A DNA stretch of 64,000 nucleotides, taken from the NCBI GenBank assembly GCA_051294905.1, contig CM119372.1, forward strand, positions 14,882,001-14,946,000, in the 5' to 3' direction. The DNA is from Botryllus schlosseri. Its lineage: Eukaryota. The notes under the pieces were generated by a model that was given only the letters and a program-made list of their open reading frames with translations, was not told the DNA's origin and searched no databases. Numbering within the stretch: the first letter of the stretch is position 1; every line of letters begins with the position of its first letter. Shown in pieces: positions 1 through 64,000 of the stretch. The translations under genes and the position numbers were made by a program.

Positions 1-1011
1 CGGGAAGGAACGGCGTCTCTTATTTGGTCCCGTAGATACTGTCGAGGGTCGTCGCCCTTCATATTTGGTGCAGTGGATGACGTATTGTTCAACAGCTGTT
101 TCTGGCGTATGTGTCTGAACTCGCCGACCTTCTTCGTAGGATGTACACCCGTGGTTCTTGAGCTTTATACTAACCGGCGGAACACTTGGACAAATAAACA
201 AGCCTTCCCGGAACCATGAATTTTTGCTGAGTCCCAGAATTAAAATCTATAAGATCTTATCCATTACAAAAGATGACTTGTGCGGAAAGTAAACTTTAAA
301 AAAGGGCACTATGGATGCAGGATCACAATGGTAGCCTACATCGTGAATATACATGATACATATCTCGTTTGTTGTGCTTGATATTAGTAAGCCTACACAG
401 ATTAGTGCGAGCAGGTATATATCACCCTGTATGCATTTTAGGCGCACAGGATTGAGATTTTTAGGTTTTAGGAGGTTTGGATTCTGAAGAAGTGAGTGGG
501 GCACATTTGGACAATTTTGCTGGGGCCCAATTTTTCAGTGATATCGAAAGGCAGATTTTACAAACAATATAAAATTCAGCAGAATGGTGCGCAGGAACAA
601 GATCGTCACCAACCCTCCCTCGATAAAACATCCCTTGAAGTGTCACGCAATAAATCGAAGACATCAATGTGATTTTACAACGCTTTAAACCCCCTAGCCA
701 GATAGACAACCCCCTAAAAAATTTATTCCGTGAGACGCACCCGAACACAAATTAAGTGGCATTTCTTCACGGGACAATGTTTCTCTGCGGATCGCATTTG
801 CAATGCGGAGCACAGATTGCCAGGTCAAGAATATTAGGCACCTATGGACAAGGGCAAATTGGACAAAAAGCCGAACTTGTTGGCAGCACACTTCGCAGAG
901 TCGCATGTTGTCAACGTCTGGGTGTGTCGTGACGCGGTAATGGCTGACGCCGAAATGCCTACTTCTATCAATTATGCGTTTTGTTTTGGGGGGAGTGGTA
1001 CCCATAGTAAT

Positions 1012-1292
1012 TAAGGTTACCATACGTCCTCCTTTTTTCGTAAATTGAAAATGTCCTCCGACGACGCCTAAATGTCCTCTTTTTGACAATTCGTCCTCCT
1101 TTCAGCTTTTACAGCTAGGATAATGGACAGATTCAAGTGAAAATCGGCAAAGGTGAAGACCTTTTTTTATGTCGACACAACAAAATTTCCGGTAAATTTA
1201 TCAAAATCAGCTGTTTTCAATTTCAATCGACTAATAACTTTTATGTTTTGCTAAAAGTGTCCTCCTTTCCGGACTCCAAAATTCGGTAACCC
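1012..1292. mobile_element. MITE, 'ggttaccatacgtcctc' family
   Basis: Termini are ggttaccata...ggtaaccc with tgtcct/cgtcct subterminal repeats. Homologous copies lie at 25089-25749 (inverted) and 40171-40562. Confidence 0.7.
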
Positions 1293-1813
1293 ATGGTTGT
1301 AATGACTCGAGTTGACTCGATTTTCTGATGACTCGACTTGACTCGAGTCATTTTCTCAAAATACGGAAATGAATCGACTCGACTCGAGTCAATCTGTTTA
1401 TTGGCTCGACTTGGACTCGAGTCATATGACTCGAGACTCAGACGGTCAAGACCGACATTTCATTGTAATTTCGAAGAATAATAAAGTCTCTACACTATTG
1501 GGGTTTCGTCTATTGGCACTGGTACTTTAAAATACGACCAGAAACTGTTAAAAGTGACGAAAATTAGTATATTATTAATGCGAAGCATTCGATATCAACA
1601 GGCAGAGTTGTAAAAAGTGGCATTAGCAATACTTTAACTCGAAACTGAACACAGTCTTGAACTCGGACTCGAGTCACAATACGATAACTCGGGCTCGACT
1701 CTCTGCTCGAAGGCGTGGTGAATTGAAAATGACTCGACTTGACTCGAGTCAAAACGATAAAAGTGAGATTGACTTGTGAATCGGAACCTTGTGACTTAAT
1801 GGTTACAATCCTG
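1292..1813. mobile_element. GACTCGAGTC-rich MITE, copy 1
   Basis: TIR ca.ggttgtaa...ttacaatcctg, with dense gactcgagtc repeats. Colinear with 16458-17030. Confidence 0.75.
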
Positions 1814-2078
1814 CTTAGTAGTATAATACGACAGTCTAGAGTGAAAATCAAAGTCTAGTTCCTTCGAACGTCAGTAAACAATCACTATCAAGTTAGTGGT
1901 CTTTAAGATGACTTCACGAGCTTCACCTTGCAGAAACATCAACGAAACCACGTATATAAATATATAATTTTTAAAAGGCAGAACTAAATGAAGTTTTCGA
2001 GATAACATTTGAATTGCATGCATTTGTTGAACTAGATTTCGGGTTAATTTTGATATTTAAAGGTTTATCGGTCTACAG

Positions 2079-2796
2079 CAGTGGTTCCCAACCGGGGGGG
2101 GGGGGAATTCCCCCTTGGGGGGGATTTTGAATTTTTTAGGGGGGTATCTGGCTTCAGTTTTTTTAGGGGAAATCTGGCTTTGGCATTGTATCGGAAGATA
2201 CACTTGGTTTCTTCGGCGGTTTTTAGATTTTTATGGTATAGAACTGTTCTTTACAATTGTATATTTCATTGGCGGATTTCAAGCTAGGTGTATGTTTAAA
2301 TGCTTTCCGTATACATACACCCCCCGATAGAGTGAGACTCACGAGACGATTTCGTTGGTTCCGCGACAGCCTCTCGACCAAATTGCTACTAAGCAGGAAA
2401 ACGTCAAGCCGAATTCAGCACAAGGCCGCTAGTGAAATTGTTGAACTTTTTAAGCCAACATATGAGCTAACGTGAAAAACATACCGTACCAAATTGATCG
2501 ATTCAACTCAAGTCCATAGCAAGCGGACTTGGTGATTTATTTTTCGTCAGCGGCTACCCGACCGGTCAAAAACAGTTCAAATTTGACAGTACTTTACCAA
2601 AGTTTAGTGCGGTCCGCATTTGCCATAGTTCGGACATATCTGAATATGTTTGGGCATTAATTGCTCAGTCAACAAATGGTTGCGCGTTAAAAAGCACATT
2701 TTTTTAGTCACATGCAACTTTTTATAGTGGGGGGGGGGATTTTAGCTCAAATATCTGCCATGGGGGGCACGAGACGGAAAAGGTTGGGAACCACTG
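2079..2796. mobile_element. hAT (Charlie-like) MITE
   Basis: TIR cagtggttcccaacc / ggttgggaaccactg, with a perfect 8-bp TSD gtctacag (2071-78, 2797-2804). Confidence 0.9.
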
Positions 2797-2944
2797 GTCT
2801 ACAGCATTGGTTTTGAAGGTTTGCCGGTCCGCGAGGTCAAAAAGGTTGAGAAGTGAGAACCACTGGTCTAAGCAATTCTATGCAAGTGACAACACTCTGT
2901 TTGGTCATTAAAACCTCCTGATTAAGCTGCGGCAATTCGCATCT

Positions 2945-3060
2945 AACTCAAGTTCAAGTTTATTCATAAAATTTCATCACTTCAAAACATCACAAGACAA
3001 TGAATGATAGGAAGATGCCGAAACGACTAGGAGTAGTCTTAAGATCAGACACCCACCTAG
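2945..3060 (-). repeat. Probable LINE (CR1/L2-like) 3' end fragment
   Basis: The minus strand ends with the stem-loop gactactcctagtc, then aataaa and a (cttgaa)n-like tail. A homologous copy lies at ~39757-39885. Confidence 0.5.
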
Positions 3061-3379
3061 TGGTGTCAGGAACGACCACTTTGATCACCTCTGTCCGGTG
3101 GGATTCATTTAATAGCCTACAATCTGCTGTATTGATTGGCTAATGGCTACTCCAAGTCGATTCGAGTCCTTCATATCTTTTCACTGTATCTTGGGGTGCT
3201 TTGGTTTGATAAAATTATAATGCATTAGAAGGAATTGCCTATACAAACACCCTCGGGCTAATCAGAGCACTGAAACGGACGAAATAACCTTGACCGTGGA
3301 GTTGAAGTTTCGGTCAATATAGTATTGGATGGGTCGGAGTCACATAACGTTGTGTCAGAGATAGGCTACCCCTGTTTTG

Positions 3380-3625
3380 CGTGGCGAGATAGCGTAGTGG
3401 TATAATCCACAGCTACAACACCAATGGGTTGTGGGTTCGAGTCCGACTCCAGACTTCCTACCTAAGTGTTGCAGGTTTAACTAGGCTTCCTCTCGCCACA
3501 TCATCCGTGTAAGCGGTGTCCAATAAAAGCGAAAAAGCGGGCCTTGCTAGTTGCTACAAGTCGGCAGTTACGGAATAAAAATTAAGAATATGGGCTGGTG
3601 TAAAGTCGACAAACACCACAAACAA
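3380..3625 (+). mobile_element. tRNA-derived SINE, full length
   Basis: A box tagcgtagtgg, B box ggttcgagtcc and a (caaa)n-like tail. The 12-bp TSD acccctgttttg is at 3368-3379 and 3626-3637. Confidence 0.85.
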
Positions 3626-4353
3626 ACCCCTGTTTTGTATCAGCCTTTGGACTCGGATAGACACCTACTGGCTGATGGAGTCGGAGTTTGTCAAGATGCT
3701 CTGGCCCCGACTACTTGAAAATCGAACCAAAAATGCTGTTGCATATAGACGTCATCAATTTATTCACGTAGGTGGAGGTTTCACTCCTGTTGACTTATGA
3801 GGCACTGCGCTCTAAAGAAAAAATTAGGAAACAGTATTTGGCAGCAGCCGCTCTCTTCAGAAAAACACTGTATCACAGCTAAGATTATTCAAACCATCCC
3901 ACTAACACACGTGCGTGGTCTGTGGTGTCAATGTTATTCGTCATCGCTTTTTAACCCTTTGTCAAATTTCATTACTGTTGCAGTTTTTCGACGCGGCCTC
4001 TTACCTTATAGTCCCATTTCTTTAGGTGCTACGTTAAGGGGAAATAATAGATGCCAGTCACTCTCCTTACACATGATATGCAACAACACGGACTCTTAAA
4101 ACTATAAAATCCTTTCACTCACTATCAGCATCAGAATCATGTTTATTTGCTGAAGCAACATGCCCACATTACAAAAGAATAGGTTGAACAACAGAGCAGA
4201 ACCAGGCTGTGACGAGGGGATTGGGAGACCGTCAAGTCCGCCCAGTCCAAGTCTTATCCAGCCCATTCAGCAGCAGCACAGTAGCGATTATCAGTACCCA
4301 TTTGTAATCACATTATCAAACGGAGTTGCAAAAAAGTCCGCGTCGACCCCTCG

Positions 4354-7300
4354 TCAATGACTGAGCTGGGCGTTGACTAGACTGTAAAAGAAAGATCCCG
4401 ATTTGCGGTCAATCTACCAAAAAGAAAGTGTAAGCAGAGATCACCTGTAGTACGCTCCGCCCTGTTTGATCAAAGAATCATGGGTGCCCGTCTCCACTAT
4501 CATACCGTTGTCTACCACTACTATAATATCGGCGTTCCTGACAGTCGAAAGTCGGTGAGCAATCACAATACATGTTCGACCCTTCATGGCGTTATCCAAA
4601 GCCTCTTGAACAACCTACAAATACCGGAATGTGTTATTTGTTCCGATGGGATTTCGTATCCACGCACCTTTTCGCTTTCCGTGTCCAACGCAGATGTAGC
4701 CTCGTCTAACAGCAACACCTTCGGCTTCCGGAGCAAAGCGCGGGCAATGGCGATCCTCTGCTTCTGACCGCCTGAAAGCTGACTGCCTTTGGTTCCTACT
4801 CTCGTATTGTAACCCTGAAACAGGCCCAGCGTCGGACGGCTTCGAGTTTATCATTCTACGTCACGTCATACCTCCGGTAATGAGAGAATGAAATCGTGAA
4901 TGTTTGATGCCTTCGCCGCCTCTATCACGTCAGCTTCGGAATGGTCTACTCGCACGTCTCCAAATCTAGAAAAAAACTTCTCGTTATTCACGTCTTCTGT
5001 GCCAGAGTTTGGCATTAACGAATTACTCAAGTAGGTTTCGCCTACTTCCCCAAATGTTTCGATAACTTCCACTTCTACATCAACAGTTTTGAGGCGAACA
5101 ACTTACTTTTCAATTTAGAGATTTTCTCAAGTTGAAAGTTGCTACGGGATAGATTCGCATCACTTCTACTATTAGTGAAATGGTCACAAATCTGGCGATG
5201 TAAGACCCCGAGTAATGTTGATAAATTAGGGATTTCGAAAATTGCACCTATCCTATGTGATGCCTCAATTGGTTTCTTCAAAACACTTACTCGAATACTT
5301 TTAGAACCTTTTATTTTCATACTTCCAGTACTTTTGCAGTACTTACAATTACATGTACTTCTACTTTCATTTCAGTATCATAAATGACTACTTTATCGCC
5401 TCTGTTCTATGTGATGGTTAGTCCAAAGAGAAAATTTGTGGGGTACGCGAAATGGGTTTCTAATAAATGCTTGATCTGATACGTTTAGCTAAGTTCAAAT
5501 GAGATAGGAAATTTGTACATGGATATTTTGACAAATGTACTTGATTAACTGAACACACTTTTACTTTCAGGTATTTCCCGGAGTCAGACGCAGAATTTTA
5601 CAGATTAGTCTCGTAATCACAGTAACCAATTCCTATTGAGATGGTGAGACTTGCAACTACTGAACAGCCTATGTGCGGCCACCGTTTCTACAACATCATA
5701 TATATCTGGCACACCTGTCAAATGGGTCGCACAATCATGATTTAGCATATTACTTGATGTGTTCAATAATGAAGTAACTCTATGCACATGCGGAATTACA
5801 TCCATTTTATGAGTGAATTTGTTGCGGTCACAGAAAGATTTCATACTAGTAGTAGTTCAAAGCAAACTATTTACCTTTACATGAGTTATCTTTGGTTTGC
5901 CGAGTGCGTGAGTAGAATATGACCAACTGAACATTTATGGCAATCATACTACAAAAATCAGACATGCTTACAGTATGTTCTCCTTGACTGTAAGGTCAAA
6001 TAGAAGGGGTTCTTGTGACACAATCCCGAGTTGATGTCTGTGCCAGGACACGTTCAGTTGTTTGATATCTTTCGAGTCTAGCAACTGTATAAAGAGTGCG
6101 TTAGCGCTGCACTTTAAACATTGCAGAATACTCTGCAACACTCACCACCGCCCCTGCATCGGGATCGTAGAATCTTTCAATAAGCTGAATGCAGGTGGAT
6201 TTGCCACAGCCGGACTGGCCCACCAGAGCTAAGGTCTTTCCGGGTAAGGCCGAGAAGTCCAAGCCGCGAAGGACAACAGAATCAGGTCGGGTCGGATAGT
6301 TGAACTGCACCGATCTGAAGTCGATCGCTCCTTGACACTTGTGCTGGAATAAGCAAAAGAAGACAATTTACGATAAATTTACAGTATAACGAAGGCGTCA
6401 CTGTAATTTTAAACTGTCTTTCAGCTTGACGTGGCACTGATACTCACAGGCTTCCTTCCTGCATCACTGTAGGCGTCGATTTTAGATTTCGAATCGAGGA
6501 GCGCAAACATGCGCTTGGCGGACATTTTGCCTTCCGCGTAATCGGGAGCGAAGGAGCTATTCTGTCCGACAGCCATCGCGCCGAAAATCACCGCTGACAT
6601 AATTCTAAATACCAGAGGTAGTCGGTAACAAAGTACTACTTTTTGACAGTACTCAGATAGGATTTGCCTGCTTGCACGACGTACTGAAGTGGTTATGTTT
6701 CATTTCTACTCTAAAACTTTTTATGCAAAACTGCTTAAATTTTGGACATTCCGAGGTAGAAGGAGTTTTCAGGTAAGTTTGCATGATGTTTATGAGTGAA
6801 ATTGTCATAACAAATTGGCAAAATATCTCCTGTACTATGGCTACTGAATATATTTTCGAAATTTCCACCAATTTCCATTGTCACTAGTAATTCATTTTTA
6901 GTCGGGAAGATGCACCTCGCAATTTTTATAGTAGGAAAGGAAAGGACGAAGTTTATTTGTGTCCTTGATGTTTTTTGCGGCATATACAACGACTCACGAT
7001 ACACATACACACGATCTGTACATATGCATACCATGAGTGCATGATGTGCATATGCCGCTGGACAAGGAAGTGCAGATATAGCCTTTATGGCTTTCTAAGT
7101 AATGCACCACCCCTCCATGCTATCCCAGTAATGCATGAGCGCCAAGCAGGGAAGTCATGGATACCAGTGTTACTAATCAGGTCTTTGGTCTGACCCGGCC
7201 GGGGATCGAACCCACCACCTACCGATCAAGAAGCCGGACGCTTCACCATTACGCTATCTTGTCGGTAGCCACTTCAATTCACTAGAAGAATGCGAGCCCT

Positions 7301-10300
7301 CGGCCAAATCGACTTTTTACAGTGCCCACTTGAGTGCTTTATGCACATTCATTTCCTACTTCAACTTGCAGCAGTCTTGACATAACTTTGAAATCTTTAC
7401 TTCTACTTGTACAAGAGTGGAAATTCACAATGCCACTTCTACTTGAGTACCAACGGCGACTACTTTGAGCACCTCTCTGTTAAATACACACCGTTGTGTG
7501 GAATAACAGAATTTTGCATCATGTCGCCGTCGTCTTTACCTGAACACATTCTCAAAGTCCATCTCTTCGTTTTCCACCAGCACGGCGCCGTATCGAAAAA
7601 TACCGGCGTAAGCAAAGTAGATGACGCATTGTGAAAATCCGAAGCCGATTCCAGTTATTACCGCTTTCCTGTTTGCAGTCCTACAGAAGTAGTGATGAAA
7701 AAATGAAACTGCACGGGCGAGCAGAGGCAACAAAATTCAATACTTTGCCGGAAGAGCCAGGCTTTTTTCATAATTCTGGTAAACTGTCTCTTCTTTCGTC
7801 AGTGATGCGACCGTGCGGATATTGTAAGTGGCCTCTGCGACAATTTTTCCTTCAAATTGCACAAACAGAAGCCTTGTAAATTTGGACTTCCTATCCCGTA
7901 AATAGTAGGATTAGGGATGTACTTGATACTTACACTCATTGAGTCACATAAGACTGGTCTAGCCACTCTTAATCTCTGTTTCATATACATGACAACAAGT
8001 AGACAGTTTTCATACTGTTCATTCAATAAATGCTCTGGGGCATATTATTACACCATTCCGCTCGGATGAGACACCGCAAATTATTGAGCTCACAAGCCCA
8101 ATCTTAAATTATGTTTCGTCTCGGGCAGTGTTGCAATATCCTACAAATCTGAAAATTGACGGTATACCGCAGCTGCAAGCCCGATCCCATGACCTGACCA
8201 AACACGCCTAGAGCAGCGTAGATTTCATTAACAAATATAACAAATACAACACATAGAACTCATGTACCAGGTTTGATGGCAAATATGTCATTCCTTGAAA
8301 GTGAATCTCAAATCACTGTGTGTTTGCAATGCAACAATTTTTAGCTTATGATGACAGGAAAAATCTACCAAACTTCAACTCTTGTGATTTAATCGTGGAA
8401 AGGAAATGGGCATGGGCAGATGGTGCAATTTTAGCAAAATATCATACCCGATTCTTCGAAAGCTTCCTTTTCCCGTTCCGCTTCTCCCACCAGCAGGTTC
8501 ATTTCGAGAAAACCACCGAGAATTAGAAATGGAATGAAAGAGGAGGCGACGAGGGTGAGTTTCCAGCCGTAAATGAAGCCGATCGCAAGTGCGACAGCTG
8601 CAAATGTAAATTCACGGAAAAATGACGCAAAAATTGTAAATTTACCAATTACCCATAAGCAATGACATGGACTACCGTAGGTATCAATACACATTATTCA
8701 GTGACCGGAAAAATCGAAATAACTATAAGAAATCAGCACAACGATATCGTAGTTGCACCCGCCTATTTCCTTTTCACTGATAGCGATATGACGCAAAATA
8801 ATTATATCAAACGGTAAATCCGTCTTCCCAACTAACCGAGTGAAGAGAAGTTCTTCATCACAGTCCCGAGACGCGCTCCCGTACAGGCTTGAACTCGCGA
8901 TGCATCGGTGGCAAGCCTTGTAGTCAACGCCCCGGTGCTGTTCTTATGATTATCAAAATACTCAATATCTTGACGTAAAATCGACTCAAACGCCATTTGC
9001 CGCAATCTAGTAGTGAGTTTCATACCGGAATATGAGAATAAGAAACCCTGAAAGGAAATCAAAGGAGACGTGAGACGATAAATACAGGTGAATTATGAAA
9101 TAATTCGGGTAAAAGTCTAGGGTATGAATGGACAGGGCCGCTAAGTTGTAAAGATGCATTCAAACGTTGAAGTGATTTAAACTAATTCAGAACAAGACCA
9201 CAGCAAAATTTGAATCGTTATTTCGAACAAGTAAATTCACCAATACCACATCAAATTTTCAAGTTGGCATTATAATTGATGTGATTGAGCAGATTAATTG
9301 AAGATTTTGAATTCTGATAGTTTTGCATAAAACAAGACACTTGGAGTTTTGGACTAAGACCCTCACACTATAATGGAGAGGCTTGTCAAATTGTAAAGGA
9401 CAGAATTAGAATTCATGATCAGAAAGTGACATAAAGATCTCATGCTTCAGTGAATTCAAAGCTTAAATATGCCGCAAAATTGAACAGCTCTGCTTGTAAC
9501 TTGAATAGCTGGAAAAGAAACTCAAGATCAGTGATTCCCAACCACGGCTCTCAGAAAGGCATGCGGTGCCATGTAGCCTTTTTGCGGATCTGATTGACCT
9601 CTGAATACACCACAAAAATATAATAGAAGACAGTTGTTGTTTGTTTATATGAATAGTTATACAGGTAGTCCATTTCTGTATATGAATGCTAAAATGAGGG
9701 ATATTAGTTTTGCCTACGCTTCTGAAAACCGGGAAAGAGAATTCTGGCAGACTAGCGTCAAACGCATGGATGAATACCCATCAGACAAGGATATATTGAG
9801 TTCTGCTGGTCATATACCTGCTATATAGCGTCTCTGTGAAGATTAAATTTCGACTCAATTTTACTAACATCAAAATAACGACTCATAGACAAGTATAAAT
9901 TGCAACAAGTCCAATCTTGCTCAGCGTATAATCCCACGCAAACTTGCGCATCAAGTGCTGGAATGTATGAAGAGCTATCACATAACGGCATAATAGTACG
10001 TTGTAGTAATGATATGGATTTTCAGTTTATTTCTATGCATAGGACTCAACAATCTGGTATAGCAATGCTAATATAATCGATATAGAATCTATAGTAGTCT
10101 ATCTGCATGCTTTAGAATTAGCGGGATGGTGACATCCGGAGGTAGGTTATGTTGCCATTAAAGTTTCGTTATAAGTACTCTAGCGTTTTCTTGCGGCTCC
10201 ATACGTACTCTGCAATTTGAAATGCGGCTCCGACATCCAAAAATGTTGGGAACCACTGCTCAAGATGGTCGCAAAATTGACAAGAACCTCGAAGAAGACA

Positions 10301-13300
10301 TCAAGTAAGCGATGGCATTACCTCAACTGTCCAACCAATGAATGCAAAGACACCGAGTCCCACAAACATGAGCGTGAAAACGAGAGTCGAGTGCAATTTC
10401 TCATCGACGTTGGCGATGGTAAACACCGTCAACACTTCAGGAAATATGATAGCATTCAAGGAATCCACAGATCCAGCCATCAGAGCGAATAGACAGCCAA
10501 CTGAAAAAAACAACATGCCGTTAGATAGCCAAGCAACTATGCAAAAAAGAACATGAAGTGAAAAATAAAAATGTAACAGCAACATAAGTTTACCTGGGCC
10601 TATACAAACTTCTGTTACCGTATTCCAAACGAAATCTCATCTCAATGCTCAAGATATGAAATCTGCATCTCAGTGGTTATGCAAATGTTGTGTCACATCA
10701 AATCGATGCTCATATCCGTAATTATTATCTTAATTTCCGCACAATACTTTCAAACATTACTAAATCAGCTATAAAACGATAAAGTAAAATTGCTTTGGTT
10801 TGTAAGATCTTCTTAAAAAGAAGTTTTCTAAATTGCTATATGACTGCAAGAAGAACGATTGAATAAATGTAGGAGCTTACACTATGCGCTCGATAATGAA
10901 AATATAGCCTACACATTTCTTACGTAACATGTAGCCCCATTCTGGCTTGTTCAGTATCAACATTCTCTTGAAAGGCGCGTCAGGCAAATCTTCCTCTTCT
11001 TCATCTTCCAATTCCTAATATACGCTAAGAATTAGTTGGAGGGGTAGGTAGGATGGAGAATAGCAGCAGTGATCTTGATAGCAGTATTTAAGTACCACTA
11101 TTTAACCAATAACTACGGAAAACATGAAAAAAACAGCTACAACGGTGCATTTTTCACGTTTATAGGTAAAATGGAATCATGTTGAGCCAAGCTTTGTTAA
11201 AAAAAAACTTCAATTTTCAACAATTGGTAAATATGATGCATTCAACTTGACCGTAGAGCTCGAATAAAGGTAATTCGCCAAAACCTTTTCGATACAAATA
11301 ACAAAATACCACCTCTGTCTCATGTTCCTGATGCGATACGTTGGAAGACATTGATGACAGATGACGTCGAGGTTTCCGAACCGACTTGGCAACTGCAGAG
11401 GAAGTCGGCTCCAGGAATTCAGCTGCAACGGTTTAATGAATTTCAACATAATGGAATCTGTTTCACGAAGGAATCTAACAACATCTGAATTTTGTAACAT
11501 TAACCGACGTTAATAGCCTGTCAATGGCTGACAAGTGACAGCCTATAATTGGTCAATCAACTTTGATGGATCGGCAATAATTAGGGTTACAGACAGATTT
11601 GGACAAAGTAGTCATCGTTTGCACTCCAGTAAAAGTAGAAATTACATCATAAACTTCAACTTAAGTACAAGTAGAAATAGTGATATCCGAGAAAATTCAG
11701 GTCTAGATTTTGGAGTAGTTAAAAATCATAACGCCAGGACTAAGTACTGCAACAAGCAAAACCTACCCAATTACTATGAGAAAGTACGTCGTTATTGACG
11801 ACCTATGGCCAATGATATTATAACACTCAATACCAGAATTAAAGTGATGATAAGGTATAATGGTGAAAAAAGCATCATCATTGTGTTTGTCATCAAACTC
11901 AAAGGTGCTTGAAGAGTAATTACCAGGGAGATTATTTTTGACATGTCAAGAAGGCAAAATTTCGTCAAAGCTTTAGTGTTGAGTCAAAAAATTGACAAAG
12001 TTATCCACAAACTCAAAATTATTTTGCACGCTGCATTACGTTAGTGTCATACAGGTTGAATTTATCGTTTGACATTTTACACGTTGTAGCCTACTTTGTA
12101 CGTCTACCGTTGTAGATGATCATTGTCTACTCATTGTGAATCATAAACCATGGAATAAATCACATAAGAAGACATGGCGTGATGATCAACACACCTAAAA
12201 ACAGGTGAAATTTTTAGTAGGTCTGACGATTTTCCAAGATCAGGCCAATGTCTCAAATCTGAATCTGAAACTTGACTATGTGGTGGACATTTATTCTTGT
12301 AGAACAGTGGTTCTCAATGTATGGGTGGTATGCGAGATTTAAACAAAACTCAATATACACTGAACTTCAATGCTGTCAACAATCAACTGCTGCTATAGAA
12401 CGTTTTTTCTCTATTCCTGCCAAGCCACTTCATAAGGACAGACAATTCCAGCCAGAAATGTAGAAAAGTACTACAATTCTAACATTATGTCAAACGATGC
12501 CTAATTTAAATACGTGCGGGCAAAACTTTGCCAAAATTGAGTTTTTTTTATGTCAAACAATGTTAAATTTTTAGGGCAAAATCTTCTGTTTTAGGTCAAA
12601 AAATAACCGCCGTAGCAATTACCTAAGAAATCAATCATACTATCAGCAAATATTTCAAGCTACCTTCACCGTCTTCAGGTAACGTCGTCATTTCGCTACT
12701 GTCGGCATTCACAGTCTGCATGTTGACAAGGTTCGCATAAACGCCATTCGTCACTCTCATCAGTTCAGCGTGCGTACCTTCTTCCATAACACGGCCTTCG
12801 TTAAAAGCGACGATCTTATCGGCATTTCGTATCGTCGATAGACGATGTGCGACAATAATTGTGGTGCGTCCTGTCAAATGGTCCAGTCTTGTTCAATCTT
12901 TTCTGGATTCGGATTAAGTTTGAATTCTTACCCGCGGCTGCTTTGTCTAGAGCCGACTGCACGATCGCTTCGCTTTCCGTGTCGAGAGCGGAAGTAGCTT
13001 CGTCCAAGAGCATGATTTTCGGGTCTCGAACAATGGCGCGGGCGATCGCGATTCTCTGTTTTTGACCGCCACTCAATTGTCCACCGCTCTCCCCGACGAC
13101 AGTCTCAAATTTCTGGATACAACAGAACAAAGGAAGACTTATATTAACGTTATGAACTTTCAAAACGGGACCTTCCACAATTAAATGTTCAGCCAGCCAT
13201 GCCGATAACATTGGTGGTCAAAGTAGTCAGCGTCGCTACTCGCGTTGGGATCCCGGGAAATCCCGATCCCGGGATTAATCCGAATGAAATTTGTATACAG

Positions 13301-16300
13301 CATCTAGCAAGGCTTACGCAGCGCCATCTCTCTTATTGTTGTGATAAAGCAGTGTCACAAACTCGGCTATGTCTAAAACAGTGGTCTCAAACACGCGGCC
13401 CGCTTCGGGAATATCCGTTTTCTTATTTCGGATTTGAGAACTTAACATTCCCTCTAAAACCACTCCAAAAACCTGAATTCTATGACATGTCAAATGCCCA
13501 CTTGCTGCGAAATTATAACGCGACAGCTTTTACGATGACATGATGGATTTGTCTTCTCGCATGGTGTCTGACTGTCTATAACTCATTATATCTCCAAATT
13601 ATGCCAAGCACAACTATATTTTTAATAAAATATTTAAAAATATGACTTTTTCGTGAATATTACAATAGTGAATCACCTTTTGACAATGTGTGTGGAATGC
13701 CAGTCTGCAAGGTCCGTTAAATAAGACCTACTTCGAAATACATATTATATCCCTATTTCAGGGGTGGCCAACCTGCAGCCGTAGAAGGAAATTTGTGCAA
13801 CCGTGGACACGTAATTCATTTAGTATCTGTTAGCGGGCGTCGACATCCAATTTGCGAATTTACGAATGGACTCCCGATTTCTTGATAGATTTTAATAAAT
13901 CTTGAAATTTTCTTTGCGTCATGGGAGATTCAATGTGACTTCATTTTCGATTTTAATATAGTAAGGCCCTTTGCAATTAGAGCCCCACATTACAAATTCG
14001 AACAGCAGAAGGAAATGATGCGCCCCATATAGGAATACAAACTTGGAATCGTGCTCTCCTCTCTATACCGCCAATCCTGATGGGAGGTCAAGAAATAACA
14101 GCATGTAACAAAGTGACTATTAGGAAATGGCCCACCCGAAGATGCATCATCATTTATATCTTGCCCTAAAATTTTGAAAACACCATCCATCCATCAACTC
14201 TACCGGTGAATCTGATCACACGGGCTGAGGAAGGATAAATGTTTGATAGTAATATGTAAAACTACCAATATTAATCATGAAATTCACTAGTAAATGTAAA
14301 AAATTTTCTCGCTTCTCGCGACAATGCACAGACCCATAACATGAACAGTGACCACTCGCATTTCGGTGCGTACAACCAGCCTATATGTTCAAATAGATAT
14401 GTCAGGATCTCACCAGAAATGAACATAGACATCCTAATATGGGTATTAGCTGTCCAGCTAGTTCATTACGACTATGCCCTGGAATGCAGTCGTAGGCTCC
14501 CTATTTGATGCTATGTGGCCCGCCGCGCCATCAGAAACTACGAACTTTGACCCCTGGTCTAAACGATGATAGTCTTGATGCTCTGATGTTTTTGCGTCAA
14601 TAAAAATGTTGTTTGTGTAGCTTGTATGTGTATTTTACTACTTTTCTAATCCCGGGGAATCCCGATCCCGGGATTTCAAATTTGATCCCGAAGTCCCAAC
14701 CCTAGTTGCTACTCAAGTAGAATTGACGCTGTAAATTTCTACTCCGTTACAAGTAGAATTAGCAATTTCTAAATCAGGTCAAAACTAAGTAATACTTCAA
14801 GAGAAAGTAGAAAAGGTCGTCGAGGGGCCGAATACTTTCAGCCGTTAATCGGAGGTGGCCGATTTCAAAATAGCAACATGTGTCTTCATCACTAATACAA
14901 ACTGACTACTGAAACTACAAATAAGTAGAATCTTCGAAATTATATTCATTTATCGCGATAAAGGGGCTATGTTACATTTACTCATAAAAAGGATGCAAGC
15001 TCATCAAAAAACTACTGTCTACTTTTCAAAATCCGAACGGTAAGAGTAGGTAGCTTTGACGAAAAACTGTTCAAGTAGAAGTGGGAGTAGTCTAGAAACA
15101 GAACCACTTTCATAAGTAGTGACAAGATCGGGCCGATATCGAATATCGACATAAATAGTAATTGCAGAATATTGGTTGATATTGTTAAATATATTAGCTT
15201 CTACGAAAAATGTCTTAGTGAACATATGTATTGGAAGTGCATTGTGAAGATGGATTCAAACAGATTAAAATAGATAATGGATATCCACAACATATCAATG
15301 CTTATTTAAGCGATATATCATCAGGATAAACAGGAGTCTTGATCCTTGAATATGACACTCCCAGCTGATGTGATCTGTTATATTCTGATATATCACTTCC
15401 CTTCTGGTCTTTTACAACCTTTTAATCCACAAAGCCATGGAAAAGTATTAAAACAATATTAGAATTGCATTTGTTGAAAAGCAGCCATACAAAGATAGTC
15501 ATTGACATTGACACCAAAACTTGAACCGAGATCAATATTTCGTGTGTCCGTGCATCTTTAATACTGACCTGCGGCAGGTCGCAAATGAAATCGTAGGCAT
15601 TCGCCTGCTTGGCAGCCTTCACGATATCCGATTGTTTTACACCATCTCTTCCCCATTTGATATTTTCGGCAATAGTCATATTGAAAAGTACAGGTTCTTG
15701 GGCAACAACGCCGATATTATCACGGAGCCACTTTACATTCAGTGTGTCTACATTCAATCCATCAATCTCCACCGAGCCGGACTGTAATAGAGATGTTTGA
15801 TTGCGTAAAGGCCATGATATTTGAACGGTGCACCGTTGAAAAGAAAGAAAACAGTGTTTGCGTTAACAAAATAATGAGTCAATAGTCATGTACATCGGAT
15901 AATGAAATGACTCAGCATCCTTTTCAAACTCAGCATTCATCACAGTCAGGGTAGTATAATGAAGAATACCGTGTCGCATATCACCTGAATATCATAGAAT
16001 CTTTGAATTAAGCTGATGCATGTGCTTTTACCACATCCGCTCTGACCAACTAGGGCTACCGTTTCACCTTTTTCGACGGTAAACGTGACGTCTTTGAGTA
16101 TCTAAAATTAAATCGTGACAAGGTAAGTGACAAGAAGACAAATTTCTTCAAAAAGGTACAAATCCATAAAACATTCATGGGCTACAGCCAAGCAGATTCC
16201 GGCCGAAATATTTGAATTTAGCATATTGGTTAAGATAAAATGTTTCGCCACATGATATGTTTATAGAGACCGATATACAGCATTGTTTCGTTGTTGTACA

Positions 16301-19300
16301 AATGTACCAGGGCTGTGGAGTCGGAATCTCGAGTCAGGCCACTTAGGAGTTGAAGCCAGAGATGCACTTTACAACTCGGCGAGTTGGCAGTTGGAGTCAA
16401 AATTTCAAATTTCAATCTTGCGGGGTCGCAATTTTTTTTTAAAAGCAGAGCTCTGAGCAGGGTTGTAATGACTTGATTCATGACTCGACTCGAGTCATGA
16501 TTTTTTTGTGAGTCGACTTGACTCGAGTCATCTTTCAAATACGTAAATTGACTCGACTCGAGTCAATGTTTGTATTGACTCGACTTGTACTCGAGTCATT
16601 GTGCATGACTCGAACCAAGTCATATGACTCGAGACTGGGACGGCCAAGACAGACATTTCATTGTAACTTCGAAGAATAGTAAAGTCACCACATTTTTGGT
16701 ATTTCGTCTATCAGTCCTGATACTTGGAAAATGAGGTAAGAAAATGTTAGGACTGAGGAAAATTACGATATTATGAAGGCGAGCCATTCTATATCATTCG
16801 AGGAGAATTATAAAAAGTGGGTTGAACTGGATTGAACTCAAAACTGAACAGTGAACACAATGACTTGGACTCGAACTTGAGTCACAATACTATGACTCAG
16901 ACTCGACCCTCTACTCACTGACTCGGACTTGACTCGGTGGTGAATTGAAAATGACTCGACTTGACTTGAGTCAAAACGAAGGGTGAGATTGACATGTGAC
17001 TTGGAACCTTGTGACTTGGTTACAACCCTGGCTTTGAGTCAGAGTTGCGCTCTGGAATCTTGCGATAGTCGAGAGTCGAGTCGCATGGAAATTTATGCAA
17101 ACCTCCAGCCCTTTTGGTAACAGGCATAGGCTATATACATATACCGGTACTCCGGTACATTAGTAAACATTAGTAAATATCTACAAAATTATATTAAATA
17201 GTGTTTGTTCGATAGCATAATGGAAAAATACGCCGATGAAAATATCATATTGGTATTGCTTGTCCTCATCACCTGAACTGTATTTCTCGAAGGATAACTG
17301 AAGTTGACATTTCTGAATGAAATTTCTCCATCGCTTGACTGAGGTTTGAGTCCCGTGTCCGAGAATACATCTATCGCAGGTTCCCTGTCGATCACAGTGA
17401 ATATCTTTTGTGCTGCTGCCTTTGCAGCAGAAAAGTACTCCATGTTGCCACCGGCCTGTGATAAATGATTCTCGTGGTGATGTTTGCCGCTCCTTATTAA
17501 ACCGCAATTTCAGCTTACCGTTCCCAGAGCAAAGGCTGCTATTAGAACATTGTAGAAGACGACCATCATATCTCCGGGTGTTAATTGGTCATCGGACTTC
17601 TTTACAACCAAATGCACGCCATACCAGAAAGTGACGGCGTAACTCCCAAACATGGCGAGATAGAGCAGACCAATACTTGCCCCCGTCAAAGTTCCTCGTT
17701 TTATGCCCAGAACTCTTGCCTTTTTTAACATTGATGAGTACCTGAAAACAGTTGGGTCATTTCTACTGATTTGACAATAAAGAGGACAAAAATACTGATC
17801 AGGAGTATCCAATGTTATATAATTATTCATTTTCTGATAACTAATTGCTAATTGCCATACAAACCAACATTAGGACACTGATAGAACTTGAAATAAGACT
17901 AAAAGCTTACAGTGAGTTATGTATAACGGCAGACAAATTTTGCTAGTGACCAGTTTTGTTGTGGATTCAGAAGACGATATGGGTTACTATGATTTAATTC
18001 GGGTGAAAATTGCCTGATACAACGGATTTTAAACATCTGTTACATGATCAAAAAGCTTCGACATCATTTTTCAAGACATTGCGATGCAGTCCCAATTTTG
18101 GCCAAGATTTGAAAAGTGATGTTTCATTAACAAAAACTATTGAATGATTCACCATTTTAATGTCAATATCATTTTGAAAACCTGTGCAAGCAACGTCAGC
18201 CATCATATATACCAAGATATTACTCTACTTTTCAAAACGATTGTCTTGAATTCCAAAAGCCACAACAGTCCGTATCGCCGATATGGTCTCTTCAGCGATC
18301 GATCCAGCGGATGCATATGCGTCGAGTTCTTTTTGCGTATATGAAGCTGACAACTGTAAATTTAACCAACTGTAAATTCATCGTTACAATTGCAGAATCT
18401 TAATAGGTCCGCGAGGTTTACATACGGCAAAGAAAAATCCAGAGCCGAAAATTGTTAGTGGAGTGACGGCTAACGACACCAGCGTTAGTTTCCAAGAGTG
18501 CATAAACGCTAGCGTGAGCCCAACGGCGATCAAAACAAATTGCTGAAGCGTCACGGGCACTTTGTCAGCCATGCCATCATAGACCTTCTTGATATCGCTG
18601 CAAGTATATCACCAGGTAGAATCCGCCGTGTACTAGCCATACTCCGTAAGTCAACACTTACTCGGAAAGCCGCGAGTTTATCTCTCCCGGAGGGTTCAAA
18701 TCGTGATATCCGATGTCCTGCCGTAGAACTGCCCTGACATATTTCACCCGGATTTGATTGGTTTGCCTGAAAATACAAATGGGAACATTCATCGAATTGG
18801 AAATGAAATGATGACAGATTTCAATGAGATACCGTGAAGCTTGCAGGCAGAAGGTTCCAGTTTGAAGCGTTGCAAAAACTAGCACTCCTGTAGCAATGTA
18901 GACCAAGTAGTAGATATAAGGGAGAGTATTTTCTCCTAAATTTCTTGCAGATTCCGAGGCATTAGCAAATTCCCTGTGGACAAGAGGATGGATTGACATC
19001 TGAAGACTGGTGCGGTGACTGTTGTTAAAAAGATGTGCAATGAAGCATGGTATACTGGATAGAATACAACTTGATGGGAGTTTGCGGTTTCAGCGCTGTT
19101 AGAAACTCTATCGCCAATTATCACAGACCTTTTCCAGCAATTTTACTTCCTGTTAATGACAGTTACCACTGTATCACATCTTTCTTTTACAAGCTCATAA
19201 AGCGAGTGTAATTTGAAATTGGAAGACTAAAAATTGACAAAATGATTCGAGACATATATAGGCGAATATATCCCGATGACATTTGACGATGTAGTAATGG

Positions 19301-22300
19301 CGTTTTGTGAGAATGCATTCCTGCATTGTTTTCAGTTGAAGTATAATAATATCCAATCGGGAATTTCATGATGCCTCGTGTTTGCTGTAAGAAATATTGA
19401 TAATAACTGATTGGTGGTGGATACTCTCATATCTGTGTGTATACACGTTGTTCTAAAATTATCTACACGGTAAACAACATTCAGTGCAGTCTTCTTGTAT
19501 GTGTCTATGGTGTGTGGCTATCATGATACGTCATTTCGATACGTGAAATCCCGGTTGGTTGAGATAGAACACACAGCAACATAGCCCTCGGCATGTAATT
19601 GAAATTGCCGTTTTTATCCTAAACCGTCCCATTCATCACTCCTCGCAACATGTGTATGTTTTGATAGTTTGTTTTAGATATAATAAAATCCTGCTACTAT
19701 CAGTGGCTGTTGTTACTTAATGATATACAGCGAAACGCCTCACTGCCGGACACGCGGTGACAAGTCACTAAGGAAGTCACACAAGACGCGATCAGTAATG
19801 GTATAACTTGCGGTTCGCCAAAACTTTGCCAAGCATTCTCACATATCAAAGAAGTGTGAGCACGATGATAATCACACAATAATATGAGCATGGGCACTGT
19901 ACGAGAGCTAGCATATTGAACAATAATGACTGTTTCTTGAGTTCAAAAGTGGTGAGTGATAAGGTACGGTACTTCTACTTTTTGGAGTACTCAAGCAGGT
20001 TTTGTCTGTCTACTTGGTGGTGCTATTTTCACACTACTTCCACATCCACCTCAGCAGTTTTTGAGGCCAATTAGGATTTTGTTCAGGTTAAAAACAGCAT
20101 TTGGACAGACCTGAATCACTTTTATGGTTGAAATCCGCATGATAACCTTGTGACAAAAGCAATGTATCACAGTAATAGTATTTGAATATATATTTGAAAA
20201 CTACAAGAATTTGTGGCACCGTCAGTCATTCTGTATTAATCACGAAGATGATTCTTGCAATATTGACAGTTATCGCTGTCCATTGACGAATAATAATGAC
20301 CTGTCATCATAATCTACTTGAAATAATTTGTGAAACTTGAGTATTCTTCTGCCCGACATTTTGTATTTCAATTCAAAGTAGTTTTGGTACGTATTGAAGA
20401 TTGCTGCATTTACTTGTAATTGAGTAAAGACATTTACAAAATTACTTCGACTAGCATGATCAACCCTGACCAACTCCCCGATATACTTATGCATGTAAAT
20501 GCAATGATGAATTGGCATAATTCACAGAAATTAGCAGCGTATCAGTGGACAGCGGACACCTCAGGTGCAAGCAGTGCTTGGCAAATATTGATTGAGCTGC
20601 ATTCTTTTGGCAAAAATTATTATTGGAGTGCCAGCAGCCTGTGGTTTAAGTAGAAAGACGTCTCGATACTCACTCTTCTGTACCATTAAACAGCCCGTCA
20701 TTGACACAGGTAGTGTAATTGAAATTACATTCCTTGAATATCCCAAAAGTGGTGAAAGCATCGGTAAGCTTTCCAAAAAACAAGAACATCACAGGCAGTC
20801 CAGCACCGTGTGCTGTAGCTGATACAACTCCAATTAGCAGCAGCAGAATATCCGCACAAGTAGCGTATCGGAACTGAATATAATAGAATAGTGTATAATA
20901 ATATGATACATCTTCAGAACAAAACGACAAGAGTTGAAATTCACACTCTGGGTAATCACTAGCTAAAATCATAAATATTCCTTATACAATTAAATAGTAT
21001 ATTCATATTGAAATGAACCCGAATATTTTCGGCTGACACTCGTCAGGGGTAATCGTCAGCAACTAGTAGAGAATTGGAAAGAACATTGTATATCAACAAT
21101 CGTATCACAAAATATGACGTCACCAGCATGAAATTTCGAATGAGAGAGCGTTCAATGTACTATTTTTAGGTGATACACGAACTCCTTTTGTTGACAGAGT
21201 TTTGGTTGGTGTATTTTGATAAAAGTTGATTCCAAGGCACACAAATGGGGTCTTTGCGATCCCGTCGGTCTGATGGCGCTGTATGTTTCTGCCGTTAGGA
21301 CACCGTTTTTCTTCAATGTCAGCAAACGGTTGGTCAGTCGTCTTTCAATTTTAGGTGTATTATCAAATTCCGAAACCGAACCAAGCGAGATAAATTTGGT
21401 TTTGTCATGCAATATTGATTCCATTTTCGAAATGTAGTCAGCTTTGTTCAGAATGACAACACCGGATCCTTTGTCTGGTTTGGTGATGTGAATTTCAGGG
21501 TTGGATCGCAATGCTTTGATGGCTAGGAAACACTCTTTGTTCATCAGGAAGTCCGCCTTGTCGACCGGGCATCCACAATACGAATGCGCCAAATCTGATA
21601 ACCGAGCTTTGAGAGCAGGTATACCCTCGTCTGATTTAGGTTCGTGGTGTTTTAATTGGCCGAGGAGAACTTCAAATTCCGCAAATACCTCCTCATTCTT
21701 GACAGTGGTAGGCGGCAGGCAAAAATTGAGCCCATGGGATAAAACAAATTCTTCAGTCGGGCTTAGCTTATGATCTGATAAGTTGAGTATATTCTTCTTG
21801 CTTGGACTTGCATTGCTACCGAATCGCTGGCTAACTAAGCGGTTAATGCCACGTTCGTTCCTTGTTGTATTCTGCTTTTCTTTGATAGTATCTATCGATG
21901 CCAAATAACGGCAGAAGCGAAATAAGTCGAAAAACGACAGGATTGAACGTACTTCCTTCTGCAGCGATCGACAAACACGGCGGAGAGTAGTAACCAACTT
22001 CTCATTCTTCCCAATCTCGTCATATAAAAACGCTTGTTCCATTCTAGGATTGTGGATGCCCGGTCGACAAGGCGGAATTCCTGATGAACAAAGAGTGTTT
22101 CCTAGCCATCAAAGCATTGCGATCCAACCCTGAAATTCACATCACCAAACCAGACAAAGGATCCGGTGTTGTCATTCTGAACAAAGCTGACTACATTTCG
22201 AAAATGGAATCAATATTGCATGACAAAACCAAATTTATCTCGCTTGGTTCGGTTTCGGAATTTGATAATACACCTAAAATTGAAAGACGACTGACCAACC

Positions 22301-24130
22301 GTTTGCTGACATTGAAGAAAAACGGTGTCCTAACGGCAGAAACATACAGCGCCATCAGACCGACGGGATCGCAAAGACCCCATTTGTGTGCCTTGGAATC
22401 AACTTTTATCAAAATACACCAACCAAAACTCTGTCAACAAAAGGAGTTCGTGTATCACCTAAAAATAGTACATTGAACGCTCTCTCATTCGAAATTTCAT
22501 GCTGGTGACGTCATATTTTGTGATACGATTGTTGATATACAATGTTCTTTCCAATTCTCTACTAGTTGCTGACGATTACCCCTGACGAGTGTCAGCCGAA
22601 AATATTCGGGTTCATTTCAATATGAATATACTATTTAATTGTATATTGAAGTTCTGTACCTCCAAGAAGCTCTTCAAATATTCCTTACCAGACGATAATA
22701 CGGCACAGACTTCACAGGTTCATCAGACTTTGAAGAAGACTGCTCTTCATCACATCCGTTGTCAGGTTGTTTTACCCGAACATCAAATGAGTCATCCAAA
22801 CTGCAAACATAATTGCGAAACTTACTTGTTCTGATTATTATACAGGAGAGTGTCCCATCTCCATAAATTATCATTAATTAGTAAATTTTTTCACCAGTCA
22901 CAGACTCAACACTATTGCTTGCTCTATGGTGACAAAGTAAACTGTAAAGCGGCATGCCGGTGGGAATTATAAAAAAATATCATACATTATATACATTTTA
23001 TATTTTGCAAACGAGTATTTTTCCACTTAAATTTCAGATTTGGAGGCTTTCAGCTACATAGACATTAGTGACATTGCAAACATTTGATTGCATTTTTTTA
23101 TCCATGTTTCTTAATTTACAGATTCTCAGTACTAAGATGGATTGACCTTGACACAATGATAGGAAAATTTGAAAGCATGTGCACTTTCAGGAATGACATG
23201 GGAAAGAACATATTTCTCGAAGTTATGGAGATGGATCTACGCGACAATTTCATAAACTCCATATGCCTGCCAAAATAATGTTATAATTGTGACACGATTG
23301 TTGATATACAATGCATTTTTCCATTTCCCTACTAATTGCTGGCGATTACCTGTGACGAGTGCCAGCCGAAAATATACGGGATCATTACAATATGAATATA
23401 CTACACAATTGTATATTAAAGTTTTGTTTCGCGAACAATCTCTTCATTATATAAGGGGGAATATCCATATTCAATACATTATTTAGGACTTCATTATAAC
23501 TGCGACATCCGGCCAATGTTCCGCATGACCACCAGCAATCAGTGTTGCACATGAGCAAGTGAAAACTGATGGTGCGTCACGTCATGATAAAGTAAGTTGC
23601 CTATTAAACTTGGTATATGCACGTCATAGATTCAAGCATTAATCAAATTGATGTGTTCTACAATTTAGGTCAAATACAGATACATGCTCATCTTTTCAAT
23701 ACACGCACTAGTGACGAGCAAGATTAGAATGCATATCGAAGTTTGACATATCAAAATTCAAAGCATCATTGTAGAGCCTACTTTTAAAGTAATTTCATAA
23801 AATTACATCTATAAAATCAAAAATGCCTTCATTTGTTTTGTATAAAGGAAGCTGCTTCAAGTGTTAATCCAAATTTTGAAGATAGGCGTCAATACGAGTA
23901 TATGCTAAATTTGGTGTTGGATTCAATCCAAGAGTGTTCCGTACATTTACTTAGTTTACAAAAACAAATGCATGACTGGAGAGGACTTTCGAAATACATT
24001 AATAAAAATGCATCTAAAAATTCGAAAATGCAGTTGTTGCTGAAAGACCACTCGATGATAACGTAAGGTTATTCAAATAAACTTACTAATCGCCTTCATC
24101 TTCGTTCAATAGTAGTTGGCGGGTCTCCAT
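4354..24130 (-). CDS. ABCB1: ABCB1/MDR1-like (P-glycoprotein) full-length ABC transporter, 27 coding exons, ~1306 aa
   Basis: Manually spliced GT-AG exons (minus): 24087-24130, 22689-22800, 20674-20873, 18833-18973, 18662-18766, 18426-18597, 18229-18353, 17519-17741, 17273-17455, 15985-16101, 15569-15781, 12932-13112, 12664-12870, 11310-11422, 10924-11014, 10322-10500, 8837-9047, 8448-8597, 7744-7849, 7540-7680, 6448-6604, 6146-6343, 5972-6084, 4872-4965, 4668-4814, 4445-4614, 4354-4381. They sum to 3921 nt in one frame. Architecture is TMD-NBD-TMD-NBD with two Walker A motifs (GQSGCGKST), two [14 protein letters not shown] signatures, Walker [11 protein letters not shown] and H-loops AHRLST. 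The protein starts METRQLL and ends [11 protein letters not shown]. Orthology within ABCB1/4/5/11 cannot be resolved, so the symbol means ABCB1-like. Confidence 0.93.
6933..7265 (-). mobile_element. tRNA-derived SINE (Meta-domain-like), copy 1
   Basis: On the minus strand: A box tagcgtaatgg, B box ggttcgatccc, then gtcagaccaaagac...ggtatccatgacttccctgcttggcgctca and a (tttcc)n tail. Nearly identical to 25325-25656. Confidence 0.85.
9529..10258. mobile_element. hAT (Charlie-like) MITE
   Basis: TIR cagtgattcccaac / gttgggaaccactg, with a perfect 8-bp TSD ctcaagat (9521-28, 10259-66). Confidence 0.9.
11924..12614 (+). mobile_element. Internally deleted hAT element retaining a transposase C-terminal fragment
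   Basis: Imperfect TIR cagggagattatttttgac / gtcaaaaaataaccgccgta, with TSD gtaattac/gcaattac. The peptide [11 protein letters not shown]...KDRQFQPE resembles the hAT dimerisation motif (S..VERxFS). Confidence 0.65.
13244..14704. mobile_element. 'gggatcccggga' MITE containing nested hAT MITE(s)
   Basis: Outer TIR gttgggatcccgggaaatcccgatcccgggatt / aatcccgggg...tcccaacccta. The inner element 13379-14556 (cagtggtctcaaa...tttgacccctg) has TSD gtctaaaa/gtctaaac. A further caggggtggccaacc end lies at ~13759. Confidence 0.75.
16308..17112. mobile_element. GGAGTC-type MITE with a nested GACTCGAGTC-rich hAT MITE (16458-17030)
   Basis: Outer termini cagggctgtggagtcgg...ctccagccct. Inner TIR cagggttgtaa/ttacaaccctg with 8-bp TSD gctctgag/gctttgag. 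Confidence 0.8.
21017..21060 (-). ncRNA. Minimal type I hammerhead ribozyme (PLE pLTR), copy 1; sense to the ABCB1 pre-mRNA
   Basis: The reverse complement reads GCUGAC-GAUU-ACCC-CUGACGA-G-UGUCAGC-C-GAAA-AUAU-UC-GGGU. This gives stem I ACCC/GGGU, core CUGANGA and GAAA, a 1-bp stem II, a palindromic stem III AAUAUU and a UUC cleavage triplet. Confidence 0.8.
21152..22042 (-). CDS. PLE-derived ORF (296 aa): N-terminal/DKG region fused in frame to the extreme C-terminus; RT and endonuclease cores deleted
   Basis: From the ORF track. After ...RPTGSQRP, where PLE RTs normally continue to a YGLPKxHK motif, the sequence jumps to [17 protein letters not shown]. No YxDD or GIY-YIG catalytic motifs are present. 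The last 130 aa are repeated on the plus strand at 22084-22476. Confidence 0.75.
   Translation of the reverse strand: MEQAFLYDEIGKNEKLVTTLRRVCRSLQKEVRSILSFFDLFRFCRYLASIDTIKEKQNTTRNERGINRLVSQRFGSNASPSKKNILNLSDHKLSPTEEFVLSHGLNFCLPPTTVKNEEVFAEFEVLLGQLKHHEPKSDEGIPALKARLSDLAHSYCGCPVDKADFLMNKECFLAIKALRSNPEIHITKPDKGSGVVILNKADYISKMESILHDKTKFISLGSVSEFDNTPKIERRLTNRLLTLKKNGVLTAETYSAIRPTGSQRPHLCALESTFIKIHQPKLCQQKEFVYHLKIVH
22568..22611 (+). ncRNA. Minimal type I hammerhead ribozyme (PLE pLTR), copy 2
   Basis: Stem I is accc 22578-81 paired with gggt 22608-11. Core ctgacga is at 22582-88, stem II is g22589:c22597, gaaa is at 22598-601 and the palindrome aatatt is at 22601-06. Predicted cleavage is after C22607. 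The 5' gctgac (22568-73) is complementary to loop II gtcagc (22591-96). Confidence 0.8.
23287..23417 (+). mobile_element. Diverged solitary PLE 3' end/pLTR fragment with degenerate hammerhead (ABCB1 intron 1)
   Basis: Colinear with 22517-22647 (ttgtga.acgattgttgatatacaatg...tgacgagtg.cagccgaaaatat.cggg...caatatgaatatacta...attgtatatt). The core is mutated (gtgacga instead of ctgacga; atac instead of attc). Confidence 0.8.
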
Positions 24131-24571
24131 ATTTTCTTCTGTAATTCTGTCAAAGCATCAAGAACTGGCAAATTGGTCGGACACTAACACATAGCAGTAG
24201 CCGCAATTACTTGGTTGAAATTCTATTCCCGGTTTCAAATTGGTTACTCGGCAGCTCTACGTGAAATTGAACTTTAGCGCGCAGCACGCTTCGCAATGCC
24301 GCCGGTATAGTTTGCGATGAAGTGGTGCAATCGTATGTGCATTGCGCAACACCAGACTATTTGTTTACAACTCTAAATCCAGTTTTGAGGTGCATCTAAA
24401 ACAGTGGTGGCGGTCGGCTTGCTTTTGTATCAAAAGCAGCGGTTCTATTGTTTTATCCGCTCAAGACATACAATGTACAATGCAGTACACAATAAACAAT
24501 ACGATATAATCTACATATAGGCCGGAGTGGAATTGGTGGCAAACGTCACACGCGACTTTAATTATTCTATG

Positions 24572-24926
24572 CAGTGGTGGCCTTTGGGGTGGGCGAGGTG
24601 GGCGGTCGCACGGGCCCCCCCTAGTCGAAGGGGCCCCCTCTTTGGTTTTAGCGCTTTTTTCAATGGTTGTAGTGAATAGACGTAGAAATCCTTGTACCAA
24701 TCAAGAAGATGATTCCGTTCAGATGAGTGAATCTTCAAATCTCCGCATTTGTTATTAAAGTCCTGTATCACGACAATAATGAAGTCTCTGCATGGCTATT
24801 AAGTTGATAGGCGAAAGGGGGATCTGGGGAGCGGATCCTCCCCCAGAAGCGGTGATTACATACTTATAGCCCCCCCCCCCCCCGGAAGTCTCGCCCAGGG
24901 CCCACCCAATCGTAGTGCCACCACTG
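24572..24926. mobile_element. GC-rich hAT MITE just upstream of the ABCB1 start codon
   Basis: TIR cagtggtggc / gccaccactg, with a perfect TSD attctatg (24564-71, 24927-34). It is inserted in a short repeat also seen at ~42958-43045. Confidence 0.85.
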
Positions 24927-25088
24927 ATTCTATGGAAGAAACCCTTCCGTCACGCGCAACTTATTGACGAAAACAACCACTGATTCCAGTCTGGCATATA
25001 GGAAGATGCTGAGACGACCAAGTGTGGTCTCACCTTACCAGAGGCGGTCAGTATCGAAGTACTTCTACTTTTCGAAGTACCTCAAGTA

Positions 25089-25749
25089 TAGGGTTACCAT
25101 ATTTTGGAATCAGTAAAGGAGGACACTTTTATCAATTCAGAATTGTTAATTGATCAAGACAGAAAACAGCTGATTTCGCTATTTTTCTGTAAAATTGGGT
25201 GAGTTGACTAAAAAAGGTCGTTACCTCTCGATCGAACCACGAATTTTCCGCTCAAACGTCCACCTTGGCTATTTGGCGTCATTTATGCCCATTTTCACTC
25301 GAATCTGTCCATTATCCTCGCTGTGAAAGGAAAGGAAAAGACGTAGTTTATTTTTGTCCTTGATGTTTTTGCGGCATATAGGCTACAACAACTCATGATA
25401 CACATACACACGATCTGTGCATATGCATACCATGATGTGCATATGCCGCTGGACAAGGAAGTGCAGATATAGCCTTTACGGCTTTCCAAGTCATGCACCA
25501 CCCCTCCATGCTATCCCAGTAATGCATGAGCGCCAAGCAGGGAAGTCATGGATACCAGTGTTACTAATCAGGTCTTTGGTCTGACCCGGCCGGGGATCGA
25601 ACCCACGACCTACCGATCAAGAAGCCGGACGCTTCACCATTACGCTATCTTGTCGGAAAGCTGTAAAGGAGGACGAATTGCCAAAAAGGATGACTTTTAG
25701 GTTTTAGGACATTTCCAAAAACCTGAAAAAGGAGGACGTATGGTAATTA
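25089..25749. mobile_element. MITE of the 'ggttaccata' family, split by a SINE
   Basis: Termini tagggttaccata...ggaggacgtatggtaa. It is a reverse-complement homologue of 1012-1292. Confidence 0.7.
25325..25656 (-). mobile_element. tRNA-derived SINE (Meta-domain-like), copy 2, nested in a MITE
   Basis: Same sequence as 6933-7265. It interrupts the MITE at 25089-25749 at a (g)aaag duplication. Confidence 0.85.
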
Positions 25750-26006
25750 GATTTTGTCAACACGCAGGACGTCAAGTGGTTATGATTTTGGACTACTTCT
25801 ACTTCTACTTGACAATTTTCAGTTTTTTAAGCAAAATTAGTCCTAGCATATTTGAACTTTTGTAATAATAATCCTATTTCAAATGTTCAAATTCATATTT
25901 CATAATTTCCTCCCGGACGCAGTTTAAAGAGTGATATTCCGGACATGTCCGGGAAATTCCGGACGTATGGCAACCCTAAGATAGGAGGATGTCGAAGGAC
26001 ACGCAT

Positions 26007-26452
26007 CAGTAGCGATCCTTTTAATCTAACATCACCTCGGCCTAGAGTGCCCGATGTCACACTTCTTTTCGATGTTGATCTTTTTGAAACCGCCAGTTCT
26101 TTCTATTCTTCGTCTTCGTCTTTCGTCATGTCTTTTTCTGGGCGTTTTTTGTCGCCGTAAGAACGGCAACGGCGGAGAAGAGGGGCCCAAATAAACTCCG
26201 ACGGGAATCGAACCGGGTTTGTGTAGGCCCTTATCGTCACCACTACGCTATATATCCCCCGGGCCCTGGTTTGATTCAGCGTCGGAGGTTTACCTGTACT
26301 TCTCTTAAAAATCAGAATATACCCTTAAAAGAAGGTACTCACAGGGAATGGAAAGAGAAAGAAAGAGCCGCGGCATAGAGAATAACATCGAAATAGAACT
26401 GCACCATCGGGCACTAGGCCGAGGTGGATGTCAGATTAAGATACCGCAACTG
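26007..26452. mobile_element. Foldback-type MITE with internal Pol III A/B boxes
   Basis: Long imperfect inverted arms (taatctaacatcacctcggcctagagtgcccgatg / catcgggcactaggccgaggtggatgtcagatta). A partial second copy lies at ~28056-28250. Confidence 0.7.
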
Positions 26453-26592
26453 GCCGTTTAGGCTCCCTCGTATCTGTTCATTATATCGTATTATGTCTCT
26501 TGTATCGCACTTTCACAAATTAGATTGGAATTAGATGACATTAATTTCTCTCTAATTTAGTGTAATTATACAACTAGAGTTATGTCTATGAC

Positions 26593-27888
26593 CAGAGGTG
26601 GTCAATGTAGTCAAGAAAGCTACTCAAGTAGAAGTAGAAGTAGCGACGAAAAAATCTACTCAAGTACGAGTAGAAGTACTTCTTCCATGAACAACCTAAA
26701 ACTACTTGAAGTAGAAGTAGAATTTACTGAATTTAAATCTACTCAAGTAAGTAAGTAGTTTTGAAAACGATCGTAATTCGTTCACACGGATTGTCAAAAG
26801 GTGCAAATTGAGCTATGCGAAAGGTGCAAATTGAGCTATGCGAAAGGTGCAGAGATTGATTCTTATTGATGCATACCAGGAGGTATCCAATTTTCGACAG
26901 CATAAGCATTCGTCCGCATCATGAAAATGATAGTATTGATATGGAAATGTGATAGTAATCCTCTGTTTACTATCGAACAGCACGTTTTAAAAAATATCAT
27001 GGTATAGCGCCTTCCCCATAGTATAAGGTCTGTAGATTAGTCGAAGAGCAATACGGAGAAGTTGTATATGATACGGTTTCAACACTTTGCGCGATTAGTA
27101 AACATTAGTAAAAAAGTATGATGGATCGTAAAAATGCCATACTGTGTAGCTTTATTTCCGGAAATTATAGGCATTACCACACCTGCTTTTATACTTCAAC
27201 ATTTATGTTATCCAGACAATAGAACTGATATTAATTAGAACTCAAAGTCTATGATGGGAATTGAAAGTGAAATAGAATATAAATACTACTTCTAAAAGCA
27301 GAACATGTATTTCGTGTCATTAGTCCAGAAAGTTTCGAAGGTTGGAATGCTAAAACAGCTCTAAAACTAAAAAATTCAGAGTCTACTTTTCTAGATTGGG
27401 ACACGACATGGGCTGCTAGATTACGATATGATGAGTAAAGGCTAGATTGCGAAACATCAGTTTCAAACGTTATGATGAGCCATAATATTATGTACTGTGA
27501 TGAAATATTTGAAATGGCGAAGGGCGACAATGCGGTGTGAACGCAACCACGCCTATAGTGAAATCATACTGGTTACCCCGTATCCACTGCGAATGCGAGC
27601 GAAGCGCGACGAAAATTCTGGGCTTTACTAAAATTTTATGAAAATTAAATGTTGATGCTCCGTGAAAACAGTCCCGAAATTCCTCAGGCTATCTTCCCGA
27701 TTATAGGATTAAACTACTTCTACTTGACAAACTGAAAATAGCGAAAAGTAAGTAAGTAGATCACAAAATATTAAGAAGTAGAAGTACAAGTAGCGAAAAT
27801 CAGATCTACTTGAGTAAGTAGCGGAAGTAGAGGAAAACTACTTGAGTACTTCGAAAAAGTAGAAGTACTTCGTTACTGACCACCTCTG
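26593..27888. mobile_element. hAT MITE, 'ctacttctacttgag'-rich family (full-length copy)
   Basis: TIR cagaggtggtca / tgaccacctctg, with a perfect 8-bp TSD tctatgac (26585-92, 27889-96). A truncated inverted copy lies at ~36028-36470 and many decayed fragments occur in the ABCB1 and CCHCR1 introns. Confidence 0.9.
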
Positions 27889-29504
27889 TCTATGACTAGC
27901 TATCACAATAAATAGGCAAGTTTATGCTTCAGAACATGTTGGCCGAGTGTGCGGGCTAGGCATAGTGCAATCGCGTAGCAGAGAAACGTTGCGCTGTTGA
28001 TACGTTCTATAGGCGCTTCGGCAGAAGCGAGCAAAGTACACATTACCAGCCAGACCAGTTGCGGTCTTTTAGACTGACATCTACCTCGGAATAGAGTGCC
28101 CGACGTCACAGTTCTTTTTGATGTCAACCTTTTGAAGCTGCGGTCCTTTCTAGTACACTCCATTCCTTGTGAGTGTTTTCTTTCGTCGGGTTGGTATTTC
28201 TTTTTCTGGGCTTTTTTGTCGCCGTAAGAACGGTGACGGCGGCGGAAGATAAACCTCCTCTTGATTTCTCATCTAACACAGTCACTACGATGCAAGGACA
28301 ACGTTGATGTTTGGATATTAGACCACTATTAGCAGTTATCCTTGTATCTAGGACCGTAACAGCACTTCGTCAGGCCCCCAAAAAACGTTGGTCTATGGTG
28401 ATAAACTAGGGTTACCAGTTACCATATTTTTGAAACCTAAATTACTGACGCTGTTTAGCGTCCACTAGCGGATTTCAAAATGAGGTATGCGGACATTGTC
28501 GATTCATATGACGTCACAACTGCAAAGCTTTGTTTATCGACTAGAGACGCAGTCACGATCCGGTTCAGAAGTATGTGGATGTGTGTTGTAAGTTGTAACC
28601 AGGGCCGAATAAGCCACATTTTTTTAGCTCCCTCCCGCCTAAATAAACAATGATCTTCGGCACATCGCAGGGTAATCGATGCACCTTCTGGGGGTTAAAA
28701 TATACATCTGGCCGTTAAATGATTTAAATGATTTATGTCAGCAATGTTGGTTCTTCCATCTATTACTATACAATTTGATCCTCTCTCCGCCCACATGATC
28801 AGAGTTAGCGGTAGAGCTGGTGGAGGATGATGACTTCGAAAATGCAAGGAACGCAGTCGTACATCGTTAAGTCATGTTCATACTACACCGATTAAATTAT
28901 TTATCGGCCTAATGCCGGTGCGCGCTCTACCACTCAGCTATATAAACACCGCACATCCGGTGGTTTCCAACCTTTTATGGTGGTGCCTCAATTTCCAATT
29001 TGAAAATGTTCCGGGGCCAAGCTCAAAATTTGGAACTAGTGCACTATACACCAACATAACCCGTTCATGGTAATCACATTATTGACTCAATCTTTTCACA
29101 CGTCAACCTTTTTTCTTTTATTGTTCTCTCGAATTGATATTTCATTACTCAACAGATTTCTAGTTGCGAGGTTTCAGTTTTTTCCGTTTACGCCCATTAC
29201 GTAAAATAATTCACTTGATACCTATTATAAACGATGCACTGCCATTCATTTATGCTTCGTTACATAGCTATCTTACCATGACTCACAGTTTTTTCCTTTA
29301 ACGCCCATTACGTGAAACACGGAGTGCTTGGGACTCATCATAAACGATGTGCCAAAGGATTTGTTTTGTACGCATGATACCTATCACCATTTTTATTAAC
29401 GATTTACCAAAATTATAACGTTACACTTCATTACTTCCCTATAACAAACTATGAAAATCCCGTATTTACATCTAAATCTTAAACACCCATTCTTACCTTC
29501 AGAT

Positions 29505-32500
29505 TTAGTCATTCTCCGTTGTGTTCCGTATTACTCTTATCGCCATCCATTGACTTGTTCCGTTACGTCTCCTCGTGTTCCTCAGAAGATTCAAGGTTCT
29601 ACGTCGACGACACCTTATACAACCTACCCATAACACAATCACCAGAGCCATCAACCCTGTTACCACCAATATTACAACCACTGGTTCCATGATAGGTATC
29701 AGCTTTGCACCTTCCATAATAACCCTATCGATCAAGGATAATTCTCTTACCTTATATCCACCTTCCATCATCACCAGTTCGTGCAGCCATCGAGTATAGT
29801 TGTAGTCAACGAAATCTGTGGTTGTCTTCCCCACGGTGGTTCTTGATATTCTGGAATACTCAGGAGCGGGTGTTCCCAAACTTCGGGTTTTCTGCCCAAG
29901 CAGTGGTGATGCGTTAGCCATCGTTGGCTCCAAGGTAGTATTCATTAGTTCGACACTCTTCGAGGACGAGTCGTCTTTGTCGTCTCCTGTTGAATACAAA
30001 ACAGTTGTTTCGGTACTAACCTTACGGTTGTGGTCCGGGTTTTGGTAGTCCGTTCCGATGTCGGTCCTGCCGTCTTCCGTGGAGTTCTGCAAAGCCTTCG
30101 CAGTGGTGACCGGATGCACTCGCGTCGTTGTAGGTGTTTCACCAATGATTTTCGTCGTTCCGTCGGTTTGGTTTCGCGCGCGAAGAGTTTGCAACTGTTA
30201 CTTCCCATAAGTCGCATCAATTGGTTTGACAGTTTTATACTCCCCCTTTTTGTTAGCCATCGATTTCGATCGTCTTACTTGCACCAGCCTCGCTTTCATC
30301 CGCCATTGTATTGTTAGGGGTGGCAGATGTTTCAGCGCTGTAGTGCTTGGATCATATAGTCTTTCGCCGCTGGAGTTACCCACGTCGTACTGTAGTAAGC
30401 GATCATGTACACTTCTTGGGATGGGGGTTTACCTCTGACGCCCGTCTTGCTACTATCGAGTGCGACTCGCCTTGTCTTGTAGTAATTCATTCATTTTCTC
30501 ATGAACAACAAAAATAGCCAATTTTCATTCGGCAAAACCTTGTTCAATAATACCAGAGTAAGGTATTATATCTATTGCTTCCTTTAGTGCCTTCGTCTGA
30601 CCCTCCCGCGTCGGGTTATAAGGGCCAGAAACGAAAGGCTTAGTCGATGGGTCCTTACGTCCGATGTCGCATTGGTATTTCATGGATTGGGGGGCGCTGA
30701 GTTGGCCCCGCAGGCTATCAAGTTCGGAAGCAAATGGATCATAAACAGCTGTCAAGACTCCTTCAGGAATGGCGATATTTTCTAGGCCAGTCAAAAGTCA
30801 GGAGGTTTGTATGACAGTTTCGCCAGTGCTACCGATTGTGCACAGAGACTTTCGAGTTCCGTCTTCACGCTGGGACTGGTGTCTTGTCGTAAGGTTACAT
30901 AGTAATTGGGCCAGTTATTGGCCCAATGCGAATCTCGATATGAACGGGGTTTTGGTGTTGGTGGAGAGAAGGGCGAGGTTCTTCGTTGTCAGCGGGGATT
31001 CCCAACCTATTCAATCTGACCTCTGATCTCGGCGTGTGCCCACGCCTACCGTCACGCCGGCGGATTCAGTCGCCGCCGGGGCCCGTTTCTGGGGAGACGT
31101 GCATCTTAAAATCCCCAGACTCCTTGCCGGTCATGACCGGACATGTGTCCGGTTAGCCGGTAACAGCTGCTTTGTTTGGGAAATTACTCATAACTGTGGC
31201 TGTCGTCATGCATCTATGGGCCGAATTGTTACAGTTATTCGGACAAGTGCATCCACGAGAGCTTTCAGGACCAGTTTTCTCGTGCACGTCCTTATTTACG
31301 TCAGCCGGGATTCCGCGCTCGACGTCTTCATTATTGGTGCCGTCAGGGATTCCTGACTCGACACATCTTTAGTTAGTGCCAGCAGTGCTAACTGACCCGA
31401 CACTTTCTCGACTAGTGCCAGCAGGGGCTACCTGACCCAACACTAGGGATTTCCCATATTTTTTGACCTTTTGGGAAAGAAGGTAAGACAGTTGCCGTCG
31501 TAAGATCGGCGTATTTATGATTGGTGCCAGCAGGGATTCCTGACTCGACACATTTCGCGCCAGTGGTGATTACCATCTCGACACTTGCGCCAGCGGCAAC
31601 GGCCTGCGGCGACACAGACAACGTGCCGGCTCGACGCTTATTAGATTTGCAGCTTCCATCAACCCATCATTGGTTACAGTGTCGCGAAGACTGCTTCCGA
31701 CTTTGGTTCCGTCCCGTTGATCACACGAGATCTCGTCATGAAGCGTTACTAAAGACAACTCTTCGTTTGCATTAGGCGGAGATTCAAATTCATTCGCTAT
31801 GTTTGGTAATTGTTGTACATGATCAATCCATTTTCGACCTACAATATCGAGAGGTCTCCTTTCTCGATCGCAAATGGAGCCGATAGTCCGTCGAAATTGA
31901 TTATTACTAAGGAGTCAACGTGGGAGGAGTCACCTATATCACGTAGTTTCATGTCTATAGGTTGCCGCTCCTTCCAGCTTGGCGGGTATTAGGTTTCTAC
32001 GACGTTTTTCAATTTGAGGACGCTTCCCGTGTCGGCGCAGAAAACCCCAGTTGTGATCCTTCGACGATCTTTTCTTTTCATAGATTGGCGTTCGCAGATA
32101 GTAAGGAGGTAATCGATGTGTTCGTCTTCAGACTCTCCCCCGTCCACTGAAATTGCCAAGAAATGACGCTGAGCCCCAGAAGACCAGTTGGTGCCTCCAT
32201 TTGATTATAGTGTAGCTTCATGGCGCTTGCCATGCAAGTGTTCCACACTTGGTTCGATTTACTTCACAGAGCTCAACCCCATCTCCTGGATTTTCCACAT
32301 TTTTCCACACCCCTTATACAACCCGGTTTTGTCGACGTTGATTGAAGCCTTGGTTGTAGATTGATCGAACGAAGCAGTGACCTCGGAAGGTCCAGCGGCT
32401 CAAACTATTCATACAATAGACAAGCCCCTTGGCTTAATTCAACCAACATACTCCAATAATTATCATGCCGACAGCAATGAAGTATCTATGTAAAACTCGG

Positions 32501-33350
32501 TTAAGTTGGCACACGGAACATACGTCAATCACAACACGGGTCAAGATTTAACCTATTCATATTTATGCACGATTAATAACAGTTCAATACTCCAAAGTGT
32601 GTTTACACCATAAATGTGGCGGTATTTCCTGCCGACAATATACATGCATATAATATACAAGAAATATGCCAATCGATGCCACACAAAAACAATACCACAC
32701 AGAGTTCAAGTTGACAAATTTGCCGACCACCTTGTTTATAAGAGTTTCCAATCTTCCAGATGCAGATATCAAACCGCAGTTAGTCCAGGAACCGACCCCT
32801 TGTTTGAGTCGTTACTACTTAGGATCATCAAGTAGCCTACTTGCGTGCTGTCGATTCGGAGATCGGGCATTCCAAGTCCAACAGAACGCGGGGTTTGTTG
32901 AGGGTTCGTTGTAGCGATATTCCGAATGCAGTACCTCTATGTTCTTGGCTCTTACCATCTTTAGCTCATCGGCTTTATGGAGCGATTCCAGCAAATTTAA
33001 TCGAGCTTCTTCATTTATGTATACATTGCAATTTCGGTTAGCAGTCGCTCCCATTTCATCGCACTGCTTTATTTCTGTATACTTTGCAACTGCAAGCAAG
33101 CAGCCGATCCAATCAATAGCATGTCAAGATTTTTCAGAGGGACATCGGAACATCACCCTTCAATCTCAAAAGACGTCAAAGCCTTCCGCAATGCCTCCGT
33201 CAATGTCCGGTTTTCTGGATATAGTCTGCTACTGGATGCTTCGTTTGAGATTCTGTTTCAGACTGGCGGATTTACATTGGCATAGAGTCACAAGTTCGCC
33301 GAAACTATAGCGGACGCACCGATGTCGTCTTTATATGCAATAATTGGATA
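29505..33350 (-). pseudogene. Decayed long coding region ending in a Ser/Thr-rich stalk, TM helix and basic tail; origin uncertain (possibly LTR-retroelement or virus derived)
   Basis: Protein-like frames with scattered stops and frameshifts run over most of ~3.8 kb. The intact last 229 aa contain VVVILVVTGLMALVIVLWVGCI followed by RCRRRR. There is an internal repeat CVESGIP(A/D)GTN and a DTGS motif near 32020-32035. Confidence 0.5.
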
Positions 33351-34874
33351 CTACAACTGAGTGTACAATTCACGTGGACATCATACATGGCATAGATATG
33401 CATACATATATCAGTCATACTTCGGCTCACTGTAAAAGCTCGCATACATGAAAAAATGGTGGCGCCATTTTTGGTTAAGCAAACTGATGGTATAGCTAAC
33501 ACTTAACATGCATACGACACAGTCCCAGATAAGCACAAAATGATACCATCTCACTTATAATAGTCATATGTGAACCAATATCCTAATTGTAATCATGCTA
33601 TATTCCTTAATTTCCAGTATTGGTGTGCTTAAGCTTTTTTATTCATTCGTATATATCGTTTTTCATAGGCAATAGACTAGGCTTATCGCGAATTTCGAAC
33701 TCACATATGCTCCAATGCCTTACCCCAAGAGGTCTTTAAATACCCATGTTTCTATTGTCCTATGGTCCATTACACATCAAATTTTCAAACTTTTGTCCCG
33801 TTGGGGTGAAGGGTCCTGACACTAGTATAGGGGCGGGGTCAGTTATGACGCCTTATTAATGCCTACAGTTATAGTACTCGCTATTAAATTACTGCAGTAA
33901 CAACCAACTATTCTCATATTAAATGTTCATAACTTATACCTATATTTAAGACATGTTAGCGTCATCTTAAAGCAATATGATGGTAAATGTCAAAGATTAG
34001 GTAAATGCAGTACTTGAACAATATAAGAAAGATAGGCGTCACGTTGCAATAATACGTCATAGTAAACCCTCCCATGAAAATACCCTTTTGCAGATTGATT
34101 TTTGCCAATACAGTAAACTTCATAGTTCATACTCGTCATGATTGCAATACGACAAAATGGCGCTCGTCAGGCGCATTCATTTCGTAAAGTGAATACGCGG
34201 ACAAAGCGGGTTTTAGGCTAGTGTCATATTCCATCATCGACACATCAGTTTCGAAAAACGAATGTGTGGATAAGTTCAACCATGGGTTACTTTTCTAAGG
34301 TCTTTATATTAGCAGTACTGGCCTGAAGTATTCCTAATGTTATAGGCCTAGTAATTCCGGTTGTATAATATTTCTGTATTTATTGTAGTTGGTGCCTAAA
34401 ACGTTTTGGAAAGTCTGTCGATATCTTGGTCTAAAGACCAAGGTATCGATCCATTATTTTAGTAGCCCTAATCGTTTTGGAAAGCATATCGGTCTTCTCC
34501 AGGGTCTACCACCAAGGTACCGATGTAGCAATTTGAAATCCGTTGACATTGTTGTTTGCGATTTGCGATGTTTGCGATAGATAGCCGGCAACTATACTGG
34601 CGCTTCAGCGCTAGGTCGTAAAATCGACACAAGGCCCCGATATACATCACAACACAAAATGGACACAGTAGCCAACGAACTGGCTCGCTGCTCCGTGACC
34701 ATTTACAGCGTCTCCACATGGGCATTGATGTCCTGATCAGAATGGTATTGAGTGTATTGACCTTGCCGAAATAGTAGCGCTTGTGACGTTCAGATATAGG
34801 TAAATATATTTTCATTTCGAGTCATACCCAGACAACTTTAGAAAATTTTCAGCTTTTCCGAATTAGGTGAGATT

Positions 34875-35030
34875 TAGAGCTACACAGCTTTTCCAAATTA
34901 TGTTAAAATTAGAATTAGAGCTACGCAGCTTTTTCAAATTATGTTAAAATTAGAATTAGAGCTACGCAGCTTTTTCAAATTATGTTAAAATTAGAATTAG
35001 AGCTACGCAGCTTTTTCCAAATTAGATTAG
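34875..35030 (+). repeat. 41-bp tandem repeat, about 4 copies
   Basis: The unit agagctacgcagctttttcaaattatgttaaaattagaatt starts at 34876, 34917, 34958 and 34999. Confidence 0.9.
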
Positions 35031-36027
35031 AATTATATTACTGGCATTTCGCTCTAATTCCGTGAGATTAGACGACTAGAATTATTTAGTTGTCCAAGCC
35101 TGGTTCGAGTCGCCTGCTTGCAGTACCAATAATAAATCCAATTTGACTTTGTCCTTGTTATTACTTAATGCGACAAGTGGGTATATTTCTGAAGCTATTC
35201 TTGAGTCAGTGCGTTTCATCTTACGTCAGCGAGGTAAATTGTCCTCAAAAACACTAAACAAGAATGCTCTAAAATGCTGACAAAACCATGGAATATCTAG
35301 GTACAAAGGCACCCGCCTTATTGTCGGCATAAATATGCACAGCGAACGGCACATATTTATTGACGCACTGCGATACCACACATTTACAACGCCGCAACAT
35401 ACCCTACGGAAACTTTATCGCTGCTAGTGATTATTTTTCATCCTCACTAATTCTTGGTCCTAGTTCGGCCCATGTAAGCTTACACGAAATAATAGAGTGT
35501 TTTTCGGCAAATTCAAATCTTGACTGGAGTCAGGCTCACTTTCAACTAGACACTTTCATCTCGCCAAATCTGTCGCAGCCAATTACTACACGCGACAGGA
35601 TAGTTAGTACGACTGCCCTGGATCGCAGTTTCGTGGTGTTTTGAAATGATGAAAATATTATTAAAACTGATTGACTAAACGCGGCATAAGCACTCGTCAT
35701 TTCCTGCTTTTATATCTCTAGACATTAGTATCTCTGGACTTTAATTAAACTATACTAACTGTCCTACTCAAATTTTCGCGTAAATGAATTACATACTTTT
35801 CGTATTGATTATTCGAGCGGGTTTCCGCAGACATGGATCAATACCATTAAGCATGATCCGTTTTGAATACTATCGATAAAATGTGTTAATATGGTGTATA
35901 GCCTTCTTTGTTTCATCCACGGCAACTAGGACTATACACCGCACATGTCTGAGAACAAACGGCAATATTTGCAAAGGATTTCATATGTCATCACCCATTC
36001 GAATTACAACAGAATATGACTGATATC

Positions 36028-36470
36028 CAGAGGTGGTCAGTCACGAAGTACTTCTACTTTTTGGAAGTACTCAAGTAGTTTTCCTCTACTTCTGGTACTT
36101 ATTCAAGTAGATCTGATTTTCTCTACTTCTACTTCTACTTCGTAATATTTTGTGATCTACTTACTTACTTTTCGCTATTTTCAGTTTGTCAAGTAGAAGT
36201 AGTCTAATTCCCCAATACGAACGATAACTTGAGGAATTCCGCGGCTGTTGTCATGGAGTACCAACATTTAATATTCATAAGAGTCAAGTAAAGCCCAGGA
36301 ATTTTATTGCGCTTCGCGCATAGTAGTAATGGAGTGACAAATATGTTTTCGTGAAAGTATCAGTGAATGTAATTTAGGTACCGGATTGCTTGGTTCCTCT
36401 CACACCGCATTGTCGTCCTTATCAAATATTTCATCACAGTAAATATGGCCCACCACAACGTTTATAACCA
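36028..36470. mobile_element. Truncated copy of the 26593-27888 MITE family
   Basis: cagaggtggtcagtcacgaagtacttctact... is colinear with the reverse complement of ~27460-27888. Confidence 0.75.
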
Positions 36471-37654
36471 TAAACTCTTGTGACCTCAGAACAGTGTGGA
36501 GATCAAACCACTACCTTCGAGTCACGAGTCACCTTGAGACATTACACATTTCGACCCGAGCCCAGCCAAGTACCGTCAAGTCATCATTCAAGCCAAATTG
36601 AATTTTCGAAGTATGCATGATTGCATGATGATGCAAAGTCACTACACTTTGCCAACTGGGTGTAGGACAAATTAATTGGTCATTTATCTTGAATCAAATA
36701 CTGAATAAACCTAAATATACATACGCTCTGATCTTCGATGACGTAACCTCGGTGCAACAATGCCAGCCTCGTCCGTGCGTAGATGCGGTCTGTCTCAATT
36801 CCTCCGCTTCGTGTTGGAGTCCGAATTGGACTGGATAGATGGTGATTCGAGGCTGCTTATATGCATTTCTGTTTCAAAAACAAACAAGGTCTTCCCTGCC
36901 AAGAGCTGGCTATAAGTTTCGGGCCCAGTTCGTGCTGAGTTATTTTCTTTTTAATCTTTTTATGAATCACAGTTCGTGCTCCAGCCGCGGCCATTAACTA
37001 ATTGTTTTCGGCTCTATCAGCTACCAAAATGGCACAGCTTCGTGTGCGAATTAATCTCCCTCATCATTATAAATGACCCATTATAACGACTTCGTGCACG
37101 AGCAGAAATGACTAAGTGTCACGATTCGGCCTCGGCTCCTTATTTGGATAGAAACATCGGTCGCCCTTTTTGATTTTGTGCCAACCCAATACATTGCAGT
37201 ACCTCGCTCGCTGCAATCACCTTCCCCCCGCTCAGAGAAATACATTACCTTTGGGTTGTCAGTCCTTTTACAAGCTTACTCAGCAACCCACACACAACAA
37301 CGTCTAACAACAAGAATTCTTCAATTCGGGTTTTCATGCGAAGCCTAGCTTGAACTCCGGGATCCTAGTATTTTTAGGCGTCAGAGGCATACCCTGTACG
37401 ACCTTAGCTTGGCTGGCCCATAATTGGTCGAAGCGACGACCTAGCGCATCACAAATAGCCCCCCTTTTTTATTAAAAGGGCGACTTTTGTTCATATATTT
37501 CTTTAGGTCGCCAGCGGGCGCTGTTGTTTCATTATGCGCACACGAAATTCATTCGAGGTTCTCCTAAACTGGATTATAGCATAGAGAGTACCGCACGAAT
37601 AATTTGTATCTTCTTTGTACGGGCGAAACCAGAATACATATATTCTTGCGCGCT

Positions 37655-38610
37655 GTGTCAAATACATGCGACATCATATGCCAACGATTGTTAACACACG
37701 GCGTTGATCACCCGAATTTAGTGCGAGTTTAGCATCCCGGACTATTGTTGATTTTCCTGAGGTGAATTTATTGAAATTCAACGTCGAGTTAACTTTATGT
37801 TTTCTTTCACCGAATAGTTGCAAAATTGCGGAGTTTTAAAAGGGTCAAAATACAACTACAGGTCATATTACTTTGGTATAGATACAGTATCACGTCAGAT
37901 ATATCTTCGCTTGTATATTTATATCGGCCGCACGAGATACGTAGCTGGGTGTTTACCTTAGATGGATTGTTCTCGAGTTTCATGATCAAAAAGTGGTAGG
38001 TTCACGCGGGTTTTCACTACGCGGCCATCCATATGGTAATCTCGTTATCATGTTGCATCACCAACCAGCAAGCCAGTGTCGAAAACGTCCGTTCAGCAAA
38101 ACTACTTGAACTAATTCAGAACTCGCACCGCCGCGAATCTCGCGCCTCATCAGCACCTGACAGCACAACCCAACGCCAAGCACCGCATAATGCACTTCTG
38201 CACAGTATTAATTACAGAGCAAACGCCTACCATACTGACCAAGCGATCAATTGTACAAAGCAGATGAGAATTAACATCCATCATGCGGTATATACGGGAG
38301 AGCACAGATAATAACGCGCGAATGATCAGGCTATTATTGTATCTCCCCTATAAAGGTGAGATCATAATTCACATTTTCCTATACGTGCTATGTCAAATAC
38401 CCGTGACAACGCATCCCCACGATCGCTAACACACGGCGCTTTTCACCCGCGTGAATGGAGATTCAAATTGAGTGTGAATTTAGGATCACATACAATTGTC
38501 GTTTTTCTGACGTGAGCTTATCGAACTAATTTCAACAATAATTCCAAAGGTCATGTATTCCCGTATGTATATAAAAAAAACGCAACTACAGGTCGCATTA
38601 ATTTGGTAAA
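37655..38610 (+). repeat. Diverged ~220-bp direct repeat pair (37655-37880 and 38390-38610)
   Basis: Shared colinear blocks tgtcaaatac, taacacacggcg, tcacccg, and caactacaggtc..atta.tttggta. Confidence 0.6.
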
Positions 38611-40057
38611 TTAAAAGTCCGCTGCTCGCCGTCATATTAACTTTGCCGCAACGATAGGTCTTCGCATCTCATTCGAGTTATACCATATGGCATGGCCGAC
38701 AGATTATACCTCTGATCGTTAATGTTCGTTCCTTGTATTTATCCTCGGTACACGAATACTACATTAATGCCTTCAAGTTCAAATTATTCCACCTCACATT
38801 CCCAACATTTTTTCTACGCTTTCACGTCAAATTATATTTGTGTTAAATGCACTTGTTCCTTATGAGATCAAGTGTACTTCCATAAAATTTATGCTTCGTC
38901 ATATTCAGACTTTTTACTCTTCTATGTCTCATATTCTCTCGAATTACATTCAGTGTTCCCCGTGTAAAGTAGGTATCTACTGCATCTGAACCCAAAATTT
39001 GATAAGCTGATTACTAATTAAAGGTCGACACGTTTGCCCAGACTTATTTACGGCCTGTTTTGGAGGCTGATTACGTTCAACATCTTCGCGAACCCCAGAA
39101 TAAAGGCAAACTACCCACAGGCTTATAGCTTGTTCTCTAAATGAATGTTATTTTTATTTATTTTTGATCGCATTTTTTGCTAGGGTAGTAGTCTCCATAT
39201 TAAAACCAATAATCGGGATACTAAATCGCGCACGGCGCGAAGAAAAATTTCATGTAGCATGAATCTGCCCAAAAATAATATTGTTTATGTTGATTTGGAA
39301 AAAAATTATGAGCTTACTTCAAAGTTCCGGACATTTGGACATATTTTGGAAATTCCTCCCAGAAGCAGTTTTAACATTGAAATTCTGGACGTGTCCGGGA
39401 AATTCAGGACGTATGGCAACCCTATGATAAACCAAACTTCTGGGCTTCGCCCCCCAGGCCCCGACCCCCATCCGTCTCTCCGTATTTGCACCGACATTTG
39501 TTAGACTGTTTGTATGGTGCAATACAAAGTGCGAAGCACGAAAAAATTATCAAATTCATGATTCAATCGGCCAATATGATCGGGAAACTGCATAGTTGCA
39601 ATCAAATTTGATCCTCTCTCTGCCCACGCAATCAGATTTACCGGTAGAGCTCAGTGAGGTGTGTCTCGGAAAATGTAGGGTCCGTAAAAAAAAAATTAAA
39701 CATATTCGGGCGGACCCGTTGGCATGACATATGGTTACAAGATGTTATTTCGTGACTTCAAGTCCAAGTTAAAGTTTATTCATAAAATTTCATCTTTTCA
39801 AAACATCACAAGACTGCAATAATACTACGAATGGTAGGAAGATGCCGGAACGACTAGGAGTAGTCTTTGGAGATCAGATCTCCTGTCTGCTATCTCAAAA
39901 GACATTGAAATCGCCCAAACGTGTACTAAACTAAAAGACGCACACAATTTCAAATTGGTATTTCTGCACGGGCCAATAATTTCACTCTGCGGAATGGTAT
40001 TTGTCTCGTGGGGTTCAGATTGCCAGGACAGAAACATATTCGGCCGCAGCCATTTAG

Positions 40058-40864
40058 GCGGTTCCTTACCAATACCGAGAAAACCATGACCGAGAATGGA
40101 CATTACCGAGGATGCAATTTCCAAGAATAGACATTACCGAGAATGGACACCACCGAGAATGGATATTACCTAGGCTTATAGGCTTACCATACGTCCTCTT
40201 TTAAGAGGATTTGTCCTCTTTTTTGACTTTTTTGAAAGTGTCCTCGGAGGACGCCCTTTTGTCCTCTTTTTTGAGATTTTGTCCTCTTTTTTGAAAATTT
40301 AGGTCAGATTTAGAGAAAATTGCGAGTGATATGCCGCAAATTAGCGCAGAAGTGAAGCTCCGGCGGGTATTTCGGAGGGAAAAGTGGTGATTTCAGCTCT
40401 GAGCGAGAAGAAGACCTTTTTTTTTTTTTTTTTTTTTTTTTAGTCAACTGATCATGAAGTGGGAAAAATTTACCGGTTTTTGAGAATTCTTCTCCAGTTT
40501 TGCATGTCTGAAATTTCTGAAAAAGTGTCCTCTTTTTTCATTTCCGAAATATGGTAAGCCTAATATTACCGAGAATGGCCAATGCCAAGAATCGAACTTA
40601 TACTGGGACGGACGATGTCGAGATATTGATACCCGAAAATCGATACCGAATGTGGCAACACCGTGATGCACAATTTTACATACACAGGACCTGTAGATAT
40701 GCATAACATGACTGCATTGTATATATTGCATTCTCGGCGATGTTCATTCTCAGTGGTGTCCATTCTCGGTAATGTCGTCCATTTCTCTGTGGTGTCCATT
40801 GTCGGTGGTAATGTCCATTCTCGGTGGTATTCATTCTTGGTAATGTTTTTGCGGCATTGACCGG
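40058..40864. mobile_element. 'ccgagaatggacattacc'-repeat foldback MITE with a nested hAT MITE (40171-40562)
   Basis: Short ccgagaatggaca repeats on the left are inverted on the right. The inner TIR taggcttaccata/tatggtaagccta has the 8-bp TSD atattacc (40163-70, 40563-70). Confidence 0.75.
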
Positions 40865-41172
40865 ACACCCTTTTAGGCGCATATGGACAATTAAAGAATT
40901 ATGTTTATTGTACATATATCGACGGCCTAAATTAAAGGTCAACTGCATCTTCATGACAACTTTGCGGAATCATGTTCAGAATCATAACGAAATTACCGAC
41001 TTTCCGTGTTTCAACTCAATCGGAAATTGCCGTAATTTTGACTGAAAGTTCCAATATTGGCATGTTTACAGAAAAAGCAGAATGTGCATTGTGACGTCAA
41101 GTGAGTGACACATATCATCAACACCGGTCACAGCGGCTGTTTGTGTTCTCGCAGTTTTTATTCTAGTCAGTT

Positions 41173-41870
41173 ATGGCCGAGGTTTCCATTGTAACGGATT
41201 TTCCAAGTGATATTGAGACTGAGTCCGAGTACTCGGATGTCGAATGTAAGTATCATTTTTGCACGTACTTACAAAATTACCGTTTAAATGCCGGATTGGT
41301 TCAGGTGTTGATGCGCTCGATCCCACGTCAGTGGAACCCCTTGCAGCTTCATATGATGGGTCATGATCAGCCTAGCTTGCTCAGCGCGAGCCATGCACTC
41401 GTCGAGACTACATGAAATACAGTTGTATATATAGTCTGTAGTGTAATAGCTCGTTTCAGTCATGTATTTTGATATCTGATATCTTGATAAGTTTTTGCTG
41501 TAAGGAGGTTCCGAGAGTTATTGACAGAATTGAAGTGTATCACAGAATTGCCAGGATGCAATTCAGTGTGTCTGGACGTTGACGTATTGCAGATGTCCTA
41601 CTATGGATATCAATAGGAATATGGCTGCAGAATAATAACATCGAGTTCAATGCATGAATGGGATGAGTCTCTGATTCGGTTGCCAAATACTTTTCTCGCA
41701 CTTACACACTTGTTTTCACTTTTCAGGAAGTTGAAACATACTGCCTACAGAAATTGTGTTCGCTGGGTATGGAGATTCTGTGGCAAAACCAGCGGAAAAT
41801 CCTGTCTGCATGCGTTGTTATTGCTGTCCGAACAAAATTTACGTCGAATTCTTACAAAGGATTCCAGTTC
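41173..41870 (+). pseudogene. KolX-like accessory protein of the Kolobok element (Cys-rich, P2X7 C-terminal-like), disrupted
   Basis: The first exon reads MAEVSIVTDFPSDIETESEYSDVE and is followed by gtaagt. Later fragments read CCKEVP..., CITELPGCNSVCLDVDVLQ, AYRNCVRWVW..CGK and RKILSACVVIAVRTKF..YKGF. They are interrupted by frameshifts and a stop. Confidence 0.7.
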
Positions 41871-41989
41871 AGTAACGCCACATTGTGAATGTACAGTTGT
41901 ATTCCAAATAATGAACGCATATAACTCATCGACCAAAATAACTACTGTGTCAGGCATATCGGTTTTTATGTCGGTCGGGCAATAGCTTC

Positions 41990-43365
41990 CTCTCTGCTGA
42001 TTTTGATTATGCTGCTAGTCAGAGGAGGTGGAACGGTCTCAGCACAATCGCTCAACTCAACAGTTTCTGGTCCAGTTCTGATGAGTGCTTGAACTTCTTC
42101 GACAAGCTCATTGCAGTAATCTAGAACAGGCATAACAATATGACGAAATCTTATGATGCAGTCGGATCAACGGCAGTTACCAAATGTTGAATTTTCAAGT
42201 ATCTTGTGGACCGTACATTCCCCATTTTTGTACTTCGGGTATTTGACCGCGGTGCTCCTTCTTTCGACATTTTCTGAGTTTTCGAGCAATTTTCATTGAA
42301 ATGCAGGATTGCCAACTGCATCCTACAAAAAATGCATAATTGATGAGGCTAGTAATTATGCCAAAATCTGATATAGGTTGTTTTGAATAGCCGAGACACT
42401 GCAAGGTACCTACCTGACTTTTTGACTGAAATATGATTGTAGTGATATAACTTTGGGCAGAAATGATTGAGGAGGGCATTGAATGATTCACTTCCAGCAT
42501 TGTTTCCATTCGGCGATAGATGGCGTATGTCATTTTTCATTCGCGTGGAGTAGAGAACATCGCAAATCTTTCATATACCAATGAATCTGAAAATGGATTG
42601 TCATAATGGTAAACAACAGAATCAAAGATGCTATTCATTGTAACTTAAATTTAGGCCTATATGTGTCATGTATATATGCTGAATGGAGCAGTTTGTTTCT
42701 TTTTGATACAGTCAAGTAGGCTATTTCATCTTTAAAGGATGTAGTAGGCTATTTCATCTTCAAAGGATGTAACGGCATCTACACTACCCGTAAATCAAAA
42801 TCTGGAGTATGAGCAGTATGTGCAGTCTTGCTTGATTCTCAGTGTGCTACCTAAACCAGACTCTTGCACGTCCGACTCTGATTGACACATTGGACAATGT
42901 TGAAAAATGCTCACCAGCCTATTTTTGTCCACAATCACGAACTGGGTCTTGCTATTCTCCGGAGTGGAATTGGTGGCAACGTCACGCAGGATTTTTTGTT
43001 TAATTCCTTAATTATTCTATATAGAAAAGCTCTCATCACGCAGGATTTCTTTCAAAAAATGGACAGAGATTCCATATAGGGCTATTCTCCAGACATTCCT
43101 CTGAATCTGAATGCCTGCAAATCAATATCTTGGTGAAGACTTGGTACAAATATGATTACACTGTTCAAGTACTCACTCTGACTCGATATCTAACTCTGTT
43201 GGATGGAAGCTATCATCACTTGACAGGGATTGGATATCACTTTCACAGTCTTCATAATCCTCTCCAGCAATAGGGTTTGGACAGCGATGAAAAGACACTT
43301 TGGGTACCGAATATCGCGTATTCGAGCAACCATACGCGACACCAGATGTACCTCCGTGCCTCATC
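41990..43365 (-). pseudogene. Kolobok THAP-DDE transposase remnant
   Basis: THAP-like N-terminus, an acidic linker (SSDDSFHPTELDIESE), DIRHLSP..N..ESFNALLNHFCPK and LAILHFNEN-like fragments. Most of the catalytic core is missing. Confidence 0.65.
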
Positions 43366-45511
43366 TTCTTCATACCTTCCATATTCACAATCAAATCCAG
43401 TATCAAAATCAATCCCAACACTAATAACTATCTGTTTACCACACTGAGCTGTACCAAGACTTTAGCCGTGTCACTCACATGACGTCATTTCATAGCTGAA
43501 TGATTTCATATCCGTTTTTCAGCTTTTCGATTTATAATTTAAATTACTTGAAAACTATCATGTAATTTCAATTTTTATTATTTTATTTATATTTCTAACC
43601 ACATAACGTACGATATAAGGCAAAGTCATTTTTAAGATGCAGTTGACCTTTAAGCTTCATATGTTTTGGTGCGTCGTGGCGCGGTAATGGCCGACGCCGA
43701 AATGCTCATTTCTATAAATCATGCGTATTTTTTCTCGGACGAAGGGTACCCAATAATCTATTAAATCGCGCACGACGCGAAAATTTTTCTAAAAAATTGC
43801 ATACATTTTCAAAAAAAAATACTCTATAATTTGTGTTAATTCACGAAATAGTCTTGGGCCCCTTCGAGCTCGGACCCCTCAATTGAGGGGTTTGGGGTGC
43901 GGTAGTTACGGTCCTGCTTGTATCTCAAAATTGTGGTTTTTAAAACGGATTAAAAATACCCTTAAAATGAACATACAGGGTCACGAGCGGCTAATCTTAT
44001 GATATGAAAGAACACTAGTCATCATGCTCCACTGCGTAATTTATGCGTTGGCAAACGGCGCAGAACTCATTGGATTGACGGATACGCGATACGGTAGTTT
44101 TGTGTTCTGGAAGGTGGTTCAAATGGGTAACAGTTGTGCTAGTTGGCTCTCTTCCGTTTGAACGGATTATTCGTTATTTTGCAGGATGATTCGACAACGC
44201 AAGGTAACTACTGAACTTTACTAAAAATACCCAGTTGCTATTTAACCATGTATACGATACCTTATCGTATTGCATTGCCGCCGACTCGGGCCTAGGGCCG
44301 TTCAACTTTTGAAATAATATGACGCTTATAACCTCATAGTATACTGTACCTAGCAAATTGGCCTGAACAAGTGCTCAAATGAACCCTACTCGAATATGAT
44401 CAATTTCTGTCGCTTGCTCTAGTACGTATATATTAGAGTCCTTGAATTTCACAATTTCAACGGTTTACGTCTACACACTGTGGTATAAATTAATTTGATG
44501 TTGCTCATTTTCAAGCCGGGGGGTCCGCACCTTCCGGACCATCATCCAGTTTGATCTGATCCGTGACAAAAGTTTTTTATAATACCTAGTTGATTGTTGC
44601 CGGTATCGTTATTGCTTACTTCTGTACATGTGCGTGTGCTTGTGCACAAGCCAAGCATCAAATCATTTTATGCTCGGATGGAATCGCGGTACCTTTTCTG
44701 CAATTAAGCAAGATTTTCTTAGTGAAATTGTCATGAGAACCATGTTTCATGTGATATAGCACCTGTATCGCAGTAACTGAGTATAAATATTCAAAGCTAT
44801 TGCCTATCTTCTTGGCAGTGTCGTTAGTGATTTTTGATCAGTTGTGAAGATACTGGTAAATCATGCAATTCCACACCTCTGATTAACTGCTGAAACTATG
44901 CGATCCCTAGACCAAATCTGCTAGGTATACTTATCAGACCTTTCATTTTCCATCTCCCCTTGGAAGTATAGTTTTGATATGTCTTGGAAATTGCTACTTC
45001 TACTTGTAATTAAGCGGAATTTTATGGCGTTTGTTTCTATTTTTGCTTCGGTTGCAACGCTGGCGACACTGACCACCTCTACTTTGGACGCGGAAATGTA
45101 ACACTTTTCGTCTTGTTATCAAAATAGTTGAGTGGAATCGCATAGTGAAATTATTTTAACCCTCATGAGGTCTCTACTTGACCATTTATTGATTTCAGTT
45201 GTACAATATTGCTCAATGTGGTGCTGCCCACGGCCCACCTCGCCCTTCAATTTTTTGTTAATAGCCCTACAATAAAAAGGTCGTCCAAGTTTGTACTGTA
45301 GGTATTGGTAGACCGTACAAAAATATATTTTCAATTAGTCTACCCATTTCTTCTCTGAAGAGGAAATAACAGCTGGCATCTTGGGCGAACAATTTATGCA
45401 CGGAACTGTCCAGAAATTTATCAGGATCTCATCTCCGACAGGTGTGAATGGTTAAATTACCGTTAGTGCTGTTTTTGTGGTGACGCCATTGCACACTTTT
45501 GGAACCAGTAC

Positions 45512-47176
45512 ATGGATGGTAGCATCAATCAAGCGCCCTTGAATGAGGGTAATGATACAGATGGTCAAGCTATTCACTCGATATTACCAGGAACTGTTGT
45601 AATGTTTGACGATCCTGAAGGGTTATGTTTTCCACGCAAGCTTGACGTCACAGATGTAGACTCTGCGTTTTCCGGAAACACGTTTCAATGCAGTGAATGT
45701 GGCAACAAGTATACGAGATCAACAGATTTATTGAACCATTTACATACTCACTCCCAAAGCGAGCACACGTCGTCTCTACTCAATCGCAACATTTTGAATC
45801 TGACTCAGAATACACAAAAAGACGATGTGGTGGATCAAGACGGCGCGTCTGGATTGAGCTTCGAAAAACTTGTAGGAATGGTGGAATCCGGGACTGGGTC
45901 AGAGGTATACCAGGTGGTCCAGGTGACCAATGACGGCAACTTGGCTGGGCATTTGAACAACAATGTAGAATCGGGTGCCTTATCGATAGAAATGGTGAAC
46001 GAAGAAGACAAAGTAGCAACAGTTTATGATGACGATGCTGATGCAGATTGTGATCTAACTGCTTCTGAGAAAGTCGATGAAACGGAAGAGCTGTCCACAA
46101 GCATGAGGACGTCAACTTACTCCGAAACGGATCAAGCCAATTTTTCATCGATCGTGAATTCCTGCATTCGTCAGATGACAGTTTGCGTAAAAAAAGAGTG
46201 CGAAAACGCGGATGGTGACTCGACATCATCGAAAAAGCAGCCGTTGAGAAACATTTTGAAAAGCTCAGTCGTATATCAATGCGAAGCGTGCGATAAAATC
46301 TATGAGAAGAAATCAAATTTTGAAAGACACGTGAAAACCGCTCATACTGCGAGTCTCCGCTGTGGCGAATGTGACAGAGAATTCACCATGTCAACCGGTT
46401 TGCAGCAACACATTAAAAGAGTCCACGGCTCCCACATTCACACTTGCCATCACTGTCTGGAGACGTTCCCGACGCAGGCCGATTTGATACGCCACCGGAA
46501 AACGCACAGAGGAAGGCCCTCGGTGACTTGCGACGAATGCGGCGAAAATTTCATTTACAAGAAAGACCTCAAAAATCACGTCAGAGAGATGCATAAGGAA
46601 ATACCGCGCATAACAAACGAACCGCCCGTCGTGATATCCGATTACGTTATCACGGACGAAGGAAAGCCTGCGTCGATTTTTCGTTGTAATTTATGCAGTC
46701 GGGCGTTCAATCTAAAGACCGACTTGCTCAGACACTTTTTGGTGCATTCCGGGGAGAAGCCCTTTGCGTGCGACATGTGCGAATCGCGCTTTAACAGAAG
46801 GAGTAATTTATTGCGGCATCGCAGATCGATGCATAATATTATCGACGAAACCGAGTCTTTCCGGTACAGAAAAAACGACTTGCGCCAAAGGCGATATCAG
46901 AATAAGGATCTCTGGCAGATTGAATCCGAGGCACTTGCCGAGGAAGAAAGGATTATTCAACAACAGGAAATGACGGAAAGGAGAATTCAAGAATGGGTGA
47001 ACGACCAGCAATTTTCCGATGAGGATTGCGTCGCCATCGATGAGGAAGAGCAAGATTACGACGATCTCTCTTCGGTTATTATGGACAATCAGGGAATTCC
47101 CAAGTCGGGCGTCGAACTTTCAATGCTACAGCCCGATGAGAAAATAACTGTGAGAATTTTAACGTTTGATAGTTGA
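45512..47176 (+). CDS. C2H2 zinc-finger protein, 554 aa, 7 fingers, uninterrupted ORF
   Basis: Seven CxxC-x12-HxxxH/HxxxxH fingers: one N-terminal, a cluster of four and a pair joined by the canonical linker HSGEKPFAC. The flanking regions are acidic. Confidence 0.9.
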   Translation: MDGSINQAPLNEGNDTDGQAIHSILPGTVVMFDDPEGLCFPRKLDVTDVDSAFSGNTFQCSECGNKYTRSTDLLNHLHTHSQSEHTSSLLNRNILNLTQNTQKDDVVDQDGASGLSFEKLVGMVESGTGSEVYQVVQVTNDGNLAGHLNNNVESGALSIEMVNEEDKVATVYDDDADADCDLTASEKVDETEELSTSMRTSTYSETDQANFSSIVNSCIRQMTVCVKKECENADGDSTSSKKQPLRNILKSSVVYQCEACDKIYEKKSNFERHVKTAHTASLRCGECDREFTMSTGLQQHIKRVHGSHIHTCHHCLETFPTQADLIRHRKTHRGRPSVTCDECGENFIYKKDLKNHVREMHKEIPRITNEPPVVISDYVITDEGKPASIFRCNLCSRAFNLKTDLLRHFLVHSGEKPFACDMCESRFNRRSNLLRHRRSMHNIIDETESFRYRKNDLRQRRYQNKDLWQIESEALAEEERIIQQQEMTERRIQEWVNDQQFSDEDCVAIDEEEQDYDDLSSVIMDNQGIPKSGVELSMLQPDEKITVRILTFDS

Positions 47177-48921
47177 ATTTTGTGACCTGCGAGTATTTCT
47201 TCAATGCGACGCGTTCCTCCCTTGGTGTGATTTCCAGTAGAACGCGATTGAAGTCGTTTGAGAACTAATTTTAAAAATATGTGCATTAATGATGCACATT
47301 TACATCAACAACTGCTAATTTATTGCGTGAGCTTGGCTCGCTGGCTCTCTGTCATGCGAATTGAATTGTTTTGAAGTGAATATTCAACTGTGTGTTATGT
47401 TAGCGAAATATATATTCAATTCGGGAATTTTTTTTGACTGCATAGTGATCGTGTATCTAAGTTTATTTATATGGGCCAGATTGTGTTACGTTATGTTACC
47501 GATCAACTCTGAAAATGTGTTCACTTTTTGCGTTGTTGATGATTGTTGATTGCATATGAATTTACTGCCATCTAAGACAGAGCTATAAACTTTGACTTGT
47601 GTTTATGATATGAGATACTGGTTGTTATATATATGGTTCTGCAGCAGGAACTGGGTCGAATAAGGACGTTGTTGACAATCATAGTTTGTACCTGTCAACT
47701 ATATTGTATGCTGATGTTTTTAGGTGTACCTACAATGCTCCGCGCACATAGCATGTTTTTTGCTATGAAAAACATGAACCCAATAACTCAATAACTATAA
47801 CATAATGCTGTGATATTGAAAATTTCTTACAATGCTCAAGAAAAAGGGTGATCATCTTGTTGCAAGAGATTAAAATGATGCTAAATCAAATTATCAAGTC
47901 CAGATATATTTGGGCTCATTTAATGGGTTTGCAGATTGACTATCGTGCCAAGGCAAGCGCCACATTCGCAGCAGCTTATTGGTCTTTTTTATTTCATCCT
48001 TGAGTTACTGTGAAATAAACCTACTGTAGGTTATCTATTGAAGGGAGGTTGTGTGATTATGCGCAATTTTCAATTCTGAAATATCCAGACCCAGACAAAA
48101 TACAGTGACAATGTGGTTTTCTATGGTTGCTCTCTACAGTAGAAATCTTCTTGAAGCTCTGGGATTATCCTGACTGTATCTAAAAGAGGTTTCCATAGCA
48201 ATGATGAAGTTGATTGGCATTATGTAATGTTTGCTGTATGTGTTCTCTTTCTCAACACATGTTCGCTTGTTCAAATTCTCATTTGTAACATTTTTTGACC
48301 TCTCGGTATTATTCTTATTTTTCCTAGCCGTAGGAAATGAGGCTGCTAGTGGTTACTAGAATTGTTTGAAGAATATGAAGAATTGTTCATGCCTGATGAA
48401 GAAGTGTCAAGTCAGTCATGCAATCGTACATCACTGTCTGAGCTGTGATTCATTTGCAGATATGTGGAAATACATGTGGAAATACATTTGCAGATATGTG
48501 GAATTACTTTCAGATGCTATACCTACGCAGTGATCATTGAACTTTAATGTTATGTTACATGTGACTTATTACTTTTTAATTAATGTTCACAGCTGATTTT
48601 ATGTCTTATGCAAAGTTCGAAGCTTGGGTAGGCCTACGGTACGGTAGCAAATGTAACATTTTCACAATGGTACCTACTAATATTGATCGTTAAAAAATTC
48701 TGGCAAATCTTTTCGTATTGAATGCAGATCATTTCCTATTTATTGCATTCATAATCTGCAGTACCCTTATATGCAATGAGGATTTTATTTCCAACAAAAT
48801 TTATGGAGAGAAATTATGCCATTACTGATACTTGACCCTAGCCAAGTACAAAGAGTGTATTATCAATCTATGCATACTGTCAGCTAACTACCATTAGAAG
48901 GGTCCGTCGGCTATGTTGCAG

Positions 48922-50170
48922 CTATGTCAACTATGTCGATCATGGTCGTAGAGAGGGATATTAGGGTTGGTGGGTTTGGGTGAAGGTTGGGTTAGGGCAG
49001 TGGTTCTTAACCTAAGGGTAATTACCCCCAAAGGGGTAATTTACCAATTCTTGGGGGTAATTCGAATTGACGACGTTTTTTATATGCTTATAACACTGCA
49101 CTGAAGTATTTTTAAACAAAAATATGCAGGCTAACATATATTTTGCAAGCTTGTATATAGTTCGTTTTACTTAACACACGTTGCCGGCTGTGTTATCATA
49201 GTAACCATTAGTGATTTTGAGTAACAGGGCCGAATGTAGTTAAGTACAGTGGTGCTACGTATAAGTCCAATTTATTTTGCAGTAGTGTGGATCATATATT
49301 GTTGCGCAATGCACATGCTGACAAATTGGAAGACAACAAGGGGGCTTCTAGGTTTAGCTTTACACCTTTGATGCAATAACAATATCGTAGAAATATATTC
49401 GTTAGTATTGAAAACTGTAGTGGTGGTCTAGTCAGTATTAAAATTAAGTCTGCGAAATCATCAAATTGTCTTCGAAGAGACGATTTTGGAACTTTTTGGG
49501 TTCGCCTTGAAAATTATTAACGAATTGTTGTCATAATAATAACATTGAACTTTCTGATTGAATTGCTTCCAACTTATTTCTGTGAGGTAGGATTTCCAGC
49601 AATGGTATCTATAAAAACAAAATAAGATGTCTATACCTCCCCTTTGTCTAGATTTGACTACTGTACAACATGAAAACAGCATCAGCCTTCCCATTGACTT
49701 GATACTTTTAACATGCATTTCAGTGTACAAGTACATTATTACGTCTTCTTTGTGCTGTTTTACAAATAATTGAGTGCAAGCTGTTACTTGATACCTTTTG
49801 AAAGGGGGTAATTGCATCCCATCATTTTCTTCTTGGGGGTAACGACATGAAAAAGGTTAAGAACCACTGGGTTAGGGTATCCCAAGATCAGGGTTGGAGA
49901 TGGGTTTGAGTTGGGGTATCCCAATATTATGGTTAGGGTTGGGGGAGATCATGGTTGGATGTGGGTTAGGGTCAAAGGTAGAGTTCAGTTAGGGTATCCC
50001 GAGATTAGGGTGGAGGTGAGTGTCAGATGCTCTCGACCCTAATATCTGTCACCCCCAACTCTAATCTAGGGATACCCTGAACCCCAACCCACCTACAACC
50101 CAAATATCCCTCTTCCCAAACCCTAATATCCCTTTCCCACAACCCGACCATAGTCGATATAGTTGCATAG
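48922..50170. mobile_element. Foldback element with degenerate GGGTTA/TAACCC repeats, containing a nested hAT MITE
   Basis: Inverted termini ctatgtcaactatgtcgatcatggtcg / cgaccatagtcgatatagttgcatag. The repeats are G-rich on the left and C-rich on the right. Confidence 0.65.
48998..49869. mobile_element. hAT (Charlie-like) MITE
   Basis: TIR cagtggttcttaacc / ggttaagaaccactg, with a perfect TSD ggttaggg (48990-97, 49870-77). Confidence 0.9.
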
Positions 50171-50874
50171 GTCGCTTGCAAGAAAAATTTCCATATTCGG
50201 ACCTGGGATGTGTGAAAATATATGTTAAATCTTATTTGATAGTCCCATGTTCACCGGAGTTCTACAAGCCAGTGGATTTTCCAAATGCGCAATTACAACT
50301 ACTCACTGAAATCCCGCAACTAGAACTGGAACTCACGGCCTTTAACAAACTACAACTAACTAACTAAAACACAGCTTTAACTAGATTCAATTCTCAAACA
50401 ACTCGTCAATTTTTATTGAGTCAAGAAATATTGGAGATATTTCGCACTGCACTGTTAGTAGTAATGACTCTGCGCTAGATATGCCTGGAAGAACATTACA
50501 CAACAGAACATGATAAATGACGACGCGTGTTTTCTGTTTGTCCGGCAACTGAATTTTTTATAGGCACAACTAAAACTACTCAAAAAAACGGTAGTTAGTT
50601 GACGGTGAATTTACTGGATTGGTAGTTTGTAGAAATCTGACGCCCTCTGCAAAAGACTTCTAAGTTGTTGAATTTAGTAAGCTCAGTCAGTCAATAACTG
50701 TTATAAACTGCGTTTTGAAATTGATAGTTCCCTTTTCTACCTGCCTTGAACGCTGGCAATACAGTGATTACCAGGTCACGTCTCCAGCGATTCCCAGGAG
50801 CCTGCCTATTGCTCCATGTCCAATATTATATTCGTTTCAGACTCAGTATTCAGTAAATAACTATTCTCGTTATC

Positions 50875-51180
50875 ATGTCTTCCCCTGCCAAGGAATCTGG
50901 ATTGAAGGCCGGCCATGCCCCGGCGACCAAAGTAGGAGGGATGCGGGTGAAAGCCCCAAGGCAGCACGAAGAAAAAGTGTCGAAGGAGGACGCGGCCTCC
51001 CCATGGGAAACCGAAGGGGCGGTACAGGAGGAACAAACCATTGTTGTGGCCGGGGCCAAGACCCACGGCGATAAAGACTTCCCGCCGGCCGCGGTTAAAG
51101 TCGCTCACGAAAAACCGTTGGCGTCCATGACAAAACCGGCTCCAAAGCAGCAGAATCAAGTTATCCACCAACCTCGCTAG
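50875..51180 (+). CDS. DAP: Death-associated protein 1 (DAP1/DAP family), 101 aa
   Basis: MSSP start, KAGHAPATKVGGMR, GDKDFPPAAVKVAHEKP and C-terminal IHQPR match the conserved DAP1 blocks (human KAGHPPAVKAGGMR, GDKDFPPAAAQVAHQKP, IQQPRK). Confidence 0.93.
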   Translation: MSSPAKESGLKAGHAPATKVGGMRVKAPRQHEEKVSKEDAASPWETEGAVQEEQTIVVAGAKTHGDKDFPPAAVKVAHEKPLASMTKPAPKQQNQVIHQPR

Positions 51181-51731
51181 ACCAAGTTGCTGGAATCAAA
51201 CACTGTCCCTTGCTGTTATCGTTGCAATATGTGATTTATGTGTTTGAACCTATTCCGCCTTTTCCTTATTGGTGTACTGCTAGCGGTGAGTTGTGATGTT
51301 GCAGTATCGCACTGCAACGAATGTTGATTTCTTTGACAGTTTCAATATGGTGGTCGTTTGTTTATATATTGCTTAGATGTGATAATCCTTGAGACGTTCC
51401 TGGTGCATTCTGTTAGCGTATGCTTTGAAATACTCTGCCAAATCTTTTGCTCGCTCGGCTATCATTCTCCTGCCTCGTGGCTTTCGTGAATCGTGATAAC
51501 GATTTGATAGCAATATCGGTTTTAAGATACTGACGGTTGTCCCAAGTTAGGGAGTAGCAGTTTTATGGAGAAATTTTTGCAATTGTGTTGCTTTGTACTT
51601 CTATGGGCAATTTTGCGATCGAATGTTACTCCTTTGGTTGGTACAATTTTAAACGCTTGTAATCGAATCTAATCCACGGGTGTACCTTTTCATTAATTGT
51701 AGGTTCCTTTGCACATATTTAATGAAGTTAC

Positions 51732-54700
51732 ATGGAAAATAGACTTATCCCGCCGTCTCATTTTGATCCCGAAGAAAATCTAACAGATGAAGCGCCTTGG
51801 CATGGTGACGCGACGCCACAAGTCGCAGGAATTCAGTTTCTGCGGCCCCCCGAGCATTTCTCTCAGATTGCAGCTGGTGGCAACAGTAACGGACTACTGA
51901 ACATAGGACGAACGGCAAGAAGGTGCAATCCTGGAATCTATCCTGGTATGTTGACTAGAGAATCGAAGTGTACGTCTGTAATTTCTTTTCCCAGTTCGAT
52001 TCTGCTCGTATGAAGAAGCAAGGTTCCCTAACTCCAGGAGGGTTCATTTTTAGACTAGGCTAAGGCTGCATCGTGCATCTGCGCTTGAAAGATTTTGAAA
52101 CCAAAGCAGGTTAATTTCTGACGCATTATGTAAGGGTATTTGTAATGGATGGTATTTTAGGGAGGATATTTTTAAAGTTTATGGGAAAAGAGCTCTGAAA
52201 TACTTATACTTTTCAAAGACAGTGACTGAATGACTTGAATAGAATATTTCTGTGGCGGACTGAACAATCCTTACCAGTGAAACGAAATGATATAAATTTG
52301 CACCGGATCTGCGATCCATCATCTCTAGCGACATTCGCATTCAATATTTTCACCGCTCCTATGTTTGCAGATCAGTGCCGTCGTAATGTGGAAGGGTCAG
52401 GATGGGAGCAATATAATAGCCCGCGTTTCCATCAGCCTGTTTCACAGCCGGTTGGCTTGCCAGATGAATATTCCGAATTACTGAATCTGAAAAGCGAAAA
52501 CGACGCGTTACGATCCCTTCTGGAAAGCAAACAAAGAGAATTGAAACAAGAGGTAATCCCAATTGTTATGAACAGGCCAATTAATCGCAATGATTTTTCC
52601 GATTTCCTTCGATAGGTTTGCCACCAAATCTCCCCAAGAAATCAAATCCACGCTCATGAGGCAGTTGTTGAACACCAAACGCAGCATATTTCCCGTCTGC
52701 AGAAAGACTTGGACCAGCAAAAGTCAGAATTGGCTAAACGGTATGGTACTGGCGGAAATGCTTCATGTATTTTGCAAAATCCATTTTACTTCACGGACCG
52801 ATGCATCGAGTCATTTTCACCAGCTTTGTGGCTCAGAGCAGTTTTAGTAGTTGGTTAGTACACTGCCATCAGCGTGAGTAGCCTCGGTGCGAGTCTCGGC
52901 GGTGGCACATTTTGAAGTGTCGCAGATTTATCAGGTCTATTCCTCCCCTACGCCTCTGTTTTTGCGTCACCTACCCCACTGGTGGGTGAATACAAGGAAA
53001 TCGAATGAAAAAAAGCAAGGATAGATCAGTTGCATTGAGTTGAGGTGGATGTTGGATGGAGAGACCCTACTTGGTCGTTTCGACATCCTGTCTGTCCATT
53101 ACGTCGCTGAGGACGCTATAATTCTATACCGTTCCACCTGCGACTTGATATCCCTTCTTAGCCCTGACAACACCAGTCCAATCAACACACGCAGCAGAGT
53201 ATTCACTACATACCGGGTCATGGAGCCGACGATGTTTCATGCTGTCATGACGAGAGAGCAATTAAAACCAATTATACCCGGAAAAATGTTTGCACTAGTG
53301 AATGAATCGAAGTTCCAGATTATTTCGAACACTAGTGCTGCAGATGTAGACAACGAACACGCAATATCTAAAATATATACAAAAGTTTAACAATGTCAGA
53401 AGAACTATGAGAATCATCATTTTCAATAGTCACATTGCTTCTCATCTGTCTTGAGCGGAGGAAAATAATTAACCGCTGATTAAAGATTATGAATCTGTAC
53501 GATTCATCTGTGGTTGATTCCTAATGACACGTTTGAAATGTGACACGGATACTCCGTCTTCGTGTAATCATTATTCCATTTTGCACTCCCGCAGGGAAAA
53601 TGAATTGCTGCGATATGAAAGTGTTCTCGCCGGTAAAGACCGCGAAATCGGCGATATGAGGCAGGCCGCAGCGATAACGGCTGATAAACTCCGTCAAGCT
53701 GATAACGCCGCAGAAGCATTACATCAGGACATTTCCGAACTGCAAACCGAAATCGAGGAGTTGAAAGCGCAACACGTTCGCACTGTCAAAAGGTTCTCGT
53801 TCTTGCGGCCTTCTAGTCTTGTTTCTCTGTTCATTTTCATCCCTTTTGTCCAGTCACATGGAAAGCGTTCAAGGTTTACGCGGAGATTTCGAAGTAGACA
53901 AGGAGACTTTGAGACAGCTTTATCACAAACAAAATAGCGAGTCGCTCGAAAAACTGGAAGCCGAAAAGTCTAGGTTGTGTCAAGAAATGGCCGGTATGAC
54001 GCAACGACACGAAACGGAGGTGAGATTTACGAAAAATCGTTTGAATTTTGACTCCTATCAGCGCTACTAGGCGAGTACTCGGCAGTAACAGGATACCCTA
54101 TTTTGCTGAGGCACACGTCTCTAGTTGGTTGTCTTGTTTACACATGCTACTAGACTGCACTGATGAAATATCTTCCATCGATATCAAGATGGGTTTTAAA
54201 TTTTTGGACTCCTTCTCTCAACCCTACACCCTTTTTACTGAGGCACACATTATCTCTAGTTGGAAAAATTGCGTAAATCGCATATAAAGCGGGAATCAGA
54301 ATGGCAGGAAGAAGTGGAGGGATTGAAAGAAACTTTCCACCAGAAAAGCGATTTGCTGGACAAGGAAATGTGCGATTTGAGGTTAAAATGTTCCGGTCTC
54401 GAAGAGTCTCTGCGGCAGGAGATCCTTTCCAAAGAGGTAGGGATAATTGATGATTGTAAAAACTTAATTGAAGGCGGCAGCGAAATATACATGTCTTGAT
54501 GTTATTGGGAATGAGCAAATATCTATTATTACTGTCAATAGCCAATAAGCTAAGCCATATACTTCTGTCTTGGTCTGATTTCACGATTAGGGCGGGACAC
54601 AATGCTTCAAATATTTGTATCCGAATCGAGAATTAATTGTAGTAATTAAGAGTCAAATAGTAAGACACAATTATTTCGATAACTGATTTTATATCACTAA

Positions 54701-57700
54701 TCTTTATATTATCAACGAAAAATGTATTTTCGATACGTTTTTGCAACGGGGTAGCTTTTGAAACCTCGATTGTATCACAACGTCAAAAACATTTAGTAAA
54801 AAGCTATGCACATTTTGAGGAAATGACAATTCTGTGAAGTCATGATCAGCCCACACCCCACATCATTGTCAAAAAATGCGATGAAATAGGCGTGATCAGG
54901 CGCGTATCCAGAGCGCAAAAAAGGGGGGGGTTTTGCGATACGAAATTGGCTATTGTGACGTCATGATTACGATCACTCGTCTCCACACCATGGCGAATAT
55001 TTAATATATTATAGTTTAATAATAAACAGAGATTTGCGGTGAGTGGGAGATGTACGGATACGATACGGACATTGCCTGAAAATCGCGTTTCTTTTACGGT
55101 ATGATTGAAAGAAATTCGTAAATGCTCACATTTAGTCATGAGCCGGCAAACGCCGCCCGTCTTCAAGCGCCTAGTTCCGGTCAGAGATGCGCGATTTTGT
55201 TGGGTTTTGACGACATTTTGCGCACGGTCGGTAGTACCGCAGCGGACGAACAAGCGCGGAATAGGGCGGTAGCATAAACGAGGGCGATCGCGATCGCCAC
55301 AGAGAGGTGTGGTGTGAACAGTGTACGTCGTACACGAATGTGTGCTTTCGATGGCTTTACTAGCCATACGGCTGAGCGTGTAGTACGCGCGAAGATAATT
55401 AGACCTTAATTGCAAGCACGCAAGTCAGTCAACTAATACAGAGTACACACTGGGATAATAACTTGATCGACAGAGAAACTTGTCAGCCGATATAATTAGG
55501 TTAACTTTACTACTAGGCCTACTCAATTCTCCCGTTCAGAGACAACATAGCCCTGTATTTGGACGACAGCAAGCCACCTAACAATCGGGAACGTGGATTG
55601 CTAGGCTTGTATTTTGAAATGTGAATGTCAATCCTAGGCCATTTCTCGCCAATAATCGCGAATACAATGTGGGTTTGAGAATAGCATTGTCGTACTGGTG
55701 CCGTCGTGTCTGCGTCTGGCTGATCAATCAACACGCCGCGTGCAATTCTTAATTAGGATTTCAAGGCGAGCAGGTGCAGCGAATTCGCGAGCGATATTGA
55801 TTGCCGACAACTTCGTCTTTGCAATTACGTATCGCGTCGGCCAATTAGATTAGATTTTCCTAAAATGCGTCTCTCGTTTTAGCAAGGCGAGAGAGAAATC
55901 GAGGGAAGAAAGTTAAGAACGTCAGCAATTGCCACAGCTGAAATGCAGCTGAACAAGCGCAGAATTCGCATGGAATTAACGAATTATAATGACCTATTTT
56001 ATCCTTTCGACTAATTCGGCGCATAATTCCAATATTTTGTAGGGGTGTTAGTCCCTTAAATAACATTAAGACGCCATATTCGCCTTCACATACGTAAAAA
56101 CGAATATGTTAAACTAATAAATTAGCAAATATTAGAGGCTATATTTGACATCAATTTTTAGGATTTTGAAAAGGGGGGGGTTCCGACCCCCTAAAACCCC
56201 CCCCTGGATACGCCACTGGGCGTGATCAATGTAATGTCAAATTATATTTATGGGGTCCAGAACTAGAATTATTTTCTTTATGTTTGCAGGAAAGGTGCAT
56301 ATTTGAACTTACTACATGAAGCCTAATACTGCAATTCAGAACCGACTCACTGGATTAGGCCCAGCCCTCCATTCAATTTCAAAGTTACACAAATAATGAG
56401 CTCTGACAATGTATACTAATGAATGCAAAAGGATACTTGATGTAAGATAAATATGCCAAGGACAAGGGTTGACTTCTATTGTAGTTGAAGCCTTTTTCGA
56501 CGTTTTATCGGTTCAAGGTCTTGTGTTAGGAATGCACCCTCGCAAAGTAATTCCCTTGTCCGGAAATGGATTTTCAAGATTTCAGAAATAGTTATCGCAA
56601 GATCATTGGCCAATCGCTAGCTATACAAGAAAAGGAACAATCTCACACGTCACATTCATCTACCCGGCCATGCCACACAAATCTCTAATATTTACAGGCA
56701 CTGCAATCCGAATTGTCAGCTACAGCCGACAGGCTTGCCGCCAGCCTGGAAAATAGCGACCGGCATCTCGGCAGGGTGAATCAACTGCAAGCGTACATCA
56801 GCGGAATTCAGGCGGAAGACTACGAGCGATCTCAATGGAAGAACGAAAGGACGAAATATGAGGAGAATATCATTGTAATTATCCGGGCTTCTTAATGTCA
56901 TATGTGTGGAAGTAGAAGTGCTGCTGTGACCTTGCACTTTGATTGCAAATAGAAGTAGTACTTATACAACAAAATACTGCATGATATCTACAAGTTTTTG
57001 TGAGGCTATTGTTGGCGATTAGGTTTAGTGAGGCCAGATCATTGTAATTGACTTTCCGAGTAATGTACTATGCTCGGGTATGTCCACTTTATGCAATCGC
57101 CACCCTACCCGTACACTCCAAGAGTACAACTATTTCGTCGAGGGTGGGCAGCTGACCCCATTCCCATGTCAAACTGTCTGTTTGTGACGTGCCCGCGATG
57201 TCTTCAGGCGTTGCAAAGCGAGAAAGAAAGCCTGAACAAGACGATGGAGCTTCAAAACATCCGACTGCAGTCTATAACTAAAATTTTGACCACACAAGAA
57301 GAAGCGATCAACGCCAGCACGAAAGCGTTCACTACTGATTCGAAACCGTAAGCGGGCAATTGTTTGTCATTGATTTAACTGACTCCCACAGCTAATCAAA
57401 TACTACAGCTTTGCTACTCAGGTAAAAGTAGAAGTAATGCCATCATTTTCTACTCTATCACAATTAGAAGTAGCAATTTTCAAGACATGCCCAAACTACT
57501 TGGAAGTGTAAGAAGAAAGTGAGATGTCTGAGAACCAATCGGGTACCGTAGTGTAAAAGAGTGGATTTGGTCGAAGGGTCGCATATTTTTCCCGTTTAAT
57601 CGTAGGCGGCTACGTTCAACCTTGCAAGAGTGGTGTTCGTGACTAACACAAAATGACTAATGTCACTACGAGTAGGTACAATCTTCGGAAAAGTGTTCAT

Positions 57701-60700
57701 GTTCACTGTTCAGTCATAGGATCTATCTTGCTTGGTTCTTTTGACAATTTTACTCATGAAAGAGATTATCCCCAAACCACTCTCCACATCAAAATTATAG
57801 TGTCTGTTTGAGTTGAAGTGAAAGCAATTTATAAAATAAGTTGAGTGCTCCGAAAAAGTACAAGCACTTCGTTAATTTAAAATGTTAACCACTTTTGAGT
57901 CCAGAAAAGTTGGAGCAATTTGTCACAGGTCACCTACGAGAAGTCCAACTGTTATTTTCTCTCATCAAATAGAGGCGGCCTGACCTCGGCTGTGACGAGA
58001 CGGTGGCGGGAAAAAGTATTGGAACTGATGGTTCAGAATAAGTGCAACGAAATCAGCTTGACGCACACGAGAAACGAACACAAGGCCGAAGAGCGTGATC
58101 TCAGGGAGCAATTGGAAGGTAAGAAAGTCGTATTTGTGTGGCTCGGGCTTTTGGAAATGACGGTCTGTTTCAGACGAAAAGCGTGTCAGCGTCATACTGG
58201 AAAGTCAATTGACGGAAAGCAAGGCAGTGTTGGCGATGAGAGAAAGGGAATTGCAAGAGGCTGTGTCTCGTAGCGAAACGGCGAATGAGAAATTGGAGGC
58301 CACAAGACGCAGACTCTTGAATGCGGGTAATCACAGTGTGCTGCCTGGCTCGCTTTCAAAATAGCGAGTGTCATGATAGCAAGCTGTGCAAAGTAACCTA
58401 AACTAACCCCCTAACCTTACACCTATCCCTGACACTAGCAAAACTGACCCGGAACTTGACCCAACACCAAACCCTGTCCTTAACCACTGAATCCTAACAT
58501 TGATGCAAGGTCACCTGACCCCTAAACTGACGTAAGCTGAGCCTAAATCTAACTCATCCTTTTGAATAACTCGCAAATTTAAATGCCTCGATATTTTAGT
58601 TGGTACTGCGCTACATATCGTCGCCGTGGAATCGAAGTAGCTTATGTCTATTTTACTTATTTTGAGAAAATAAACTTTGTGTAAAGCTTTCATTTTCTTT
58701 CAGCCATATCTTGGCCTCGGTTATCTTTAAAGCAATGCGTCATACATAAACATGGTCAAGATAGGGCCGAAAAATATGAAAATTTTACAAAAACTGGATT
58801 TCCCACCAATTTGAATAATAGATCTCAAATTTTGAAAAAATGGACATAAGATGCTTTTGATTCCACCGAGTCGATATGTGCTGTGCAAATTAAAGAGAGC
58901 TATCTATTCAAAACTATTTTTGGTTGATGTTGGTTGTAGTTGGTGTTGGTTTCATTTGCTACGAACATCCACTTCTATGATATTTAATTGAACTGTTTTA
59001 CACTAATAAATACTGTTTTTAATCCCAACTGCTCTTAACTTATGTACGTTTTTCCCAAGATAGTATTTCTGCAGCTTTCTTTTGCTGCTGTGTAATTGTA
59101 ATTAAGGTTGGAGCTCTTCTTCCAGAGAACAGCACAGCATCTGTGATGGAGTGTGTTAAGAAATCAGTTGCTAGCCTCGATCAATTCAACCAAGCCTCGG
59201 CATCTGAAATGACTGAGAAATTAATACACATGGAGCAAAGACTGGTCTTCGCTACTAACAGGTTTGACATCGATGACCAATTCCTATTACCGTCGCTAAT
59301 CATTATTTGTCAATCTATACGAATTGGAATATTTTGTGTCTCTGAACCTCAATTGCCTTACCTGATCTTGATTGCTGTGTTTTATTTGACAGACTGAAGA
59401 CGCTTCAAGATCTCTATGCACGTCGCGAAAACATGTTGAAAGCCAAACTGACATGTAGACAACATTTGTCGAATGAAGATGAAGATAATCTTACCGGCAA
59501 TGAATCTTCTCCGACAGAGTATGAATTTTGGCTGCAAAGTGTGTGTGAAGAATTTATCATTGTGTCACCCGGGGCGTGGCATCCTAGTATCAAATGAATG
59601 AACGAAATCTAAAATCACTTCTAATCAGAGTTCAGATATCAACAACATTTGAGTACTTTTGATAAATTACAATGGCAATGCCCACTGCTGTAGAACTTAT
59701 ACTAATCCTTCCAGAAGAAATACGATATAATCCGATCCATTTATGGGTGTGGTGTGATATATAATTGATTACATTTATAGCCTCAAATATATCATGTGTA
59801 TTCCTATACTATCGCTTTGGCTACTTGCAGACTCGATCGAATTTCTCGTTCACTCATACAGCCACAAAATCGAACAACAAAGCAAAATATGAAATAGGCT
59901 ACACCAAACTCGCGTATTTTATGAATCACTGAACCCTGCCATCCATCGAAGTTAATACTCAACTTCGATTCGACTGCACGAATCATTGTGCACAGCCCGG
60001 CTTTCGTAACACTGTCGTTAACTTCCTTTTCAATTTTGCTCTCTACAATTTGTCCGCAGCCGTCCCGACCTGATTGCCGAGATAGACCGTCTGACGAAGG
60101 AACGAGATTCGTTGAGTCATAAACTAAGTGAGGACTCGGCACTATTCGATTCCGCCACGGCCCAATTCAAAACTCAGGAGACCAAGTTGCTTGCCGATAT
60201 CACAACGCTACAGCACGACGTTCAAAGCAAATCCGAGGTAATGCAGAGATGGACGCTTCTTTTGGTTTGTGACTCAGTTATTTCTTGGCAAATTCAAAGG
60301 AACTTGCGGAAATGCGGCTGACACTCTCCAATCTGGAGGAACGGGTGCAAGATAAAACCCAAGAAGCTTCCGATGCAGCAAGGGATTTGAGAGATTTTAT
60401 CCGTAATCGAGATAAAAGTATTGTTTCAAACATGGTGGGAATGTGTCGCTGTTAATTATAGATGACTATTTTGTTCAGCGATCGAAAGTAAACTGGAGGA
60501 GGCGTGGCAAAAATGGAACGAGGAAAGGCAGGCTCTACTTCAAAAGCTGGAAGAGTCACAGAGAGAACACGCGAGGACAGTCGTAAATTTCAGACAGAAC
60601 GAACGGTAATTTGGAGATTGGATTATTCCGAGAGTGAGAAGCGTGTGGTAACATTCGGTCTTGTAAGTGCCGATATGCTGCGAAGCCACGGATATCTAGA

Positions 60701-61461
60701 ACTCCTAGATGTGCTAAGCCGTATAATATAAATATAGATAAAAGCCTTCGTCTAGATTCCGATTTCACGGGCAACATGTTTGATGTGTGACATGTTTTTC
60801 CCATCATTATACTAAGAAGAAGCTCACTTCTTTCAAACCAGCAAGAGATCCTGTGTTCGATTCCTGCTGGTTGTATCCTGAGATTATACATTGTACATTG
60901 TACAATCATCTCAACTCATCCTGTCTCTGATATGTGTTCAATAACACCCATATCGATTTTCCCCATTACATTTTTACAGGATGGCTGTTCGGGACGCAAA
61001 ACGAGCAGACGAAAGGCTAACGGCCATCACGGCAGAACACAAAAAGGAATTCAGCGCCTTGAAGAATAAAGTAAAATCTTTGAAGGTTGACAATAACCTT
61101 CTTATGGTATCTATAAAGCGATGAAATTGTTTCGTCGATGATTGCGTTTTGCATTACGATATCATTTCAGACCACTTTACGACAGCAAGGTATAGTGAGT
61201 GCATACAAGGCGGCAAGAAAAGAAGCAAAAAAAAACGCTGATGTAAATCAAGCCTCACATTCCCGTGACAGTGTTGATTCCGTAACTCAAAAGAAGAGCG
61301 GCTCTCCAGAAAAGCTGTCAACGTCGTTTGAAGTAGATACCAGAGTAAGGAATGTACCTCATCACGCCAAGTCGAAGAGAGCAGTTTCAGATTCAAATAT
61401 GGAAGACATGTTAAAAGATCTGGTTGTTATGACGGAGAGCATTCTAAACGATTCTAACTAG
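51732..61461 (+). CDS. CCHCR1: Coiled-coil alpha-helical rod protein 1-like (HCR family), 17 exons, ~926 aa
   Basis: GT-AG exons: 51732-51945, 52371-52552, 52616-52740, 53595-53792, 53854-54019, 54260-54436, 56698-56874, 57208-57347, 57973-58118, 58174-58326, 59126-59261, 59393-59518, 60060-60237, 60300-60417, 60479-60605, 60980-61106, 61171-61461. They sum to 2781 nt in one frame. Motifs LIPPSHF, RWREKVLELMVQ, QREHARTVVNFRQ and DNNLLMTTL match CCHCR1 blocks as I recall them. Confidence 0.82.
54897..56218. mobile_element. Non-autonomous hAT element, 1.3 kb, in CCHCR1 intron 6
   Basis: TIR caggcgcgtatccag / ctggatacgccactg, with a perfect TSD ggcgtgat (54889-96, 56219-26). Confidence 0.88.
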
Positions 61462-64000
61462 CATAAATATGTGTAGTAGATCAATATATCAATTTATATA
61501 TACATACATGTAGGTATCAATTAACTGGGGCATTGTCTGGAATGATTTGACTACTCGGCAATGTTCATTTTGGGTGAAATTTCTGAAGTGAAGAAGGTGA
61601 TGTTGGATTGCTAAGTTTATTTTGCTCCGCTGACTATGCCTCTGCTAATTTAAATAGATTGCTGCACATTCTTCAATCAAATTACTAGATATGACTTCTT
61701 CCTCGGATGAGTGCTGCTTGTTTATGAAACTAGGCGAATATTTTTATACCTGACTCTTTCTGCTGCTGGTCCAAAATTTTTTGATTGATATTTGAAACGA
61801 ATTTTTTACAATACAAGGTATTTTTATAGCTGTGTTCGGATAATTCCGATGCATTGCATTGCAATGTTGTATTTGCTTGACGACGTGGATGGTAATTAGC
61901 TTGGTTGCGCCCTGAGCAGCATTCTAAGGTTACGTTATTGTCGGGGCAGATCAAGTCACGTGGCTGCGACACCGGCGCGTGCGGAAAGCTCTTTCGTTGA
62001 TCAAGGGCGCGATTTAATTGGCCGGAACTTGATGTGACGTCAGGAGCTTTCAGCTATTTTTTCTGGGTTTGCAATCCTGCTCATGGCATTTATACATTCA
62101 TATGCGCATAAGCGGCCATGAGAGTTGGGCTACTGCGGAGCTGCAATAATGGTAACGCATCTTATTCAAAAGACAGTATACGCATATCTATTCATCGTCA
62201 AGGGTAGGATATGCCGTTATACAAATTGAGAAGCTCGGATGAGCAAATTGTAAACGGTTAGATCAGGTTCAAGTAGACCGAATGGGATAGGTGATACGGA
62301 GATGACATATTTCTAGGGAAAAGGAAAACGCATCCCATTTATGCATTCCGCGCAGTGCCTGATATCGTCGCATATCATCGGTATACCACGATATTTTGTT
62401 GATGTAGTTTCCCATCAAGCAAATTGTAAATATCTTTTAATCGACTTTTAGCGTGTATTTGAGGGATTCTATGAAAATTGATTCTTAGTGAGAAGTGCTT
62501 GAATCAGTCGGTTTGGAAGGGCGCAGCTACAGAATATGTTGTTTACATTAACTTAGTTTGATAGCGACGCAGACAAGACAGCAAATGTGGTATCATCGAG
62601 ATTGATGAGTTAACTAATGGTGGCCATGCTTATTTTGAATGTTACTCAATGACTCAATCGTGTTCAGCAATTATTAATCATCTTCCACTGACTTGCTTCC
62701 TCGTCTTCACTTCAGGCAAACTTGAACGGATATTACAATGAGCCATATTTTTATGGATTCGGTAATATATATCTTATTAAATAACGTAAGAAACCAGGCA
62801 TAGTTTAGCAGTAAATTTTCTTAGACTAAATATTTATTCTAAACTGATACGTTGTAACCTCCTACATGTGACCCTTGATTGAAAAGGTTAAAACGTTAGA
62901 AAAATGGGAACCAAGAATGCTGTTTCGTCATCGAATAAGCGCGAGCGGACTGGTCACTGGTTTCGAGGCTTCGTGCTTCGTCGCTTCGGGGTTGACTTGA
63001 CGCATGGTGTGTTTTCAATATTCGTTGATTTGCGTGACGTTTGATCTTGCGAGTGCAAACTGTAGCGAAATTTGGCAATGTTGATGCATCTTTTCAGGAG
63101 CGGTTATAAATGCTTCTCGGCTCTATGTAGCTCTTGAAAGTCAGATGAACTTCCTTTTGACGGTGTGCTTACCCGGTGAATTGTTGGTGCTGGTAATACC
63201 TTTTTTCTTTTTTCTGTAGCTGATTGATTGATTAAGATGGAAGAGCTAATTAACTGGTTGGAAATACGTATTACTCATTTGTCCATTTAGTAGCGATATC
63301 GCATTTTGTGTGTGCCTTGTTCAGATGAGAATATAATCTGACGATTATTGGTAGTTGCATAATAAGAATATGATTTGAGTGAACTTCTCATGATGGGTGG
63401 TGTGTTATTGTGTTACTACATTACTAATTCGATGTTGCAGCTTACCTATAGTAATCCTGCTACAGGTATAGTTGTGTTATTATGTTTGCTTCATAGCGTA
63501 AAACTTGGTGTCAACAAGTTGGAGCGATTGCTGTTTGTTTGTTAAGTCTTGTTATGTTAATTTAATTTATACGGCATGCACATTAATGATGAAATAATTC
63601 TCTCGGTCTAAATCAATCTCCGATTAAATAATTGGCCAACAATCTGATTTATTTGGATACGGTAGGATTTACCAAAATGAATTTTTTATATAAGATTTAT
63701 TGATCCCTCTTGTGCTTTTTATCTTCGGCCCTGTGCCTATGAAGGTGGAAGTTACTTCCTCTAAGGACAAATCATATCTATGTCTGTTGTGAACCGTAAG
63801 TAAGTAATATAATTGTCAATTTCATACTGTGCCTCCTACTTTAGGCCTACCGTACTAATAATCATTTGTATGACATTTTAAATCACAAAATTACTGGGTG
63901 TTTTACTTCATCACCTACATAACTCCTATACTTGTAATAAGCTGTTACACTGGATACTCAATTAACTCAATTTATTATTGACATGCCAACATGCATGTAA

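Follow-up and report, generated by a model that had tools for sequence, protein, structure and literature searches.

Introduction

Hammerhead ribozymes that incorporate a pseudoknot into their fold are found in bacterial and phage sequences. Their description is credited to Weinberg et al. (2015) in two later papers (PMC12192606; PMC11300833), the second of which presents a crystal structure (Zhan et al., 2024; PDB 8YDC). As described there, the place of helix II is taken by a 6-bp pseudoknot that is closed by the G10.1-C11.1 pair and runs parallel to helix I, the partner strand belongs to the hairpin loop of a helix IV, an A-rich linker joins helix IV to helix I and forms a minor-groove triplex, and the ribozyme, which has a normal helix III, is fast as a monomer (PMC11300833). 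Pseudoknots have also been reported as tertiary contacts between stem I and stem II in all three hammerhead types, where mutation and rescue indicated that the contact is needed for speed (Perreault et al., 2011; PMC3088659), and unusual arrangements of the parts have been described in the non-circularly permuted hammerheads of types SGC and CSG (Eckert et al., 2023; PMC10085705).

A separate literature deals with the hammerheads of Penelope-like elements (PLEs). Minimal hammerheads of these elements are reportedly also the subject of a 2017 study by Lunse and colleagues. The minimal hammerheads (min-HHR) of PLEs were described by Cervera and de la Pena (2014; PMC4209133), and some PLE lineages that lack canonical hammerheads are described as carrying a bare 'HHR_core' consisting of CUGANGA, 7-17 nt and GAAA (Craig et al., 2021).

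The present analysis concerns a window of 64,000 nt from Botryllus schlosseri (assembly GCA_051294905.1, contig CM119372.1, positions 14,882,001 to 14,946,000, forward strand), to which all coordinates refer. The motif at 22568-22611 is read here as the 3'-UTR hammerhead of a PLE, built with a pseudoknot whose helix most likely does the job of helix II, a reading given a probability of about 0.78.

The hammerhead at the locus

An initial annotation of the window had claimed a complete minimal type I hammerhead, and on inspection of the sequence every part of it was located on the plus strand at 22568-22611 (Table 1). The core heptamer CUGACGA and the GAAA are accompanied by U22606 (U16.1) and by a C, not a G, at position H17 (C22607); stem I consists of 4 bp (ACCC/GGGU); and there is no helix III hairpin but a palindrome at 15.2-16.2 (AAUAUU), as in hammerheads of the dimer type. 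Stem II is a single pair, G22589-C22597 (G10.1-C11.1), closing a 7-nt loop without an internal stem, so that no helix II hairpin is formed between A9 and G12. Six of the seven loop bases complement the upstream GCUGAC: GTCAGC is the exact reverse complement of GCTGAC, whose end lies 4 nt before stem I, just as the annotation had it. A possible seventh pseudoknot pair is a G.U between G22574 and U22590.

The upstream CUGACGA was considered as the true core and rejected on inspection, neither helix I nor helix II fitting it, and a helix IV was likewise ruled out, since in all families stem I follows the strand after only 3-5 nt and there is no room for one. Computed as a hairpin, the pseudoknot helix has an energy of -7.4 to -7.8 kcal/mol and is more stable than a competing hairpin between core and loop (-5.4 kcal/mol), and the AAUAUU self-duplex is calculated to be very weak (-0.2 kcal/mol). 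For the monomer, the lowest-energy structure predicted (-12.2 kcal/mol, z -0.48) does not have the hammerhead shape. This predicted fold includes a hairpin using part of the upstream strand that is not conserved across families.

Table 1. Positions of the hammerhead parts, element copies and tail in the window
Feature	Position	Strand	Basis or remark
Pseudoknot helix, 5' strand GCUGAC	22568..22573	+	sequence; covariation across families
Linker GAUU, 4 nt, pseudoknot strand to stem I	22574..22577	+	
Stem I, 5' strand ACCC	22578..22581	+	
Catalytic core C3-A9, CUGACGA	22582..22588	+	
G10.1	22589	+	
Spacer U	22590	+	
Pseudoknot helix, 3' strand GUCAGC	22591..22596	+	
C11.1	22597	+	
G12 A13 A14 A15.1, GAAA	22598..22601	+	
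Palindrome AAUAUU	22601..22606	+	stem III possible only between two copies
C17	22607	+	predicted scissile bond 22607/22608
Stem I, 3' strand GGGU	22608..22611	+	
Right inverted-repeat arm, 5'-truncated copy of the internally deleted PLE	22049..22650	+	
Longer head-to-head copy of the same element	20978..22048	-	holds ORF remnant 21152-22108
Element tail	22612..22680	+	variable end point in genomic and RNA copies
Copy 2, decayed older copy, GCUGGC/GCCAGC	23338..23381	+	86% identity to copy 1; direct repeat D1, 84%

The host element

The motif had been assigned to a PLE 3' end, and its surroundings bear this out. The ORF remnant in the minus-strand copy can be aligned with an 841-aa RT + GIY-YIG protein over residues 77-353 and 801-841, so that the element is an internally deleted PLE. 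Relatives of the remnant carry RVT_1 and GIY-YIG, and the hammerhead follows the stop codon of the deleted element by ~100 nt, within its 3' end. The two head-to-head copies give rise to a perfect inverted repeat (20978-21579 / 22049-22650; 602 nt, 100% complementary), and a third hammerhead copy, 100% identical, lies within an inverted-repeat arm on the minus strand at ~21017-21060. Genomic and RNA copies of the element end at ~22630, 22635 and 22675-80, and the left arm at this locus ends at 22650.

Copy 2 had been offered as the covariation evidence for the pseudoknot. In it the strands read GCTGGC (23338-43) and GCCAGC (23361-66), so that the double change from A-U to G-C is indeed present, but it lends no covariation support, since this copy is decayed and the corresponding combination (G72/C92) occurs at chance level within the family. 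The core of copy 2 is dead (GTGACGA, C3>G), and it also has U16.1>A (AATATA) and a weakened stem I, none of which the initial annotation had mentioned.

The main family to which the locus belongs is large. A 22-mer pattern across loop II, with as many as 2 mismatches allowed, was counted 6920 + 6887 times across the 495-Mb genome versus 0 + 0 for its backwards control, which amounts to about 13,800 copies in B. schlosseri; the motif is not a chance match, because these counts run to thousands against zero. Comparison of 22568-73 with 22591-96 within this family, suggested earlier as a source of covariation, turned out to be uninformative. Ninety-six copies with G at 22572 have T (86), C (6), A (3) or G (1) at 22592, and among 73 copies with a base other than T at 22592, G72 is found in 2 of 40 C rows, 2 of 26 A rows and 1 of 7 G rows. 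The G72/C92 combination is thus no commoner than non-compensating changes, and strand variation within this young family looks neutral. Among the variants listed from RNA reads for 22552-22612, G22568A and C22581T are common.

The same layout in related elements

The arrangement of 6-nt strand, 3-5 nt linker, stem I, core, G, N, 6-nt strand, C, GAAA, palindrome, H and stem I recurs in other PLE families of the same genome, which have intact frames of 827-879 aa and form tandem arrays, in further variants within that genome, and on metagenome contigs encoding PLE proteins of 45-76% identity. The full-length tandem-array relatives carry it 150-300 nt 3' of the stop codon. A descriptor for pseudoknot hammerheads gave 28 distinct matches versus 1 in reversed or complemented sequence, and a generic pseudoknot pattern, with a non-T at the spacer position, matched the genome 914 + 1013 times versus 13 + 16 in the control, or ~1,900 copies beyond the main family. 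Spacing is tightly kept, with 8-9 nt from strand to core in all families and only 8-9 nt from core to GAAA in pseudoknot-type motifs.

Thirteen strand combinations were seen, with sequences that differ between families yet are still complementary: GCUGAC/GUCAGC, GCUGGC/GUCAGC, ACUAAC/GUUAGU, ACUGAC/GUCAGU, CGUGCC/GGCACG, UGUGCC/GGCACC, UGUGCC/GGCACA, UGUGUC/GGCACA, UGUGUC/CGCACG, UCUGGC/GCCAGA, UCUGAC/GUCAGA, GCAUU/AAUGC and ACAAUU/AAUUGU. Stem I likewise takes many forms (AUUCCC/GGGAAU, CGCUA/UAGCG, GCUC/GAGU, ACUC/GAGU, CACUG/CAGUG, ACAG/CUGU and CACA/UGUG), of which only the diversity of sequence, not the presence of the helix, counts as evidence, the scan having demanded at least 4 pairs. 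The stem III palindromes of other families are AAGCUU, AAGUCUU, AAGUUCUU and AUAUAUAU. All 11 core nucleotides are kept across families, and H17 in intact families is C or, in some copies, U; it is A in one copy of variant K (L143) and never G. In families B-E and L the sequence AAUAAA directly follows stem I on its 3' side. Three multi-copy variants break the rules: J, with GGUGCC against GAAACC and no U16.1; K, with a C3.A8 core; and F, with U3.G8.

Hairpin-type PLE hammerheads were recovered only from more distant PLEs. In a quick tree search a single branch (SH-aLRT 100) set the 9 pseudoknot-type rows apart from the 14 hairpin-type rows, and the pseudoknot-type elements group as one clade, the PLEs around them having a stem II of the ordinary hairpin kind.

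Covariation of the pseudoknot helix

The proposed helix, in which loop II and the 5' flank form 6 Watson-Crick pairs, gains strong support from covariation across families, and not from copy 2. In a set of 19 sequences, 91.7% of cells are paired, versus 23-40% in controls in which the strands were slid, the covariation score is 0.627 versus at most 0.10, none of 500 shuffles reaches it, and 7 of 7 pairs have changed on both sides. A larger set of 39 sequences, which takes in decayed and hybrid copies, gives 81.3% paired cells versus 25-39% when slid and a score of 0.494 versus at most 0.09, again with 0/500 shuffles reaching it and all 7 pairs changed on both sides. The families are related and the shuffle control therefore overstates significance, so that the argument is carried by the slid controls and by the number of distinct pair types. 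The C3 and G8 columns also covary among the 39 rows (CG 17, UA 13, UG 6, other 3), and G10.1-C11.1 is G-C in 36 of them. Judged from aligned sequences, the helix between loop II and the 5' flank is real and conserved, because other PLE families keep the layout with different but complementary strands and because of these pair counts.

Searches for cleavage and for known models

Raw reads from bulk RNA-seq (X24) and single-cell (X22) data were searched over 22049-22720 for RNA ends, and neither at 22607/22608 nor at any other place in this interval did molecules start or stop above a threshold of at least 5 reads and at least a fifth of the depth. Both strands are equally covered over this interval and 98% of X24 reads continue into unlike sequence, which points to passive read-through as the source of coverage; the absence of ends is a weak argument, because cutting is not expected of solo copies in read-through transcripts. 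Nothing in the window matches Rfam at gathering scores, and the comparison with the Rfam hammerhead families proposed earlier yielded no match at E up to 10, whether in 22300-23600 or across 11 related loci, a result that says little because the same scan also misses canonical PLE hammerheads. Full-text literature searches returned no paper with a knotted stem II in PLE hammerheads; a mention in Lunse et al. 2017 or Weinberg 2015 is possible.

Discussion

The host of the form described here is an animal retroelement, as against bacterial and phage sequences for the pseudoknot hammerhead. The design had been presented as new in the initial annotation, which is not the case, since it was already known from those bacterial and phage hammerheads; what is new here is the animal retroelement host and the lack of both a helix IV and a stem III hairpin. 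With the solved ribozyme, as described, the PLE form has in common type I connectivity, the full core, a loop pseudoknot of ~6 bp in place of helix II and a partner strand 5' of helix I, whereas that strand lies 3-5 nt from stem I instead of in a helix IV hairpin loop, there is no room for helix IV and the linker attached to it, and stem III is a palindrome only in place of a normal helix III (PMC11300833). With the PLE min-HHR it shares the pLTR or 3' UTR position, thousands of dispersed copies and inverted pairs, a short helix I (4-5 bp), G10.1-C11.1, palindromic 15.2-16.2 and the U3-A8 core variant, and dimer action and low or protein-assisted activity would be expected of both (PMC4209133). 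The published min-HHR search descriptor demands a stem II hairpin, which is absent from the knotted form, where the 5' strand comes from upstream of stem I, and for this reason that descriptor cannot find it (PMC4209133). The hammerheads of Perreault et al. also show Watson-Crick pairing of the loop II region with sequence attached to stem I, but with a normal stem II present as well, whereas here the knot takes its place (PMC3088659). The likeness to the SGC and CSG hammerheads lies in an unusual 5'-3' order of parts, pseudoknot stems and a short linker between stem I and stem II; unlike the scheme given for those, in which the block of stem I strand, CUGAnGA and stem II strand is unbreakable, the PLE form keeps the classic type I block order (C-G-S) and splits the block after G10.1 (PMC10085705).

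Several other explanations of the complementarity have to be weighed. That it arose by chance, or as a by-product of the upstream GCUGACGA duplicating the core CUGACGA, with the change in copy 2 a matter of neutral decay and no functional helix at all, is already contradicted by the cross-family comparison and can be given hardly any credence: the upstream strand does repeat the core heptamer, G72/C92 is at chance level within the family and copy 2 is dead, but the upstream strands of families C, D, E, L, G and H are unlike the core and yet track the loop strand, with 81-92% of cells paired versus at most 40% in slid controls and double changes in all pairs. It is improbable, if less so, that the upstream strand is a switch, the loop GUCAG pairing either with the core CUGAC in an inactive hairpin or with the upstream strand in an active knot, so that activity would depend on the order of folding or on a partner. 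Families A, B, C and F can form such a hairpin, which has 81.9% of its cells paired, is part of the predicted minimum-energy fold and is 2 kcal/mol weaker than the knot helix, but little of it is left in families D and E (UUGAU/GGCAC in D gives 2 Watson-Crick pairs and 1 G.U over 5 positions) and it lacks covariation beyond shuffles, 117-236 of 500 reaching its values, because the core cannot vary; as a conserved feature it was therefore ruled out. About equally improbable is pairing in trans, in which, within a dimer, an upstream strand pairs with the loop of the partner copy. The palindromic stem III is already necessarily intermolecular, and covariation is blind to the difference between cis and trans when both copies share their sequence, but the constant strand-to-core distance of 8-9 nt fits a cis geometry and the solved pseudoknot hammerhead is described as forming its helix in cis (PMC11300833).

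A role for the helix other than self-cleavage, in recognition by the reverse transcriptase, internal initiation of reverse transcription or 3'-end formation, with the core idle or incidental, is unlikely too, if somewhat less so than these. It would agree with the lack of RNA ends above threshold at the site, with the AAUAAA that families B-E and L have immediately 3' of stem I, with the spread of variant J despite its broken motif, and with another PLE in which cleavage is reported to be dispensable for insertion in vitro, to require protein and to leave no RNA-seq ends (PMC11167929). Against it stand the retention of 11 of 11 core nucleotides, the covariation of C3-G8 with U3-A8, an H17 that is never G and a stem III palindrome kept in each family, features that make sense only for an active hammerhead fold.

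A knotted hammerhead in which the helix serves as helix II is thus the preferred reading. That the helix compensates for the nearly absent stem II, as had been supposed, holds as regards the pairing itself, which cross-family covariation supports; the compensation would follow by analogy with the solved pseudoknot hammerhead. As in that structure, the helix of 6-7 bp most likely stacks on G10.1-C11.1 and so replaces helix II in the active fold, and the short linker would connect the distal ends of the pseudoknot and of stem I. Since stem III is only a palindrome, cleavage 3' of C22607 should require two paired copies, as on tandem-array transcripts. Judging from another PLE, the protein of the element itself is probably required as well. 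The biological role of such dimeric self-cleavage would be the processing of tandem-array transcripts.

A whole clade of animal retroelements keeps the knotted form, which joins two unconnected literatures, that on the bacterial and phage pseudoknot hammerhead and that on the minimal hammerheads of PLEs. The usual hairpin descriptor and Rfam are blind to this form, so that censuses of animal hammerheads, and likewise statements of ribozyme absence in some PLEs, may need revisiting. The 13 compensated strand combinations offer a natural mutational series for how little RNA a hammerhead needs, usable also for asking whether PLE hammerheads cut in vivo. More tentatively, and with the odds rather against it, helix II by pseudoknot could have arisen independently in animal PLEs, as a stripped-down form of ~44 nt with neither helix IV nor helix III. 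If so, hairpin-based descriptors have systematically missed knotted PLE hammerheads, and the 'HHR_core' lineages may carry them too, which would make the ribozyme universal in PLEs. Among the consensus 3' ends in the supplement of Craig et al. (2021), compared by eye, the other Naiad 'HHR_core' entries gave nothing clear, and the sequence before the Naiad-2_Dst header, in which stem I is not clear, has CUGACGA, 8 nt, GAAA and an upstream complement of 5-6 nt.

The hammerhead in the window

All the hammerhead parts claimed in the initial annotation are present and correctly placed, and its observation of the motif is confirmed, including the full complementarity of loop II to the 5' flank: the upstream and loop hexamers are exact reverse complements. 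The minus strand holds a third, identical hammerhead; it belongs to the left arm of an inverted repeat whose 602-nt arms match perfectly. In the diverged second copy (23338-23381, plus strand) both strands have indeed changed together, to GCTGGC and GCCAGC, but it had gone unmentioned that this copy is damaged elsewhere: its core reads GTGACGA and is dead (C3>G), its stem I is weakened, and it carries U16.1>A. Across the whole window no Rfam family scores at or above its gathering threshold, and the proposed comparison with Rfam hammerhead models gave no match around the motif even at E up to 10.

Parts of the minimal hammerhead, as read in the window
Feature	Sequence	Position	Strand
Pseudoknot 5' strand	GCTGAC	22568-73	+
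Linker to stem I	4 nt		+
Stem I 5' strand	ACCC		+
Core, C3-A9	CTGACGA		+
Position 10.1	G	22589	+
Spacer after 10.1	T	22590	+
Pseudoknot loop strand	GTCAGC	22591-96	+
Position 11.1	C	22597	+
GAAA	GAAA	after C22597	+
Palindrome, stem III position	AATATT		+
Predicted cleavage site	C	22607	+
Stem I 3' strand	GGGT		+

Evidence for a knotted stem II

The helix between loop II and the 5' flank that had been inferred from the window is strongly supported by comparison of sequences, in that its strands stay complementary across families and its pair counts stand above those of slid controls. When the Botryllus schlosseri genome was searched with a distant Penelope-like element (PLE) protein, the 53 matches scored of 5272 candidates included many full-length PLE copies with uninterrupted frames of 827-879 aa, arranged in tandem with periods of about 2.72-2.78 kb, and their 3' UTRs carry hammerheads with the exact layout of the window and different sequences. 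A generic pattern with both strands left free, from which the family of the window (family A) was excluded by a non-T at the spacer position, matched 914 + 1013 times genome-wide vs 13 + 16 in the control; from the 100 matches listed, 20 variants were chosen for diversity, broken or hybrid copies, variant J included, among them. Twelve PLE proteins were aligned and used to scan metagenome contigs, which yielded 80 loci; the layout of the window recurs in the loci that encode the closest proteins (45-76% identity), and more distant loci (27-40%) carry the classic minimal PLE hammerhead, whose helix II is a hairpin of 6-7 bp. A descriptor of the knotted layout found 28 distinct motifs in real sequence vs 1 in reversed/complemented sequence, and with the pairing requirement dropped every motif of an undamaged PLE tail retained 5-7 Watson-Crick pairs vs 2-4 in background matches. 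The upstream strand lies a constant 8-9 nt from the core and 3-5 nt from stem I in all families.

Knot strands in other PLE families and variants
Family or variant	Upstream/loop strands	Other features	Source
B	GCUGAC/GUCAGC	stem I AUUCCC; palindrome AAGCUU	same genome
B variant	GCUGGC/GUCAGC	one G.U pair	same genome
C	ACUAAC/GUUAGU	core CUGAUGA	same genome
D	CGUGCC/GGCACG	core UUGAUAA	same genome
E	UGUGCC/GGCACC	core UUGAAAA	same genome
L	UCUGGC/GCCAGA		generic-pattern match
C2	ACUGAC/GUCAGU		generic-pattern match
E2	UGUGCC or UGUGUC/GGCACA		generic-pattern match
K	UGUGUC/CGCACG	core CUGACAA	generic-pattern match
J	GGUGCC vs GAAACC	broken	generic-pattern match
F	UCUGAC/GUCAGA	core UUGAAGA	metagenome contig
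G	GCAUU/AAUGC		metagenome contig
H	ACAAUU/AAUUGU	10.1-11.1 = A-U	metagenome contig

Across 19 aligned sequences from 8 families, 91.7% of cells in the 7-pair helix are paired, and sliding the partner strand by 1-3 columns lowers this to 23-40%. Covariation scores 0.627 vs 0.10 or less, both sides change at 7/7 pairs, and 0/500 shuffles reach the score. Adding the fetched variants except L142, which is identical to L141 (19 of 20), and the second window copy, decayed and hybrid copies included, gives 39 sequences with 81.3% of cells paired vs 25-39%, covariation of 0.494 vs 0.09 or less, and again 0/500 shuffles. Because the aligned rows are related the shuffle significance is overstated, and the argument for the helix rests on the slid controls and on how many different pair types occur; the first pair, for example, occurs as GC (13), UA (11), CG (5) and AU (2). 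The catalytic C3-G8 pair covaries as well (CG 17, UA 13, UG 6, other 3), and 36/39 rows have G-C at positions 10.1-11.1. A competing hairpin between core and loop (CUGAC/GUCAG) has 81.9% of its cells paired; it shows no covariation beyond shuffles and is largely gone in D and E.

This support stands despite the double change in the second copy, which had been offered as evidence for the pseudoknot and proves to be at chance level among family A copies. Family A is young, since most sampled copies are 94-100% identical, and variation within a young family is uninformative because copies decay neutrally after insertion. Hand counts with exact flanks required gave 73 copies with a non-T at 22592 (40 C, 26 A, 7 G), with G at 22572 in 2/40, 2/26 and 1/7, respectively; among the 96 copies with G at 22572, all of them listed, position 22592 is C in 6, A in 3, G in 1 and T in 86. 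In both directions, therefore, the proposed covariation check finds the compensating G22572/C22592 pair no commoner than non-compensating combinations, and double changes simply mark older copies, the second copy (86% identical) among them.

Relation to known hammerheads

The window motif belongs to a known kind, the PK hammerhead, in which a 6-bp pseudoknot replaces helix II (PMC12192606, PMC11300833). As described there, the knot is formed by a loop closed by A9.G12 and the standard G10.1-C11.1 pair. Its partner strand is found within the loop of helix IV, an additional hairpin on the 5' side of helix I, and the knot stacks coaxially on helix III and runs parallel to helix I. The window motif shares this connectivity and the 1-bp 'stem II', but it lacks helix IV, because only 3-5 nt join the strand to stem I, and its stem III is a palindrome only. 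What is new is the host, an animal retroelement clade, and the lack of helix IV and of a helix III hairpin. The known PLE hammerheads described in PMC4209133 and in the File S2 table of PMC8557442 all have a hairpin stem II, which the descriptor in PMC4209133 demands, and a later review treats PLE hammerheads as minimal variants without helix III or loop-loop contacts (PMC7761336). Perreault et al. 2011 showed stem I/II pseudoknots added onto a normal stem II (PMC3088659), and Eckert et al. 2023 assume that the core block of permuted hammerheads is never split (PMC10085705). The full-text literature searched, with Lunse et al. 2017 and Weinberg et al. 2015 outside its scope, yielded no knotted stem II in a PLE hammerhead. 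The Naiad 'HHR_core' sequence (PMC8557442, File S5, before header Naiad-2_Dst) reads CUGACGA, 8 nt, GAAA, with an upstream complement of 5-6 nt (CCGGC/GCCGG), the whole enclosed by a 9-bp long-range stem and no stem I evident.

Of 28 ORFs taken, the 5 under 350 aa (L082, L109, L062, L108, L133) were dropped, and the other 23 went into a quick maximum-likelihood tree. A branch with SH-aLRT 100 separates its 9 knotted-form rows from the rest and, under provisional midpoint rooting, they are nested among 14 hairpin-type rows.

Host element

The ORF upstream of the hammerhead (21152-22108, minus-strand copy) has no Pfam match of its own. Its 51 longer relatives (559-866 aa) have precomputed domains including RVT_1, with GIY-YIG in 2/51. 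An 841-aa relative, with RVT_1 at 355-540 and GIY-YIG at 720-824 (22.5 bits, just below the cut-off of 22.6, which a second relative exceeds), is covered over residues 77-353 at 64% identity, and the last 41 residues of the ORF (278-318) align to 801-841. The element is therefore an internally deleted PLE, present as two copies inserted head to head, and its hammerhead lies ~100 nt past the stop codon. The pair at 20978-22650 is perfect (arms 602 nt, 100% identical, 469 nt between), and the deletion, which joins residues ~353 and ~801 of the complete protein, has its junction near a short similar stretch (RPTGS.RP / GRSSFHL). In the 495-Mb assembly a 22-mer across loop II with <=2 mismatches occurs 6920 + 6887 times, and its backwards control 0 times. 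Minus-strand open frames at 17189-17869 and 20670-20981 resemble ABC transporter transmembrane-domain exons, with a likeness to ABCB proteins; if they are such exons, that gene probably carries the PLE copies in one of its introns.

Cleavage and function

Raw RNA reads from two runs with the same organism label, one bulk (X24) and one single-cell (X22), were mapped on 22049-22720. They show no excess of molecule starts or ends, cover is equal on both strands, and 98% of X24 reads run into unlike sequence, so the reads picture solo copies carried in other transcripts. This agrees with the Anolis PLE, whose hammerhead depended on the protein of the element and produced no ends in RNA-seq; insertion in vitro did not require it (PMC11167929). 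Energy estimates are -7.4 to -7.8 kcal/mol for the knot helix as a hairpin, -5.4 for the competing core/loop hairpin, -2.4 for stem I alone and -0.2 for the AAUAUU self-duplex; the best predicted monomer fold is a non-hammerhead at -12.2 kcal/mol. The conserved core, C3-G8 covariation and kept palindromes argue for selection of an active fold in master copies, and self-cleavage of the window hammerhead, like its function, is inferred; J and K indicate that damaged-motif copies can still spread.

Variant and flanking features

J (L145, L146; G000:C1:1187371-1187505, 2014645-2014779), 4/100 of the generic-pattern matches listed, has GGGAAACCC between core and GAAA, a stretch with the potential to form a separate 3-bp hairpin stem II; J keeps the relic upstream strand GGUGCC, lacks U16.1 and could be a transitional or dead form. 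The single copy L155 (G000:C1:2725098-2725232) joins an L-type upstream UCUGGC to an E2-type loop GGCACA and looks like a template-switch hybrid between families. L010 and L019 share the hammerhead from TGACGAG on, with unrelated upstream sequence and neither C3 nor stem I, and may represent a subfamily of chimeric or recombinant origin. The 3' ends of the element are ragged, at about 22630, 22635, 22650 and 22675-80. AAUAAA directly follows stem I in B, C, D, E and L (L040, L053, L050, L038, L141) and is absent from 22612-22625 in high-copy family A. In every family a CRE-like palindrome precedes the hammerhead by ~70-90 nt (22493-22510 in the window; 3' UTRs of L040, L053, L050 and L038 elsewhere). 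It reads TGACGTCA in A and B, while C, D and E have TTACGTCA or TTGCGTCA, and it may be part of the pLTR promoter.
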